DNA of 64,000 nt, from the sequence record SRR31156797_360. The stretch is one strand, 5' to 3'. The translations under genes and the position numbers were made by a program. The notes below the pieces were generated by a model, which worked only from the letters and a program-made list of their open reading frames with translations, did no database searches and was not told the origin of the DNA. This document shows, piece by piece, positions 1-64,000 of this stretch (the stretch's first letter is position 1; each line of letters begins with the position of its first letter).

Positions 1-24
1 CTGCGTGTTGCTGAGAGGGTTTAG
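1..24 (+). CDS. rsmH: 3' end of 16S rRNA m4C1402 methyltransferase (partial)
   Basis: Reads LRVAERV-stop, matching the RsmH C-terminal (SAK)LRVAE motif; lies directly upstream of ftsL-ftsI. Confidence 0.75.
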   Translation: MRVAERV

Positions 25-44
25 ATCTATATAAGGAGCGAAGG

Positions 45-344
45 ATGAGAGCACACACATTAGCAAACACATCAGCACAGACAGGCAGACTTAAAATGCG
101 TACCCTGTTTTTCGCATCACTGACACTCCTTCTGCTTTTTAGTGTGGTTTATGTGAGACATCTTAGCATCAAGACAGGATATGAGATAAGCAACCTGTCG
201 GACAAGATGGAGAAGATAGATATAAAATACCTGAGCATGCTCGATAAGAAATCAAAAGAGTATGACACAGAAAATCTTTATAAAAAGGCACACGAGCTTG
301 GGCTTACGTTGCCGGATGTTGAAAGGACATTTTATGTCAAATGA
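45..344 (+). CDS. ftsL: Cell division protein FtsL-like (single TM plus coiled coil)
   Basis: SD AAGGAG; one hydrophobic segment, heptad region, 'AHELGLTLP' C-terminal motif; position between rsmH and ftsI. Confidence 0.75.
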   Translation: MRAHTLANTSAQTGRLKMRTLFFASLTLLLLFSVVYVRHLSIKTGYEISNLSDKMEKIDIKYLSMLDKKSKEYDTENLYKKAHELGLTLPDVERTFYVK

Positions 345-2022
345 AAACACCCGCATAAACTTTTTCAGTTTATTAGCTTTCCTTGTGTTGGGCGCTCTGG
401 TTGTCAGGGTCGCCTATCTTCAGTTATTACAGGGAGACTTTTTTACAGAATTTGCGGGTAAGCAGGCGAAGGGAGTTGTGGACAGCACCAGAGGCAGAGG
501 ATATATCCTCGATGTCAACGGCGAAGCTCTCGCTCTTAATAAGAAGTCTGCTTCACTTTACGTTTTCGCTGGTGAGATAAACGACCGTAAAGTATTTGTC
601 CAGAGACTTAAAAAAGCTGGCGTAAAGATGTCTAAGAAGACTATCAGGCGTGTACTTAAAAATGATGGATTTGTATGGCTCGAGAGAAATATGGAGATCG
701 GGCGTGCTGAAAAGATAGAGAAGAGGATTCCGGGTGTTGAGTTTGTTCTCGAAGAGCAGAGGCTCTACCCTGAGCGTAAGCTTGCGGCATCAGTTATCGG
801 GTTTACAGGAACAGATAATAAAGGGCTAGGCGGACTGGAATACAGATACGAAAAGATACTTAAAGGGCATAAGCTTCAGCTGCTCAGCTTAAAAGATAAC
901 AAAGGTAAGCGCATAATCTTCGAAGATACGAGAAAAGAGAAAGAGATAGATACGCAATTATACTTAACAATAGATAAGTACCTACAGGGACTTACTGAGG
1001 AAGTTCTCCGAGAGGATACTGCCAGATTCATGGCGAAGAGGGGAATTGCAGTTGCTATGGATGCATACACTGGGGATATTGTATTCGCAGCGTCCTCCGG
1101 GGGCTTTGACCCGAACGACTTCGGCAATTTTAAAAGAGAAGAGTGGAAAAACTATCCGGCAGGTTTCCTTTATGAGCCGGGGTCAATCTTTAAGCCTGTT
1201 CTGTTTTCACTACTCCTCGACAGGAAGAACCTGAACATCCGTGAGATGGTCAACTGTGAGAATGGTAAGTATAAGCTTTACGATCATGTGATAAAAGATG
1301 TACATCCATATCAAATACTTACAGCGAGACAGGTTCTTATAAAGTCGAGCAATATCGGAACAATGAAGTTGTCTGACAAGGTGACAAAGAGAGAATTCTA
1401 TAACCATCTTTCCAGTAGCGGATTTGGTCAGAAGACTGGCGTTTCCGGTCTTGGGGAAGAGGAAGGGATATTAAGAGATGTTAAAAAGTGGTCAGGGCTA
1501 AGCAAGCCTTCTATATCCATAGGGCAGGAAGTGATGGTTACACCGCTTCAGATGGTGCGCTTCTACTCAGCCATAGCTAATGGCGGCAGACTGATCAAAC
1601 CTAAAATAGTGAGCAAAGTCGAAAACGGCGGTAATACATACAGACCGAAATTCGAACAAAATAGAGTGTTCTCAGAAGAGACAGCGAAAAAATTACAGTC
1701 CTTGTTGAGAGATGTAGTGACACACGGAACAGGGAGTAATGCACGTTCTAACTTCTTGCCTATAGCTGGTAAAACAGGTACAGGGCAGTTGATAGACGCA
1801 AAGACAGGTACATACAGTGAGAAAGAGTATGTGGCAAGTTTCGCAGGGGTTTTTCCTGCGGATAATCCGAGGATAGCTATGGTTGTGCTTTACAACTCGC
1901 CAAAGAAATCAATCTATGGCGGGTCAACTGCGGCTCACACATTTAAAGTGCTGGCGGAGCAGACATCCATGCATCTCGGGCTTAAAAGGAGCTATGTTTA
2001 TGAAAGTCTCCCAGCTTCTTAA
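334..2022 (+). CDS. ftsI: Class B penicillin-binding protein (PBP3)
   Basis: N-terminal TM, RGYILD motif, SxxK (GSIFK), SxN (KSSN), KTG motifs; start moved to ATG 334 after AAAGGA. Confidence 0.93.
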   Translation: MSNENTRINFFSLLAFLVLGALVVRVAYLQLLQGDFFTEFAGKQAKGVVDSTRGRGYILDVNGEALALNKKSASLYVFAGEINDRKVFVQRLKKAGVKMSKKTIRRVLKNDGFVWLERNMEIGRAEKIEKRIPGVEFVLEEQRLYPERKLAASVIGFTGTDNKGLGGLEYRYEKILKGHKLQLLSLKDNKGKRIIFEDTRKEKEIDTQLYLTIDKYLQGLTEEVLREDTARFMAKRGIAVAMDAYTGDIVFAASSGGFDPNDFGNFKREEWKNYPAGFLYEPGSIFKPVLFSLLLDRKNLNIREMVNCENGKYKLYDHVIKDVHPYQILTARQVLIKSSNIGTMKLSDKVTKREFYNHLSSSGFGQKTGVSGLGEEEGILRDVKKWSGLSKPSISIGQEVMVTPLQMVRFYSAIANGGRLIKPKIVSKVENGGNTYRPKFEQNRVFSEETAKKLQSLLRDVVTHGTGSNARSNFLPIAGKTGTGQLIDAKTGTYSEKEYVASFAGVFPADNPRIAMVVLYNSPKKSIYGGSTAAHTFKVLAEQTSMHLGLKRSYVYESLPAS

Positions 2023-3454
2023 CGGACTTTCCATCAAAGGTTTCGATCTTGACGTAGATTTCGAAACTGATGTGAAAGATATCAATATTGACAGCAGGAA
2101 CCTGAAAAAGGATGCGCCATTTTTCGCATTCAAAGGTGCCTCTGTGGATTCACATGCATTTGCAAAAGCTGCCTACAAGAGTGGAAAAGTTCCATTTGTC
2201 GTAGCGGAGAAGCAGATAAAAGATGTGCCAACCGTTATTGTGGAAGATGGCCGTAAGGCTGTGGCAAATGCGTGCAGAAACTTTTTCGGAAGACCTGATG
2301 AAGAGATGGAAAAGATTGGTGTGACAGGAACAAACGGGAAGACTACTGTTTCATACATTATCAACTCCATCATGGAAACGGCAGGCAAAAAGCCTGTACT
2401 CGTCGGCACAACTGGCGTTATGTTTGAAGGCAAATTTATCGACCTCGACTCAACGACACCATCGCCATATGAGTTTTTCGAAGTGCTTAGAAAAGCTAAA
2501 GACGCAGGATGCGACACATTAGTGATGGAAGTTTCATCACACGCTCTGCATCAACATAGATTAAACGGTCTCGTCTTTGATGTTGCCATATTTACAAACC
2601 TATCCGGCGACCACCTCGACTATCATAATACAATGGAGGAATACTACGAGGCGAAGAAACTTCTTTTCACCACAGAGTATTGCAATGTTGGTGTGATAGG
2701 CAAAGACCACGAATACGGCGCTAGACTTATCAAAGAGGCAGAGATAGATAAGGTCTCTTACGGGCTTACTCCTAAGTCCGACGTTACAGCGGAAGAGATA
2801 TGGTTTGACCTTAATGGTCTCAAAGCAAAATTTGTATGTCCGACAGGAACAGTGGAAGTTAAGTCATCACTGGTAGGACTTCATAACCTTGAAAATCTTT
2901 TAGCCGCAACGGCTGGCTGTATCATGCTTGGACTTGATGCTTCTGATATTACAAAAGGTATTGAGCTTCTGCCTAATGTGCCGGGAAGGCTCGAAAAGTT
3001 TGAAAAATCTAACGGCGCATATGTGTTCGTTGATTACGCACATACAGATGATGCTCTTAGAAATGTTATAGAAGCTCTCAGCAGCTTTAAAGAGAATAAA
3101 CTTATTACAGTTTTCGGCTGCGGCGGCGACAGGGACAGAACTAAGCGCCCACGCATGGCAAAAGCGGCAGAAGCTGATTCAGATGTGGTTATCGTAACAA
3201 GCGACAACCCACGCACAGAAGATCCTCAGCAGATTATAAACGACATTCTCGAAGGTTTTGAAAACGCAGAGAGCGTTATCATCTCGCCTGACAGAAGTAT
3301 GGCTATAAAGCAGGCGGTATGTATGGCGGAAGCTGATGACATAGTGCTCATTGCTGGTAAAGGACATGAGGATTATATGATCCTCGGAACAGGGAAGATT
3401 CACTTCGACGACAGAGAAGAGGTGAAGAAACATCTGGAGGTAGGCGGATGCTAG
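2000..3454 (+). CDS. murE: UDP-MurNAc-tripeptide synthetase (meso-DAP type)
   Basis: GVTGTNGKTT P-loop, MEVSSH, DYAH, DNPR (DAP-specificity motif), GKGHE; start at ATG 2000 after AGGAG. Confidence 0.96.
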   Translation: MKVSQLLNGLSIKGFDLDVDFETDVKDINIDSRNLKKDAPFFAFKGASVDSHAFAKAAYKSGKVPFVVAEKQIKDVPTVIVEDGRKAVANACRNFFGRPDEEMEKIGVTGTNGKTTVSYIINSIMETAGKKPVLVGTTGVMFEGKFIDLDSTTPSPYEFFEVLRKAKDAGCDTLVMEVSSHALHQHRLNGLVFDVAIFTNLSGDHLDYHNTMEEYYEAKKLLFTTEYCNVGVIGKDHEYGARLIKEAEIDKVSYGLTPKSDVTAEEIWFDLNGLKAKFVCPTGTVEVKSSLVGLHNLENLLAATAGCIMLGLDASDITKGIELLPNVPGRLEKFEKSNGAYVFVDYAHTDDALRNVIEALSSFKENKLITVFGCGGDRDRTKRPRMAKAAEADSDVVIVTSDNPRTEDPQQIINDILEGFENAESVIISPDRSMAIKQAVCMAEADDIVLIAGKGHEDYMILGTGKIHFDDREEVKKHLEVGGC

Positions 3455-4803
3455 TCACACAGGCAATCAGTGCCATGGGCTGCGTTTTGAAGTCCAATGT
3501 GCAGGAAGATTCGAAAATAAGGAACTTTGTTATCGATAGCAGACAGGCGAGAAAAGGGAGCTGTTTCATTGCCTTTAAGGGTGAAAAGACAGATGGAAAC
3601 CTTTACGCCGGAGCTGTGATGAATAGCGGTGCGTCACTTATTATACTCACAGATGAAGATACATACGAGAGAGTTAACGGTAATAAGGCTCTGGTTAATG
3701 ATCCGCTTCAGGCGATCAAAGACCTAGGCTCGTTTAACCTTAAAAACTATAAAGGTAGAAAGATCGCACTCACCGGCTCAGTAGGGAAAACAACCACTAA
3801 AGAGCTCATTAGTGAGGTTCTAAGGACGAGAAAGCGTGTTTACACTTCATACGGCAACTATAATAACGAGCTTGGCGTAGCTATCTGTGCGGCTAATTTA
3901 AAGCTAGGCACAAGCTATGCAATCTTCGAGATGGGGACTAACTCAGCCGGAGAGATTGAGCAGTTGTCTCATTATATTCAGCCGGATATATGTGTTGTGA
4001 CAGGGGTAGGACATGCTCATATCGGACGTTTTGACGGTATAGAAGGGCTTGCGAAAGAGAAGCTCTCTATAGTGAACGGCATGACTAAAAGAGGGATACT
4101 ATACATAGCTGATTCTTGCAGACGTTTTGTGACTAATGAGGTTACAGAGAAGGCTGACGTGAGATATTTCGGTTCTGATATGGATTCGCAAGTAATACTG
4201 GCTGACGTGAACAGAACGGCGGATGGTGATTTCTATTTCACAGCGGTGACAAGGAACACACCATACTGCTTTAAGCTGAACCATATATACAGCCATTTCG
4301 TAAATAACAGCCTGCCAGCCATCGCAATAGGGATGACAGCAGGACTCTCATACACAGACGTGATGAAAGGTATAAGAAACTTTCAGCCGAAAGCGGGACG
4401 AGGAAGCCTTAAGGACTTTGGCGGAGTTAAGGTCATTGACGACACTTACAACGCTGGTTTCGAATCTGTGCTTTCCGCTATGAAAAACCTCGCAGAGATA
4501 CCTTCAAAGCGTAAAACAGCTTTCATCGGCGAGATGGGAGAGATCGAAGGTTACGAAGAGATGCTCTACTTCAAGCTTATGAAGGAAGCGGCAGAGCTTA
4601 AAGACATCCAGTTTATCTTTGTCGGTAAGGGATTCAGTAAAGCTGAAAAAGTTAAAAATATAAATGTGATTCAGTCCCGTGAAGAGGCTATGGAGATGCT
4701 CGCTGAGATAGAGGGGACTGTCCTCTTTAAAGCGTCACGTGGGCAGAAGTTTGAGGAGTTTGTAAATCACCTCGAAAAGGAGAAAATGAGAAGTGCTGTA
4801 TAA
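3448..4803 (+). CDS. murF: UDP-MurNAc-pentapeptide synthetase
   Basis: [30 protein letters not shown] motifs. Confidence 0.95.
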
Positions 4804-5878
4804 CCTGCTTGTTCCACTGGCGGAACACCTGAGCATACTTAATGTCTTTCGTTATATAACTTTCCGTACAGCGTATGCGGCGGTTACAGCTATGGTTATA
4901 ACTCTCATCGTAGGTCCTTTTGTTATACGTAAGCTTCAGGAGATGTCCTTCAACATGAAGTCGAAAGGTTACGAGCCTGACAGACATAAGGAGAAAGAGG
5001 GCACACCGACAATGGGCGGAATAATCATCGTCGGGGCGGCAGTTTTTTCATCCTTGCTATGGGCAGATCTTACTAATGCATATGTTTGGATTACTCTTTT
5101 TGTATTCGTAGCTTATGGTGTTTTAGGTTTTGTGGATGATTATAAAAAGACAATACTTAAAAACCCTGACGGGATATCAGCTAAGACAAAATTTATGGGA
5201 CAGCTTGTGGTCGCCGTAGCGGCTACAGCTATGGTTATGCAGGTTGATATGGGTGGTAAGTCCACACTGCTTGCTATGCCGTTCCTTAAGCATTTTATAG
5301 TTGATCTTTCATACTTCTATTTTGCATTTGCAGTGTTTGTTATCATCGGTTCATCTAACGCAGTAAACCTTACTGACGGACTGGACGGGCTTGCGATAGC
5401 ACCGACAATCATAGCATTTGGAACACTCGGTCTTTTTGTATATCTTACCGGTCACGTAAAATTTGCAGACTACCTTCAGATTATCTACATCAGAGATGCT
5501 GGTGAGCTGGCGATATTCTGCGGAGCTATGGTTGGAGCCGGGCTTGGCTTTCTCTGGTTTAACGCACACCCTGCATCGGTTTTTATGGGTGACGTTGGCT
5601 CGCTTTCGATCGGCGGAGCTATGGCTACGGTTGCAGTAATAGCAAAGCACGAGATTGTACTTGCAATTGTGGGCGGAGTTTTTGTAATGGAGACTATCTC
5701 TGTGATTATGCAGGTAGGTTACTTTAAGATGTCCGGCGGTAAGAGATTTTTTAAGATGGCGCCTATACATCACCACTTTGAACTTTCAGGCTGGAGCGAG
5801 ACGAAAATTACCGTCCGCTTCTGGATTATATCAATAATATTGGCTCTCGTGGCACTTTCCACGTTGAAGCTGAGATAA
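4793..5878 (+). CDS. mraY: Phospho-MurNAc-pentapeptide translocase
   Basis: [40 protein letters not shown] motifs; multi-TM. Confidence 0.97.
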
Positions 5879-5887
5879 GGAAAAGGG

Positions 5888-7150
5888 ATGGCAACGGCAG
5901 CAGTAATAGGCTACGGCAAAAGCGGTAAAGCCGCAGAGAAATTGCTGAGACTTGATGGGTTTACTGACATCGAAATATTTGATGACGGTAATACCGATAT
6001 GCGCCCTGTTGCTGAGTTTATAGATGAATACGACTGTGTTGTTATCAGCCCTGGGATTGACCAGCGGAAGATGAACGCACCGAAAGAATATACTAGTGAG
6101 ATAGAGCTGGCTTATAAGAGAATCCAAGCTGATTCGGCTGTTGTGGCTGTGACAGGGACAAATGGTAAATCAACAGTGACAACCCTTGTCGCACAGCTTT
6201 TTAAGAAGTGCGGAGTGCAGGCGGTTGCTTGCGGAAATATAGGGCTAACTTTTGCTGAGGCGGTTTCAGGTTTTTCGTTTAACGCATATGTGGTTGAGCT
6301 TTCGAGCTTCCAGACGGGGATGCTGAAAGAATTTTCCGCTGATTGTGTGATAGTAACTAACCTCGCAGAAGACCATATGGACAGATACGAAGATATGGAC
6401 GGCTATGTAGCTGACAAGATGAACCTGCTTAAGTTTATAAAGCCTGACGGCAGACTGATAATAGAAGATGATCAGTATTTGATAAATAAGACAAGCGGTT
6501 ACAAGGGCGAGAAAGTCATAGTGAGCAACTCTCTTAAAGAGGGGAAGCTCGATTTCGGGCACTTTTATGTGAACACAAAAAACTTTCCGCTCAAAGGGAA
6601 ACACAATTTAGTTAATTTAGCTTTTGCACTTCAGGCTGTTGACGGTCTGGTTGGGCTTAAGGGTGACGTAACATACATGGTTGAGGATCTGCGTGGACTC
6701 GAACACAGATGCGAGCACGTGGCTGATATAAATGGTGTTGAATACATCAACGACTCTAAGGGGACAAATGTACACAGCACACTCACAGCGCTTAGCGGCT
6801 TTGATGAGAAGGTTGTGGTTATCCTCGGCGGTAAGGATAAGGGCGGTGATTTTGAAGCTCTTAAAGATGTGATAAACGAAAAATGCGTGTCAGTTATCGC
6901 TTATGGCGATGCAGGCGAAAAGATATGTGCAGTCTTATCAGGTGTGGTAAAAGCCCCTGTTTATAAGGCATCAAACCTTGAAAGTGCAGCTAGAAAGGCT
7001 TTTGAGGTGGCAGTTGCAGGTCAGAAGGTGGTTTTGTCTCCGGCGTGTGCGAGTTTCGATGAGCACAGGAGCTTTGAGCATAGGGGAAGCCACTTTAAAG
7101 AGCTGGTAGAGACTATAAAGGTAGAGGAAGATGAACGAGTTAAGAGATAA
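5888..7150 (+). CDS. murD: UDP-MurNAc-L-Ala:D-Glu ligase
   Basis: VTGTNGKST, ELSSFQ, DHMDRY, NDSKGTN, LSPACASFD motifs. Confidence 0.96.
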   Translation: MATAAVIGYGKSGKAAEKLLRLDGFTDIEIFDDGNTDMRPVAEFIDEYDCVVISPGIDQRKMNAPKEYTSEIELAYKRIQADSAVVAVTGTNGKSTVTTLVAQLFKKCGVQAVACGNIGLTFAEAVSGFSFNAYVVELSSFQTGMLKEFSADCVIVTNLAEDHMDRYEDMDGYVADKMNLLKFIKPDGRLIIEDDQYLINKTSGYKGEKVIVSNSLKEGKLDFGHFYVNTKNFPLKGKHNLVNLAFALQAVDGLVGLKGDVTYMVEDLRGLEHRCEHVADINGVEYINDSKGTNVHSTLTALSGFDEKVVVILGGKDKGGDFEALKDVINEKCVSVIAYGDAGEKICAVLSGVVKAPVYKASNLESAARKAFEVAVAGQKVVLSPACASFDEHRSFEHRGSHFKELVETIKVEEDERVKR

Positions 7151-8228
7151 CAGACTAAAAATCTTATTGATCATCTCCGTGCTTGTGATGGGCGGACTCA
7201 TCTTCATACTGTCAGCGGGCAGTATGCAGGCGATATCGCTGGGCAGGCAGGAGCTTTACTTCTTCCAGAAGCAGATGGTAAGCATCGTTGTGGGCTGTTT
7301 CGCTATGTATACAGCTTATAAGGTTCCGCTTAATACTTGGCGCAAGAATGTTCCTCTGCTCTATTTCCTCACGCTGATACTTCTGGTGGCTGTATTCTTC
7401 TATCGCCCGATAAACGGTGCGCACAGATGGCTTTTACTTCCGGGATTCAGTTTCCAGCCGTCAGAGCTTGCGAAGTTTACGCTGGTTCTTTACCTAGCGC
7501 ACTACCTAGAGAAGAAGGAAGATAAGCTGAAGGATTTCTCAAAAGGTTTCCTCCCCGCTTCGATACTTCTCGGTCTGATCGGTGCTCTGATACTCTCTGA
7601 GCCTGATTTCGGTACTACGTTTCTGATGATAGCGATACTGCTTGCGATGTTCCTTATCGGCGGCGCAAGTATTAAGCATATAGCAGGCATCCTCGGTTTC
7701 ATCTCTCCGATACTCATCGCTGGGATGATGATGGGCTACAGGAAAGCGAGGCTTCTAAGCTTCCTGGACCCGTGGGAGAGCCAGTATTCGACAGGTTATC
7801 AGCTCATTCAGTCGCTGGCGGCTGTGGGCAGTGGAAAGGTTTTAGGTAAAGGTATAGGTAACTCCTCACAGAAACTTCACTTTCTGCCGGAGGCTCATAC
7901 TGACTTTATATATGCAATCATAGCTGAGGAGACAGGCATCCTAGGGGCACTATTTTTTATATTGATGTTTGCGACACTTTTTTATGTCTGCATACAAGTT
8001 GCAAAGATGCATACAGATAAATTTAAGCGTATTTTTACATTCGGTTTGGCGTACTGCATAATAGTTCAGACCTGCCTTCACATAGGTGTTGTGACTGGTG
8101 CACTCCCTACAAAGGGTATAGGTCTTCCTTTTGTGAGCTACGGCGGTTCGAGCATGATAATGTCACTTTTTATGGTGGGTATCCTCATCCGTAGTGCTGA
8201 GGAAGCACAGGAGGGACAGGATGTCTAG
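7131..8228 (+). CDS. ftsW: SEDS peptidoglycan polymerase FtsW
   Basis: FQPSELAK, EPDFGT, GYQLIQS, LPEAHTDF, LPTKGIGLPFVSYGGSS motifs. Confidence 0.96.
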   Translation: MNELRDNRLKILLIISVLVMGGLIFILSAGSMQAISLGRQELYFFQKQMVSIVVGCFAMYTAYKVPLNTWRKNVPLLYFLTLILLVAVFFYRPINGAHRWLLLPGFSFQPSELAKFTLVLYLAHYLEKKEDKLKDFSKGFLPASILLGLIGALILSEPDFGTTFLMIAILLAMFLIGGASIKHIAGILGFISPILIAGMMMGYRKARLLSFLDPWESQYSTGYQLIQSLAAVGSGKVLGKGIGNSSQKLHFLPEAHTDFIYAIIAEETGILGALFFILMFATLFYVCIQVAKMHTDKFKRIFTFGLAYCIIVQTCLHIGVVTGALPTKGIGLPFVSYGGSSMIMSLFMVGILIRSAEEAQEGQDV

Positions 8229-9261
8229 GTTAGTGATAGCAGGCGGCGGAACAGGCGGGCATCTTTATCCGGGTATCGCTGTTGCGGAATATGTAAAGCA
8301 GTTCGGTATTGAGACATTTTTTATAGTTTCAAAGCGTGGTCTTGAACGCAAGGTTTTGACTCAGCTTGGTTATACTTTTTATGAGCAGTCGGAGACACCG
8401 CTTAACGGCGTGTCTGTACTCCGTAAGATTAAATCAGTCTTCCTGCTTATGAAGGAGATCGCCAAGGTTTACAGCATTATAAAGAAGAGCGACAAGGTTC
8501 TTCTCACTGGTGGGTTTGTTTCTGCCGCTGCTGCGCTGGTTAGTGAGATGAAGGGTGTGGAGATGTACCTTCACGAGCAGAACAGCGTGATGGGGCTTAC
8601 TAATAGAAAGTTCGCAGATGGCTGTGAGCAGGTCTTTCTGTCGTTCCCAGATACTAAAAAGGTGAAGGGTAAAGCAACTGTGACAGGAAACCCTGTGAGG
8701 GAGATGTTTAAAACCATCCCGCAGAAAGAAGAGGCTGGGAAGAATGTGCTTATCCTCGGCGGTTCGCAGGGTAGCAGATTTGTAAACAATCAGGTTGCTG
8801 ATGCGGCGGAAAGTTTAATCGAAGCAGGATTTACTATTAAACATCAGGCGGGCGGAAAGCTCCTTGGTGAGACGTTAGATAGATATAAAGAACTTAATAT
8901 AGAATCTGAAAAGCTTGAAGTAACTGACTATATAGACGATGTTGCCGGAGCTTTGGAGTGGGCTGACATAGTTATCGCCCGTTCCGGTTCGGGAACAGTT
9001 TTCGAGGTTATGAGCGCAAAGAGAGTAGCTCTCTACATACCTTTCAAGGCGGCGGCAGATGAGCACCAGCTCTATAATGCAAAATTTGCTGAGGAGAAGG
9101 GTGTGGCAAAAGTTTTAGAAGAGGATGAAGCTAAACCGGAGGCACTCGCCGGAATGGTTAAGAGCATTGACCTTAACTTTGACAACTATAAAAAGGCACT
9201 AGATAAACTCGAAATATACGACAGCGTAAAGCTTATAGCAGGGGGAATGAACATTGGATAA
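8221..9261 (+). CDS. murG: Lipid II GlcNAc transferase
   Basis: GGGTGGHLYP, HEQN, TGNPVR, GGSQG motifs; start ATG 8221 after GGAGG. Confidence 0.96.
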   Translation: MSRLVIAGGGTGGHLYPGIAVAEYVKQFGIETFFIVSKRGLERKVLTQLGYTFYEQSETPLNGVSVLRKIKSVFLLMKEIAKVYSIIKKSDKVLLTGGFVSAAAALVSEMKGVEMYLHEQNSVMGLTNRKFADGCEQVFLSFPDTKKVKGKATVTGNPVREMFKTIPQKEEAGKNVLILGGSQGSRFVNNQVADAAESLIEAGFTIKHQAGGKLLGETLDRYKELNIESEKLEVTDYIDDVAGALEWADIVIARSGSGTVFEVMSAKRVALYIPFKAAADEHQLYNAKFAEEKGVAKVLEEDEAKPEALAGMVKSIDLNFDNYKKALDKLEIYDSVKLIAGGMNIG

Positions 9262-10651
9262 GGCATTTGGAAAAGTAAAGAACATTCACTTCGTAGGGAT
9301 CGGCGGTATAGGCATGAGCGGTATCGCTGAGGTTCTGCATACTATGGGATTTGGCGTGAGTGGTTCCGACCTTTTAGAAGGAGCCAATGTTAAACGTCTG
9401 CAGAATATGGGAATTAATGTGCACGCTGGGCATAGGTATGAGAATGCATCCGGCTCTGATGTGGTTGTTTACTCATCAGCAGTGAAGGAGACTAACCCTG
9501 AGCTTGTTTGCGCCAGAGATAACTTTATACCTGTCATTAAGCGTGGCGAGATGCTCGCTGAGCTTATGAGATTAAAATACTCCATTGCTATCTCAGGCTC
9601 ACACGGTAAGACAACTACTACGTCTATGGTGGCGGAGATTTTAAACAGTGCAAAGCTTGACCCGACTGTTGTTGTGGGCGGTATCCTTAACACAAAAGAT
9701 ACTAACGCTACTCTCGGTTCAGGTAATGTGATAGTTGCTGAGGCTGACGAATCAGATAGATCGTTTCTCCTTATGTCACCGTCAGTTGCGCTGGTTACTA
9801 ATATCGATTTTGAGCACCCTGACACATATAAAGATATCGACGATGTGAAGCAGACATTTGTTGATTTTGTATCGAGAGTCCCTTTTTACGGCTCAGTTGT
9901 ACTCTGCCTTGAGGATGATAACACTGCTGATCTTATCCCGCTTATCGACAGAAGATTCGTAACTTACGGATTTAAGGCGCAGGCGGATGTTCACGCTGTA
10001 AACGTTGAACAGAAAGGCTTTGCTATGCAGTTTGATGTGATCATCGAAGGTAAGAAAGAGGGGAAGATAAAGCTCGGTTTTCCTGGTGAGCATAATGTCC
10101 TTAATGCACTCGGAGCTATCGCTGTTGCGAAGGAATTTAGTATTCCTTTCCGCACTATCAAGCGTGCACTCGAAGGTTTTAAAGGTGTCCAGAGAAGGCT
10201 CACATCAAGATATGCAGATGACAGCTGTATCGTTATGGACGACTACGGTCACCACCCGACTGAGATCAAAACTACTTTGAAGGCTGTACGTGGTGCATAC
10301 AAAGATAAAAAGATACTGGCTATCTTTCAGCCCCACAGGTTTACAAGAACTGCGGCACTTATGAAAGAGTTTGCTACGGCATTTTTTGATGCAGATATGC
10401 TTTTTATAACGGATATCTACGCTGCGAGCGAAGATAAGATTGAGGGTGTGGATTCTGAAGCTCTGGTACGTGAAATTAAGACCAGAGGCTTTAAAAACGT
10501 TAAATATATTCCGGGCTTTGACGGTGTTTTCGAATACCTTAAAGAGCACGGTTGTGACGATACAGTGATGCTTACGCTTGGTGCGGGCAGCATTACAAAA
10601 TTTTCCTTTGAACTTTCGGAGGCTGTGAGGTTAAAGCGCAGTGAAAAGTAA
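9254..10651 (+). CDS. murC: UDP-MurNAc:L-Ala ligase
   Basis: GIGGIGMSG, GSHGKTTTT, EADESD, DDYGHHPTE, FQPHR motifs; TTG start. Confidence 0.96.
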   Translation: MDKAFGKVKNIHFVGIGGIGMSGIAEVLHTMGFGVSGSDLLEGANVKRLQNMGINVHAGHRYENASGSDVVVYSSAVKETNPELVCARDNFIPVIKRGEMLAELMRLKYSIAISGSHGKTTTTSMVAEILNSAKLDPTVVVGGILNTKDTNATLGSGNVIVAEADESDRSFLLMSPSVALVTNIDFEHPDTYKDIDDVKQTFVDFVSRVPFYGSVVLCLEDDNTADLIPLIDRRFVTYGFKAQADVHAVNVEQKGFAMQFDVIIEGKKEGKIKLGFPGEHNVLNALGAIAVAKEFSIPFRTIKRALEGFKGVQRRLTSRYADDSCIVMDDYGHHPTEIKTTLKAVRGAYKDKKILAIFQPHRFTRTAALMKEFATAFFDADMLFITDIYAASEDKIEGVDSEALVREIKTRGFKNVKYIPGFDGVFEYLKEHGCDDTVMLTLGAGSITKFSFELSEAVRLKRSEK

Positions 10652-11528
10652 GAAAGTAGCCGTTTTATTCGGTGGGATGTCATCAGAGAGAGAGGTTTCA
10701 CTCCGCAGCGGGCAGGCCGCATACGATGCACTTGTGCGCCTCGGTTACGATACTGCACTCATAGATATGGACAGAGATGTGGCACGTAAGATTGCTGACA
10801 GTGGAGCAGAGGTCTGCTTCATCGCTCTGCACGGTACATATGGCGAGGACGGACGCATTCAGGGGATGCTTGATATTATGGGGATACCTTATACAGGGGC
10901 TTCATATCAGTCGAACCTGATTGCTTTTGATAAGGTTATCTCGAAAGAGGTTTTTGTTAAAGCTGGTGTTGCGACACCTAAGTATCTGGTTCTTGATGAG
11001 CCGAATGAGACTATCCCTTTTGAGGGCTGTGTTATTAAACCGGCTAGACAGGGCTCAAGTGTTGGTATCCACATTGTTAAAGATTATCAGGAATACCAGT
11101 CAAAGCTCGAAGATGCTTTTAAATACGACAGCAAAGTGCTTGTGGAAGAACAGGTTAAAGGTAAGGAGCTTACAGTCGGTATACTCGGTGACGAGGTGCT
11201 TCCGGCTATATGGATAAAGCCTAAGAAGGGTGTTTACGACTATGAGTCTAAATATACCAAAGGGATGACAGAATACATCTTCGAAACTGAGCTTAACGAA
11301 GAGCAGACAGAAGTTGTAAATGATATGGCTAAAAAAGCTTACGAGGCTCTCGAGTGTTCTGGCTATGGAAGGGTGGATATTATGTTTGACGGGCATGTTC
11401 CATATGTCCTTGAGGTTAATACTCTCCCCGGGATGACAGAGACAAGCTTGTTTCCAAAAGCTTCCGGTAAGGCTGGTTACAGCTTTGATCAGATGGTAGA
11501 GAAAATGCTCAGCGGGGCATTAAAATAA
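10641..11528 (+). CDS. ddl: D-Ala-D-Ala ligase
   Basis: GGMSSEREVS, LHGTYGEDG, GSSVG, YDYESKY omega loop, EVNTLPG. Confidence 0.96.
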   Translation: MKSKKVAVLFGGMSSEREVSLRSGQAAYDALVRLGYDTALIDMDRDVARKIADSGAEVCFIALHGTYGEDGRIQGMLDIMGIPYTGASYQSNLIAFDKVISKEVFVKAGVATPKYLVLDEPNETIPFEGCVIKPARQGSSVGIHIVKDYQEYQSKLEDAFKYDSKVLVEEQVKGKELTVGILGDEVLPAIWIKPKKGVYDYESKYTKGMTEYIFETELNEEQTEVVNDMAKKAYEALECSGYGRVDIMFDGHVPYVLEVNTLPGMTETSLFPKASGKAGYSFDQMVEKMLSGALK

Positions 11529-11536
11529 TAAAGATA

Positions 11537-11596
11537 TGTCATTCTGAAAGAAGTGAAGAATCTGTGCGCAGGTTCTTCGTTACACTCAGGATGACA
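11537..11596. repeat. REP-like palindromic element
   Basis: TGTCATTCTGA...GAAGAATCTG-tgcg-CAGGTTCTTC...TCAGGATGACA long imperfect inverted repeat just after the ddl stop; left arm recurs at 31101-31127. Confidence 0.65.
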
Positions 11597-11692
11597 AAAA
11601 TAGAAAAGTTTAAGCACTACACGGACGTTCGCTTAAACAGTAAATTAGGTAATAAAAAAATTATGCCTGTGATCTCAAATGGAGTTGAGTAA

Positions 11693-12376
11693 ATGGCAAA
11701 GAAAAAAGGGATTTTTAAATTTCTGGCAGTAACGGTCTTTTCACTGTTTACCGTCGGTCTGTTTGCAGCAGGCGTAACAGCCGGAGCTATAATGCTTTCA
11801 GACAGCGGCTATTTTAAAGTTAAGAGCGTGTATGTAAAAGGTGTTATTAAAGCTGACGAGGCTAAGGTTAAAGCCATGGTTAAGTCTATGGTGGGAAAGA
11901 GCATCTTTGACATAAAAAATAAAAACGTTGAAAACGTAGAAGATAATTGGGTCGAGCGTATGGAGATCAGGAAGGTATTTCCTGACAGGCTAGAGGTGGT
12001 AGTATTTGAGAAGACTCCGGTCTTTCAGCTTACTAACACTAAAGGCTGCTTTACAGCGACAGCGAGCGGGCTTCTCATCAAAGAGGACTGCAAGCAGGCA
12101 CAGGTTCACATGGAAAGCGGTGTGGATGAACAGGATTTCAGAGAGTTCATAAAGATTTATGAAGACACTGCAAACCTGAAAGAAGCCAGCGTCGAGCTTA
12201 AACAGTTTTATTTCACTGTAAATGACGGTGATATCAAAATACTGGGCAACTATAACAGAGAAGAGTTTGCAAAGCTTTTTGATGTTTATAAGAAGACTGT
12301 AAAGAGCAGATATAAGTCTATTGAATATGTAGATATGCGCATACCCGATAAAATATATGTGAAAGGGGTGATGTAA
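11693..12376 (+). CDS. ftsQ: Cell division protein FtsQ/DivIB
   Basis: N-terminal TM, POTRA-like segment (WVERMEIRKVFPDRLEVVVFEK), C-terminal YVDMR motif; overlaps the ftsA start. Confidence 0.88.
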   Translation: MAKKKGIFKFLAVTVFSLFTVGLFAAGVTAGAIMLSDSGYFKVKSVYVKGVIKADEAKVKAMVKSMVGKSIFDIKNKNVENVEDNWVERMEIRKVFPDRLEVVVFEKTPVFQLTNTKGCFTATASGLLIKEDCKQAQVHMESGVDEQDFREFIKIYEDTANLKEASVELKQFYFTVNDGDIKILGNYNREEFAKLFDVYKKTVKSRYKSIEYVDMRIPDKIYVKGVM

Positions 12377-13611
12377 TGGCAGGGGACAACATCTTTGTCG
12401 GTCTTGACTTTGGTACCACAAAAATATGTGTGGTTGTAGCCAACAAGAACGAGGACGGAAGTCTGGATATTATCGGACTGGGTAAAGCTCCCAGTGAAGG
12501 TATCCGCAGGGGTGTGGTCGTAAATATCGACACCACTGTTCAGAGCATCAGAGACGCAGTCGCAGAAGCGGAGCGTATGTCTGGTGTTCAGATTAAGCGA
12601 GGTACAGCGGGCATAGCCGGCGGTCACATAAAGAGTTTTAACCAGAGAGGAACTATCGCTGTTAAAGGCGGGCGTGAGATAACACAGAAAGATGTTGAAA
12701 GAGTTATCGAAACTGCAGCCGCAACTAACATTCAGGTGGGTAATGAGATACTCGCTATCCTGCCACAGCAGTTTATCCTTGATGGTCAGAGTGAGATCAA
12801 AGATCCGATAGGTATGACAGGTGTCAGGCTTGAAGCGGATGTGCATATAATCACCGGAGCTGTCTCCAGTGCGCAGAATATTGTGAAATCTTGCGAAAAA
12901 GCAGGAATTACTGTTGATGACATAGTTTTAGAGCAATTAGCCTCTTCAGAATCTGTGTTAAGTGACGATGAGAAAGAAATAGGTGTGTGCATTATTGACG
13001 GCGGAGGCGGAACATCTGATCTCGCTGTCTATAAACAAGGCGCAGTTTTTCATACAGCCGCTCTTCTTATCGGGGGAAGAAATTTCACAAAGGATCTCGC
13101 AATCGGGCTGAACACTCCTGAATCTGAGGCTGAAAAGCTGAAAGTTCAAAACGGATGTGTCTGGATGCCGCTTGTAGAGGAAGACGATCTCATAGAAGTT
13201 CCTACAGTGGGAGGACGTCCACCGAGAGAAGTTGGAAAACCTGTTGTAACACAGATACTTCAGGCTAGAGCTGAAGAAGTTTTCCAGATTTTTAAAGGAG
13301 AGCTCCAGTATAAAGGGCTTATGGATCACCTCGGTGCAGGGGTTGTCGTTACTGGCGGTCTTGCGAACCACGAAGGGATAGAGCATCTCGCAGCTGAGAT
13401 ACTTAATGTACCGGTAAGACTTGGCAGACCTGAGAAGGTAGGCGGGCTTGCAGATTACGTCACAGACCCTAAATACGCTACGGCGGTTGGGCTTGCGATG
13501 ATAGCAGCGAGAAAGGGACACCAGCAGGGTAACGTTCTTTCCGGCTCAGACGAGAAGGCATTTGGAAACGTACTCGGACGCATGAAGTCCTGGTTCGGAG
13601 AGTTCTTCTAA
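12376..13611 (+). CDS. ftsA: Cell division protein FtsA
   Basis: GLDFGTTKI, DGGGGTSD, VTGG actin-like motifs; amphipathic C-terminus (MKSWFGEFF). Confidence 0.97.
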   Translation: MAGDNIFVGLDFGTTKICVVVANKNEDGSLDIIGLGKAPSEGIRRGVVVNIDTTVQSIRDAVAEAERMSGVQIKRGTAGIAGGHIKSFNQRGTIAVKGGREITQKDVERVIETAAATNIQVGNEILAILPQQFILDGQSEIKDPIGMTGVRLEADVHIITGAVSSAQNIVKSCEKAGITVDDIVLEQLASSESVLSDDEKEIGVCIIDGGGGTSDLAVYKQGAVFHTAALLIGGRNFTKDLAIGLNTPESEAEKLKVQNGCVWMPLVEEDDLIEVPTVGGRPPREVGKPVVTQILQARAEEVFQIFKGELQYKGLMDHLGAGVVVTGGLANHEGIEHLAAEILNVPVRLGRPEKVGGLADYVTDPKYATAVGLAMIAARKGHQQGNVLSGSDEKAFGNVLGRMKSWFGEFF

Positions 13612-13917
13612 TAAAACCTACTTGCAGGTTAAATAAAGTGTGGAAGCTAGAATAGCCACACTAATAGGAAGATTTAGGTGCAGGACAGCACCTCGGACAA
13701 ATGAAATGCAGGACGGAAGACCTTTGTCTGACTTGTTAGACAAAGTCGCCTTTGAAATGGTCAGGACGAGTCATTTCAAAGCACTAATTGGTTATCAGCA
13801 CCCTACAAAGGGAATGATATAGATAGGCGCAGGATGTGCCGAAAAACAGCAAGGACGCACGTTTTCTTAATGAGCGTTAAGGATTTTTAGCAAAATGAGC
13901 TTTTGCAGGAGGACAAG
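13612..13917 (+). ncRNA. Candidate structured RNA or long leader with multiple GGA-loop hairpins (CsrB/Rsm-like)
   Basis: About nine consecutive hairpins; four have AGGAC, AGGAT, AGGACA or AAGGAC loops (13676-93, 13750-81, 13826-40, 13841-66), with further GGA motifs between them. Confidence 0.6.
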
Positions 13918-15051
13918 ATGGAATTCGAATTTGCAGAGATAGCTAGCAACGCAGTTATCAAAGTTGTAGGTGTTGGAGGCGCAGGCGGAAACGCAGTCAA
14001 CAACATGATCAACGCAGGCATAGAGGATGTCGACTTTATAGCGGCAAACACTGATGCTCAGGCACTCAAGGCGAACTTGGCTCCGGTCAAGATTCAGCTT
14101 GGAACCACAATAACAAGAGGTCTCGGTGCGGGCGGACACCCTGAAGTGGGTAGAAAGTCAGCTATCGAGGATATGGAAGCGATCGAAGAGCAGCTCAGAG
14201 GAGCTGATATGGTTTTCGTTACAGCAGGTATGGGGGGCGGAACAGGTACAGGCGCAGCACCGGTTATCGCTAGTATTGCCAAAGACCTGGGAGCACTCAC
14301 AGTTGCTGTAGTATCAAAACCTTTCGCTTTCGAAGGAAAGAAGAGAAACACATTTGCTGACCAAGGACTAAAATTCCTTAAAGAGCATGTTGACACATAT
14401 ATTACTGTCCATAACGACAAGATTCTGGACCAGTGCAAAGAGAACACTCTATTCGACGAAGCATTCAAGATGGCGGACGATGTCCTCCGTCAGGGTGTGC
14501 AGGGTATCTCTGATGCGATTAATTCCAGCGGTGTTGTGAACGTGGACTTTGCAGATATCCGTACTATCATGAGCTCCAAAGGTATGGCGCTTATGGGTAT
14601 CGGTTCCGGTACAGGGGAGAACAGAGACATTATTGCCGCAGAGCACGCTCTCAATTCTCCACTTATTACTGATGCTTCCATCGATGGTGCTGAGGCACTT
14701 CTCCTCAACATCACATGCGGTATGGACTTCCGTATGACTGAGATGGAAAACATCGCACTTAAGATTTACGAAGCTGCAGGTGAAGAGGCTAACATCTTTA
14801 AAGGTGTTGTTCTTGATCCTACTATCACTAACGGTGAGATAAGAGTTACAGTTGTCGCTACTGGTCTTGGGAAATCACGAGACAAAAAGCCTGTAGACAT
14901 TGAAGGGTTTGCAGAGAAAGCGACTGGTGGCAACGACATCAAAAGAACTCTCGGCAGCATTAGAAAGAACGATCACAGGTTAAAAACTCTGTCTGATTTT
15001 AATGAAGAGGAATCCGAACTTCCGGCTTACCTCAGAAATCAGGCGGATTAA
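13918..15051 (+). CDS. ftsZ: Cell division GTPase FtsZ
   Basis: [25 protein letters not shown]-terminal LPAYLR peptide; ATG 13918 after AGGAGG. Confidence 0.98.
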
Positions 15052-15062
15052 AAGAGTACGAG

Positions 15063-16109
15063 GTGCGTATCCTTAACGTGATAAACGTAAGGTGGTTTAA
15101 CGCAACTGCCTGGTATGCCGTCAACCTTTCATCAGTCCTCAAGCGCAGAGGGCACGATGTCGTTGTGTGCGGACTACCTGGCACACCTCCTGTCCTTAAA
15201 GCTCAAGGTGTTGGCCTCGAAACTTTCGAGGCCAATATCAACAAATCTGACCCGTTCAGAGCACTGGCGGCGATGGGAGCTATGGACAAGTTGCTAATGA
15301 GTTTCGAACCGGACATTGTCATATGCCACCGGGGCGAATTCTACTGGTACTTTGCGTATAAACGCATAACCAGGCAGAAGTATAAGCTTATCCGTGTCAG
15401 AGGGGATATTCGTCCGCCGAAAGACGGAAAGCTGAACCGTATGTTCCACAACAAATGCACCGACGCAATAGTTACGTCCGGTCAGTTCATCAAAAAACAA
15501 TACATGGATATCTTAGGAACGCCAGAGATCGGCATCACAGTTAATCATGGCGGAGTGGATACTGAGATATTCAAACCTAGCAGTTTCTCCAGGATAAAAC
15601 TGAGAGACGAGTTTGGTTACGGTGATGATGATTTTGTGGTCGGCATAGTAGGAAGGTTCGACCCGATCAAAGGTCATGAGAACCTAATCAGAGCAGTGTC
15701 TAAGCTTTACAACAACGGCAGAAAGGATATCAGGCTCCTTATAGCTGGTTTCGATGCTGTGAGCACAACTGCGGACATTGAAAAGATGCTGGATGAGCAT
15801 GGTGTAAGAGATATATCAATTATCACCGGTAAACGTGACGACATTGAGGAGATATATAACTGTCTCGATGTTTGTGTGGTCTCATCACTCGGCTCTGAGG
15901 CGATTTGCAGAGTGGGTATGGAGGCGATGGCTTGCGGTGTGCCGATCATTACTTCTGACACAGGCGTGTTGCCTGAGATTTCGAAAAACGTCTATCCTAA
16001 GGACGACTGGGAAGCTCTTGCCGAACTACTTACTGACTTCGACAAGACGACTACAACCTACAGCCTAGATTATCTGGCTGATACTTTCGAGAAATACCTT
16101 AAAAAGTAA
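15063..16109 (+). CDS. Glycosyltransferase family 4 (GT-B)
   Basis: VGRFDPIKGHENL and SEAICRVGMEAMACGVP (E-x7-E) motifs; GTG start. Confidence 0.88.
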   Translation: MRILNVINVRWFNATAWYAVNLSSVLKRRGHDVVVCGLPGTPPVLKAQGVGLETFEANINKSDPFRALAAMGAMDKLLMSFEPDIVICHRGEFYWYFAYKRITRQKYKLIRVRGDIRPPKDGKLNRMFHNKCTDAIVTSGQFIKKQYMDILGTPEIGITVNHGGVDTEIFKPSSFSRIKLRDEFGYGDDDFVVGIVGRFDPIKGHENLIRAVSKLYNNGRKDIRLLIAGFDAVSTTADIEKMLDEHGVRDISIITGKRDDIEEIYNCLDVCVVSSLGSEAICRVGMEAMACGVPIITSDTGVLPEISKNVYPKDDWEALAELLTDFDKTTTTYSLDYLADTFEKYLKK

Positions 16110-16110
16110 T

Positions 16111-17238
16111 TTAGAACATCAACATATCAAAACATAGGTGATAGTTTTTACCATCATCAGTCTTAAGCAGGTTAAGGTCTGACAGTTTCTTTATGTCTCG
16201 TCTCGCTGTCTGTTCTGTAACATCCTTATATAAATATACAAATGGCTTTTCTGTATGAAGCCCCGCCAGTGATATTTCTACATCCTCATCCATCATAAGC
16301 TGAATAAGGTCGTACTGACGTCCGTTCAGGTCGCCATCATTTTTCATTATAGTCAGAAACTCACGCATAGTCAGGTCGTAGAGGTAGCCGTAAACACGGT
16401 TCTTAAGTTCATCCAGACAGCTGTTAACTGCCTCAAGAACAAAGAGGAGGAAAGGAGTGGTATCTTTGCTCTTTCGTTTCGTTTGTGAGAAGGATAGGAA
16501 GTATCTGTCCTGGTTTTTGTAGTAGTAGCCAGCGAGCATTTTAGCGACGTGGCGGATGTTAGCGGCGTGGAGGATATAAGCCTCAAGGAGCCTAGCCGTT
16601 CGACCATTGCCGGAGAAGAATGGGTGAATGAGTGAGAGGTGATAATGTGCGAGTGAAGCTCTGATAAAAGGAGGTGTACTAAGAAGCTCTTCGCTGTTAA
16701 TCCACTCGATAAAATTCTTCATAAGGTGCTCGATGTCGTTCAGTGTCGAAGGTGGTCTGTAAACACCGCCGTGCTGCTCTGAACCGACCTTTACAAGTCT
16801 ATCTCTGTATGCCCCGGGTGTGTTGCCTGTATATGTGAGTTCTTTGGTTAGTGAGTTGTGCAGTTCTTTTATGAAATCTTCGGTGATTATAAGATTTTTC
16901 CCTTCTGATTCGAAATTATCAAGTGTTTCGTAAGCAGCAATGAGATTTTCAACCTCTATTTTGTGATTAAGTGAATAACTTTCAACGTCTTTTTTATCAA
17001 TTACAGCACGAATATCCTGTTCAGTGTATGGGTTTCCATCAATTGCGGCTGTTCCAGTGATGGATGTTGCGATGATCTCAGTGTCGATATCAGATGCCTG
17101 CTGAGGAAGCATAGGTATGTCAGATATCGTTGTATTAAGGATTTCAGCCCTGTTGATTAAGTCGTTTAATATCTTCTTATCAAAGGAATCGCTAAACATA
17201 AATACTTTCGAAGTAGCCGTAACTTTTTTACTAACCAT
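16111..17238 (-). CDS. Fic-domain protein with C-terminal winged HTH
   Basis: HPFFSGNGRTAR Fic motif, PGAYR, N-terminal TAAIDGN inhibitory-like helix, C-terminal 'TEQTARRDIKKL' DeoR-like HTH. Confidence 0.9.
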   Translation of the reverse strand: MVSKKVTATSKVFMFSDSFDKKILNDLINRAEILNTTISDIPMLPQQASDIDTEIIATSITGTAAIDGNPYTEQDIRAVIDKKDVESYSLNHKIEVENLIAAYETLDNFESEGKNLIITEDFIKELHNSLTKELTYTGNTPGAYRDRLVKVGSEQHGGVYRPPSTLNDIEHLMKNFIEWINSEELLSTPPFIRASLAHYHLSLIHPFFSGNGRTARLLEAYILHAANIRHVAKMLAGYYYKNQDRYFLSFSQTKRKSKDTTPFLLFVLEAVNSCLDELKNRVYGYLYDLTMREFLTIMKNDGDLNGRQYDLIQLMMDEDVEISLAGLHTEKPFVYLYKDVTEQTARRDIKKLSDLNLLKTDDGKNYHLCFDMLMF

Positions 17239-17344
17239 ATGTCACCTCACTTGTAATATAAAATGTAAACTCATTAATTAATCACCACAGTTATTTATAT
17301 ACCAATTTCTGATATAAATGTAAAGTAAAATAACATAATAAATG

Positions 17345-17371
17345 TAAAGTATTTTGTAAATATGCCGATAC
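17345..17371 (+). promoter_or_regulatory. Putative sigma28 (FliA) promoter
   Basis: TAAA-N15-GCCGATAC (TAAAGTAT...GCCGATAC) versus consensus TAAAGTTT-N11-GCCGATAA. Confidence 0.55.
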
Positions 17372-17450
17372 TATAATTAAGTTGAATAACAGTGGTTTAG
17401 CTAAACACTAATTTGAAGAGTTACTTAGATTGAAAGATAAAATGTAAGAC

Positions 17451-17498
17451 GAGGTGTAAATATAAAAGTAAAAAGAGGTGTAAATATAATAGTAAAAA
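17451..17498. repeat. 24-bp tandem direct repeat (2 copies) within a 12-bp-periodic array
   Basis: GAGGTGTAAATATAAAAGTAAAAA / GAGGTGTAAATATAATAGTAAAAA, one mismatch. Confidence 0.85.
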
Positions 17499-17605
17499 GT
17501 GTATCAGATTAACTAATCGCCATTAAAAATCCATAAAAATGCGGTTACAGGGGATTAAGCTCAGCTTCTGCAACCGCACCTTTCCTCATTTCTGAAAGTT
17601 TCGTA

Positions 17606-17633
17606 TTGATTATCTGACATTTTTACATATAAT
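17606..17633 (+). promoter_or_regulatory. Putative sigma70 promoter of tRNA-Ala
   Basis: TTGATT-16bp-TATAAT ending 13 bp before the tRNA. Confidence 0.55.
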
Positions 17634-17646
17634 GATTTTTCGTTTT

Positions 17647-17719
17647 GGGGGTATAGCTCAGCTGGGAGAGCGCAACACTGGCAGTGTTGAGGTCAGCGGT
17701 TCGATCCCGCTTACCTCCA
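17647..17719 (+). tRNA. tRNA-Ala (anticodon GGC), CCA not encoded
   Basis: Acceptor GGGGGTA/TACCTCC with G3:U70, D-arm GCTCAGCTGGGAGAGC, anticodon arm CAACA-CTGGCAG-TGTTG, T-loop GGTTCGATCCC, discriminator A. Confidence 0.97.
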
Positions 17720-17975
17720 TTTTTAATCTAGTTTATTAGCAACAGTTTGCGGTTTCTTTGTTTTGTTGGGGGATAAAGCGGGGATACTTTTTTCCAGATT
17801 GACTTTAAATATAGCTCTAAGTTTGTTGATGAATACGAAGAGTACGCTCGATTATTCCATTTTATTATCATTTTTTTTTAAGCCCTAAATACTTATCATA
17901 TAAATCATTTAATTTTTAATATTACATATACGTCTCAAATAATCAAAATTCAATTGTTTTTGGATAATTAACCGC

Positions 17976-17994
17976 TTATAATAATAATTATCAA
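17976..17994. promoter_or_regulatory. Fur/PerR-family box upstream of katG
   Basis: TAATAAT-A-ATTATCA (17979-93) has one mismatch to the TGATAAT-N-ATTATCA 7-1-7 motif and overlaps a TATAAT hexamer. Confidence 0.5.
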
Positions 17995-18016
17995 GAAGAC
18001 TTGCGTTTAATTTTAA

Positions 18017-20218
<2,202 letters not shown>

Positions 20219-20241
20219 GCTTTACGAACAATAAATTAATT

Positions 20242-20270
20242 AAGCCAGTCCTTTGGGGCTGGCTTTTTTT
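20242..20270 (+). terminator. Rho-independent terminator after katG
   Basis: AAGCCAGTCC-tttg-GGGCTGGCTT followed by a T run. Confidence 0.85.
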
Positions 20271-20414
20271 GCGCACAATTCGACGATTTAGTACCTTATG
20301 TGTTAAAAAGTACAGGATAAAGGGTGGAAATTTGCATAACTTTTATAAATGACTAACCTATAGCGTTCGAATCAGGGTATATATTAGTTATAAAATACAA
20401 TCAGGTAAAAAATT

Positions 20415-21281
20415 ATGTTCATTTCAATTGTTATAGCTTTACTCGTGAGCGTAGGACTTATATTTATTATCTTCTCTTCACGTGCCAATAGTCCACGTGA
20501 TAATAGCAGGTTGTCTGCATTTGCAAATCATCCAGAGTGTTTTGTAAGAGTAACTGATAAGACAAACTACACTGTTCTGGAAGAAAAGTTTGACCCATCC
20601 GCCCCAGACTTTCAAGAGAATGTAAAAGACAGTCTTGAAATGAGAATATACGACATCAGAAGTGCTCTTTATAATTTTCCGAAAGAGATACTCGGGGAAT
20701 ATAAAGATTTACTAGCTTTTCCAAACGATATTTACGAGCTGTTCTGCCTGATGCAGGGGCATGATTCAGGATCACATGAGCCGGTATACATCTACAAAGG
20801 CGACCCTGAAGAGAGAAGCTTAGACAGTAATTTCATGTGTGTTTCGAGCTACTGTTTCAACACAGGGTCTACCGACCTGTTTACAACAAGAGGCGTAATC
20901 TCTCCCGACCGGGCACAGTCAATGGTTAAACATTTTATTAATGAGATAAGTATGCAGGAACTACTGGATACAGCTAAGATGTACGGGAAAGCCCTTGTTG
21001 GCAATAGTAAAGAAGAGCTTTTTAAAAGTGCATACGATAACGGTCTGCTTAAGAAAATGCAGACAGACGGAGATACATCCGTTGCATACAGGGTTACTGG
21101 TAAATATTTTGAAATGGAGACGTTGTTTTTTCAAGCCTACGCCGCAGATATTGAAAAGAATCTTGCTGGTGCTAATAGGCTATATGTTGATAAAATCATA
21201 GCTCAGGCTTGTAAAGTGAACATCTTCAGCAAAGCCCGCCCAAACAACCGACTCACAGCTATGCTCCAGCGACTTCGTTGA
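20415..21281 (+). CDS. Hypothetical protein with N-terminal TM anchor
   Basis: 288-aa ORF filling the gap between two terminators; hydrophobic N-terminus; no family recognised. Confidence 0.7.
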   Translation: MFISIVIALLVSVGLIFIIFSSRANSPRDNSRLSAFANHPECFVRVTDKTNYTVLEEKFDPSAPDFQENVKDSLEMRIYDIRSALYNFPKEILGEYKDLLAFPNDIYELFCLMQGHDSGSHEPVYIYKGDPEERSLDSNFMCVSSYCFNTGSTDLFTTRGVISPDRAQSMVKHFINEISMQELLDTAKMYGKALVGNSKEELFKSAYDNGLLKKMQTDGDTSVAYRVTGKYFEMETLFFQAYAADIEKNLAGANRLYVDKIIAQACKVNIFSKARPNNRLTAMLQRLR

Positions 21282-21312
21282 TCTATCATGAGAAGTTGAT
21301 AGTCTGAAAAAC

Positions 21313-21340
21313 AGAAAGGCCGGCGTTAACCGACCTTTCT
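21313..21340. terminator. Hairpin between convergent genes (probable bidirectional terminator)
   Basis: AGAAAGGCCGG-cgttaa-CCGACCTTTCT inverted repeat. Confidence 0.6.
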
Positions 21341-21404
21341 ATTAGGGAATGTACTTCTGATTTAGGCTGATCAAAAGGTACAAACTTTAAAGAAGTGTAT
21401 TTGC

Positions 21405-22751
21405 CTAGAACAGCAGCATCACAACTGAAATGATTACGCCACTGTATAATAGGTTGATTAAGCAGAATCCCATGATGTCTTTCGCTCCGAGACCTGCGAT
21501 ACCGAGTGCAGGAAGAGCCCAGAAAGGCTGGATCATATTTGTCCATGCATCACCCCAAGCGATAGCCATAGCTGTTTTCGCAGCGGGAACGCCGAGAGCC
21601 GCACCAGCCGGCATCATAATAGGAGCCTGAACAGCCCACTGACCACCACCAGAAGGTACGAAGAAGTTTACGATACCTGCACTGAGAAATGTGAAGAGTG
21701 GGAAAGTTGTTGCTGTTGCTACATTTACAAATCCGTTAGAGATTATAGCCGCAAGTGAGCTTCCTTCCGGAGACGCACCAACCATCATGCCCATGATACC
21801 TGCGTAGAATGGGAACTGAAGGATGATACCGCCTGCGCCCTTAGTTGCAGCAGTGATAGCATTGAGGAAACGTCTAGGTGTTCCGTGCAGGAGTATCCCC
21901 GCAAAGAGGAATGTAAAGTTTACGATGTTAAGGTTCAGTGCGAACCCTTTTGTGTAAAAGTATTGTACAATATAAACCATACCGAGACCACCGATGAGCA
22001 TAGAGAGTACCGGACTGTTTTCCATTCTGTCAGCCGGTGTCATGTTTTCAGGCTTTTCAGGAACAGGTTCATCTTTGAGAAGTTCAGGATCAACTACTAC
22101 TATTTCGTTTTCCGCCTTAGGGTGCATAGCACTGTTAAGGAACGGCATTGTGAAGAGGATGATGAAAAATATCACAAGGTTCATCGGTCCGAATATTGTC
22201 AGGCTTGTAGGGATAGCCTCAGTGAGTGTCCCGTTTGTGATAGCAGCAAGACCTTTAGCCGAGCCGAGTTTAAGCGGGATAGAACCTGAGAGACCGCCGT
22301 GCCAAACGAGGAAACCTGAGTAGGCAGATGCTATGAGAAGTCTGTAGTCAACACCTTTAACTTCCTTAGCGAGCTGTCTTGCGTATAAAGCACCGATAAC
22401 AAGACCGAATCCCCAGTTGATGAATGAGGACAATGTGCCCACAACTGTAACAGCGAGGATAGCCTGACTAGGTGTTTTAGCTATCTTCGCAAGGGATGAG
22501 AGCCCTTTCTGGAAGATAGGCGCATTGGCAAGAGTGTGACCAGTCACAAGGATAAGTGCCATCTGCATTGAGAATGCCAACAGTTTCCAAAAGCCTGTTG
22601 TCCAGTGCCCAACCATCTCAAGAGGTCCCTGACCAGTTGCAGCGATACCTGCAACATAAACGATCAGAGTGAGAATCACTGCAAACAAAAACGGATCTGG
22701 CAGGTAACGCTGTACAAGCGCCACGCATACATTAGTAAGTTTTCTGAACAT
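21405..22751 (-). CDS. atoE: Short-chain fatty acid transporter
   Basis: LPDPFLFA, FSMQMALILVTG, WHGGLSGSIP, VPSGGGQWAVQ, WTNMIQPFWALP motifs. Confidence 0.93.
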   Translation of the reverse strand: MFRKLTNVCVALVQRYLPDPFLFAVILTLIVYVAGIAATGQGPLEMVGHWTTGFWKLLAFSMQMALILVTGHTLANAPIFQKGLSSLAKIAKTPSQAILAVTVVGTLSSFINWGFGLVIGALYARQLAKEVKGVDYRLLIASAYSGFLVWHGGLSGSIPLKLGSAKGLAAITNGTLTEAIPTSLTIFGPMNLVIFFIILFTMPFLNSAMHPKAENEIVVVDPELLKDEPVPEKPENMTPADRMENSPVLSMLIGGLGMVYIVQYFYTKGFALNLNIVNFTFLFAGILLHGTPRRFLNAITAATKGAGGIILQFPFYAGIMGMMVGASPEGSSLAAIISNGFVNVATATTFPLFTFLSAGIVNFFVPSGGGQWAVQAPIMMPAGAALGVPAAKTAMAIAWGDAWTNMIQPFWALPALGIAGLGAKDIMGFCLINLLYSGVIISVVMLLF

Positions 22752-22790
22752 AATAAATAATCCTCCTACAGATTGTGTTCTGTAGCTTTA

Positions 22791-23453
22791 TTAAATTTCT
22801 ATCGTCTGACAATCGTCAGCAACAGTAATGTCTGCATCTGTGTTTTCGATGATGAATTCCGCTGTGTATGGTGCGAAAACTTCTTTCAGGAGGAAAACAC
22901 CGTCTTTGATCTCGAAAAAGCCTACATCTGTCACTACATAGTTTACCTGAGCCTGTGCTGTGAGCGGAAGTGAGCATACTCTCTTAAGCTTAGTCTCGCC
23001 GCTCTTGTCAAAGTGGATAGTAGCAGCGATAACAGTGTTAGCGCCGACTACGAGATCCATAGCTCCGCCCATGCCCGGTACAAGTTTGCCCGGAATTTTA
23101 TAGTTTGCGAGATTACCCAGCTGGTCAACTTCGAGAACACCGAGAACAGTGTAATCAACGTGCCCGCCTCGGATAATTCCGAATGATGTAGCAGAGTCGA
23201 AAAACATTCCGCCAGGAAGGATTGTCACAGGCATCCCGCCTGCATTTACAAGGTCGAGATCCTCTTCGCCCTTTTCAGGTGCAGGTCCCAGCCCTAAAAA
23301 TCCGTTTTCAGACTGAAGTGTGACTGTCACATCTTCAGGGATAAAGTTCGCTACCATAGTAGGAAGCCCTATCCCGAGGTTAACAACGCTTCCGGATTCA
23401 AAAAATCTCGCTATTCTTTTTGCTATATTAGTTTTGCTTGGTTTGTATTCCAT
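22791..23453 (-). CDS. atoA: Family I CoA-transferase beta subunit
   Basis: VNLGIGLP, QSENG (catalytic Glu), NAGG, RGGH, GMGGAMDLV. Confidence 0.9.
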   Translation of the reverse strand: MEYKPSKTNIAKRIARFFESGSVVNLGIGLPTMVANFIPEDVTVTLQSENGFLGLGPAPEKGEEDLDLVNAGGMPVTILPGGMFFDSATSFGIIRGGHVDYTVLGVLEVDQLGNLANYKIPGKLVPGMGGAMDLVVGANTVIAATIHFDKSGETKLKRVCSLPLTAQAQVNYVVTDVGFFEIKDGVFLLKEVFAPYTAEFIIENTDADITVADDCQTIEI

Positions 23454-23463
23454 GATGTCCCTC

Positions 23464-24135
23464 TTACGCTTTCACTATGTAGTTTGTGAAGATTGATGGT
23501 GTTATTACGTGCTCAGGGTTAATGTCGCCGACCTTTACGATCTCTTCTGCTTCGACAAGAACGATGTCAGCGGCCATTGCCATGATAGGGTTAAAGTTTC
23601 TCGCAGACTGAGAGTAAACAAGGTTACCAGATTCGTCAGCGATCTTAGCTTTGATGATAGCAACGTTAGCTCTGAGCGGTATTTCGAGAAGGTATTTGCG
23701 CCCTTCGACTTCGATAACCTGCTTCCCGTCTTCAACCTCTGTTCCGATACCAGTAGGTGTGAGTACACCGCCTAGCCCTACGCCGGCACATCTTATGCGC
23801 TCTGCGAGTGTCCCTTGCGGTACAAGCTGAACCTCAGTTTCCCCTGCGTTCATCTGACGACCTGTTTCAGGGTTTGTTCCTATGTGTGATGCGATAACTT
23901 TCTTGAATTTGTTATTCGCCACAAGTCCGGCTACACCGTGGGTGCGACCAGCGTCCGGGTTATAGATTCCTGAGTCGTTACAGATGAGGGTGAGGTCTTT
24001 CAGCTCTGAATCTTCGATAGCTCTGAGTATCTTAAAAGGTACTCCACAGTCGATGAATCCTCCAATCATAACGCTGTCGTTACTCTTTATCTTTTCTACA
24101 GCTTCTTCTGCTGTGATTATTTCTTTTAATAGCAT
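23464..24135 (-). CDS. atoD: Family I CoA-transferase alpha subunit
   Basis: MIGGF, SHIGTNPE, PQGTLAERIR, GGVLTPTG, ARNFNP. Confidence 0.9.
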   Translation of the reverse strand: MLLKEIITAEEAVEKIKSNDSVMIGGFIDCGVPFKILRAIEDSELKDLTLICNDSGIYNPDAGRTHGVAGLVANNKFKKVIASHIGTNPETGRQMNAGETEVQLVPQGTLAERIRCAGVGLGGVLTPTGIGTEVEDGKQVIEVEGRKYLLEIPLRANVAIIKAKIADESGNLVYSQSARNFNPIMAMAADIVLVEAEEIVKVGDINPEHVITPSIFTNYIVKA

Positions 24136-24162
24136 ATCAACATCCTTTAAATATATTAGTCG

Positions 24163-25338
24163 CTAGACCAGTTCGAATACTGCCGCAACAGCTTCTCCGC
24201 CGCCGATGCAAAGGGTTGTGAGTCCGTATTTCTGCTTTCTGCTTACCATTTCACGTACAAGTGTGGAAACGAGTCTCGCACCGCTTGCGCCTACCGGATG
24301 ACCGAATGCACATGCGCCGCCGTTAACGTTTACTTTGTCTATATCTATGCCAAGCTCTTTCACTGCCATGAGTGTTACGGCTGCGAAAGCTTCGTTGATC
24401 TCAAAGAGCCCTATTTCATCGAGTGATATGCCAGCTTTTTTAACTGCCTTCTCGATTGCGCCAACAGGAGCCTCGCTAAAGTATTCCGGTTCGATGCTGT
24501 TTGTTGCATATCCTATGAGTTTGGCTTTAGGGGTGAGCTTGAATTTTTCGACTGCTTCTCCGCTTGCAAAGAGCGCAACGCCGGCACCGTCGTTAATGTT
24601 TGATGCGTTACCTGCTGTGATTGTTCCATCTTTTTTGAAGCAAGGTTTGAGGGCTGGGAGTTTTTCAATTTTGCCGTTAAAAGGATCTTCGTCAGTGTCA
24701 ACAACTACATCGCCTTTGCGGGTTACTTTAACCACAGGGACGATCTCTTCAGCGAGAATCCCTTCATTTATAGCTTTCTGAGCGAGAGTGTATGAGCGTG
24801 CTGCAAATTTGTCCTGCTCTTCTCTGCTGATACCTTTTCTTTCGACACTGCCTTCACATAGAACTCCCATAGGTAAGTTAGAGTAAGGGTCGAGAAGTGC
24901 ATCGTGCATCATAAGGTCGAGGAGCTCAGTATTCCCCATCTTTGCTCCGTACCTGCCTTTAGGCATAGCGTATGGCGCAGCAGACATGTTTTCCATACCA
25001 CCAGCGAGAACTATATCGCTGTCGCCTGATTTGATGGATTGAGATGCGAGCATCATAGCTTTGAGTCCGCTTCCGCAAACTTTGTTTATAGTGAGTGCAT
25101 GAGCCTCTTTTGGGATGCCAGCTTTAAGCATAGCCTGTCTTGCTGGTGCTTGTGCTGTACCGCCCTGTATAACTTGCCCGAGGATAACTTCATCTACTGC
25201 TATTGGGTCGAGCCCTGCTTTTTCCAAAACTGCTTTTATAACCTGTGCAGCAAGCTCTGTAGCAGGGACATCGGATAATGCTCCACCAAAACTGCCGAAC
25301 GGTGTTCTTAATGATTCAACTAAATATACGTCACGCAT
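24163..25338 (-). CDS. atoB: Acetyl-CoA acetyltransferase (thiolase)
   Basis: NKVCGSG (catalytic Cys), NEAFA, GHPVGASG, CIGGG. Confidence 0.93.
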   Translation of the reverse strand: MRDVYLVESLRTPFGSFGGALSDVPATELAAQVIKAVLEKAGLDPIAVDEVILGQVIQGGTAQAPARQAMLKAGIPKEAHALTINKVCGSGLKAMMLASQSIKSGDSDIVLAGGMENMSAAPYAMPKGRYGAKMGNTELLDLMMHDALLDPYSNLPMGVLCEGSVERKGISREEQDKFAARSYTLAQKAINEGILAEEIVPVVKVTRKGDVVVDTDEDPFNGKIEKLPALKPCFKKDGTITAGNASNINDGAGVALFASGEAVEKFKLTPKAKLIGYATNSIEPEYFSEAPVGAIEKAVKKAGISLDEIGLFEINEAFAAVTLMAVKELGIDIDKVNVNGGACAFGHPVGASGARLVSTLVREMVSRKQKYGLTTLCIGGGEAVAAVFELV

Positions 25339-25394
25339 TTTTCACCTCTCGATTTTGCGTTTGCTTTGATTATTTTTAATGTCGGGTTATATAC

Positions 25395-25410
25395 ACCAAA
25401 AAGCGTGCCA
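25395..25410 (-). promoter_or_regulatory. Putative sigma54 (-24/-12) promoter of the ato-like operon
   Basis: Minus strand TGGCAC-GCTTT-TTGGT (consensus TGGCAC-N5-TTGC); a sigma54 activator gene is adjacent. Confidence 0.65.
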
Positions 25411-25523
25411 GTTTTCTGGTGATGTTTTTGTGAAAAATAAATGGTGAAAATGTAAAAAAGTTATTATTAATAGGTATATATGGTTTCTTGAATCTGTATG
25501 GTTTTAGTGCTGATGAGCAGAGG

Positions 25524-25625
25524 TGATACATTTGTGAATCGATTATTTAATTGCTATACTGTTTGTTAGTAGGGGATAAGGTGGTGATGATTCAATAATG
25601 AATCGGGTGATCAGTTTATGAATCG
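25524..25625. promoter_or_regulatory. Three enhancer-like palindromes (TGATWCA-N4-TGAATCG type)
   Basis: TGATACATTTGTGAATCG (25524-41), TGATTCAATAATGAATCG (25588-605), TGATCAGTTTATGAATCG (25608-25). Confidence 0.65.
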
Positions 25626-26947
25626 TCTGAAATCTTGATACCGTGTTTCTGTAGTTTCCTTACCACGCTCGGTTGGCTTATTTTTAGAAACTTTGCAATA
25701 TTTCTTGTACTGGAGCAAGTTTTACAAGCTTGTTCGAGGATTTCTTTCTCGTGCCCTTCCAGCATATCTTTAAGACCTATTGAACCTTTCTGATTACTGT
25801 CACAGGAAACTTTTTTATAGCTGGTGATGTCTATGACATCGTTTTTACTTGTAACGACAAGCCGCTCGACAGTATTTTCAAGCTCCCTTATGTTTCCGTA
25901 CCAACTCTCTGTCTCCATAAAGCTGATAAGGTCGTCAGTAATGGTTTTATAGCATTTATACCGCTTGTTGAACTTCTCAAGGAAGAGTGTGATGAGCGGC
26001 GCAATATCTTCCGGTCTCTGTCTGAGGCTCGGTATATTTATCGGAACAACGTTCAGTCTGTAGTAAAGATCCTCACGGAATTTATGCTCTTTAACAAGCT
26101 TCCAGAGATTATTATTAGTTGCTGCTATTACCCGCACATCAACTTTCACAGACTTCACATCTCCCACAGGGATGAATTCCTTCTCCTGTAGAACACCTAA
26201 AAGCTTAGACTGAGCGTAAAGCGGAAGCTCGGATATCTCATCGAGGAATATGGTCCCTCCGTTTGCAGCTTCGAAAAGTCCTTTCTTCCCTTTGGAATCT
26301 GCACCGGTGAATGCACCTTTTTTGTATCCGAAAAGTTCGCTCTCTATGAGGGTGTCCGGTATGGTTGCACAGTTTACTTTGATAAAAGGTCGTCCTTTTT
26401 CGTCACCAGTTCTGTGTATGATAGATGCCAGCATACTCTTTCCAACGCCTGATTCTCCGGTGATAACAATTGTGGACTGTGTGTTTGCTACACTTACACA
26501 AAGGTCGATAGTTTGGATCATTTGCGGACTGCATGAGACAACTTCTGAACCTTCAAGCATCACTTCGCGTGCCGTATCTGAGTCGATGTTGCGTTTGTAT
26601 GATATGTCAGTCAGATCCCAGATGGTGTTTATGATGTATTTAATATCCCCATCTTCGTTGAAGATAGGCTTACCTTTTACCAGAAATTTCTTTCCGGTCA
26701 CAGTGTTGTAAGTGGCGGTTATGGGTATCTTTTTTTCAAGGATAAGCAGGCTTGCAGAACCGGAAAATATCTTATCTTTATGGACAAGCTGATAGAGTGA
26801 TTTACCTTTCAGATCGGAATTTTTCAGGCCGGACATTCGCTCGTAGGTTTTGTTTACCCCGAGAGTTATCCCTTTTCCATCAGTTACATATATGCCATTG
26901 AAAACATTATCATAAATGGTTTGTAAAAGCTCTGTATCTGTTATCAT
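25616..26947 (-). CDS. PAS-AAA+-HTH sigma54-dependent transcriptional activator
   Basis: N-terminal PAS, GESGVGKS, ESELFG..GAFTGA, FLDEI, FREDLYYRLNV, TyrR-like C-terminal HTH. Confidence 0.95.
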   Translation of the reverse strand: MITDTELLQTIYDNVFNGIYVTDGKGITLGVNKTYERMSGLKNSDLKGKSLYQLVHKDKIFSGSASLLILEKKIPITATYNTVTGKKFLVKGKPIFNEDGDIKYIINTIWDLTDISYKRNIDSDTAREVMLEGSEVVSCSPQMIQTIDLCVSVANTQSTIVITGESGVGKSMLASIIHRTGDEKGRPFIKVNCATIPDTLIESELFGYKKGAFTGADSKGKKGLFEAANGGTIFLDEISELPLYAQSKLLGVLQEKEFIPVGDVKSVKVDVRVIAATNNNLWKLVKEHKFREDLYYRLNVVPINIPSLRQRPEDIAPLITLFLEKFNKRYKCYKTITDDLISFMETESWYGNIRELENTVERLVVTSKNDVIDITSYKKVSCDSNQKGSIGLKDMLEGHEKEILEQACKTCSSTRNIAKFLKISQPSVVRKLQKHGIKISDDS

Positions 26948-27039
26948 ATTCCTGCATCAGTATAATAGATTCTTCTAATAGACTATGCTATGAGATGATT
27001 ATTATCAAGTGACGTTTTGTAAAAGAGCTCGGAAACAGA

Positions 27040-27420
27040 TTAGGCACTCTGCCTTTTTGTGCTTGATTTACAGCTCTCACATTTAGCCTGTGGTGCAAGC
27101 TCAAGGAACCTTTCGCACTGTTTTGAAAGGTCGTAGCCTAGGAGTACACCGAGGATAAAATCTTCTTTTTCGTCGTACTCATTTAGCATTTTATTTCCAA
27201 AGCTCTCTATGATGCTTACGCACGGGCAGTCACCAAAAAAGATATTTCTCCTTTTGCTTCCAGCCGGAACAACAAAATAGCTTACGTTGCTTCTCTCTAA
27301 TTTTTTGATGCATAAGCTGCATTCAGAATCAGCGCAGGTATAGAGCGCCAGCCTTCTTACGCCTTTTTTGTATTCGTACAGCATATGTGAAAATAAACGA
27401 TTATTCACTGCGCCCTCCAA
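27040..27420 (-). CDS. DUF2023-family protein
   Basis: HMLYEYKKGVRRLALYT, NIFFG, EDFILGVLLGYD..QCERF match the family as I recall it. Confidence 0.75.
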   Translation of the reverse strand: MEGAVNNRLFSHMLYEYKKGVRRLALYTCADSECSLCIKKLERSNVSYFVVPAGSKRRNIFFGDCPCVSIIESFGNKMLNEYDEKEDFILGVLLGYDLSKQCERFLELAPQAKCESCKSSTKRQSA

Positions 27421-27760
27421 CTAAAGATGAAATTAAATTGTTTCTAACCATGCATCCTCCTACCTGACTGCACTTGTCGCATAAAAGATAATTCCTCATC
27501 GCATAAGCGGCTGACTCCGGGCTTGTGGTGTCTAGCGTTATGAATGGGATACTGTGTTTTTTACAAAGTTTTTCCGCCCTTGATGCCATATCCGGTGCGG
27601 TGATTTTACTGAGGAGCAAAACACATTCGCTGCATCTTATCGAGCTGTCAAATTTATCGTCAAGCTTGTTGCACACTGTCGCCTTACAGCCTGTTGCCCT
27701 GCATGTTTTTACGTACTTATCCTCAAGTGAATCAATGTTGCCAATAATGCAAACTTTCAT
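27401..27760 (-). CDS. DUF2325-like protein with Cys-rich tail
   Basis: Probable start MKVCIIG at 27760 after AAGGA; flavodoxin-like small domain; C-terminal CDKCSQVGGC. Confidence 0.65.
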   Translation of the reverse strand: MKVCIIGNIDSLEDKYVKTCRATGCKATVCNKLDDKFDSSIRCSECVLLLSKITAPDMASRAEKLCKKHSIPFITLDTTSPESAAYAMRNYLLCDKCSQVGGCMVRNNLISSLVGGRSE

Positions 27761-27779
27761 TACGCTTCCTTGTTGTGTA

Positions 27780-27800
27780 TGATATTGATTATTAATATCA
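27780..27800. promoter_or_regulatory. Fur box
   Basis: GATATTGATTATTAATATC (27781-99) matches GATAATGATAATCATTATC at 15/19; overlaps the -10 region downstream of a minus-strand TTGACT. Confidence 0.7.
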
Positions 27801-27856
27801 ACAGGTGCAAAAGTCAATAACTTTTTATTATTAAACTGTTTATAGAGTATTGAAGG

Positions 27857-27889
27857 AAAAGAAAAGGGGCGTAATTTCAGCCCCTTTGT
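27857..27889 (-). terminator. Rho-independent terminator of the arginase operon
   Basis: Minus strand AAAGGGGC-loop-GCCCCTTT followed by TCTTTT. Confidence 0.75.
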
Positions 27890-27896
27890 AGATTGT

Positions 27897-28991
27897 TTAT
27901 TTCGCGAGATTATTCCATAGGTTGACCACAAAATCCTGAACATTCGTGAGGATTGCGCTCGCCTGTGCCGAGCCTCTGTTAGCGAGCTTGTCAGCACTGA
28001 ATTCCGACATGTCAACAACATAAAAGTAAACAGGTCTGATGCTTCCGTCAGGCATAACACGGTAGCTCGGTGTCATATTTCCGTATGCGATTGTATGGAG
28101 CTGAGTTGCCATTGCGATGACTATTGTAGCATCCTTTGCGAAGGTTCTCATAGCGTCCTGCGCATCGTAAACATTAGGGATAACCTCAGGGAGAGGACCG
28201 TCATCTCTGATAGAACCTGCCAGCAGATATGGGACTTTCTTTTTTTCGCATGCGTATATGATGCCGTCTTTAAGTTCAAGGTCGGATATTAAATTTTTTA
28301 TTGAGCCAAGACGTCTAGCTTTATTGAGTATGTCGAGATGGTTATAATGACCGAGCGGTTTCAGAGACTGATCATAAATATCCTGCCCGAGCCCAGTGCG
28401 GAAGAATGCTCCCTCAAGGTCGTGGGTGGCGAGAGCATTACCAGCGAGCAGTGAGTGGCAGTAGCCGTTTTCGATGAGAGCCTGCATGGCATCTCTTGAG
28501 TCTTTATCAAATGATACCGCAGGTCCTAAGACCCATGATATGTGCCCGTGGTCTCTGTCGTGACGGAGCAGGTTATACAGGAAATCGTAGCTGTGAGAGA
28601 ATGGTGTCTCTCTTGTGCCTCTTGTTCTGAATGCGAATTTATCTTCTGATGCTTCACTGTCGCCTGTAAAGCCTTCTGTGTGAACAAATATTCCCTCTTC
28701 GCCGTTCTCAGTACGTCCGACGACAACCTTATCACCTATCTGAAGCCTGCGTGCTTCGACAGCTTCCGGCTTGTCACCTCTGAGGACTATGGTGCAGTCC
28801 ATTCTGCTCTCAGCCGTGAGTGCCCAGCTTCCGTTTTCAAGTTTTATATATTCAGGGTAGTTTGATGTTGCATGAAAGTTGTCCGGTGCAACACCGTCCT
28901 TTTCTACAGTTATTGTTTTCGCCGCTGGTGCTGTATTTAACGGCTCTTTTTCAAAATCTGGTCCAGCGTAATTAGGAAGAACGAAGCTCAT
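27897..28991 (-). CDS. TIGR00300/ArgZ(AgrE) C-terminal-type protein, putative ornithine cyclodeaminase
   Basis: AGNALATHDLE, GHYNHL, LAGSIRDDGPLP, LHTIAYGN, KLANRGS motifs; co-transcribed with arginase. Confidence 0.75.
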   Translation of the reverse strand: MSFVLPNYAGPDFEKEPLNTAPAAKTITVEKDGVAPDNFHATSNYPEYIKLENGSWALTAESRMDCTIVLRGDKPEAVEARRLQIGDKVVVGRTENGEEGIFVHTEGFTGDSEASEDKFAFRTRGTRETPFSHSYDFLYNLLRHDRDHGHISWVLGPAVSFDKDSRDAMQALIENGYCHSLLAGNALATHDLEGAFFRTGLGQDIYDQSLKPLGHYNHLDILNKARRLGSIKNLISDLELKDGIIYACEKKKVPYLLAGSIRDDGPLPEVIPNVYDAQDAMRTFAKDATIVIAMATQLHTIAYGNMTPSYRVMPDGSIRPVYFYVVDMSEFSADKLANRGSAQASAILTNVQDFVVNLWNNLAK

Positions 28992-29011
28992 ATATCTTCT
29001 CCTTAATAAAG

Positions 29012-29902
29012 TTAAATAATACTCTTTCCAAAAAGGGAAACCGCGAGATCGACTGCGATTCCTGCTGTTTTATTATAAATATCAAGCATAGGGTTTATCT
29101 CAACTATGTCCATGGATGATACTTTCTTACTATCTGCGATGGTTTCCATCATAAGGTGCGCTTCCCTATAGCTTAGTCCGCCCTTGACGGGTGTTCCAAC
29201 GCCTGGGGCTTCCATAGGGTCGAGTGAGTCCACGTCGAAGCTCACGTGTATTGAGTCTAAATGTTCGAGCTGCCGAAGTGCTTTTTCCATAACTGTACTT
29301 ATCCCTTTCTCGTCTATATCTCTCATGGTGAAATAGCCTACACCGCTCTCTTTGATAAGCTTTCTTTCGTCACGGTCAAGATCTCGAAGCCCAATGAGGA
29401 CAACATCCTCCGGTCTTAGCTTTGCACCTTTGCGCCCTATGTTGACAAGCTTTTCGTGACCGTCGCCGAGGAGTGTGGCGAGGGGCATGCCGTGTATGTT
29501 GCCTGATTTGGATGTTTTCGGGTTATTGAAATCGCCGTGGGCGTCAACCCATATGATACCTGTCCGGCGGCTGTCGCTGATGCCGCCTATGGTTCCTATT
29601 GACATGGAGTGATCACCACCAAGGAATATAGGCATAAAGCCGTCTTCTATGGAAGCTTTGGCTGCTTTATAGATCTTTTTGTTTGCTTTGCAGAGAGCTT
29701 CGAGGATGCCGTCGTTGCCGTCTTCTGTTATGGATGCACGGACGGGTATCCGGATGTTTCCGAAATCATTAACTGTGTAGCCGAGTTTTCTTAAGCTGTC
29801 TGCGAGTCCAGCATATCTGACTGCGCTCGGTCCCATGTCGACACCTCTGAGAACTTGTCCGAGGTCAACCGGAACGCCAATAATTCGTATTTTGTCTGTC
29901 AT
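29012..29902 (-). CDS. rocF: Arginase
   Basis: GVDMGP, GGDHS, DAHGDFN, SGNIHGMP, SFDVDSLDP, VEINP ureohydrolase/arginase motifs. Confidence 0.93.
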   Translation of the reverse strand: MTDKIRIIGVPVDLGQVLRGVDMGPSAVRYAGLADSLRKLGYTVNDFGNIRIPVRASITEDGNDGILEALCKANKKIYKAAKASIEDGFMPIFLGGDHSMSIGTIGGISDSRRTGIIWVDAHGDFNNPKTSKSGNIHGMPLATLLGDGHEKLVNIGRKGAKLRPEDVVLIGLRDLDRDERKLIKESGVGYFTMRDIDEKGISTVMEKALRQLEHLDSIHVSFDVDSLDPMEAPGVGTPVKGGLSYREAHLMMETIADSKKVSSMDIVEINPMLDIYNKTAGIAVDLAVSLFGKSII

Positions 29903-29949
29903 GATTGTTACCTTATACGCTAACTATACATTAAGTTGAATAATAATGG

Positions 29950-30537
29950 CTACGCACTTTTGCTGATAGCTTGAATGTTTTTAGATTTGTGGTGGGCGAT
30001 GAGCAACTCTTCGAGCTCGTATAAGGTTGAGATAGCTTCTTCGTAGAGGTATGGTTTATCCGCTCTCTTCGCTTTCGGAAGCTTTAATCTTTTTTCTCTC
30101 TGTACTTTAAGGTTGTAAAGCTCTTCGATCCTTAGCTTGAGCTCTGTAGGGATAATTTCGTTTCCGCAAAGCTTAAATGTAGCCATGCTGAGGTTGCTGG
30201 ATTCGTGGATGAGGTCTTCCTGCTTGGCGTATTCGGTGGTGAGGATGCATAAGATGCTTATGACCGGCAGGGTGTGGAAGTCTTCCATTAATCCGCCCCT
30301 CGAAGACTGTACATCCCAGAGGTTAAATGCGAACTTGCGTATTACTCTGTTCATAAGGTGAGCCAGAGCAAGTTTTCTCCGCTCTTTGTTGAGAAAGCAC
30401 CAGCGTCTGTTGCCTGTCATATAGACCTTTGCGAGACCGTACGGAAGGACGAACTCGACGAATTCGCTTATATTTGTCACTTCCTTTAAGTTTCTTATCC
30501 TGCCCGGATAGTCAGATATAGGTTTTGCTGTCTCCAT
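29950..30537 (-). CDS. Hypothetical protein
   Basis: 195-aa ORF with GGTG SD filling the gap; no family recognised. Confidence 0.65.
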   Translation of the reverse strand: METAKPISDYPGRIRNLKEVTNISEFVEFVLPYGLAKVYMTGNRRWCFLNKERRKLALAHLMNRVIRKFAFNLWDVQSSRGGLMEDFHTLPVISILCILTTEYAKQEDLIHESSNLSMATFKLCGNEIIPTELKLRIEELYNLKVQREKRLKLPKAKRADKPYLYEEAISTLYELEELLIAHHKSKNIQAISKSA

Positions 30538-30755
30538 GTGTCACCAAATTAAGAACACTGTTATAATTAAAAAATAAAGCATTTCTTATGAGAATCAAGC
30601 CCTATTTGGTGTATTTGTAAAACAAATTATACTATTTGCGCTATATGTAAAACGAGGTTATATATTTGTTAAAATTATTAGGACAAATATGTGCAACTTG
30701 ATGTTTTATTTGTTGTGTTTGAAATTTATATGTATATTAAACCTAGAGGTAAGCT

Positions 30756-31085
30756 ATGGCATTTTGTGATCTTCTTGCGTCACGTGTTCGTGATGAGCTG
30801 ATTGATAAGGATTTTTATTCTGAGAAGAGGATGTTTGGCGGTATGGCTTTTATGCTGCACGGTAATATGGTGTGCGGTGTTATCGGAGATGATCTGATTG
30901 TCAGAGTTGGAGTTAACTCTTATGAAGAGTGCCTCGCTATGGATAACACTGACGTTTTCAATATAACTGGTAAGGTAATGAAGGGGTGGGTTGTTGTTGA
31001 CGGAGAAACTTTATTGACTCGTAAAAGCTTGCTGTATTGGGTAAATCTAGCAGTTGATTTCTGTAGTACGCTGCCACGTAAATAA
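30756..31085 (+). CDS. TfoX/Sxy N-terminal domain protein
   Basis: EKRMFGGMAFMLHGNM, MKGWVVV, W..LA.DF..TLP.K pattern. Confidence 0.85.
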   Translation: MAFCDLLASRVRDELIDKDFYSEKRMFGGMAFMLHGNMVCGVIGDDLIVRVGVNSYEECLAMDNTDVFNITGKVMKGWVVVDGETLLTRKSLLYWVNLAVDFCSTLPRK

Positions 31086-31100
31086 ATATATACATAATAC

Positions 31101-31127
31101 GTCATTCTGAATGCAGTGAAGAATCTG
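31101..31127 (+). repeat. Partial (left-arm) copy of the REP-like element
   Basis: GTCATTCTGAATGCAGTGAAGAATCTG, near-identical to 11538-11564. Confidence 0.6.
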
Positions 31128-31234
31128 ATATTATTAGATAATCCACGGGGTAGTACCCTTACGTTTACCGAACGTCTGGCGGAGGGCATAGCTCACTTTT
31201 ATATAGCTGTATAGGCTGGTTGTAGATAATCAGT

Positions 31235-32188
31235 TCACTTATATGCTTTGTTTATAAGCTGACCGTCAATTACTAGTCCGATAGCTCTGGCGTTTCCGTT
31301 GTTGATGAAAAGGTAGTCTTCTGCTGTCTCAACAGGAATATCTCCCGGCGAGTTACCGTTCATAACGGAAGCAGCCATTCTGCTGGTCTGAACCCCAAGC
31401 TCATAACCAACAAAACCGTATCCCATTGTCGCCCCTTGCTTTATCTGCTCATATCTCGATGTTGAGAGAATAATCTTATCCCTGAGACTTACCCTAGCGA
31501 AATCACGAACGGCGGACATGACAAGCCCGTCCCGAGGCATAAATATTGCCTGAGTATCTTTCGGAAGGTGATCTATCAATTTGAGAATATCATCTTTATT
31601 ACTAACCGGATGCTTGTTAATTGTGATTCCAAGGTCTATGGCGGCTGAGGTTATATTATTTATAGTAATAAGAGAACTTTTGTCATTAGGGTTATAAGGA
31701 ATCATGATGTTTGCAAGATCCTTCTTGATGACTTTCATCCACTCAAGTCTTTTCGAGTCGCTGGGTGAAAGCCTCACACCTGTAATGTTTTCACCTGGTT
31801 GTGACAGGTTTGATATTATGCCTGATTTTACAGGGTCGTTAACAGGACCGAAGATGACAGGTATGCCCAGCGGCTTAGCTTTAAGGTAAGCTCTTTTGGC
31901 TGCTGGGGTGGTCATCGCATATATCAAATCAGGCTTTTGGCTTAAAATGTACTTAAGCTTTTTGTCTATATCTTTGAAGTCTTTGGCATTCCCGGGATAG
32001 ACATAGCTGGTGTTTCTCCCTTCGATATAACCGAGTGAGGCGAGTCCGTCTTTGAAGCCCTGTCTTGTCTGGTTGTTAGTGTTTCTGTATTGAAGTATTC
32101 CGATAGTATAGCCCTTCTCCTCGTTTTGAAAGCAACCGGAAGTTATTAAAGTTGAAAGTGCTAAAAGTAGTATTAGCAGGTAGCGCAT
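31235..32188 (-). CDS. Orphan ABC-type substrate-binding lipoprotein (ABC_sub_bind family)
   Basis: Lipobox-like ITSGC after a hydrophobic signal; GFKDGLASLGYIEG, VNDPVKSG, PGENITGV motifs; start ATG 32188. Confidence 0.85.
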   Translation of the reverse strand: MRYLLILLLALSTLITSGCFQNEEKGYTIGILQYRNTNNQTRQGFKDGLASLGYIEGRNTSYVYPGNAKDFKDIDKKLKYILSQKPDLIYAMTTPAAKRAYLKAKPLGIPVIFGPVNDPVKSGIISNLSQPGENITGVRLSPSDSKRLEWMKVIKKDLANIMIPYNPNDKSSLITINNITSAAIDLGITINKHPVSNKDDILKLIDHLPKDTQAIFMPRDGLVMSAVRDFARVSLRDKIILSTSRYEQIKQGATMGYGFVGYELGVQTSRMAASVMNGNSPGDIPVETAEDYLFINNGNARAIGLVIDGQLINKAYK

Positions 32189-32238
32189 ATCGTGTCCCTC
32201 ACTGGTGTAGCTGATTAATTGTAGCATATTTGTGCATA

Positions 32239-32254
32239 TTTGACATGAGTCAAA
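32239..32254. promoter_or_regulatory. Crp/Fnr-family (HcpR-type) palindrome
   Basis: TTTGAC-ATGA-GTCAAA perfect 6-4-6 palindrome; same arms as 43651-43666. Confidence 0.65.
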
Positions 32255-32297
32255 GGGAAAAAGAAGTAATCATACTTTAATAAACAAGAGGTGCAAT

Positions 32298-32969
32298 ATG
32301 AAATTTTATAAAATGTTATCCGAACATTACGAGCAGATTTTTCCACTCAATAATAAGGTTGTGGATATGGTTGAGTCCATCACCTCGGTGGGCGGCAGGG
32401 TTCTCGATGTCGGCTGTGCCAAAGGTGAGCTGGTGCGTGAGCTTATAAACAGAGGTTACGATGCAGAAGGGCTTGAGTATGTGGAAGAGTTAGTCGGTTT
32501 CCCTGAAAAGACGCTGCTGGGCGACATGCATGATATGCCTTACGGAGACGGTGGGTTCGATACTATTGTATGTACGGGGAATACTCTTGTGCACTCATTC
32601 GATATAGCAAAAGTTTTAGGCGAGTTTAACCGGGTTCTTAATAAAGGGGGGAAGGTGCTCCTGCAGGTGCTTAATTACGATAGAATCATGTCCGTTAGAC
32701 CGGGAAATCTGCCGGAGATAAAGTTTGGCGACAGCAACTTTGTGAGAGAATACAGGTATAAAAGCGATCTCATTGAGTTTATAGGGACAGTAACAGTTGA
32801 CGGCAACTCCGTCAGCTCATCTGTAGACCTGAATCCTGTCTGCCTTCGTGAACTGACTGAAACAATGGAGTCAGCGCAGTTAGCAGTGAAGTCTTTATAT
32901 GGGGGCTTTGACCATGGCGCATTCAGTGAAAACAGCTTTGCAACTGTAATCGTGGCGGAGAAGATCTGA
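32298..32969 (+). CDS. Class I SAM-dependent methyltransferase
   Basis: VLDVGCAKG motif I, GDMHDMP, FDTIVCTGNTLVH, RVLNKGG. Confidence 0.88.
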   Translation: MKFYKMLSEHYEQIFPLNNKVVDMVESITSVGGRVLDVGCAKGELVRELINRGYDAEGLEYVEELVGFPEKTLLGDMHDMPYGDGGFDTIVCTGNTLVHSFDIAKVLGEFNRVLNKGGKVLLQVLNYDRIMSVRPGNLPEIKFGDSNFVREYRYKSDLIEFIGTVTVDGNSVSSSVDLNPVCLRELTETMESAQLAVKSLYGGFDHGAFSENSFATVIVAEKI

Positions 32970-33092
32970 AATACACATTTTTATGAGCATTAATCAATAT
33001 TAATTTAACCTGCCCGTGCGATAAATACTACAGTTAAATATTTGTACACATTACGAATTGTTAACTAAGCAGCAAAAGTATGGAGAAGAAAA

Positions 33093-34712
33093 ATGGTTAA
33101 ATTAAGAATTCGCACCCAGATTATCGGCGGTTTTCTAAGTATTTCATTACTCATTTTGTTTTTGAGCTTATTCAGCATACTGTCTACCAGAGCATCGCTA
33201 CATCACCTGAATGCTCTCAAAGATGAAGTGGTAGTCCATACTATGAGGTTTATGGAACTTGATAAGAATATTATCCAGATACAGCAGTGGCTTACTGACG
33301 TTTCAGCTACTAGGGCGATGGAAGGCTTTGACGATGGTTATAAAGAGGCGGAGAACTACTATGAGTCATCATTAAATCTTTTGAGTGACCTGAGAAAAGA
33401 CCATCTTGATGAACCGGAAATGCTTACTACTCTTGATTCTATGAAGGTACAGCTTACTGATTTTTACAGGGTCGGAAGAGAGATGGCCGGCACTTACGTT
33501 AAAGACGGCGCTGAAGCTGGTAATAAGTATATGGGCATATTCGACCCATATGCGGCGAAGCTTGGGGAGACTATTGCTGGGATAGTTGAGGAGCATCAGG
33601 GAGAGATGGCATCTGTACTTGCCAGTCTCGCAGACGAGCAGAGCTTTGTGATGAGGATGTCTATCTTCCTAGGGGTTATCGCATTTATCTCAGCGATACT
33701 TCTTTCAGTTATGGTGACACGTTCAGTATTAAGACCACTTCTTCTTTTTAAGGATAAATTTACTCAGGGCGCATCGGGGGATCTGACTATTCATGTCGAT
33801 TACAGCAAGGAGAATGAGATTGGCGAGCTTTCTGCTAATTTTAACTCTTTCAGCAGTTCACTTCGTGAGCTTATTCAGCAGCTTAAAAGCACAATTTCTA
33901 ATATGAGTGATGACAGTTCAACGCTTTCATCAGCTTCAGAGCAGTTTTCTGTGACGTTTAACCAGCAGTCATCTGAGATATCAAATATTGCTGTTGCAAT
34001 GGATAGCTTATCTCAGTCATCTACGGACATTATAAGCAGGCTTGAGCAGATGTCAGAGCTTATCACCAGCACAAACGATGAGACAGACGAAGCTTTCGGG
34101 CAGCTCGGTACAGCGATAAAGAAGACAGAAGAGATAAGCGAAGATACTAACAAGCTCTCAGGGATTATGGACGGTCTGGTTGATGCATCCGGTGAGATTG
34201 AAAATATTCTGAAAGTTATTAACGATATCGCAGAGCAGACTAATTTGCTTGCTCTTAATGCGGCAATAGAGGCGGCGAGAGCCGGCGATGCGGGGCGTGG
34301 CTTTGCGGTTGTCGCAGATGAGGTTAGGAAGCTAGCTGAGAGAACCCAGACAGCTACAGGCGAGGTCGAGGGGATAGTCGGTCAGCTTATGAGTGAAACG
34401 GGTAAGGCGAAAGGTTCTATGGACGAATCTCTATCAAAAGTAGGAGAGGGTGTTGAGCTGATAAAAAGCCTCGAAGTCTTCTACAGAAAAGTTGCTGATA
34501 ATATGAATACTATTAACTCTGAGCAGTCTGTTATCTCGGAGAATATGACAGAATCTGCAACAAGCATCGATAGGGTCAACCACTCTATTCAGGAGATTTC
34601 TGAGAGTATAAATGAGGCATCGACATCTGTTGATCAGATAGCTAGTTCTGCCACTGGGCTTCAGGAGAATGCTGGCTCACTGGCTGGAAGGGCGGCAGCT
34701 TTCACTGTTTAG
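33093..34712 (+). CDS. Methyl-accepting chemotaxis protein
   Basis: Two TMs, HAMP (GDLT..NEIGEL), signalling domain [38 protein letters not shown]. Confidence 0.96.
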
Positions 34713-34714
34713 AT

Positions 34715-34747
34715 AAAAAAAGGCGGTGTTTCTTGCACCGCCAGTTT
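34715..34747. terminator. Hairpin terminator between convergent MCP and PPase genes
   Basis: A run, then GGCGGTG-tttcttg-CACCGCC. Confidence 0.65.
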
Positions 34748-34845
34748 GTTTAATTCGTAAGTTTTTTGCAAGTGACCATCGGAAACGCAAAGCTAGACAA
34801 TTTTAGCTTATTTCATGACCTGATGATTATGCTGCCCTCAAAGGG

Positions 34846-36486
34846 TTAGTCTGTAAGTTCTTCGAGAACCCTGAGAATCTCAGGAAGGAGCTGTTTCTTT
34901 CTTGATAGTACGCCTTGGAGGTAGAATCTTTTATCCCCTGTCTGCTTATAACTGAGGCGTTTTTCAGCAGGCTCAAACCCACTGGTGAGAAGAACAGATT
35001 CCTCTCTGATTATGTCGGTGACCAGAAGCGTGGTCCAGTCGAGCCCTTTTTCATTTTTGAAAGCTTGAAGCCCTTCAAGGAGCTTATCTTTTACGCCGTC
35101 CAGCTCTTCAAGGTTAACTACTTCGACCTGTCCGATACCGAAAACTTTTCCGTACTCAGAGAATACTTTAAAGTCTGTCCCTATGACGTCTGATACGTCA
35201 CGAGCTTTAAGGCTGTCAGTAGCGGAAAACATATCAATACCGTATTTTTCAAAGTCGAGCTCAGCTATACCCGCAAGCTCGTGTACAGCCTCAATATCCT
35301 GCTTTGTCGTTGTTGGTGATTTCAGGATGATAGTATCTGAGAGTATACCGGAGAGGAGTATAGCCGCAGTTGACTTATCCGGCTCCAGTCCGTTTATTCT
35401 GAAAAGCTGGAACACAAGTGTACAGGTGCTTCCAACCGGTTTGGCGAAGAAGTGCACAGGAGTTTTCGTCTTTATAGTGCCGAGCCTGTGGTGATCAACT
35501 ATCTCGGTAATCTTACTTGTTTCAGCACCGTCAACAGCTTGGGAAAGCTCGTTGTGATCCACAAGAATAAGCTCTCTCTGTACCTTTTTAATGATGTCAG
35601 ATCTTGTGAGAATACCGATAAGCCTCCCTTCGTTTGTAACAGGGAGACCTTTGTGGTCTACACTCATGAGTACATCGCCAGCCGCATCGAGATAGTCATC
35701 TTCTTTAAGGTGCGGAACATCTGATTTCATAAAGGATTTAGCCGGTATGCTTAGCTGAAGATTACGGAGAGTTTCTGCTGTGTCCAGCTCTGAAACGTAT
35801 ATCCAGCCATTATATCCGGAAAAATCGAAGTCTATGTCTGATTCGTTTTTTATACCGGTGAGCACAACAGCAGGCAGCTCTTTCTCGATAGCGTATTCGA
35901 CTATATCTCGCCTTTTACCCACCACAAGGATAGATTTTTTCGGGTCGAAAGTATCCATCCTCTCTTTGAACCTGTCGTAAGGCATAGCGCCTATGACTAT
36001 TGATGCTTCGAATTCGTCGTTTGCACCTCTGATGTATGTATACCCTCTGATGGATTTTTCAAAGTTTGAACCTCTGAAGAGGTAAACAGGTCTGCCGTCA
36101 TCGTCTTTCGGTGTGAAGAATTGCGCAAGTTCAAGGATACTGATAATCCCCTCAAGCTTTGTTCCGCCGGAGATAACCGGTGTTATCCTGATTTTCAGCT
36201 CTTCGATGTTTTTGATAACGCCTTTGATAGGTTCATTCTCATCTATAGCTACGACCTTATGGGTCATAACGTCTGAAACTTTTGCGTATACATCGCTTAT
36301 GAATTTAGGTGGTGTGACACCTATTTTATCGAATATGAACCTGGTTTGCTTATTGAGGTTACCGCAGCGAGCGGGTGTATATCTTTTCTCTTCATCTATT
36401 TGATTTTTCAAGTCGGCATAGCCGTATGCAGAACAGACAGAATCACTGTCCGGATTTTTATGACCAATGATTATTACGTCAGACAT
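34846..36486 (-). CDS. ppaC: Family II Mn-dependent inorganic pyrophosphatase with CBS-DRTGG-CBS insert
   Basis: GHKNPDSDS, LVDHNE, IVDHH, ILSDT, DFKVF, VLSRKKQ; CBS pair; start ATG 36486 after GGAGG. Confidence 0.92.
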   Translation of the reverse strand: MSDVIIIGHKNPDSDSVCSAYGYADLKNQIDEEKRYTPARCGNLNKQTRFIFDKIGVTPPKFISDVYAKVSDVMTHKVVAIDENEPIKGVIKNIEELKIRITPVISGGTKLEGIISILELAQFFTPKDDDGRPVYLFRGSNFEKSIRGYTYIRGANDEFEASIVIGAMPYDRFKERMDTFDPKKSILVVGKRRDIVEYAIEKELPAVVLTGIKNESDIDFDFSGYNGWIYVSELDTAETLRNLQLSIPAKSFMKSDVPHLKEDDYLDAAGDVLMSVDHKGLPVTNEGRLIGILTRSDIIKKVQRELILVDHNELSQAVDGAETSKITEIVDHHRLGTIKTKTPVHFFAKPVGSTCTLVFQLFRINGLEPDKSTAAILLSGILSDTIILKSPTTTKQDIEAVHELAGIAELDFEKYGIDMFSATDSLKARDVSDVIGTDFKVFSEYGKVFGIGQVEVVNLEELDGVKDKLLEGLQAFKNEKGLDWTTLLVTDIIREESVLLTSGFEPAEKRLSYKQTGDKRFYLQGVLSRKKQLLPEILRVLEELTD

Positions 36487-36566
36487 AATCCACCTCCAAA
36501 AGCGCAATATATACGAAAATTAGTTAGAATGAAACCAAAAATGTCTGAATAGGTTTGTTCGGAGTG

Positions 36567-38420
36567 CTATTTTGTTGACTCGATAAAGAGAGAGTTAGGT
36601 TCTGTTTCAACCAGACCGTTAGTTCCAACGTCAAGGTAGGACATTTTGCTTGGGCTCCCTTTCGCCTCTTTTTTCATAACAGCTAGAATATTGCTCAGCT
36701 CGTCGGAGTTTGTCTCACGTTCACCCTCAGGAATCCTTATCACAGCGGCGCTGACAGACAGCAGAGGGAATTCTCTGGTAACACCTGTTCTATCTTTTGC
36801 TATGTATTTGCCATTTTCCTGTTCATGCTTATCATAGAATGATGCTGCAGTTTCAGTGAATATGCTTATTATCTCACGAACCTGTGTAACGATATTGTGG
36901 CATCTTTCCTCACCACCAGCCGGACAGCTCGCTCCGCAGAAGAAATCGTCGCCGCCTATATGACCGATGAAAGCTTTGTCATCCTGCATATGCTCTTTCA
37001 TTATCTCAGCGAAGATTGTGATAGCCCTGTCCCCCTGACGGAAACCGAACCTATCGTTAAAAGGTTTAAAGTTATCAAAGTCGAAATATATAAATACATA
37101 AGAAGCTTCAATGTCTTTGTAAGCCTTGTTGAGATAGCTGTTGATAAGATTATTACCCGGAAGCTTGGTGAGCGGGTTCATATCTCTTGCGTATGCGAGG
37201 TTCTTATCATTTAGAGTATTAAGGAGCGACTGAGCAGTCATAAAGCCGTGGTATTTCAGCTCGTTTGTGATTATTACACCTTCTGCATCAGAATTCGCAA
37301 CGTATATCTCGAGCATCTGCTCAAGAGGTACTGTGATCTCAACTGTCGGGCATTTATTTATGAATTTAGTGATTGACGGTGTGTGGCTCTTATTAAAGAG
37401 CAGGTCTTTACCGAAAGGCTTGTATAGATACTTTTTGAGGTTGCTCTCACTGATGATACCGACGGGGATACCGCTGTTATCGACAACAGGAACCACAGGG
37501 TTTTCAGTATTTTCGCTGATTCTCTCTAAAAGCTCTTCCATAGATCCGTTAGACTTTATAGGGCTAAGCTGAATCATCTGCTGATTAATAAGCTGTGAGT
37601 CCTCAGTGATCTTTCTTTTATTGGTTTTAAAGAGGTTATCAACCTCTTCGTATTTTGTCTGAAGCTTTTCAACCTCAAGCACAGGTTTCTGAATGAAATA
37701 CCCCTGAATGAGATCAACACCCATATCTCTGCATGTGAGAAACTCTTTTTCTGTCTCAACACCTTCTGCGATTACCGATATGCCGAAAAAGTGTGCAAGG
37801 TTAGTTATGTGGTTACAGAATTTACGCTTTTTTACTTCTTTATCAATGTTTGTGATGAGGAATCTATCGATTTTCAGGTAGTCCGGCTCACTGAAATAGA
37901 AAAGCTCAAAGTTTGCGAAGCCTGAACCGAAGTCATCAATAGCTATCTGGCAGCCGGTAGATTTAGCATTATTAAAAAGGCAGTCGATCTGACCGCTTTT
38001 GGTGTGATATCTTTCGCTGATTTCGAAACAGAAAACTCCAGGGTCAAGTCCAAAACCTTCCAGTATATACTTACTCATTCCGGGCGAATAGTCACACTTA
38101 TTAGTGATTCGCACATCGAAATTATAGAATAGTTTAATCTTTTTAGAGTTAGGTATTGTGCTGAATTTATCGATAGCTTTCTGTCTGAGTTTTAGGTCTA
38201 TATCAAGGAGCAGACCTTCATTGTGCGCGGTGTCGAACACCTCGAAGATATCGTTGAACCCGGCTTTTTCATGCCCACGTAAAAGACACTCTACAGCAAA
38301 AATAGACCCGCTGAGTGGGTTAACTATGGGCTGAAATGCGTGTTCAAAGCAATCAAGTCTTTTTAGCCAGATGTCTGGTAATTGTTTATCTGTCATAGTC
38401 TTTATGCCAATATCAATCAC
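36567..38420 (-). CDS. EAL-CBS-GGDEF protein
   Basis: FQPI..ECLLR, IDDFGSG, LKIDR, AEGVE, QGY; CBS region; NPLTKLPGN, DFDNFKPFND, HIGGDDF. Confidence 0.92.
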   Translation of the reverse strand: MIDIGIKTMTDKQLPDIWLKRLDCFEHAFQPIVNPLSGSIFAVECLLRGHEKAGFNDIFEVFDTAHNEGLLLDIDLKLRQKAIDKFSTIPNSKKIKLFYNFDVRITNKCDYSPGMSKYILEGFGLDPGVFCFEISERYHTKSGQIDCLFNNAKSTGCQIAIDDFGSGFANFELFYFSEPDYLKIDRFLITNIDKEVKKRKFCNHITNLAHFFGISVIAEGVETEKEFLTCRDMGVDLIQGYFIQKPVLEVEKLQTKYEEVDNLFKTNKRKITEDSQLINQQMIQLSPIKSNGSMEELLERISENTENPVVPVVDNSGIPVGIISESNLKKYLYKPFGKDLLFNKSHTPSITKFINKCPTVEITVPLEQMLEIYVANSDAEGVIITNELKYHGFMTAQSLLNTLNDKNLAYARDMNPLTKLPGNNLINSYLNKAYKDIEASYVFIYFDFDNFKPFNDRFGFRQGDRAITIFAEIMKEHMQDDKAFIGHIGGDDFFCGASCPAGGEERCHNIVTQVREIISIFTETAASFYDKHEQENGKYIAKDRTGVTREFPLLSVSAAVIRIPEGERETNSDELSNILAVMKKEAKGSPSKMSYLDVGTNGLVETEPNSLFIESTK

Positions 38421-38455
38421 CAGTGTTATAAAAATGTTAAGAAATTTTCATGTGA

Positions 38456-38923
38456 TTATGTATTTTGACAATTGAAGATAGATTCCAGCTTTTTATAACG
38501 ATAATCGAAGATCTCTTTTAACTTAGATTTAATATAGCTACTGAGCAAAATAGTGCTGAAAGGCTCAAAAGGTAAAATGTAGTGCACTATGTCCTGCATT
38601 TCCACACCTTCCGGAGTCTCTTTGAAGTGGTGTTGATGGTGCCAGAGCTTATAAGGACCGTTCCGCTGTTCATCTACGAAGTAATAAGGAGGCTTAGAGT
38701 GAGTGATCTCTGTTACCCATTTAACTGGATAGCCGGCAAATGGGTGGACGTTATACTGTAATATTAAGCCCTCATACATCTTTTCCGGAACATCAGAGAC
38801 AACCTGAAAATTTAGCCAGTCAGGTGTTATCTCTGCAAGGTTGAGAGGGGATGAGAAGAAGTCCCACGCACTGCCTATGTCTGTTTTAAGTATTTGAGTT
38901 CGTCTGATAGATTTTGCTTTCAT
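38456..38923 (-). CDS. SRPBCC/START-fold protein
   Basis: WDFFSSPLNLAEITP, WVTEIT, FVDEQRNGPYKLWHHQH, IFDYR. Confidence 0.88.
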   Translation of the reverse strand: MKAKSIRRTQILKTDIGSAWDFFSSPLNLAEITPDWLNFQVVSDVPEKMYEGLILQYNVHPFAGYPVKWVTEITHSKPPYYFVDEQRNGPYKLWHHQHHFKETPEGVEMQDIVHYILPFEPFSTILLSSYIKSKLKEIFDYRYKKLESIFNCQNT

Positions 38924-39050
38924 GGTTAACTAAATTAGGTACTTTTTCACAAAATACAAATGTTATTTACAGGAATGTCTTAACATCCGTTGTAATTTAA
39001 TTATAGAGTAGTAAACTTGAAGGATAAACTAACTTAACTGGGGGCACAAG

Positions 39051-41696
39051 ATGGACAGAACTCATTTTAGAAGTCATTTCGAATTCGGTGGAAAGGTTTA
39101 CGCATATTACGATCTTAAAAAAGTAGACGCTGCCGGCATTGCAGATATACAAAAACTCCCTTACTCAATCAGGGTGCTTTTAGAAAATGTTGTTCGGCAT
39201 TTTGACAATGATATAGTTAAAGAGGCTGATCTTAGAGAGGTTGGCGGATGGAAGAAGAGCTATGATTCACCTTATGAGATAGCTCACCATCCTGCGAGAG
39301 TCGTTATGCAGGACTTTACCGGAGTTCCGGGGGTTGTTGACCTCGCTGCTATGCGTGATGCACTTGCGGAGAAAGGTAAGGACGCTTCACTCATTAATCC
39401 TGTTGTACCTGTTGATCTTATAATCGACCATTCTGTTCAGGTGGACTACTACGGAACACCTGACTGCCTTGATCAAAACGTTGAGCTTGAATACAAGCGT
39501 AACTCTGAAAGATATTCACTTTTGAAGTGGGCTCAGGCGAGCTTCGATAACATGCGAATCGTTCCGCCAAGGTCCGGTATATGCCATCAGGTTAACCTCG
39601 AGTACCTCGGTCAGATAGTTCTTAAAACTGACATAGATGGTGAAGAGACTGCTATCTGCGATACTCTAGTCGGAACTGATTCACATACTACCATGATCAA
39701 TGCTATCGGCGTTATGGGCTGGGGCGTAGGCGGTATCGAGGCGGAGGCTGTTATGCTCGGTCAGCCTTATTACATGCCTATTCCAGAGGTTGTGGGGCTC
39801 AGGCTCACAGGTAAGATTGCCGAGGGTGTAACTGCCACAGATGTGGTGCTTACTATTACTGAGCTTCTGCGCAGACATAAGGTTGTCGAAAAATTCGTAG
39901 AGATTTACGGTCCTGGTCTTAAGTCACTTTCACTGACTGACAGAGGTACGATATCTAATATGTCGCCTGAATTCGGCTCGACTATGGGCTTCTTCCCGGT
40001 TGATGATGAGACTATCAGATATATGCGTGAGACAAACAGAGCTGAGCAGGCTCAATTCGTAGAGAATTATACAAAGATGAATATGCTCTATTACGATTAT
40101 GACAATGAGCCTGAGTATACATCCGTTCTTGAGCTTGACCTTGCAACTGTTAAGCCTTGTGTTGCTGGTCCTAAAAAACCTCAGCAGCATCTTCCGCTTG
40201 AAAACCTGAGAGCGGCATCAGTTGAGGAAGCTCCTGAAGCTAAATCTGTTAAGATAAAACTTGACGGCAAAGAGGTAGATTTCAAAGAGAGTGATGTTGT
40301 TATCGCAGCCATTACAAGCTGTACGAATACGTCAAACCCGTTTGTTATGATAGGCGCAGGTCTTGTTGCTAAAAAGGCTGTAGAGCTAGGTATGGAAGTT
40401 AACCCTATAGTTAAGACAAGCCTCGCACCAGGGTCCAAGGTTGTTACGGATTATCTGGCAGAATCAGGTGTTGATAAATACCTCGATAAGCTCGGGTTTA
40501 ACCTCGCAGCTTACGGCTGTACAACATGTATAGGTAACTCTGGTCCTCTCAAACCTGAAATTGATAAAGCTATCAGAGATAATAAAATGTCTGTGGCATC
40601 TGTACTTTCCGGTAACAGAAACTTCGAGGCTAGGGTTCACCCTATCATCAGACAGAACTATCTAGCATCCCCTATGCTGGTTGTGACCTACGCCCTTGCG
40701 GGAACAGTCGATATCGACCTCCACAAAGACCCGATTGGCAAAAGCAAAGATGGAAAAGATGTTTATATGAAAGACCTCTGGCCTTCAAATGATGAAGTTC
40801 AGGCACTTGTTGATAGATGTGTGACAAACGAGCAGTATGCAAACCGCTACGCTGAGATACTCGACGGAGACGAGCTTTGGCAGTCACTTCCGATTACTCA
40901 GTCAAGTATATACGACTGGATTCCTGATTCAACCTACATCAGACGTCCTCCATTCTTTGAAGGTTTTTCACTCGAGCCGGAAGGGATTAAGGACATTATA
41001 GGTGCGAGACCTCTCGCTATGCTTGGTGATACTGTAACAACTGACCACATCTCACCAGCCGGAGCTATCCCTGCTGAATACCCTGCCGGGCAATATCTAC
41101 AGGCGAACAATGTAGCTCCTGTTGACTTTAACTCTTACGGTTCAAGGCGTGGTAACCATGAAGTTATGATGCGTGGAACATTTGCTAACGTTCGTATTAA
41201 GAATAAACTTGCTGAGCCGAAAGAGGGCGGGCTTACTAAGCTTATGCCTGTCGGTGAAGAGTCATATATCTATGATGCAGCAATGAAGTATGCTGAGTCC
41301 GGTATTCCTGCTGTTGTTCTCGGCGGTAAAGAGTATGGCACTGGTTCTTCAAGGGACTGGGCAGCGAAGGGGACACTTCTTCTCGGGGTGAGAGCTGTTA
41401 TAGCTGAGAGCTTTGAGCGTATCCACAGAAGCAACCTCGCCGGAATGGGTATCCTGCCTCTTCAGTTTACAGGCGGAGACGGCTGGGCAAGCCTCGGTCT
41501 CGACGGAAGCGAAACTTTTGATATTAAAGGTGTAGCAAACGTATCTCCACGATGTACGCTAACTGTTACTGCTAAGAAGAAGGACGGAAGTAAAATTGAC
41601 TTTGATGTGCTTTGCAGGCTGGACACAAGCGTTGAGATAGAGTATTTTAAACACGGTGGAATTCTCGCTTATGTACTAAGAGGTATGGCTAATTAG
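39051..41696 (+). CDS. acnA: Aconitate hydratase A
   Basis: QDFTGVP, IDHSVQVD, GTDSHT, AITSCTNTSNP, GCTTCIGNSG, TTDHISPAG, YGTGSSRDWAAK. Confidence 0.97.
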   Translation: MDRTHFRSHFEFGGKVYAYYDLKKVDAAGIADIQKLPYSIRVLLENVVRHFDNDIVKEADLREVGGWKKSYDSPYEIAHHPARVVMQDFTGVPGVVDLAAMRDALAEKGKDASLINPVVPVDLIIDHSVQVDYYGTPDCLDQNVELEYKRNSERYSLLKWAQASFDNMRIVPPRSGICHQVNLEYLGQIVLKTDIDGEETAICDTLVGTDSHTTMINAIGVMGWGVGGIEAEAVMLGQPYYMPIPEVVGLRLTGKIAEGVTATDVVLTITELLRRHKVVEKFVEIYGPGLKSLSLTDRGTISNMSPEFGSTMGFFPVDDETIRYMRETNRAEQAQFVENYTKMNMLYYDYDNEPEYTSVLELDLATVKPCVAGPKKPQQHLPLENLRAASVEEAPEAKSVKIKLDGKEVDFKESDVVIAAITSCTNTSNPFVMIGAGLVAKKAVELGMEVNPIVKTSLAPGSKVVTDYLAESGVDKYLDKLGFNLAAYGCTTCIGNSGPLKPEIDKAIRDNKMSVASVLSGNRNFEARVHPIIRQNYLASPMLVVTYALAGTVDIDLHKDPIGKSKDGKDVYMKDLWPSNDEVQALVDRCVTNEQYANRYAEILDGDELWQSLPITQSSIYDWIPDSTYIRRPPFFEGFSLEPEGIKDIIGARPLAMLGDTVTTDHISPAGAIPAEYPAGQYLQANNVAPVDFNSYGSRRGNHEVMMRGTFANVRIKNKLAEPKEGGLTKLMPVGEESYIYDAAMKYAESGIPAVVLGGKEYGTGSSRDWAAKGTLLLGVRAVIAESFERIHRSNLAGMGILPLQFTGGDGWASLGLDGSETFDIKGVANVSPRCTLTVTAKKKDGSKIDFDVLCRLDTSVEIEYFKHGGILAYVLRGMAN

Positions 41697-41769
41697 ATTA
41701 GATACATATATAATAGTACATTAATGAAATTATAGGGCGTGAATTTTAAATAAAGCCGGAAGAGTATAT

Positions 41770-43599
41770 ATGCGTTTAATTGCTTATCTTGTTATTATAC
41801 TGGTATTTGAGTGCCTTATTTTCGGTGTTTTGAAATATGCTGAAAATTCTCGAATAGAAGGCTACCTGGATAACAAGAATGATATTTACGAATATAACTT
41901 TCAGGCTACTGTGTCGTCCTTCTCTCAAGTGTTTACTAATGTTATAAACAATAAATTGTCAGATAATGAGCCTCTTAATTATATTAAAAGTGCTTTAGAC
42001 AATCCCACCAACAGAGATAAGTACCGTAATTGGCTGCGTATATATACGCAGCCAACATTTGATAGCTTAAAATCTATCGGACTAACTCATATGCATTTTC
42101 ATTTTCCTGATGGCACAAGCTTTCTGCGGATGCATAAACCCTTCTCCTACGGCGATAGCCTAAGCGATTTCAGGAAAATAATATCTACTGTAAACAGTGA
42201 AAAGAAATATGTTGAAGGCTTTGAGAACGGCAGACACCTATTGGCCTATAGGTTTGTTTTTCCACTTGAGCTTAATGGCGAGCATATCGGCTCTATTGAG
42301 ATGGCTGTGAGCATACGTGGGCTTATTGAGAAGATGAACAGCATCTACAGCATTGCATATGCATATGTCTTAGAGAAAGATAAGATATTCAAAGGGTATA
42401 CTCTCGATACGATCAATAGCCTGAAGGGAGAGCACATATCACATAAGTATTTCATGGATAAGTGTGCAACATGTGAGCGGAAAGATCACCCTAACTGTAC
42501 TGCTGAAGAGATAGATGAGATCATTATAGATTCTGTTACCAACAGAAATGCAGAGAGGCTTGCAGGGTATGAGCAGTTTTCCGAAGTTTTTGTAAAGAAG
42601 TCAGACATACTTTTTTCTTATATTCCTGTTGTTGATGTTAATGGTACGGGGATGGGTTACATCATTGCCCACACGGTGGTTAAGGATTATCGGGACATAA
42701 AGGTTATATTTCAAATGATTTTTGTGTTTCTAAGCATCGGTGCGATATCGGTTATGACTATATTCGTAATTCAAGAGCAGAACAGACGTAAAATCCTTGC
42801 TATCAATAGTCAGCTCGAGAAAAAGGTGGATGAGAAGGTTAAAGAGCTTCAGGATAAAGAGCTTTTTCTTGCTCAGCAGTCTAAGATGGCGACAATGGGT
42901 GAGATGGTCGGATCTATTCTCCACCAGTGGAAACAGCCTATCAACAGTATTACCTTACTGTCAGATCTTCTCCTTTTCGATTGCGATAAAAAAACAAATA
43001 AAGAAGCGTATGAGCAGCTTACCAATATAAAAGAGCAGGCGCTTTTCATGAGTCAGACAGGGGATGACTTCAGGAATTTCATGCAGCCGAGTAAAGAGAA
43101 GACTGTGTTTAATATCGCTGAAGCTGTTGATGATGTCGTTAATCTTTTTGAATTTAATTTTAGTAAATACAGCATAGGGTTTGAGCGGGATTATGAGCTT
43201 GGGGTCAATGCGGATGCGAATATATTAGGTTATCCAAACGAGTTTAAGCATGTTCTGCTTAATTTCTTTAACAACTCAAGAGATGCTATTGTAGGTGAGA
43301 GAGAGAGAATGGTTAAGAACGATGAGGATGTTTCAGATTTTTCCGGTCTGATACTCGTTGAGATTTCAGTCGTAGACTTTACTGTTGTGATGAAAGTAAG
43401 CGATTCAGGTGGCGGGATACCTACTGATATTATTGATAAGGTGTTCGAGAAGGGGTTTAGCACTAAAGCTGATCAGGGCAGCGGGATCGGGCTTTTCATG
43501 AGCAAAGAGATGGTCGAGAAAACTATGCATGGCACAATCAGTGTTAGAAATATATTAGGTGGAACCGAATTTTGTCTCAAGTTTCCTGTTGTTGAATAG
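41770..43599 (+). CDS. Membrane sensor histidine kinase (Cache-type periplasmic domain)
   Basis: Two TMs, SFLRMHKP..YGDSL Cache motif, H-box LHQWKQP, N-box NFFNNSRDA, DSGGG, GSGIGLF. Confidence 0.92.
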   Translation: MRLIAYLVIILVFECLIFGVLKYAENSRIEGYLDNKNDIYEYNFQATVSSFSQVFTNVINNKLSDNEPLNYIKSALDNPTNRDKYRNWLRIYTQPTFDSLKSIGLTHMHFHFPDGTSFLRMHKPFSYGDSLSDFRKIISTVNSEKKYVEGFENGRHLLAYRFVFPLELNGEHIGSIEMAVSIRGLIEKMNSIYSIAYAYVLEKDKIFKGYTLDTINSLKGEHISHKYFMDKCATCERKDHPNCTAEEIDEIIIDSVTNRNAERLAGYEQFSEVFVKKSDILFSYIPVVDVNGTGMGYIIAHTVVKDYRDIKVIFQMIFVFLSIGAISVMTIFVIQEQNRRKILAINSQLEKKVDEKVKELQDKELFLAQQSKMATMGEMVGSILHQWKQPINSITLLSDLLLFDCDKKTNKEAYEQLTNIKEQALFMSQTGDDFRNFMQPSKEKTVFNIAEAVDDVVNLFEFNFSKYSIGFERDYELGVNADANILGYPNEFKHVLLNFFNNSRDAIVGERERMVKNDEDVSDFSGLILVEISVVDFTVVMKVSDSGGGIPTDIIDKVFEKGFSTKADQGSGIGLFMSKEMVEKTMHGTISVRNILGGTEFCLKFPVVE

Positions 43600-43650
43600 A
43601 ATTATTTTTCGTTTTCAATTTTCTAAGTTTTTTCAAAAAAAGTATCGGTT

Positions 43651-43692
43651 TTTGACGGCAGTCAAATAATTATTCCGGTTTACTGCTATATT
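43651..43692 (+). promoter_or_regulatory. Crp/Fnr-family (HcpR-type) site with extended -10 (class II promoter geometry)
   Basis: TTTGAC-GGCA-GTCAAA (43651-66) and TGcTATATT (43684-92); site centre about 41.5 bp upstream of the expected +1 near 43700. Confidence 0.7.
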
Positions 43693-43727
43693 TCCTATCA
43701 TAAGATGTACACAAATGGAGCAGATAA

Positions 43728-44930
43728 ATGATAAACGGAAACATAACAGTGCTTGAGCTTTCAGAGAAGCACCCAGATGCCTTTCAGCTTTTCGTAAGCA
43801 AAGGTTTTGATAATTTCAAAGACAGTGCGATGCTTAACAGCGCTGGTAAATTCCTTAAGCTGGAGACAGCAGTTAAACAGAAAAATTATGACATAGATAC
43901 CTTCCTCGGCTCACTTAATGAGATCGACTCAAACAATGATGCAAAAGTAGATATCACACTCAGAGAGTCAAAGAAAGATGGCGATATTACTATTAAAGGG
44001 CTTCTTCCTTGCCCTGTACGCCTCCCTCTCCTTGAGGGGATAGACGCATTTGCAGAGGGGATTACAGAGAAGACAGGTCTTAGCGTTGCTCATGAGCTTA
44101 TCGCTGCTTCTGGCGGTGAGGCTTGGCTAAAAGAGAATGTTGACGGAATCAAAGCAGAAGATGTGCCTGATGTATTTATATCAGCAGGTTTTGATGTCTT
44201 CTTCGACGAGCGCTCATTCGGCAAGCACGTAAAAGATGGTATGTTCAAAGATATGACAGGCAGAACCCACGCATACTTCAATGATTTTAAAGACCCTAAA
44301 GGGAACTACGGTATGGTGAGCGTTGTTCCTGCGGTTTTCATGGTAAATAAGGATGCACTTGAGGGTCGTGAGATTCCGAAAAGCTGGGCAGACCTTCTAT
44401 CCCCTGAGTTTGAAAAGTCTGTGTCACTCCCTGTTGGCGACTTCGACCTATTTAACGCACTTCTTGTTCATATACATAAGATGTTTGGCGATGAAGGTGT
44501 TAAAAAGCTTGCTGACAGTATGGTTCAGTCTATGCACCCGGCACAGATGATCAAAAACGCAGGACGCAAAAACGAAGCTAAACCTGCGGTAACTATCATG
44601 CCTTACTTCTTTACTAAGATGCTTTTCGGAAGCAAAACAGCAGAAGTTGTCTGGCCGGAAGAGGGGAGTATAGTGAGCCCGATTTTCATGCTTACTCGTA
44701 AAGATAGAGAGGAAGTGGCACAACCTGTCGCAGATTTCCTTTACAGTAAACAAGTTGGAGAGATTCTCTCTCACAGAGGACTTTTCCCTGCGCTCAACCC
44801 TGAAGTTGACAACAAGCTCCCTGAAGGAGCGAAATTTAACTGGGTTGGCTGGGACTATATATACAATACAGACATGGGCAAACTGCTCGAAGATCTGGAC
44901 AGGAAATTCAATGACGCTCTGGGAGTGTAA
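43728..44930 (+). CDS. DUF1858-like domain plus substrate-binding-protein fold, no signal peptide
   Basis: N-terminal 'ITVLELSEKHPDAFQLFVSKGF'; LPCPVR; SBP_bac_6-like PKSWADLLSPEF and VVWPEEG motifs; hydrophilic N-terminus. Confidence 0.8.
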   Translation: MINGNITVLELSEKHPDAFQLFVSKGFDNFKDSAMLNSAGKFLKLETAVKQKNYDIDTFLGSLNEIDSNNDAKVDITLRESKKDGDITIKGLLPCPVRLPLLEGIDAFAEGITEKTGLSVAHELIAASGGEAWLKENVDGIKAEDVPDVFISAGFDVFFDERSFGKHVKDGMFKDMTGRTHAYFNDFKDPKGNYGMVSVVPAVFMVNKDALEGREIPKSWADLLSPEFEKSVSLPVGDFDLFNALLVHIHKMFGDEGVKKLADSMVQSMHPAQMIKNAGRKNEAKPAVTIMPYFFTKMLFGSKTAEVVWPEEGSIVSPIFMLTRKDREEVAQPVADFLYSKQVGEILSHRGLFPALNPEVDNKLPEGAKFNWVGWDYIYNTDMGKLLEDLDRKFNDALGV

Positions 44931-45628
44931 TGATGAAATTTGTAACAGTTAGCGGACCGCCCTCATCGGGGAAAACATCGGTTATTCTTAAAACTATAGA
45001 GAGTTTAAAACAGCGTGGGCTTCAGTCCGGCGTGGTAAAATTTGACTGCTTATATACAGACGACGACAAGCTTTACGAGGCGAAAGGAATCCCAGTTAAA
45101 AAGGGTTTATCAGGTGCACTCTGCCCTGACCACTATTTTGTAAGCAATGTTTCCGAGAGCTTTGAGTGGGGTGAAAAGCAGGGAGTAGATATTCTCATCA
45201 GTGAGTCTGCAGGGCTTTGCAACAGATGTTCCCCGCACATCAAAGAGATCCTCGCTGTGTGCGTTATAGACAACCTCTCAGGTATTAACACACCTAAAAA
45301 GATAGGTCCTATGCTTAAGTCTGCTGATATTGTTATCATCACAAAAGGCGATATAGTGTCTCAGGCAGAGCGTGAAGTCTTCGCAGCAAGGGTTGCAGCG
45401 GTTAACCCGAAGGCGAGCATCATGCACGTAAACGGAATCACTGGTCAGGGGGCTTACGAGCTTTCGACACTTTTTGCAGACGAAAAGACAGAGACAGACA
45501 CTCTCGATGGCAAAAGCTTACGTTTTTCTATGCCGTCAGCACTCTGCTCATACTGCCTTGGCGAGAAGAGAATCGGTGCAAAATACCAGATGGGTAACGT
45601 AAGAAAAATGGATGTGGATAATGGATAA
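44930..45628 (+). CDS. HypB/UreG-like (G3E/SIMIBI) GTPase
   Basis: GPPSSGKT, LCPDH, ESAGLCNRC, TKGD (G4), C-terminal CSYC. Confidence 0.85.
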   Translation: MMKFVTVSGPPSSGKTSVILKTIESLKQRGLQSGVVKFDCLYTDDDKLYEAKGIPVKKGLSGALCPDHYFVSNVSESFEWGEKQGVDILISESAGLCNRCSPHIKEILAVCVIDNLSGINTPKKIGPMLKSADIVIITKGDIVSQAEREVFAARVAAVNPKASIMHVNGITGQGAYELSTLFADEKTETDTLDGKSLRFSMPSALCSYCLGEKRIGAKYQMGNVRKMDVDNG

Positions 45629-46613
45629 AGAGACACTGCTTAGCGCAGATTTTAAAGATATAATCGCAGAGATGCCCTTTGTGAAAGACTTTTTCGAGTC
45701 TCAAGGGCTGGAAGAACCGACAGGAAGTGTCGCTGAATTTGTGAATAATCTTTCCGAAGACACTATCGAGGATCTTGGTATAGAGCCAGCGGAATTTATC
45801 GATAATTTTGTCTCTTTTGTGGCTGCCGTAGGTTCGCTTTCGGAGAAGACATCTAAGATAGATAGTCTCCGTATTATAGGCGGGATAAACAAGAGCGGTG
45901 AAGCGGAGAATATAGATGTTGAGATCAAAGCCGGAGAGGTGATTTGTATCGTCGGTCCTACCGGTTCAGGTAAATCGAGGCTTCTCGCTGATATCGAATG
46001 GATGGCAATGGGCGACACACCAACCAAACGTCATATAAAGATAAACGGTAAGGATGCAGACAAGAGCTGGAGATTTTCTCCGGAGCACAAACCTGTAGCT
46101 CAGCTTTCTCAAAACATGAACTTTGTTATGGACTTATCAGCGAAAGAGTTTGTTATGATCCATGCTGAGAGCCGTTTTGTTCAAAACCCGGAAGAGAAGG
46201 TTGACCTCATCATAGAGAAGGCTAATGAGCTGGCTGGCGAGCAGTTCAGCGCTGATACTCCTGTAACAGCACTCTCAGGCGGTCAGTCACGTGCACTTAT
46301 GATAGCTGATACAGCCTTCCTTAGTAAGTCGCCTATCGTTCTCATTGATGAGATAGAGAATGCGGGTATCGACCGTAAGAAAGCACTTGAACTCCTTGTC
46401 GGCGAAGAGAAAATTGTACTCATGTCCACACACGACCCTATCCTTGCCCTTATGGGTGATAAGAGGCTTGTCATCAAAAACGGCGGTGTTTCAAAAATAA
46501 TTGAGACGTCTGATGGTGAGCGGGCTAATCTTGAGGAACTCCAGAAACTCGACCAAAAACTTCTCGACCTCAGAAATAGAATCAGAACTGGGCAGGTTTT
46601 AGATCAGATATGA
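45621..46613 (+). CDS. ABC-type ATPase with N-terminal extension
   Basis: GPTGSGKS, LSGGQ, LIDE, THD motifs; N-terminus resembles DUF1858; start ATG 45621. Confidence 0.88.
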   Translation: MDKETLLSADFKDIIAEMPFVKDFFESQGLEEPTGSVAEFVNNLSEDTIEDLGIEPAEFIDNFVSFVAAVGSLSEKTSKIDSLRIIGGINKSGEAENIDVEIKAGEVICIVGPTGSGKSRLLADIEWMAMGDTPTKRHIKINGKDADKSWRFSPEHKPVAQLSQNMNFVMDLSAKEFVMIHAESRFVQNPEEKVDLIIEKANELAGEQFSADTPVTALSGGQSRALMIADTAFLSKSPIVLIDEIENAGIDRKKALELLVGEEKIVLMSTHDPILALMGDKRLVIKNGGVSKIIETSDGERANLEELQKLDQKLLDLRNRIRTGQVLDQI

Positions 46614-46912
46614 AACGTGAAAAACGTATAAAAAGAGATAAAGAGGTGCTGGTGGCTTTTATCAGCACCTTTTGCAGAGAAAACCACAACGCACTCAAGG
46701 GTGAGCTGTGCTCCGAGTGCAGCGCACTTCTCGAATATTCGCTTAAGCGCACTGATAAATGCCCCCTCGACCCGAAACCGAGATGCAAAAAATGCCATGT
46801 CCACTGCTATAAGCCTGAGATGCGTGCTAAGATAAAAGAAGTGATGAAGTTCAGCGGTATTTATTCTTTAAAGAAGGGCAGGCTCGAATGGCTATATAAG
46901 TATTTCTTTTAA
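46610..46912 (+). CDS. YgbA (nitrous oxide-stimulated promoter family) Cys-rich protein
   Basis: FC...H...LCSEC..L..Y...R..KCP...KPRCKKCHVHCYKPEMRAKIKEVMKFSG family pattern. Confidence 0.85.
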   Translation: MKREKRIKRDKEVLVAFISTFCRENHNALKGELCSECSALLEYSLKRTDKCPLDPKPRCKKCHVHCYKPEMRAKIKEVMKFSGIYSLKKGRLEWLYKYFF

Positions 46913-46974
46913 CAGACCAGCACCAGCGAACTTACCCATAGCAAGTTCAAACCTGAGGTGCTATATTACCACCT

Positions 46975-47889
46975 ATGACAACACTCACACAGACCAAGGC
47001 TAAGTTTGATGCTCTTGGTGAAGAACTGAGAGGCGTACTCATCATGTTTGTCGCTGCTTTTTTCTTCTCATTAATGGGATTTTTCATCAAATTACTCAGC
47101 CTGCATCATACAACCTTTGAGATAGTGTTTTTCAGAAACATTGTAAGCTTTGCCCTGCTAGGTTCGACAATGCTATTTATCAAGCCTAAGAGTATCGGCG
47201 GTAAGCCTTTTCTTTTGGTGATGCGTGGTGTTTTTGGATTCTCAGCTATGTTCTGCTTCTTTTATTCTATAAGTGTTTTGCCTCTGGCGACAGCGTCTAC
47301 TTTTGTGAAAACAGCTCCGATATTTACAGCAATTTTCGCTGGCTATCTCCTCAAAGAGAAGACAGGTTTAAAAGTTTGGATGGCTATTCTTATAGGATTT
47401 GCAGGAGTGCTTCTTGTGCTTCGTTCTGCTCAGTCGATATCAACAGCCGGGGCGGTTGCCGGTCTCTGTGGCGGAGTGATAGCAGCTATGGCTTACACTT
47501 CTGTGCGTAATCTGGCTAAATACTACGATGCACGCACAATAGTTCTTTCATTTTCAACGGCGGGGCTTGTCGGTTCGACTATCTATTTCGTATATATGAT
47601 ATTTATCGGTGACGACAGATACACCTCAACTCAGTTTATCCCCACCGGAGAAGATATTTTTTATGTCATAATGGTTGGCGCACTCGCATCCATAGCTCAG
47701 TGGCTTATGTCTATCGCCTATAAGTATGGGAGAGCATCAGTTGTGAGCACAGTTAGTTATGTCGGTCTTATCTTTTCCACCGTATTCGGCTTTATGGCTG
47801 GTGACGGCTGGCCGGGTGTCATTTCTATATTTGGTATCATTCTAGTAGGTATGAGCGGAATAATGGTCGGTTTTTCCAAGAAAAATTAA
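46975..47889 (+). CDS. DMT/EamA-family transporter
   Basis: About ten TMs, EIVFFR, APIFTAIF..LLKE, IGFAGVLLVL. Confidence 0.9.
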   Translation: MTTLTQTKAKFDALGEELRGVLIMFVAAFFFSLMGFFIKLLSLHHTTFEIVFFRNIVSFALLGSTMLFIKPKSIGGKPFLLVMRGVFGFSAMFCFFYSISVLPLATASTFVKTAPIFTAIFAGYLLKEKTGLKVWMAILIGFAGVLLVLRSAQSISTAGAVAGLCGGVIAAMAYTSVRNLAKYYDARTIVLSFSTAGLVGSTIYFVYMIFIGDDRYTSTQFIPTGEDIFYVIMVGALASIAQWLMSIAYKYGRASVVSTVSYVGLIFSTVFGFMAGDGWPGVISIFGIILVGMSGIMVGFSKKN

Positions 47890-47910
47890 CGTTTCTTACA
47901 CCCCTTCAAC

Positions 47911-47938
47911 TTGACATGCCGTACTAATGGTTTACACT
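47911..47938 (+). promoter_or_regulatory. Putative sigma70 promoter of the nqr operon
   Basis: TTGACA-16bp-TACACT. Confidence 0.6.
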
Positions 47939-47989
47939 TTAATGAGAACCAATTTTCTGATTTATTTTCCCTTAAAAAATGGAGGGGCA

Positions 47990-49300
47990 ATGTCATCAAT
48001 ACGAATTCGAAAAGGGTTAAAGCTGCCTATTAAAGGTGAGCCTGCCTCTGAGTTGAAAATTATCAATAATATCAAAGAGTCAGCCATACTTGGCGATGAT
48101 TTCCCTGGTATGAAACCATCAATGCTTGTGAAAGAGGGTGACGCAGTACAGAAGGGTCAGCCTGTCTTTACCGACCGCAAAAACGAAGAGATAGTCTATA
48201 CTGCTCCTGTTACGGGAAAAGTAAAAGTTATCAACAGAGGGGTTAACAGAAAATTCCTCTCGATGGTTTTTGAGAAAGGAGAGGGCGAGGCGATTAAGTT
48301 TGATACGAATGTTTCAGACAGACAATCGGTTTACGACCTTTTGAAAAACTCAGGTCTGCTCGCATCATTCAGGGAGCGTCCTTTCGCTAAGTGCCCTTGT
48401 GCTGAGCGTGAGCCAAAAGCAGTCTTCATAAACTGTATGGATACACGACCACTTGCACCTGACATGACTGTGATTTTAAAAGGTAACGAGGAATATTTTA
48501 AAAGGGGTACTGAGGCAGTTAGTAAGCTAGCTGATCAGACTTATATCTGTAAAGGTATGGATATTAATTTGCCTGAGATAGACGGTGTAGAGGTGAAACT
48601 TTTCGAGGGTCCTCACCCAGCCGGGCTTTCAGGTACACACATACATAACGTAATGTCAGCCTCTCTGAGCAGAACTGTATGGTCTGTTGATATGCAGGGT
48701 GTAATTGACATCGGCTATCTTCTTACGCATGGTGAGCTGAATGAGACTACACGTGTGGCTCTGTCTGGTGCTTTTGATGAACCTTGCCATGTTGAGACGA
48801 TAAAAGGTGCTCCGGTATCGGAGATAGCGGGTAAGGTTGAAAATGCCAGAATGATAATAGGCTCTGTGCTTTACGGTTATGAAGTGACCGATGGAGTTGA
48901 ACATTTATCATCATGCCTGCCTCAGATTACAGCACTTCCTGAGCTCGCTGATAGGTATTTTTTCGGGTGGACAACACCTAGAATTGATCTCTTTTCCGTT
49001 AAGAATATATTTGCATCAGCGTTTATGGGTAAGGGTAAATTACTTTTTGATACATCTTTAAACGGTGCTCACCGACCTATGGTTCCTGTGGGAACTTATG
49101 AGAAGGTGATGCCGCTTGATATACTTCCTACACATCTGCTCAGGTCGATGATTGTAGGCGATCTGGAAACATCTGAAAAGATGGGCTGTCTGGAGCTTTC
49201 CGAGGAAGATTTGAGTCTTTGTACTTATGTTTGCCCGGGTAAAATAGATTACGGTCCGATCCTGAGAGATGTTCTGACTGAAATAGAGAAGGAGGGCTAG
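47990..49300 (+). CDS. nqrA: Na+-translocating NADH:quinone reductase subunit A
   Basis: IRKGLKLPIKG, GMKPSM, GPHPAG, MPLDILPT, EEDLSLCTYVCPGK; start ATG 47990 after GGAGG. Confidence 0.93.
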   Translation: MSSIRIRKGLKLPIKGEPASELKIINNIKESAILGDDFPGMKPSMLVKEGDAVQKGQPVFTDRKNEEIVYTAPVTGKVKVINRGVNRKFLSMVFEKGEGEAIKFDTNVSDRQSVYDLLKNSGLLASFRERPFAKCPCAEREPKAVFINCMDTRPLAPDMTVILKGNEEYFKRGTEAVSKLADQTYICKGMDINLPEIDGVEVKLFEGPHPAGLSGTHIHNVMSASLSRTVWSVDMQGVIDIGYLLTHGELNETTRVALSGAFDEPCHVETIKGAPVSEIAGKVENARMIIGSVLYGYEVTDGVEHLSSCLPQITALPELADRYFFGWTTPRIDLFSVKNIFASAFMGKGKLLFDTSLNGAHRPMVPVGTYEKVMPLDILPTHLLRSMIVGDLETSEKMGCLELSEEDLSLCTYVCPGKIDYGPILRDVLTEIEKEG

Positions 49301-49302
49301 GG

Positions 49303-50490
49303 ATGAAAGCTTTCCTTAATAAGCAGGCTAAACACTTTGCGAAAGGTGGCAAACTGGAGCGTTGGTATCCGGTTTTTGAGATGGTTGATACATTCATCTA
49401 CACCCCGATGGATAAAACTCACGGCAATACTCACGTTCGTGACGGGATAGAGCTTAAGAGGATAATGACAACTGTTGTTATAGCTCTTCTGCCTTGTTTA
49501 CTGATGGCTATTTATAATACGGGCTTACAGGCGAATAATGCTGTAGTGACAGTAGGCTCTGCACCTGAAACATTCAGGAATATGGTGCTGGCTGGCATGG
49601 GTGTCGGGTTTGACCCGAACAGTGCATACGATAATATAATGCACGGTCTCGGCTGGTTTATGCCTCTGTATATCGCTACTATGATAGTGGGCGGTACGTG
49701 GGAAGTGATTTTCGCTGTTGTGCGCAAGCATGAGATAGGCGAGGCTTTCCTTGTGACTTCGCTCCTTTATCCTATGATACTCCCTCCAACAGTGCCTATC
49801 TGGCAGGCGATGGTTGCTCTGTCCATAGGTCTTGTTTTCGGTAAGGAGCTATTCGGCGGAACAGGGCGCAATTTAGTTAACCCTGCGCTCTTTTCGAGGG
49901 CGATTCTGTTTTTCTCTTATCCGGCAGCAGCCACCGGAGACACAATATGGGTTGGTCTTGACGGTTTTTCTATGGCGACACCACTCGGTGGTCAGGCTCT
50001 GGGCTTGGAGATGAATGTGACATTTATGGATGCTTTTCTCGGTTTTATACCCGGTTCAATGGGTGAAACCTCAGCTCTGGCTTGTCTATTCGGTGCATTT
50101 GTACTGATATCAACAGGCATTGGCTCATGGCGAATCATCTTATCATCTGTTGTCGGTCTGGTTGTATTCACTGGGCTTTTCTATATTGTTGGTTCAGACA
50201 GTAACCCTATGTTTTCGCTCGCTCCCCACTGGCATCTGGTGCTTGGCGGTTTCGCTTTTGCCACGGTGTTTATGGCGACAGATCCTGTGTCTGCCACATT
50301 TACGGAGAAGGGGAAATTCTACTACGGCTTTATGATAGGTGCTCTTACGGCACTTGTCAGGGTGGTCAATCCGGCATACCCAGAGGGTGCTATGCTCGCG
50401 ATTTTGTTTGCTAATGTGATGGCTCCGCTCATCGACTATGTCGTTGTGAGAGCAAATATAAAGAGAAGGGAGGCGAGAAGTGCAGCGTGA
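49303..50490 (+). CDS. nqrB: NQR subunit B
   Basis: THVRD, WEVIFAVVRKHE, KELFGGTG, GSMGETS, FMATDPVS, AYPEG. Confidence 0.95.
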   Translation: MKAFLNKQAKHFAKGGKLERWYPVFEMVDTFIYTPMDKTHGNTHVRDGIELKRIMTTVVIALLPCLLMAIYNTGLQANNAVVTVGSAPETFRNMVLAGMGVGFDPNSAYDNIMHGLGWFMPLYIATMIVGGTWEVIFAVVRKHEIGEAFLVTSLLYPMILPPTVPIWQAMVALSIGLVFGKELFGGTGRNLVNPALFSRAILFFSYPAAATGDTIWVGLDGFSMATPLGGQALGLEMNVTFMDAFLGFIPGSMGETSALACLFGAFVLISTGIGSWRIILSSVVGLVVFTGLFYIVGSDSNPMFSLAPHWHLVLGGFAFATVFMATDPVSATFTEKGKFYYGFMIGALTALVRVVNPAYPEGAMLAILFANVMAPLIDYVVVRANIKRREARSAA

Positions 50491-51232
50491 AAGTGATCTT
50501 AGAACTTTTGCCACAGCGTTAGTGCTGGCTGTGGTTTGCTCCTTTCTGGTGTCCGGAGCGGCGGTTATGTTAAAGCCGAAGCAGGACAAGAATAAGGAGC
50601 TTGAGCGCAAGAAAAATGTACTCATTGCTGGTGGTCTGATGAAAGACGGCACAGACATTGAGAAAGCGTTCGGAGCTATTGAGGTGGCATTCGCTGATAT
50701 GAAAACAGGCGAAAGAGTTAAAGGCGACCTCGATGTTTACTTTAATAATTTTAAGGAGTTATCTACTGGATCTGACTCCATAAAGCTTGCTAAGGCGCAG
50801 GACATCGCTGGCATAAGAAGCATCCCTGCGAATGTGCCTGTCTTCCTTGTTAAGGACGGCGGTGAGCTTAAGAAGGTTATCGTACCTATTTACGGTTCGG
50901 GGCTTTGGTCGACTATGTACGGCTTCCTCGCTTTAGAGGCTGACATGAACACTATCAGCGGAATTACATTTTATGAGCACGGCGAAACACCCGGTCTAGG
51001 CGGCGAAATAGACAACCCGCTCTGGAAGAAGACTTGGGTAGGCAAGCTTATCTACGGCAATTCCGGCGACGTCTCTTTTGCTATCGTTAAAGGCGGTGCG
51101 AAAGGTGTTCATCAGGTGGACTCGCTAAGCGGTGCTTCACTTACCAGCAGGGGCGTTGAGAGTGTTGTGCGTTTCTGGCTTGGTGCTGATGGATTTTCTA
51201 AATTTCTTAATAACTTAAAAGGGGGTGCCTAA
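50480..51232 (+). CDS. nqrC: NQR subunit C
   Basis: [32 protein letters not shown]. Confidence 0.93.
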
Positions 51233-51846
51233 TGGCTGGATACGGCAAAATCCTATTTGACCCTATCTTTAAAAATAACCCCATAGCTATACAGCTTCTA
51301 GGTATATGCTCGGCATTGGCTGTGACATCGAAGATGCAGACGACATTGGTTATGTCATTGTCCGTTATATGTATTCTAGGCTTGTCGAACTTCTTTATCT
51401 CGCTGATACGAAAGCATATGCCGTCTAGCATAAGGCTTATCATAGAGATGACCATTATCGCTACGCTGGTTATCATCGCAGATCAGGTGATTAAAGCTTA
51501 TATGTTTGAAGTGAGTAAGCAGCTTTCGGTTTTTGTAGGGCTGATCATTACAAACTGTATCCTGCTCGGAAGGGCTGAGGCGTATGCTGTAAATAACACA
51601 CCTATCAAGTCATTAATCGACGGTGTTGGTAATGCCGCTGGATATAGCATTGTGCTCATTCAGGTAGCTTTCGCAAGAGAGCTGATAGGCTCAGGGAAGA
51701 TAATGGGATACACCATACTCAACCCTGTGAACGAGGGCGGCTGGTACACTCCTAACGGATTGTTTCTGCTTGCTCCGTCTGCTTTTTTCCTTATCGGAGT
51801 AATTATATGGGCTGCCAAACTGACAGTGGCAAAGGAGGAGGCTTAA
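51232..51846 (+). CDS. nqrD: NQR subunit D
   Basis: [32 protein letters not shown]. Confidence 0.95.
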
Positions 51847-51847
51847 C

Positions 51848-52459
51848 ATGTTAGAGTCATACCTTGCACTGTTTATTAAGGCAGTATTTATAGAGAATAT
51901 GGCGCTCTCCTTCTTCCTCGGGATGTGTACGTTCCTTGCGGTTTCTAAGAAGGTTGAGACAGCTTTCGGGCTTGGTGTCGCAGTAGTTGTAGTACAGACT
52001 ATTACGGTTCCGGTTAACAACATAATTTACACCTACCTTTTAAAAGACGGCGCACTTGCCTGGGCTGGTCTTGAGGGTGTTGACCTTACATTCATCGGGC
52101 TTGTGACATACATAGGCGTTATCGCTGCACTGGTGCAAATCCTTGAGATGGCGCTAGATAAGTATGTTCCGACACTATACAATGCACTCGGTATATTTCT
52201 TCCGCTCATCACGGTGAACTGTGCGATTCTCGGTGGTTCGCTCTTTATGGTTCAGCGGGAGTATAACTTCGGCGAGTCTGTTGTTTTCGGTGCGGGTTCC
52301 GGTGTGGGCTGGGCTTTGGCGATTGTCGCTATGGCAGGGCTCCGGGAAAAACTTAAATATGCATCTGTTCCGAAAGGGCTTGATGGTGCGGGGATCACAT
52401 TTATCGTGGCTGGCATCATGGCTATTTCGTTTATGCTCTTTTCGGGGATACAGCTATGA
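51848..52459 (+). CDS. nqrE: NQR subunit E
   Basis: [28 protein letters not shown]. Confidence 0.95.
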
Positions 52460-53667
52460 TGGTGCTTATGCTGGGCGTGGCAGCCTTTACTGCCATTATA
52501 CTTTTTCTGGTTGGGATAATCGTTAACGCCAGAAGGGCACTCGTCGCTAGCGGTGACGTTACAATCAACATTAACGATGAGAAAGACCTTATCACAGGCG
52601 CAGGGGGGAAACTGCTCAATGTGCTTGCTGAGAATGATATATTTGTTTCATCTGCATGTGGCGGCGGTGGTTCTTGCGGTCAGTGCCGTGTGACTGTGCT
52701 TGATGGCGGCGGTAGCATTCTGCCCACTGAAAAAACGCACATAAGCAGACGTGAGGAGCGTGAGGGGCTTAGGCTTTCATGCCAGACAGCGGTTAAGCAG
52801 GATATGAAGATTGAGCTTGATGCTGAGGTTTTCTCTGCGAAACGTTTCGAGTGTGAGGTTGTTTCTAATAATAACTTAGCAACTTTTATCAAAGAATTTG
52901 TGCTGGCTATCCCTGAGAAGGTGGATTTCAGAGCTGGCGGATACATACAGGTTGTTGTGCCGGAATATGAAGCGGCATATAAAGATATGGATATCGGCGA
53001 TGAATATATCCCAGAGTGGGAAAAGTTCGGTGTTTTCCGCTATCATGCGGGGACAAAAGAGGAGATTCAGCGTGCATACTCTATGGCTAATTACCCTGAA
53101 GAAGAGGGGATAGTTAAGCTAAACGTGCGCATCGCAACGCCTCCGCCTAATAAGAACGTACCGCCTGGTATAGGGTCGTCATATGTATGGTCGAGGAAGC
53201 CCGGAGATAAGGTGACTATTGCTGGTCCTTTCGGCGAATTTTTCGCTCAGGATACGGACAAAGAGATGGTTTTTATAGGCGGTGGAGCAGGGATGGCTCC
53301 GCTCCGTTCGATTATATTTGATCAGTTAAAAAGACTGAATGCCACAAGAAAGATAAGCTATTGGTACGGCGGAAGGAGCAGGAGAGAGCTCTTTTATATA
53401 GAGGATTTTGAAGCTCTCGAAAAAGAGTTTGAAAACTTCAGCTGGCACATCGCACTTTCTGACCCTCTGCCGGAGGATAACTGGAAAGGGTATACAGGCT
53501 ATATTCATCAGGTGGCACTGGAGAATTATCTTAAAAAGCACGATGCACCGGAAGAGATAGAATATTATCTTTGCGGTCCTCCTATGATGATTGAAGCTGT
53601 GAAATGTATGCTGGAGAGTCTCGGGGTTGAGCCTGAAAATATTTACCTCGACGATTTTGGCGGATAA
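52456..53667 (+). CDS. nqrF: NQR subunit F
   Basis: [12 protein letters not shown] and RLSCQ 2Fe-2S site, RAYSMA FAD motif, [14 protein letters not shown], ends DDFGG. Confidence 0.97.
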
Positions 53668-53668
53668 T

Positions 53669-53815
53669 ATGCAGTACGCTTTGATTTTTGTAGTATGTGT
53701 GATACTTATACTGTTCTTTATGCTGGTAGTGGGTAAGAGTAAAAGGAAGAATCCTTGCTCTTGCGGAAAAGGTAACTGCCAGACAGGACAGGTGTGCGAA
53801 GATGATGGAGCTTAA
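53669..53815 (+). CDS. Small single-TM Cys-rich protein, probable NqrM-like maturation factor
   Basis: 48 aa starting 1 bp after the nqrF stop: TM followed by KRKNPCSCGKGNCQTGQVC. Confidence 0.6.
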   Translation: MQYALIFVVCVILILFFMLVVGKSKRKNPCSCGKGNCQTGQVCEDDGA

Positions 53816-54068
53816 TACTGACACAATACTGATGTTTGTCGCCGGGATGATTCTCGGTGGATACTTTTACATCAGGGTAGAAACAATAGTAATGGAGAAA
53901 TATTATTCTGGTTTAACTGATGAAGGGCGTGTAGCAGCGCTTAAAAGGGTCGGCTTTGGGCTTACTTTTATCGGGGTATTTTTCTTTGTTTTAACTTTTT
54001 TTCTATGGGGTAAACCTTTGCCGGCGGGGATATTTGCAGGCTTTGCCATATTTGGCATAAGGCCGTAG
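53802..54068 (+). CDS. Small membrane protein, hypothetical
   Basis: 88 aa with 2-3 hydrophobic segments, overlapping the previous ORF. Confidence 0.6.
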   Translation: MMELNTDTILMFVAGMILGGYFYIRVETIVMEKYYSGLTDEGRVAALKRVGFGLTFIGVFFFVLTFFLWGKPLPAGIFAGFAIFGIRP

Positions 54069-54115
54069 GTAAATATTGTTTGCTGAAAGAACAACTGCTG
54101 ATATAATAATAAACA

Positions 54116-55675
54116 ATGAGTAACAAGCCTAAAAATCAAAATGAATCCGACGTGCGGATTGTTGGTAACAGCATTTCGCTCGCGATGAAAGATATGGTAA
54201 AAAGCAGGGATAAACTCCAGCGCACTCAGCTTTTAGCTGGTATCGGCGGGTTCGAATATCTACCTGATGAAAAACTAATTATTGTATCTGATGAGGCTTG
54301 TGCAGCTCTTGGTATTTGCAATGGGCAGAATGCTTTTGAAATGAAGGAGTTCTGTACCTATATAAGACAGAGCGATAACAGTAAGTTTTGTGAGATACTT
54401 GAGTATGCGGAACTTGCCAGACACGACAATGTAGAATTTGTTTTCAAGGATAACTCCGGTGAAAGCAGATACATAGAGGTCATTCTTGACCAGCCTGATA
54501 ATACTATCCAAGGGAGCATTTCTGGTGTTTTCAGAAATATTACCCGTACCAGAAAAGCAGAGCTAGAAAAAACTGCAAGTAATCAGGCATTTTCCACAGT
54601 TTTCGATAATTCACAAATAGCTATTCTCGTTGTTAACCTCAAAGGTAATATCATAGGATTTAATAATAGTTTACTTGATTTGCTTGAATATAGCCGTGAA
54701 GAGATGGAAAAGATGCACAGCTCTCAGCTTGTTCACCCGGACGATATTATGGAAGTGAGCAGAATGTTTGCCAAATTCATCACAAGCGCAGGTAAGATAA
54801 ACTCTCTCGATTACAGAGTTATGACGAAGTCTGGTCGATTGATAGATGTGCTGGTTAATTTTGATATGATCATCGATCCTGTCAGCGAGAAGATATATAT
54901 TTTCCTTAACGATATTACCGAAATTAAAGAGATGGAGAATAAGCATATAGATCAGGAGAGAATGCTCATCCAGCAGTCTAAGATGGCAACTCTCGGCGAG
55001 ATGGTTGCTCTTCTTGCTCATCAGTGGCAGCAGCCGCTCAACTCTATCGGCATGACTGTTCAGATGCTTGATGAGCTTATAAGTGTTGATGAGGAGAACA
55101 GAAAGCTGCTTGTTAAGTCCGTAGAGAATGTTATGGATCAGGTATCTATGATGAGCGAGACTATGGACGATTTCAGAGATTTTCTTAAGCCTTCCGGTGA
55201 TAAATCGAAATTTAATCTTGTGAAGACCCTGAATGATGTTGTCACCCTATACCGTCCGCAGCTTAGGTTTTATGAGATCGGCTGTGAGATACATTTCGAA
55301 GATGAGAACATTAATAACATAGAGGTTGAAGGCTATGCAAATGAGCTTAAAAACGTTCTGCTTAATTTTCTCACGAACTCAAGAGATGCTATAGTCAAAA
55401 CCAGAGGTGTCAAAGGCGAGATCAGAGTAATCGTCAAGGATACAGAGGATAAGGTGTACGTCACCATTGAGGATAACGGCGGCGGTATGCCAGAATGCAT
55501 CCTTAAGGATATCTTTACGCCTTATGTCAGCACCAAGGGGTCTAAGGGGACTGGGCTTGGGCTTTACATGTCTAAGCTGATTATTAATGATCGAATGAAC
55601 GGAGATATCACTGTTGAGAATACCGATGAGGGCTTGCGAGCTTGCATCTGGTTAAATAAATATTTTGATGAATAA
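54116..55675 (+). CDS. Cytoplasmic PAS-PAS histidine kinase
   Basis: PAS (LVHPDD), H-box AHQWQQP, NFLTNSRDA, DNGGG, GTGLGLY. Confidence 0.92.
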   Translation: MSNKPKNQNESDVRIVGNSISLAMKDMVKSRDKLQRTQLLAGIGGFEYLPDEKLIIVSDEACAALGICNGQNAFEMKEFCTYIRQSDNSKFCEILEYAELARHDNVEFVFKDNSGESRYIEVILDQPDNTIQGSISGVFRNITRTRKAELEKTASNQAFSTVFDNSQIAILVVNLKGNIIGFNNSLLDLLEYSREEMEKMHSSQLVHPDDIMEVSRMFAKFITSAGKINSLDYRVMTKSGRLIDVLVNFDMIIDPVSEKIYIFLNDITEIKEMENKHIDQERMLIQQSKMATLGEMVALLAHQWQQPLNSIGMTVQMLDELISVDEENRKLLVKSVENVMDQVSMMSETMDDFRDFLKPSGDKSKFNLVKTLNDVVTLYRPQLRFYEIGCEIHFEDENINNIEVEGYANELKNVLLNFLTNSRDAIVKTRGVKGEIRVIVKDTEDKVYVTIEDNGGGMPECILKDIFTPYVSTKGSKGTGLGLYMSKLIINDRMNGDITVENTDEGLRACIWLNKYFDE

Positions 55676-55706
55676 AAAGTAAGGGGACCGTTAAGCCCCC
55701 TTTTTT
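55675..55706. terminator. Bidirectional terminator between convergent genes
   Basis: A run, AAGGGG-accgttaagc-CCCCTT, T run. Confidence 0.7.
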
Positions 55707-55707
55707 G

Positions 55708-56343
55708 TTACGCTAATGATGTTTCTACTGAATTGTTGATGTTCGCCATGTAGTTGTCAAATTTTTCCATTGTGGCGTTATAAGTGTTATAGCTTATCTC
55801 AGGAAGCTGACCTCCGAAGAGAGCCTCCGCCTGCTTAAATCCCTTAGTTACAGCTTCTTTTGCTTTAGCCATCTCTTCAGGGTTATCACCCGTATACGCT
55901 TTAGCGAAGTCAAACATCCTTTGTGATGTCTTCTCAACACCCCAGTATCCATCGTCGGAAAGCATCTGGTCAAGCTCAGACTTAACGTCCTCTAGTGTTT
56001 CGCCTTCCGTCATTTCGATAGTTATATTAATACTTGTGTAGCTTACAGAAAACCTGCCCGCCTGTGAGGACATGGTGTTTGCTGAGTGTTCTGCGATCTT
56101 TTCGAGAACTTCGCTAACAGTTTCCATAACATAAGCTTTGATGTCTTCGACCGGAGAGTGGCCTTCTGACATGATTGACAAAACATCAGAAAAGTTAGTG
56201 GATTTCTCTTGAGGTTTTGCTTCTGTTGATTGCAAATTTTCTTTGCTGGCAGTATCTTGACCGTCCTTGGTCTTGGTCGACTGCTCGTTTGAGTAACTAT
56301 AGCGCAAATTTACTGTCTGGGCGCTGACATTACTTACATACAT
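55708..56343 (-). CDS. Conserved hypothetical protein (DUF5610-like)
   Basis: C-terminal DGYWGVEKTSQRMFDFA..GFKQAE..FGGQLPEISYNTY motif familiar from uncharacterised proteins; SD GAGGAG. Confidence 0.65.
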   Translation of the reverse strand: MYVSNVSAQTVNLRYSYSNEQSTKTKDGQDTASKENLQSTEAKPQEKSTNFSDVLSIMSEGHSPVEDIKAYVMETVSEVLEKIAEHSANTMSSQAGRFSVSYTSINITIEMTEGETLEDVKSELDQMLSDDGYWGVEKTSQRMFDFAKAYTGDNPEEMAKAKEAVTKGFKQAEALFGGQLPEISYNTYNATMEKFDNYMANINNSVETSLA

Positions 56344-56574
56344 CGTGTTCTCCTCTCCACCCTTAAAAGCAGGGTGAAATATTCTTCGTTATACCGTCCG
56401 TTGTTTTGAAGAATGCTTTAAGATTGCGTCGAAAAAGCACCGTTCAACACTTTTGCAAAAGTAATATTATGACACCAATAAAGAGTGCCTTAGAGAACCA
56501 ATCGTCATTTAAGCTTGAACCTTGAGATGAAAATAACTATGATTTATCTAAGTTCAGATGTGGAGGGTTGTAAG

Positions 56575-56793
56575 TTGTTGAAGACTATAGAATACAAATC
56601 GTTACTACTATTTTCGGTAGTGCTCGGCTTAGCACCATTTCATCCGCAGCCGCACATAGTTGAAAAAATTAAAATGTTAATGGCCGGAACATTGTCCCGG
56701 CCAATTGATATATTTGATCTGTTGTTTCACTCAGCACCAATAATCCTGCTGATACTGAAGTTCGTTACTGAAAAATTTGATAAGAAGCAATAG
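56575..56793 (+). CDS. Small conserved membrane protein
   Basis: LGLAPF.P.PH..EK..ML..G.L.RP.DIFDL..H..P motif; TTG start after GGAGG. Confidence 0.7.
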   Translation: MLKTIEYKSLLLFSVVLGLAPFHPQPHIVEKIKMLMAGTLSRPIDIFDLLFHSAPIILLILKFVTEKFDKKQ

Positions 56794-56795
56794 GC

Positions 56796-59546
56796 TTAAA
56801 TAACTTCCTTCTTCTCAGTCAGAAGGTATCTTTCAGGTTTTCCTATGTGGTATCCCTGAAGGTAGTCTATCCCTATTTCATTCGCTTTATCCATAATATC
56901 CTTATCAGATATGAATTCAGCCACTGTCTTCATTCCGAGCCTCTTTGAGTATTCTACGATTGATTTAACAACTTCTAAGGCTCTCTCATCTTTGGAGATC
57001 AGCTTAATGATACTGCCGTCTATTTTGATATAATCAGCTTTTATTTTAAGCAGATAATCGAAGTTCGAGTATCCGGTTCCGAAGTCATCAATAGCTACTT
57101 CTGCTCCTGATAGTTTAAAACGGTAAAGCTGCTCTGTGCACATCTCACTAGATGTCATGCTTTCAGATTCAACAATCTCTATTATTAACCTATGCATTAC
57201 GTTTTTAGATGATGCGTAATCGTAGATATAGTCCATCGTAGCGGTGTTTAAAATATCTTCAGGAGAAAGATTTATACTGAATTTATAGTCGTTTTTCGCA
57301 AACTCATCGATCGCTTTACGGACTATTATCTTTGTGAGTTCAGGGTAAAATCTTGTCTGCTTGCTCACTTCTAGGAACTCAAAAGGAGGTACAACTTTTC
57401 CGTCGTTTTCAATTATTCTCATAAGGGTTTCATATTTGAAATTTGACAGCATGTCGCCGGCTATAGGCTGGAAGAAAGGTACAACCCTGTCTTCCTCGAT
57501 AGCCTTACTTATCATGAGCACAGTTTCTGCATTTTTCTCGTAATGCACAGATGTAGAGGAATCGTTCTCATCATAGAGATGCTCGCTTATATTATTGGCT
57601 TTTGCATACTGGAGTGCGGTCTCAGCATTATTGAGGATGTCCTCTTTTCCAGTCGCTAAACCTATAATAACACTTAGTATTATGTTGTGGTCTTCGATTG
57701 TGATGACTTCATTTGAAAGTCCTCTCATCGCATTGTTGACATTAGCATGTAAATCCTCAACTGAACTCTCATGTGAGAATACAGCAAATACATCAGAGTG
57801 CAGCCTGTAAAGCTCGTAACCTTTAAGGTCTTCGTGAGTGGACAGTATCTTAGCAAAGCGGATTAATAGCTCGTCTCCGGTTGTCATTCCGAAGGACTCG
57901 TTAATCTTGTGAAAACCATCAATATCGATCAGCGCTAAGCTCGCAGAGGTATTATCCTCTATATCTTTCAGAAGTTGCTCTCTGTTTTGAAGCCCGGTGA
58001 GGGGGTCGCTGTACAGTGATTTCTGAAGCTGGGATCTATTTTCAAAAACTTCAGTAACATCATTACTTACAGCGATGTATTTAATGATTTCACCGTCTTT
58101 ATTCTTATAAGGAACTATCGTTGTTTCCTGGAAGAAATAACCGCCGTCTTTCTTAATATTTTTAAGGATGCCGTTCCAGATTTTTCCATCAACGATTGCA
58201 TCCCAAAGCTCTTTATAAATCTCCCGAGGGTTGTCCGGGTGACCTAGCATAGAGTGGTTTTCACCTATGAGCTCCTCTTTCTTAAAGCCTGTTATCTCAG
58301 ACATCTTATCATTTACGAATTTTATTTCACCTGCGAGATCCGTCACGCTGACTAAGGAGCTCTTGTTTATTACAGTTTTATACTGGACAAGATCGTTGAT
58401 ATACTTTTCACCTGCATTTTCGATCATCCGTATCTTTTTAAAGATGATGAGGGCTGTTATCAGTGATCCGCCAAAAAGGAGGAATATGAGTGTCAGCGTT
58501 TTCTTAGTTTCACCAGCAAGGATATCTTTGCTTATCTTCTCCTTAGATTTGATAAGCTCGAAATAATCCTCGTAATAAAAGCCTGAACCGACTATCCAGT
58601 CCCACTCAGGGATGTAGTGCAGGTAGGATATCTTCTCAGAAATTTTTTCTGAATCAGGCAGTTTCCAGTAATAGTTGGAATAGCCTGCTCCTTTTTTCTC
58701 TGAGATATCTACGAATTCTCTGACAATGTGTTTACCATTTACATCTTTTAGGTTGAAGAGATCCATTTCGTATACCGCAGGGGATATGTGAAATATTGTT
58801 TTGTATGTTTTGCTAAATATCCAGAAGTATCCGTAGTTGTTATAGCCGAATCTGGTCGTTTTTAATGTGTTTAAAATCTCACTCTGAATCTTAGAGTTAA
58901 GTGAATCAACGTAAACGCCGGTACCGACAAGAATATTAAACTCAGGGTCGAATTTAGCGTAACCAATTTTGTCCACAAGAACTCTTTTATTTTTATCTGT
59001 TGGTTTATAGTATTTGTATGTACCGTAGCTTTCGCCGTTTTCAATAGCTTTAGTTAAAAACGTATAAAGGCTTAGGTTAAGGTCTTTAAAGCCTGTGATG
59101 TTTTTACCTTCTGCCGCTTTATTACCACCGTGATGGAGAACTGTCCCATCTTTGGCAATTATATAAAAGTAACCGTTTTTACCCCAGTTAAAAGACGCAA
59201 TCATCTCTTCTGTATGCTGAAGGTGTGCATCTGAGTCGTTGATGGCGTGCTCATGCTTTATAAAATCAAGAGCTGAGTTTACCTTTTCCATTAGGTCAGT
59301 TTTTGTGCTTTCGTGTAGGCTCTCTTTTGTCGCATTTATCTGGGCTACAAGTCTTGTGACTTCATTCTTTATAAGTTCTTTTTGTTGCTGAGTATAAAAT
59401 GATTTAATCTCTGTATTATTCTTTTCGTTAAATGTTTTAAACGAATTAGACAGGTTTGCAATTAATGCAGCAGAGAATACTGTAACAACAATAATGACTG
59501 TAAGTAACGTTATGTTTGATATCTTTTTGTTCATTTTTATGCTCAC
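56796..59546 (-). CDS. Cache-PAS-GGDEF(degenerate)-EAL protein, probable c-di-GMP phosphodiesterase
   Basis: Two Cache-like domains between TMs, PAS, GGDEF motif replaced by HSDVF, EAL domain with ETLMR, IDDFGTGYS, IKIDG, AEF, QGY. Confidence 0.9.
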   Translation of the reverse strand: MSIKMNKKISNITLLTVIIVVTVFSAALIANLSNSFKTFNEKNNTEIKSFYTQQQKELIKNEVTRLVAQINATKESLHESTKTDLMEKVNSALDFIKHEHAINDSDAHLQHTEEMIASFNWGKNGYFYIIAKDGTVLHHGGNKAAEGKNITGFKDLNLSLYTFLTKAIENGESYGTYKYYKPTDKNKRVLVDKIGYAKFDPEFNILVGTGVYVDSLNSKIQSEILNTLKTTRFGYNNYGYFWIFSKTYKTIFHISPAVYEMDLFNLKDVNGKHIVREFVDISEKKGAGYSNYYWKLPDSEKISEKISYLHYIPEWDWIVGSGFYYEDYFELIKSKEKISKDILAGETKKTLTLIFLLFGGSLITALIIFKKIRMIENAGEKYINDLVQYKTVINKSSLVSVTDLAGEIKFVNDKMSEITGFKKEELIGENHSMLGHPDNPREIYKELWDAIVDGKIWNGILKNIKKDGGYFFQETTIVPYKNKDGEIIKYIAVSNDVTEVFENRSQLQKSLYSDPLTGLQNREQLLKDIEDNTSASLALIDIDGFHKINESFGMTTGDELLIRFAKILSTHEDLKGYELYRLHSDVFAVFSHESSVEDLHANVNNAMRGLSNEVITIEDHNIILSVIIGLATGKEDILNNAETALQYAKANNISEHLYDENDSSTSVHYEKNAETVLMISKAIEEDRVVPFFQPIAGDMLSNFKYETLMRIIENDGKVVPPFEFLEVSKQTRFYPELTKIIVRKAIDEFAKNDYKFSINLSPEDILNTATMDYIYDYASSKNVMHRLIIEIVESESMTSSEMCTEQLYRFKLSGAEVAIDDFGTGYSNFDYLLKIKADYIKIDGSIIKLISKDERALEVVKSIVEYSKRLGMKTVAEFISDKDIMDKANEIGIDYLQGYHIGKPERYLLTEKKEVI

Positions 59547-59621
59547 TAATAAGAGTTTCTTTATGGATATAATAATACTGTTTTAGTATTATTCAGTCTG
59601 TAAAATGATTTTACAGTATAA

Positions 59622-61250
59622 CTATCTTACAGGGAGATTAATGGTGAAAATAGCCCCGTTAGGGAGAGGCGATGCGCTGATTGAACCGTTCATATGTTCT
59701 TCAATAATAATTTTAGACATATAAAGCCCTACACCAGCACCGTTTTCTTTAGTGCTATAGTAGGGTTCAAATATCTTAGTAATGGATTCGTGGGATATTC
59801 CAACACCGTTGTCTCTTATATAAATACTAACACTGTTTTTACGCTTTTCAAGCTCAAGAGAGATGAGACCTTGAACATATTCATGTGATGTTCTCTTTCT
59901 TTCGAGGATAGCATCTATAGCATTGTTTATAATGTTTATGATTACTTGTTTGAATTCTGCTGGTATACCAACTACTTGAAAGTCTTTTAGCTTTTTGACG
60001 AAAGTTATAACATCCGCATCATCAGCCTCAAAAGTAGAGTCATCTTTTGTGTATGCCATGTGGATACTTATGTCGCTATTAAGGAGTCTGGCTGTGATAA
60101 GACCAAAAATTTCATCAAAATTCCTCAAGAGATAAAAATCTTCTTCTTCCTGACTGGTTTTAAAGAAATTATTAAGATCTTCCATAGTTTTGGAGATAGT
60201 TTTTATGAGGCTCATTGAGTCAACTGTTAAATCGTGTATGTATTCGCTATCCAGATCGCCTATGTGATAAGCATCTTCAAGGTCTTCGATATTTATACCG
60301 AGAGCACTCAGCGGTTGACGCCATTGGTGTTCGATTGCGCTGATCATCTGTCCCATCGCTAGGAATCGTGACTGCTCGAAAACCACTTGCTCATTCTTTT
60401 TACGTTTGTCAGTCTCTTCAACAATAGTTTTAGCGAGCTCAACATTAAGATGTTCAAGTTCTTTCTGCTTGCCTCGAAGTCCGTCTTCGGCCTCGACCTG
60501 CTCTGTAATATTGTGAAAAATATGTACACACTCACCAGTAGGCAGTATGTATATGTGGCTGTTAAACCAGCCTTTTATTTTTTTATCTTCATAGTAGTGA
60601 GTTTTAAGATTGGCAGGAAGCCCAGTCGCTTTCACCCTTTTTATAGTGTCGAAAATTCCGTACTGGATGCTATTCTGGAATATTTCAGAGAGAGATTTAC
60701 CTATTACCTGATCTCTAGTTCTGCCTATAATCTGCTCAGCAGCTCTGTTTGTGTCAGTGAGGAGAAATGTGTTATTAGATTCTTTGTACTCATAAACCGC
60801 AACGCCGCTGGTCATGTTATTGAACAGCTCTTTGAATTTGTGTTCGCTCACACGTACAGAGATATCATTTTTATGTTTATGGAGAGCAAGTTCGATGGTT
60901 GTCTGGAGAGTACTCTCATCGTACGGTTTATAGATATAGCCGTAATGATCAGTCTTCATCGTCTGGTAAAGTGTTCGGCTATTTATAGCTTCAGTAAAGT
61001 ATATTACCGGAGTAGAGAATTCGGTCTGTACAGCGGAAGCTTTGGCTATGATATTTTTATCAGCATGGACAGACATGTCTACGATGAGTATGTCTGGAAG
61101 GAAACCCTTCACCACATCAGAAAGCTCAGCGAGCCGAAAGCTCATTTTCTTAGTGGTATATCTTAGAGCTTTTAGCGCACTTTCAAGGTTTCCGGTGGAG
61201 TCTGTTTTATATTCTACTATTAGAACTTTTCTATTTTTCATGTTTTCCAA
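59622..61250 (-). CDS. REC-PAS-histidine kinase hybrid (atypical receiver)
   Basis: Receiver-like N-terminus (VLIVEY, DILIVD, YIYKP), PAS, H-box EHQWRQP, NAIDA, DNGVG, GVGLY; alternative start ATG 61241. Confidence 0.88.
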   Translation of the reverse strand: MENMKNRKVLIVEYKTDSTGNLESALKALRYTTKKMSFRLAELSDVVKGFLPDILIVDMSVHADKNIIAKASAVQTEFSTPVIYFTEAINSRTLYQTMKTDHYGYIYKPYDESTLQTTIELALHKHKNDISVRVSEHKFKELFNNMTSGVAVYEYKESNNTFLLTDTNRAAEQIIGRTRDQVIGKSLSEIFQNSIQYGIFDTIKRVKATGLPANLKTHYYEDKKIKGWFNSHIYILPTGECVHIFHNITEQVEAEDGLRGKQKELEHLNVELAKTIVEETDKRKKNEQVVFEQSRFLAMGQMISAIEHQWRQPLSALGINIEDLEDAYHIGDLDSEYIHDLTVDSMSLIKTISKTMEDLNNFFKTSQEEEDFYLLRNFDEIFGLITARLLNSDISIHMAYTKDDSTFEADDADVITFVKKLKDFQVVGIPAEFKQVIINIINNAIDAILERKRTSHEYVQGLISLELEKRKNSVSIYIRDNGVGISHESITKIFEPYYSTKENGAGVGLYMSKIIIEEHMNGSISASPLPNGAIFTINLPVR

Positions 61251-61319
61251 AGATAATATAGCAGAACTGCATACAAAAACAACCGCTTAAAAGGTGCAGT
61301 CAGGCTTGTTAGTGTATTC

Positions 61320-61613
61320 TTAAGCTCTTGTTACGTTAAATACTGTTATAAGATTAAGGTCTTCCAGCAGGTTATATAGTCTGTCGCTGTATACCACCAA
61401 TTTAATCTTGAGGCCATCACCATGGACAGTTTTTGTAAAAAGTCCAATGATAGAAGATGTTATAGTCATTGATTCTCTAACTTCTATGGTTATGGATGTT
61501 TTACCATCGTCTAAAACCTGCTTGAGTGCAGCTTTTATAGAAGTGTAGTCCTCAATGGTCTTCATCTCCCCGTTAATGACTAAATTGCCGTTTTCAGCAT
61601 TAATAATGTTCAT
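61320..61613 (-). CDS. STAS-like anti-sigma-factor antagonist
   Basis: 97 aa; LVINGEM, ITSSIIG (equivalent of DSSG), 'LYNLLEDLNL..VF' STAS pattern; start ATG 61613 after AGGTGG. Confidence 0.7.
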   Translation of the reverse strand: MNIINAENGNLVINGEMKTIEDYTSIKAALKQVLDDGKTSITIEVRESMTITSSIIGLFTKTVHGDGLKIKLVVYSDRLYNLLEDLNLITVFNVTRA

Positions 61614-61707
61614 ATTACCACCTAAATACATATTAGTTTTGCTTTTCTCTCAATGATATTATAAACTTAATTTTGTAAGAAGAAAATAGAAACTGCGTAA
61701 GGTATAT

Positions 61708-63399
61708 ATGAGCGACACTAATTTATTAAAAGATATTACTAAGGATTTAACTATCCTTTGTGTTGATGACGAGCCGCTTGCAAGGGATTATCTCTCTCTT
61801 AAGATGAAGCGCAGATTCAAAGAGGTCTAAACGGCTGATGATGGTTCCACTGGTTACGAGATATTTAAGTCTAAAAAACCTGATATAATCATTACTGACA
61901 ACAGGATGTCTTTCATGGACGGAATTGATATGATTATCAAGATCCGTGAGGAAGATCAGGATGTCCCTATTATTCTCACAACAGCTTATACAGAGAAAGA
62001 TGCACTAGTAGAAGCGATTAACTGCAATGTTAACCACTTCCTCTCAAAGCCTATCGACTCTAAGCAGCTTGACAAAGCTCTTGAAAAGTCTATCCAGCCG
62101 ATTGTTTACTCCAGACTCGAAGAGAAGGCTCTCAGGCAGGAAGTTGAGCTTCTCAGATATCGTGAAAAATATCATTCACATCAAGAGAATAACGCATTTA
62201 AGAAAGAGCTTAGTCTCATACTTAACGATTATTTTCTACAGAAATTTGATGTAACAAATAAAAATGGTGACGAGTACGGCGTTTTTATGAACATACTCTA
62301 TAAGCCTCTCGACGTTCTCAGCGGAGATATCTACTCCATTAGAGAGCTTGAGGACGGGACAACCCTTGTTTTCCTTGCTGATTCTATGGGGAAGGGGCTG
62401 TCTGCATCGGTTACATCCATCCTGACAACATCTTATATGAATCACATTATCGATACAGAGAGTGTTAAGGTTACATCAAGCCTCAGCAATATTATCGATT
62501 GTTTTAATAAATATATAAAAAATATTCTCCTCGATGATGAGATACTTTCAATTAATTTTATGAAGATTGATTTCGTTAATGAGAAGATGGAGTATGCGAA
62601 TTTCAGCTCCCCTCCAATTTATATTAAAACTAGCGACGGAGAGGTTAAACCGCTTAAATGCAATAACCCGCCGCTCACAAAATATCTAGTTGCGACGCAG
62701 ACAAGTGTTTGCGATATGACTGATGTTAAAGGTATTCTAGCCCTTACTGACGGTCTTTATGAATGTGCAACTAAGGACGGAACCCCTGCTATGGAGCTTG
62801 TGCAGGATGTTTATTCGAAGAACATTATGAAGACGGATTTTCATCTCCATATGGAGGAGCTCATAAATCAACCAGAGGACGATGTCTCCTGTATCCATAT
62901 CCTTAAAGTAGATAGGTGTGACGAAGTCTTTGATACTTTCGAATTTGCTGCATCTCTTGTAAATGTGGGTAAAGCGATAGAGTGGGCCGAAGCTTTCCTT
63001 GAGAGGATGGAGATAGATATTGAGGACTCATCAATGCTGACACTCGCTTTCACTGAGCTTGTTATGAACGCATTTGAACATTCTGTCCTTGAGCTTGATA
63101 ACAGGCGAAAGTATAAGATGATCAACGATGGTGAGTATGATGAATTTATTAACGGTACTACCAGCGAGAAAAAGATATATGTTTCTGTAGCTATTAAGAA
63201 GTTTATTAATAAGAGATACATTAAAATATCCATAAAAGACGAAGGTTTGGGATTTGACCCTCAGATACTCAAAACATGGATGTACGATAAAGAGCAGAAC
63301 GACGGCAAGGGAGTTAAAATCTCACGCCGTATTATAGATGAAATCTACTACAGTGCTGACGGAAGAGAGTCTATCATCATACGAGTACTGGAAGATTAA
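61708..63399 (+). pseudogene. REC-PP2C(SpoIIE)-HATPase(RsbW-like) fusion interrupted by an in-frame TAA at 61828-61830
   Basis: ATG 61708 gives MSDTNLLKDITKDLTILCVDDEPLARDYLSLKMKRRFKEV*TADDGSTGYEIFKSKKPDIIITDNRM, in frame with ORF 61906-63399; SGDIY, LADSMGKG, LTDG, DDVS, ELVMNAFEH, DEGLGFD motifs. Confidence 0.8.
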
Positions 63400-63402
63400 C
63401 GA

Positions 63403-64000
63403 GTGAACCTTCTCCTTTTCAAGCCATCAGAACTAAGTGGTGGCAACTTTCATATCACAGATAACAGAGCGGAGCACATCACCAAAGTTATTAAACCGTC
63501 TGTAGGGGACAAACTTAAGGCGGGAGTTATTAACGGAATGGTCGGCAGTGCCGGGATTACGGAGATATCATCAGGCAGTGTTAAGGGTGTGTTTAAAGCT
63601 GAGGCTAATCCGCCAAAAGCACCGGAGCTGTCGCTTATCATTGCGCTACCTCGACCAAAAGTTTTCAGAAGAATACTGAGCGGTATTACGTCTATGGGTG
63701 TCAAAGATATCCACATTATAAACTGCTGGCGGGTTGAAAAGAGCTATTGGAACAGTCCGTATATCTCAGAAGAGAGTGTCGATAAATATTGTTTCGATGC
63801 GCTCATGCAGGCGAAAGACAGCATAATGCCAAAGGTTAGCTTTCATCGTTTTTTTATGGGTTTTATCGAAGAAGGTTTAAACACTATTCCGGCTGAAAGA
63901 GCGAGGTTTATAGCACATCCTTATAGCGATGGTGAAGTTAAGCCTTATGCTCCGGCTGTGGTCGCTATCGGACCTGAGGGCGGGTTTATAGAGCGTGAGC
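63403..64000 (+). CDS. rsmE: 16S rRNA m3U1498 methyltransferase (partial, runs off the window)
   Basis: GTG start; RAEHITKVI, LIIALPRPK, RVEKSYW, AIGPEGGF SPOUT motif; not in the ORF track because it is truncated. Confidence 0.9.
   Translation, partial: MNLLLFKPSELSGGNFHITDNRAEHITKVIKPSVGDKLKAGVINGMVGSAGITEISSGSVKGVFKAEANPPKAPELSLIIALPRPKVFRRILSGITSMGVKDIHIINCWRVEKSYWNSPYISEESVDKYCFDALMQAKDSIMPKVSFHRFFMGFIEEGLNTIPAERARFIAHPYSDGEVKPYAPAVVAIGPEGGFIERE

Follow-up and report, generated by a model that had tools for sequence, protein, structure and literature searches.

Predicted long-range pairing of the ftsZ ribosome-binding site with an invariant anti-Shine-Dalgarno element in the downstream gene of Deferribacterota

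Introduction

Masking of a ribosome-binding site by a distant segment of the same RNA is familiar from RNA phages such as MS2, in which the masking segment is a distant coding sequence and the site is opened by the ribosomes translating that segment. Another kind of leader control depends on CsrA and its antagonist FliW and is known from B. subtilis hag and C. jejuni flaA; flagellin mRNA is the classic target of the FliW-CsrA pair. A CsrA dimer can reach between GGA sites that lie 10-63 nt apart. In FliW-type CsrA systems the antagonist is a protein, and we know of no sponge RNA established for them. As for the division gene ftsZ, the level of its product sets the timing of bacterial division, and to our knowledge its post-transcriptional control is known from only a few model organisms.

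A cellular case of SD masking is icaR of Staphylococcus aureus. As reported, an anti-Shine-Dalgarno (anti-SD) motif, UCCCCUG, located downstream of the ORF pairs with the Shine-Dalgarno (SD) sequence of the same gene (PMC3868564), and this pairing blocks initiation and yields an RNase III substrate (PMC3868564; Ruiz de los Mozos et al. 2013). In hbs of Bacillus subtilis, a 14-bp pairing of the 5' UTR with the 3' UTR is reported to modulate RNase Y cleavage in the leader (PMC5737220; Braun, Durand, Condon 2017).

In this work we analyzed the ftsA-ftsZ spacer of a Denitrovibrio-like member of the Deferribacterota. The original prediction regarded it either as a CsrB/Rsm-like RNA with multiple GGA hairpins or as a large CsrA-controlled ftsZ leader. 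Our analysis points to an icaR-like arrangement, in which the ftsZ ribosome-binding site is probably masked by an element located within the next gene of the operon.

Results

The ftsA-ftsZ spacer and its hairpins

The window (the whole stretch of DNA analyzed, 64,000 nt in length) has a G+C content of 43% and contains the dcw cluster murG, murC, ddl, ftsQ, ftsA and ftsZ, followed by a gene for a GT4-family glycosyltransferase. Its FtsZ is 92-93% identical to those of three Denitrovibrio/Deferribacterales MAGs and 84-86% identical to those of Seleniivibrio-like genomes. The ftsA gene (12376-13611, + strand; Pfam FtsA and SHS2_FTSA) ends 306 nt before the ATG of ftsZ (13918-15051, + strand; Pfam Tubulin and FtsZ_C), and the spacer of 13612-13917 is thus as long as had been claimed. 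The glycosyltransferase gene (15063-16109, + strand) starts with GTG 12 nt past the ftsZ stop, is preceded by a poor SD and is syntenic in most Deferribacterota loci.

Some other features of the window were also noted. A Fic/DOC-domain protein with a weak C-terminal HTH is encoded at 16111-17238 on the - strand, convergently to the glycosyltransferase gene. Two stretches are free of long ORFs, one of 661 nt (2518-3178) located upstream of the mur genes and a gap of 793 nt (17239-18031) with one tRNA inside (17647-17719).

Folding revealed seven local hairpins in the spacer, all given here for the + strand, in agreement with the predicted run of stem-loops. Hairpin 0 (13637-13662; -9.1 kcal/mol, z -3.4) has a 7-bp stem and a 12-nt loop without GGA. 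It is followed by hairpin 1 with the loop AGGACA (13676-13693; -9.2 kcal/mol, z -2.9), a near-palindromic hairpin without GGA in the loop (13719-13747; -11.7 kcal/mol, z -3.5), hairpin 2 with the loop AGGAC (13748-13782; -11.8 kcal/mol, z -2.8), a hairpin with GGA on its 3' side and none in the loop (13793-13819; -8.6 kcal/mol, z -2.5), hairpin 3 of the structure GGCGC-AGGAU-GUGCC (13826-13840; -8.2 kcal/mol, z -2.7) and hairpin 4 with the loop AAGGAC (13841-13866; -4.1 kcal/mol, z -0.6). Hence, three of the four hairpins originally credited with a GGA loop are stable, while hairpin 4 is thermodynamically weak (46 of 200 shuffles fold equally well). Further GGA motifs had been noted between the hairpins, and the fold and a motif scan place one of them, CAGGACG, in a single-stranded stretch at 13709-13715 (+ strand).

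The enrichment of GGA was borne out by comparison with dinucleotide shuffles. The spacer contains 13 GGA against 6.5 +/- 1.8 expected, a count reached in 0 of 2000 shuffles, and seven of them lie in the loop of a stem of at least 4 bp (1.9 +/- 1.3 expected; 4/2000 shuffles). With the SD left out, the number of GGA in loops is five against 1.6 (p 0.012, 1000 shuffles). Over both strands of the window, the densest 300-nt cluster of GGA-loop hairpins coincides with the spacer (6 against a background of ~0.6). The motif CAGGAHG is found three times in the spacer, with 33 matches over both strands of the window. The fold of the whole spacer is more stable on the + strand (-85.7 kcal/mol, z -3.5) than on the - strand (-74.8 kcal/mol, z -2.7).

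Part of this pattern can be traced to internal repeats. Hairpins 1 and 3 are paralogues with the common repeat TAGGYGCAGGA (13675-85 and 13824-34), so the number of independent GGA-loop events is smaller than the number of hairpins. A segment within ftsA (13573-93) recurs at 13692-712 with 76% identity, and 13670-87 resembles the SD region (13898-915) with 72% identity; further repeats link 13659-68 with 13782-91 and 13869-78 with 13894-903. These repeats show that the spacer has been enlarged by duplication of nearby segments, among them the 3' end of ftsA and the SD region. It is therefore well conceivable, though short of an even chance, that the upstream hairpins are neutral or represent generic mRNA structure that at most stabilizes or punctuates the dcw mRNA, and that tandem duplication of the ftsA-end and SD segments multiplied GGA. 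The free variation of the spacer among relatives (see below) agrees with this explanation. However, duplication does not explain why GGA is placed in loops, nor the preservation of the loop and pairing of hairpin 2 in the closest relative.

The spacer in related genomes

In the 12 closest relatives the spacer measures 123-211 nt and cannot be aligned in its upstream part; in ten further Deferribacterota loci (L010-L017, L020, L021) only 15-18 nt separate ftsA from ftsZ. After removal of the near-duplicates L008 and L093, the remaining 10 of the 12 spacers were enriched neither in GGA (34 counted, 35.5 expected) nor in hairpins with a GGA loop (13 counted, 11.1 expected; p 0.31). Hairpin 2 recurs in the closest relative, L001, where the central 20 nt are common, the loop is identical and one pair has changed in a compensatory manner (A-U to G-C). 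Apart from this case, conservation of the upstream hairpins among the relatives was not seen. A search for the hairpin-2 loop pattern GGTCAGGACGA in five related genomes was uninformative, since it gave 7 matches and the reversed-pattern control also gave 7. No Pfam family was found for the small spacer ORFs (60 aa on the + strand and 41 aa on the - strand), which lie in a region not conserved in relatives. Thus, the GGA-rich upstream hairpins are real but appear to be a lineage-specific expansion that arose partly by local duplication.

Two side observations concern the relatives themselves. The spacers of L007 (2849-2940), L009 (2860-2930) and L086 (1095-1180) contain G/C-run hairpins of the CCCCUC...GAGGGG and GGGAGG/CCUCCC types, which resemble dispersed repeats and do not occur in the window. 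In L003, L092 and L093, the ftsZ gene has an in-frame stop 89-95 codons from the aligned ATG, and tblastn aligns the whole protein; in these MAG or metagenome records the stop is probably due to a frameshift or an assembly error.

Relation of the spacer to the Csr system

In its repeated CAGGA(N)G-type motifs in hairpin loops the spacer resembles the CsrB/CsrC/RsmX/Y/Z RNAs (Rfam CL00106). It differs from them in failing their Rfam models, in lacking a promoter and a terminator of its own by consensus scan, in its position inside an operon and in its occurrence in a FliW-type lineage. The best covariance-model alignment, to RsmY (13819-13906), reached only 13.7 bits (E 0.97) against a gathering score of 57, and over the whole window only a tRNA passes the Rfam gathering thresholds. 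The consensus scan of 13300-14100 gave 0 promoter-like sites on the + strand and 0 terminator-like sites. We consider it very improbable that the array at ~13637-13866 is made or processed as a discrete, CsrA-titrating RNA. Several GGA loops within ~230 nt, partly derived from duplicated units as in CsrB-type RNAs, and the weak RsmY-like alignment speak for such a sponge; yet the hairpin array is absent from the closest relatives, and the antagonist of CsrA in FliW-type systems is a protein.

A csrA gene (PF02599) is present in 5/5 related genomes, and a fliW-csrA pair was seen in L083. The 64-kb window itself contains no csrA. A 14.7-kb contig from the DNA run that holds 100% of the sampled words of the window aligns to the csrA-fliW of the nearest relative with ~85% identity, and the differences are spaced by three. 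Since this contig of the likely source run covers homologues of both csrA and fliW, the Csr interpretation cannot be dismissed for want of csrA. In sum, the CsrB/CsrA prediction is partly supported. In its favor are the GGA-loop pattern, the presence of csrA-fliW, the similar hairpins of flagellin leaders (see below) and the recurrence of hairpin 2 in L001; Rfam membership, a promoter or terminator and conservation of the array were not found. The spacer looks like the ftsZ 5' leader of a dcw operon mRNA and not like a CsrB-type sRNA gene, and the CsrB-like label is unwarranted.

The second form of the prediction is a multi-site ftsZ leader controlled by CsrA. Here CsrA dimers would occupy the SD GGA, the AAGGA located 27 nt 5' of it and the GGA loops of hairpins 1-4 and thereby repress ftsZ translation; FliW freed upon flagellin export would lift the repression and couple division to flagellar assembly. 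The leader has a GGA overlapping the SD (13908/13911) and another within the reach of a CsrA dimer (13881, 27 nt apart), with more GGA at 13853 and 13832, so that the 3' sites are spaced by 21, 28 and 27 nt. The excess of GGA and of GGA in loops over shuffles, the csrA-fliW genes of the relatives and of the source run, and the compensatory pair of hairpin 2 in L001 point in the same direction. Besides, site 1 (described below) lies in a hairpin loop on unrelated stems in the window, L002, L003 and L092/L093.

The flagellin leaders of the relatives provide a comparison. Lying behind sigma-28-like promoters, they combine a GGAGG SD with a short G/C stem whose loop is A(A)GGA(U/C), and hairpins 3 and 4 of the spacer are of the same type, very like the gcAAGGAugc-type hairpins of these leaders. 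The ftsZ leader is therefore similar to those of hag, flaA and the flagellin genes of the clade in having a short GGA-loop hairpin upstream of an SD GGA and a csrA-fliW operon in the genome; it is unlike hag and flaA in that the target would be ftsZ and that the predicted sites, up to nine in number, are unconserved in relatives. A covariance model (R1) of 11 flagellin-leader hairpins from relatives recovered only hairpin 4 in the spacer (11.4 bits, E ~1.1), as the third of 14 matches in the window at E up to 10; the best match fell in a coding region (56254-56277, minus strand). This model was rejected as a discriminator for being too short. The flagellin genes of the relatives G001-G004 (L166, L168-L174, L176) are unusually long, with open frames of ~760-820 aa.

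Several observations stand against CsrA control: the lack of GGA or hairpin enrichment in the relatives' spacers, the single marginal match of the flagellin-hairpin model, and the common origin of hairpins 1 and 3, which leaves fewer independent events. The GGA of the SD is kept in 13/13 genomes and that of site 1 in 11/13, with GGU, not GGA, in L004 and L005. These conserved GGAs of the relatives, at the SD and 27 nt 5' of it, are explained at least equally well by complementarity to the invariant downstream anti-SD described below. No description of CsrA control of ftsZ was found in the literature, as judged by titles and abstract openings. Taken together, a CsrA-controlled leader is possible but less likely than not; it does not conflict with long-range pairing, to which its effect could be added. 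As extra CsrA sites, the upstream GGA hairpins are plausible.

The SD module and its upstream copy

Alignment of the last ~90 nt of 13 leaders (the window and 12 long-spacer relatives; alignment A2) revealed conserved columns at GAGCU, at the SD AGGAGG and at an upstream AAGG(A). The conserved core of the spacer thus seems to be its last ~50 nt, composed of GAGCU..AAGGA and of GAGCUU..CAGGAGG, the latter being the ribosome-binding site. We call the second unit the SD module (GAGCUUUUGCAGGAGG, 13897-13912, + strand); its GAGCU and AGGAGG are invariant or nearly so in the 13 genomes. The first unit, site 1 (GAGCGUUAAGGAU, 13872-13884, + strand), is a degenerate upstream copy of the module, as judged from the repeat, the alignment and its rank in pairing. 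Depending on the leader, 1 to 5 nt separate GAGCUU from CAGGAGG.

The motif GAGCT-N2-8-AGGAGG was searched for in four relatives and gave 38 matches against 16 in the control. Only two of its locations recur, namely the ftsZ leader (3 genomes; G003 has AGGATG) and the antisense of the downstream 21-mer considered in the next section (all 4). The scan found no sigma-70 promoter on the + strand; by eye, the relatives have an A/T-rich TATA-like box 5' of the first GAGC and no consistent -35. A sigma-54 reading of UUGCA (13902-06) was rejected, as the GG-N10-GC spacing fails.

An invariant anti-SD element downstream of ftsZ

A search with the SD module led to a perfect reverse complement of it within the glycosyltransferase gene (15186-15204, + strand). 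The complete element is an invariant 21-mer (15184-15204, + strand) occupying codons 41-47 (T P P V L K A) of this gene, on the same strand as the SD, 135 nt past the ftsZ stop and 1.27 kb from the SD. Its core 19-mer (15186-15204) is unchanged in the window and in 12/12 long-spacer relatives, while the flanking codons vary. In a 3.35-kb alignment of the 13 genomes, the 21-mer is the longest invariant run, followed by runs of 11 nt and then 8 nt, and elsewhere the third codon position is unchanged in just 7% of the codons of ftsZ and 10% of those of the glycosyltransferase gene. The reverse complement of the 21-mer matches exactly the conserved leader parts of A2, GAGCU and AGGAGG.

On the minus strand, 15204-15186 looks like site 1 and the SD module perfectly fused, a feature kept in G001-G004, which could indicate a DNA-level inverted repeat flanking ftsZ (for protein binding or recombination) or a minus-strand gene or RNA with the same ribosome-binding module. 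We regard this as extremely unlikely. The two halves are 1-5 nt apart in the leaders and at a fixed distance in the 21-mer; this speaks against a DNA site, which would not tolerate such variation, unlike an internal loop of an RNA. Inverting the segment would disrupt the reading frame of the glycosyltransferase. The idea of a minus-strand gene or RNA was rejected because no start codon is conserved after the SD-like motif (a GUG abuts it in the window, UGA in L004).

A strong hairpin of 9-10 bp, GGCCUCGAAAC UUUCGAGGCC, is located in the glycosyltransferase coding sequence 8 nt past the anti-SD (15213-15233, + strand) and may present or stabilize the latter. The 11 clade members of A3 retain it with compensatory changes (e.g., A-U to C-G in L093); elsewhere in the Deferribacterota it is much weaker.

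Long-range pairing of the leader with the anti-SD

The duplex predicted between 13897-13912 and 15184-15204 consists of two helices of 7-8 bp separated by an internal loop, with an energy of -21 to -25 kcal/mol; in the second helix GAGCUUU pairs with AAAGCUC. This pairing is part of the global minimum-energy fold of the ~1.43-kb RNA in 3/5 genomes (the window, with 16 bp, L004 and L016), is partial in L007 and absent in L010. No terminator-like site is predicted between ftsA and the anti-SD.

We then compared each leader (-30..+3) with every 26-nt window of its own 3.5-7-kb locus. The best partner in the zone from -60 to +300 of the ftsZ stop, a zone chosen after a first scan had been seen, took rank 1 in 18, rank 2 in 6 and rank 3 in 2 of the 29 Deferribacterota loci, so that 26/29 had a zone rank of at most 3; in the other three (L012, L087 and L018) the rank was 7, 5 and 18. 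Among 49 ftsZ loci of other phyla, rank 1, 2 and 3 were found in 3, 3 and 1 cases, with a median rank of 10; this control was scanned at step 2, and some of its start codons are doubtful automatic picks. The 29 loci include many close relatives and correspond to only ~8 distinct types of leader/partner sequence. In three of the ~8 types the partner is located elsewhere: at -17 (L014, L015, L089), at +189/196 (L012, L087, L020) or at +286 (L019). A partner at +100 relative to the ftsZ stop was seen in some lineage, and in L003, where the SD is AGGAUG, the best partner is a different site.

The leader and its partner change together. In the clade of the window the SD AGGAGG is accompanied by CCU CCU; in the Deferribacter-like loci L010, L011 and L021, GGGGGUGAGC corresponds to GC UCA CCC CC; in L016, CGGGGGUGUG corresponds to C ACA CCC CCG; and in L090/L091, GGGGGUAAUAC corresponds to GU AUU ACC UCU. 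In 20 loci, the pair between the middle SD base and the third position of Pro codon 42 is A:U in 11 cases, G:C in four and G:U in three, and is broken in two. Duplexes of leader and partner from the same lineage average -23.3 kcal/mol, against -18.1 +/- 4.0 kcal/mol for swapped lineages. Within the leaders, the best partner of the anti-SD is the SD module in 11/12 genomes, and site 1 comes second or third. The central UCCUU of the 21-mer, unpaired in the SD duplex, is explained only by an alternative pairing with site 1.

As in icaR, there is a downstream pyrimidine-rich motif complementary to the SD region of the same gene, ranking first in the 7-kb locus, and both conservation and compensatory change are observed (the 21-mer, the codon covariation, and rank 1 in 18/29 against 3/49 loci). 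The complementarity is invariant within the clade of the window, covaries between lineages and is specific to the phylum. From this complementarity, the constraint at the nucleotide level, the covariation and the phylum specificity we infer that icaR-like long-range pairing probably masks the ftsZ ribosome-binding site. Our confidence is moderate because of the displaced partners, the roughly eight independent types and the fact that part of the complementarity is cheap, since the Pro-Pro motif supplies CCNCC free. Thermodynamics alone does not single out the pair: in the 64-kb stretch, the leader takes only 5th place as a partner of the 19-mer among 63,977 + strand windows.

We also considered the upstream hairpins as decoys of the anti-SD. 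Three upstream sites pair with it at -14 kcal/mol or below (1.7 +/- 1.1 expected; 29/150 shuffles reach this number) and two at -16 kcal/mol or below (0.8 expected; 25/150 shuffles). A decoy role thus had no support beyond composition and was rejected.

Discussion

The arrangement described here suggests a mechanism in which the SD module (13897-13912) would base-pair with the anti-SD (15184-15204) on one dcw mRNA, looping out the entire ftsZ cistron and masking the SD. If both parts share a transcript and the duplex forms in vivo, masking would probably lower ftsZ translation, and the duplex may constitute an RNase III-type substrate, as in icaR. Ribosomes passing the early glycosyltransferase codons would open the duplex. 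As only 12 nt lie between the two genes, such ribosomes are probably coupled to termination on ftsZ; ribosomes that end ftsZ and re-initiate on the glycosyltransferase would melt the duplex, so that translated mRNAs would stay open and idle ones locked. Site 1 (13872-84) could offer the anti-SD an alternative partner and thereby free the SD. The pairing would not need the upstream GGA hairpins, and nothing conserved requires them; the excess of GGA in their loops is left unexplained by the pairing model. CsrA binding to these hairpins may be an add-on that would tie ftsZ translation to the FliW-CsrA flagellar circuit.

Both elements can be combined in a single, more ambitious scheme, which we consider unlikely as a whole. 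According to it, the ftsZ RNA loop is common to the Deferribacterota, with the anti-SD written into synonymous positions of Pro-Pro codons; FtsZ synthesis is gated by ribosomes of the downstream cistron, which would make each mRNA a self-reinforcing on/off switch; and CsrA sites in the Denitrovibrio lineage would link division to the FliW-CsrA checkpoint of flagellar assembly.

The proposed ftsZ pairing, which we favor, is similar to that reported for icaR in that a C/U-rich motif 3' of the ORF (here CCUCCUG) is complementary to the SD of the same mRNA. It is unlike icaR in several respects: the anti-SD is part of the coding region of the following operon gene, in Pro-Pro codons 1.27 kb from the SD; the predicted pairing has a second helix, GAGCUUU with AAAGCUC; it concerns ftsZ, an essential division gene; and it is conserved, with covariation, throughout a phylum. 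With hbs it has in common the pairing of two cistron ends over a distance, tied to translation initiation and RNase access; in the excerpts of the hbs report used here, the pairing is not described as masking the SD, and the partner is in a true 3' UTR. MS2 differs from the ftsZ locus in being a phage genome and not a cellular operon, and in the order of the partners.

Thus, the SD:anti-SD principle is known from icaR. What is new is the ftsZ target, the position of the partner within a downstream ORF, the additional helix and the covariation over the phylum. As judged by titles and abstract openings, we found no description linking ftsZ to an anti-SD or to a long-range interaction, and the pairing of leader and anti-SD suggests a new way of controlling FtsZ synthesis. 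The comparative evidence makes it directly testable by synonymous and compensatory mutations. It should be added that the GGA richness of a leader can have causes unrelated to CsrA, a reason for caution in assigning CsrA targets by motif. Should CsrA indeed bind the lineage-specific hairpins, FliW-CsrA and ftsZ would be linked for the first time, as far as our literature search shows (titles and abstract openings). If the pairing itself is real, it would be a rare cellular case of SD:anti-SD control acting over more than 1 kb, of a kind shown so far for icaR, and a conserved long-range RNA interaction would both mask the ftsZ ribosome-binding site of Deferribacterota and constrain the synonymous sites of the neighboring gene.
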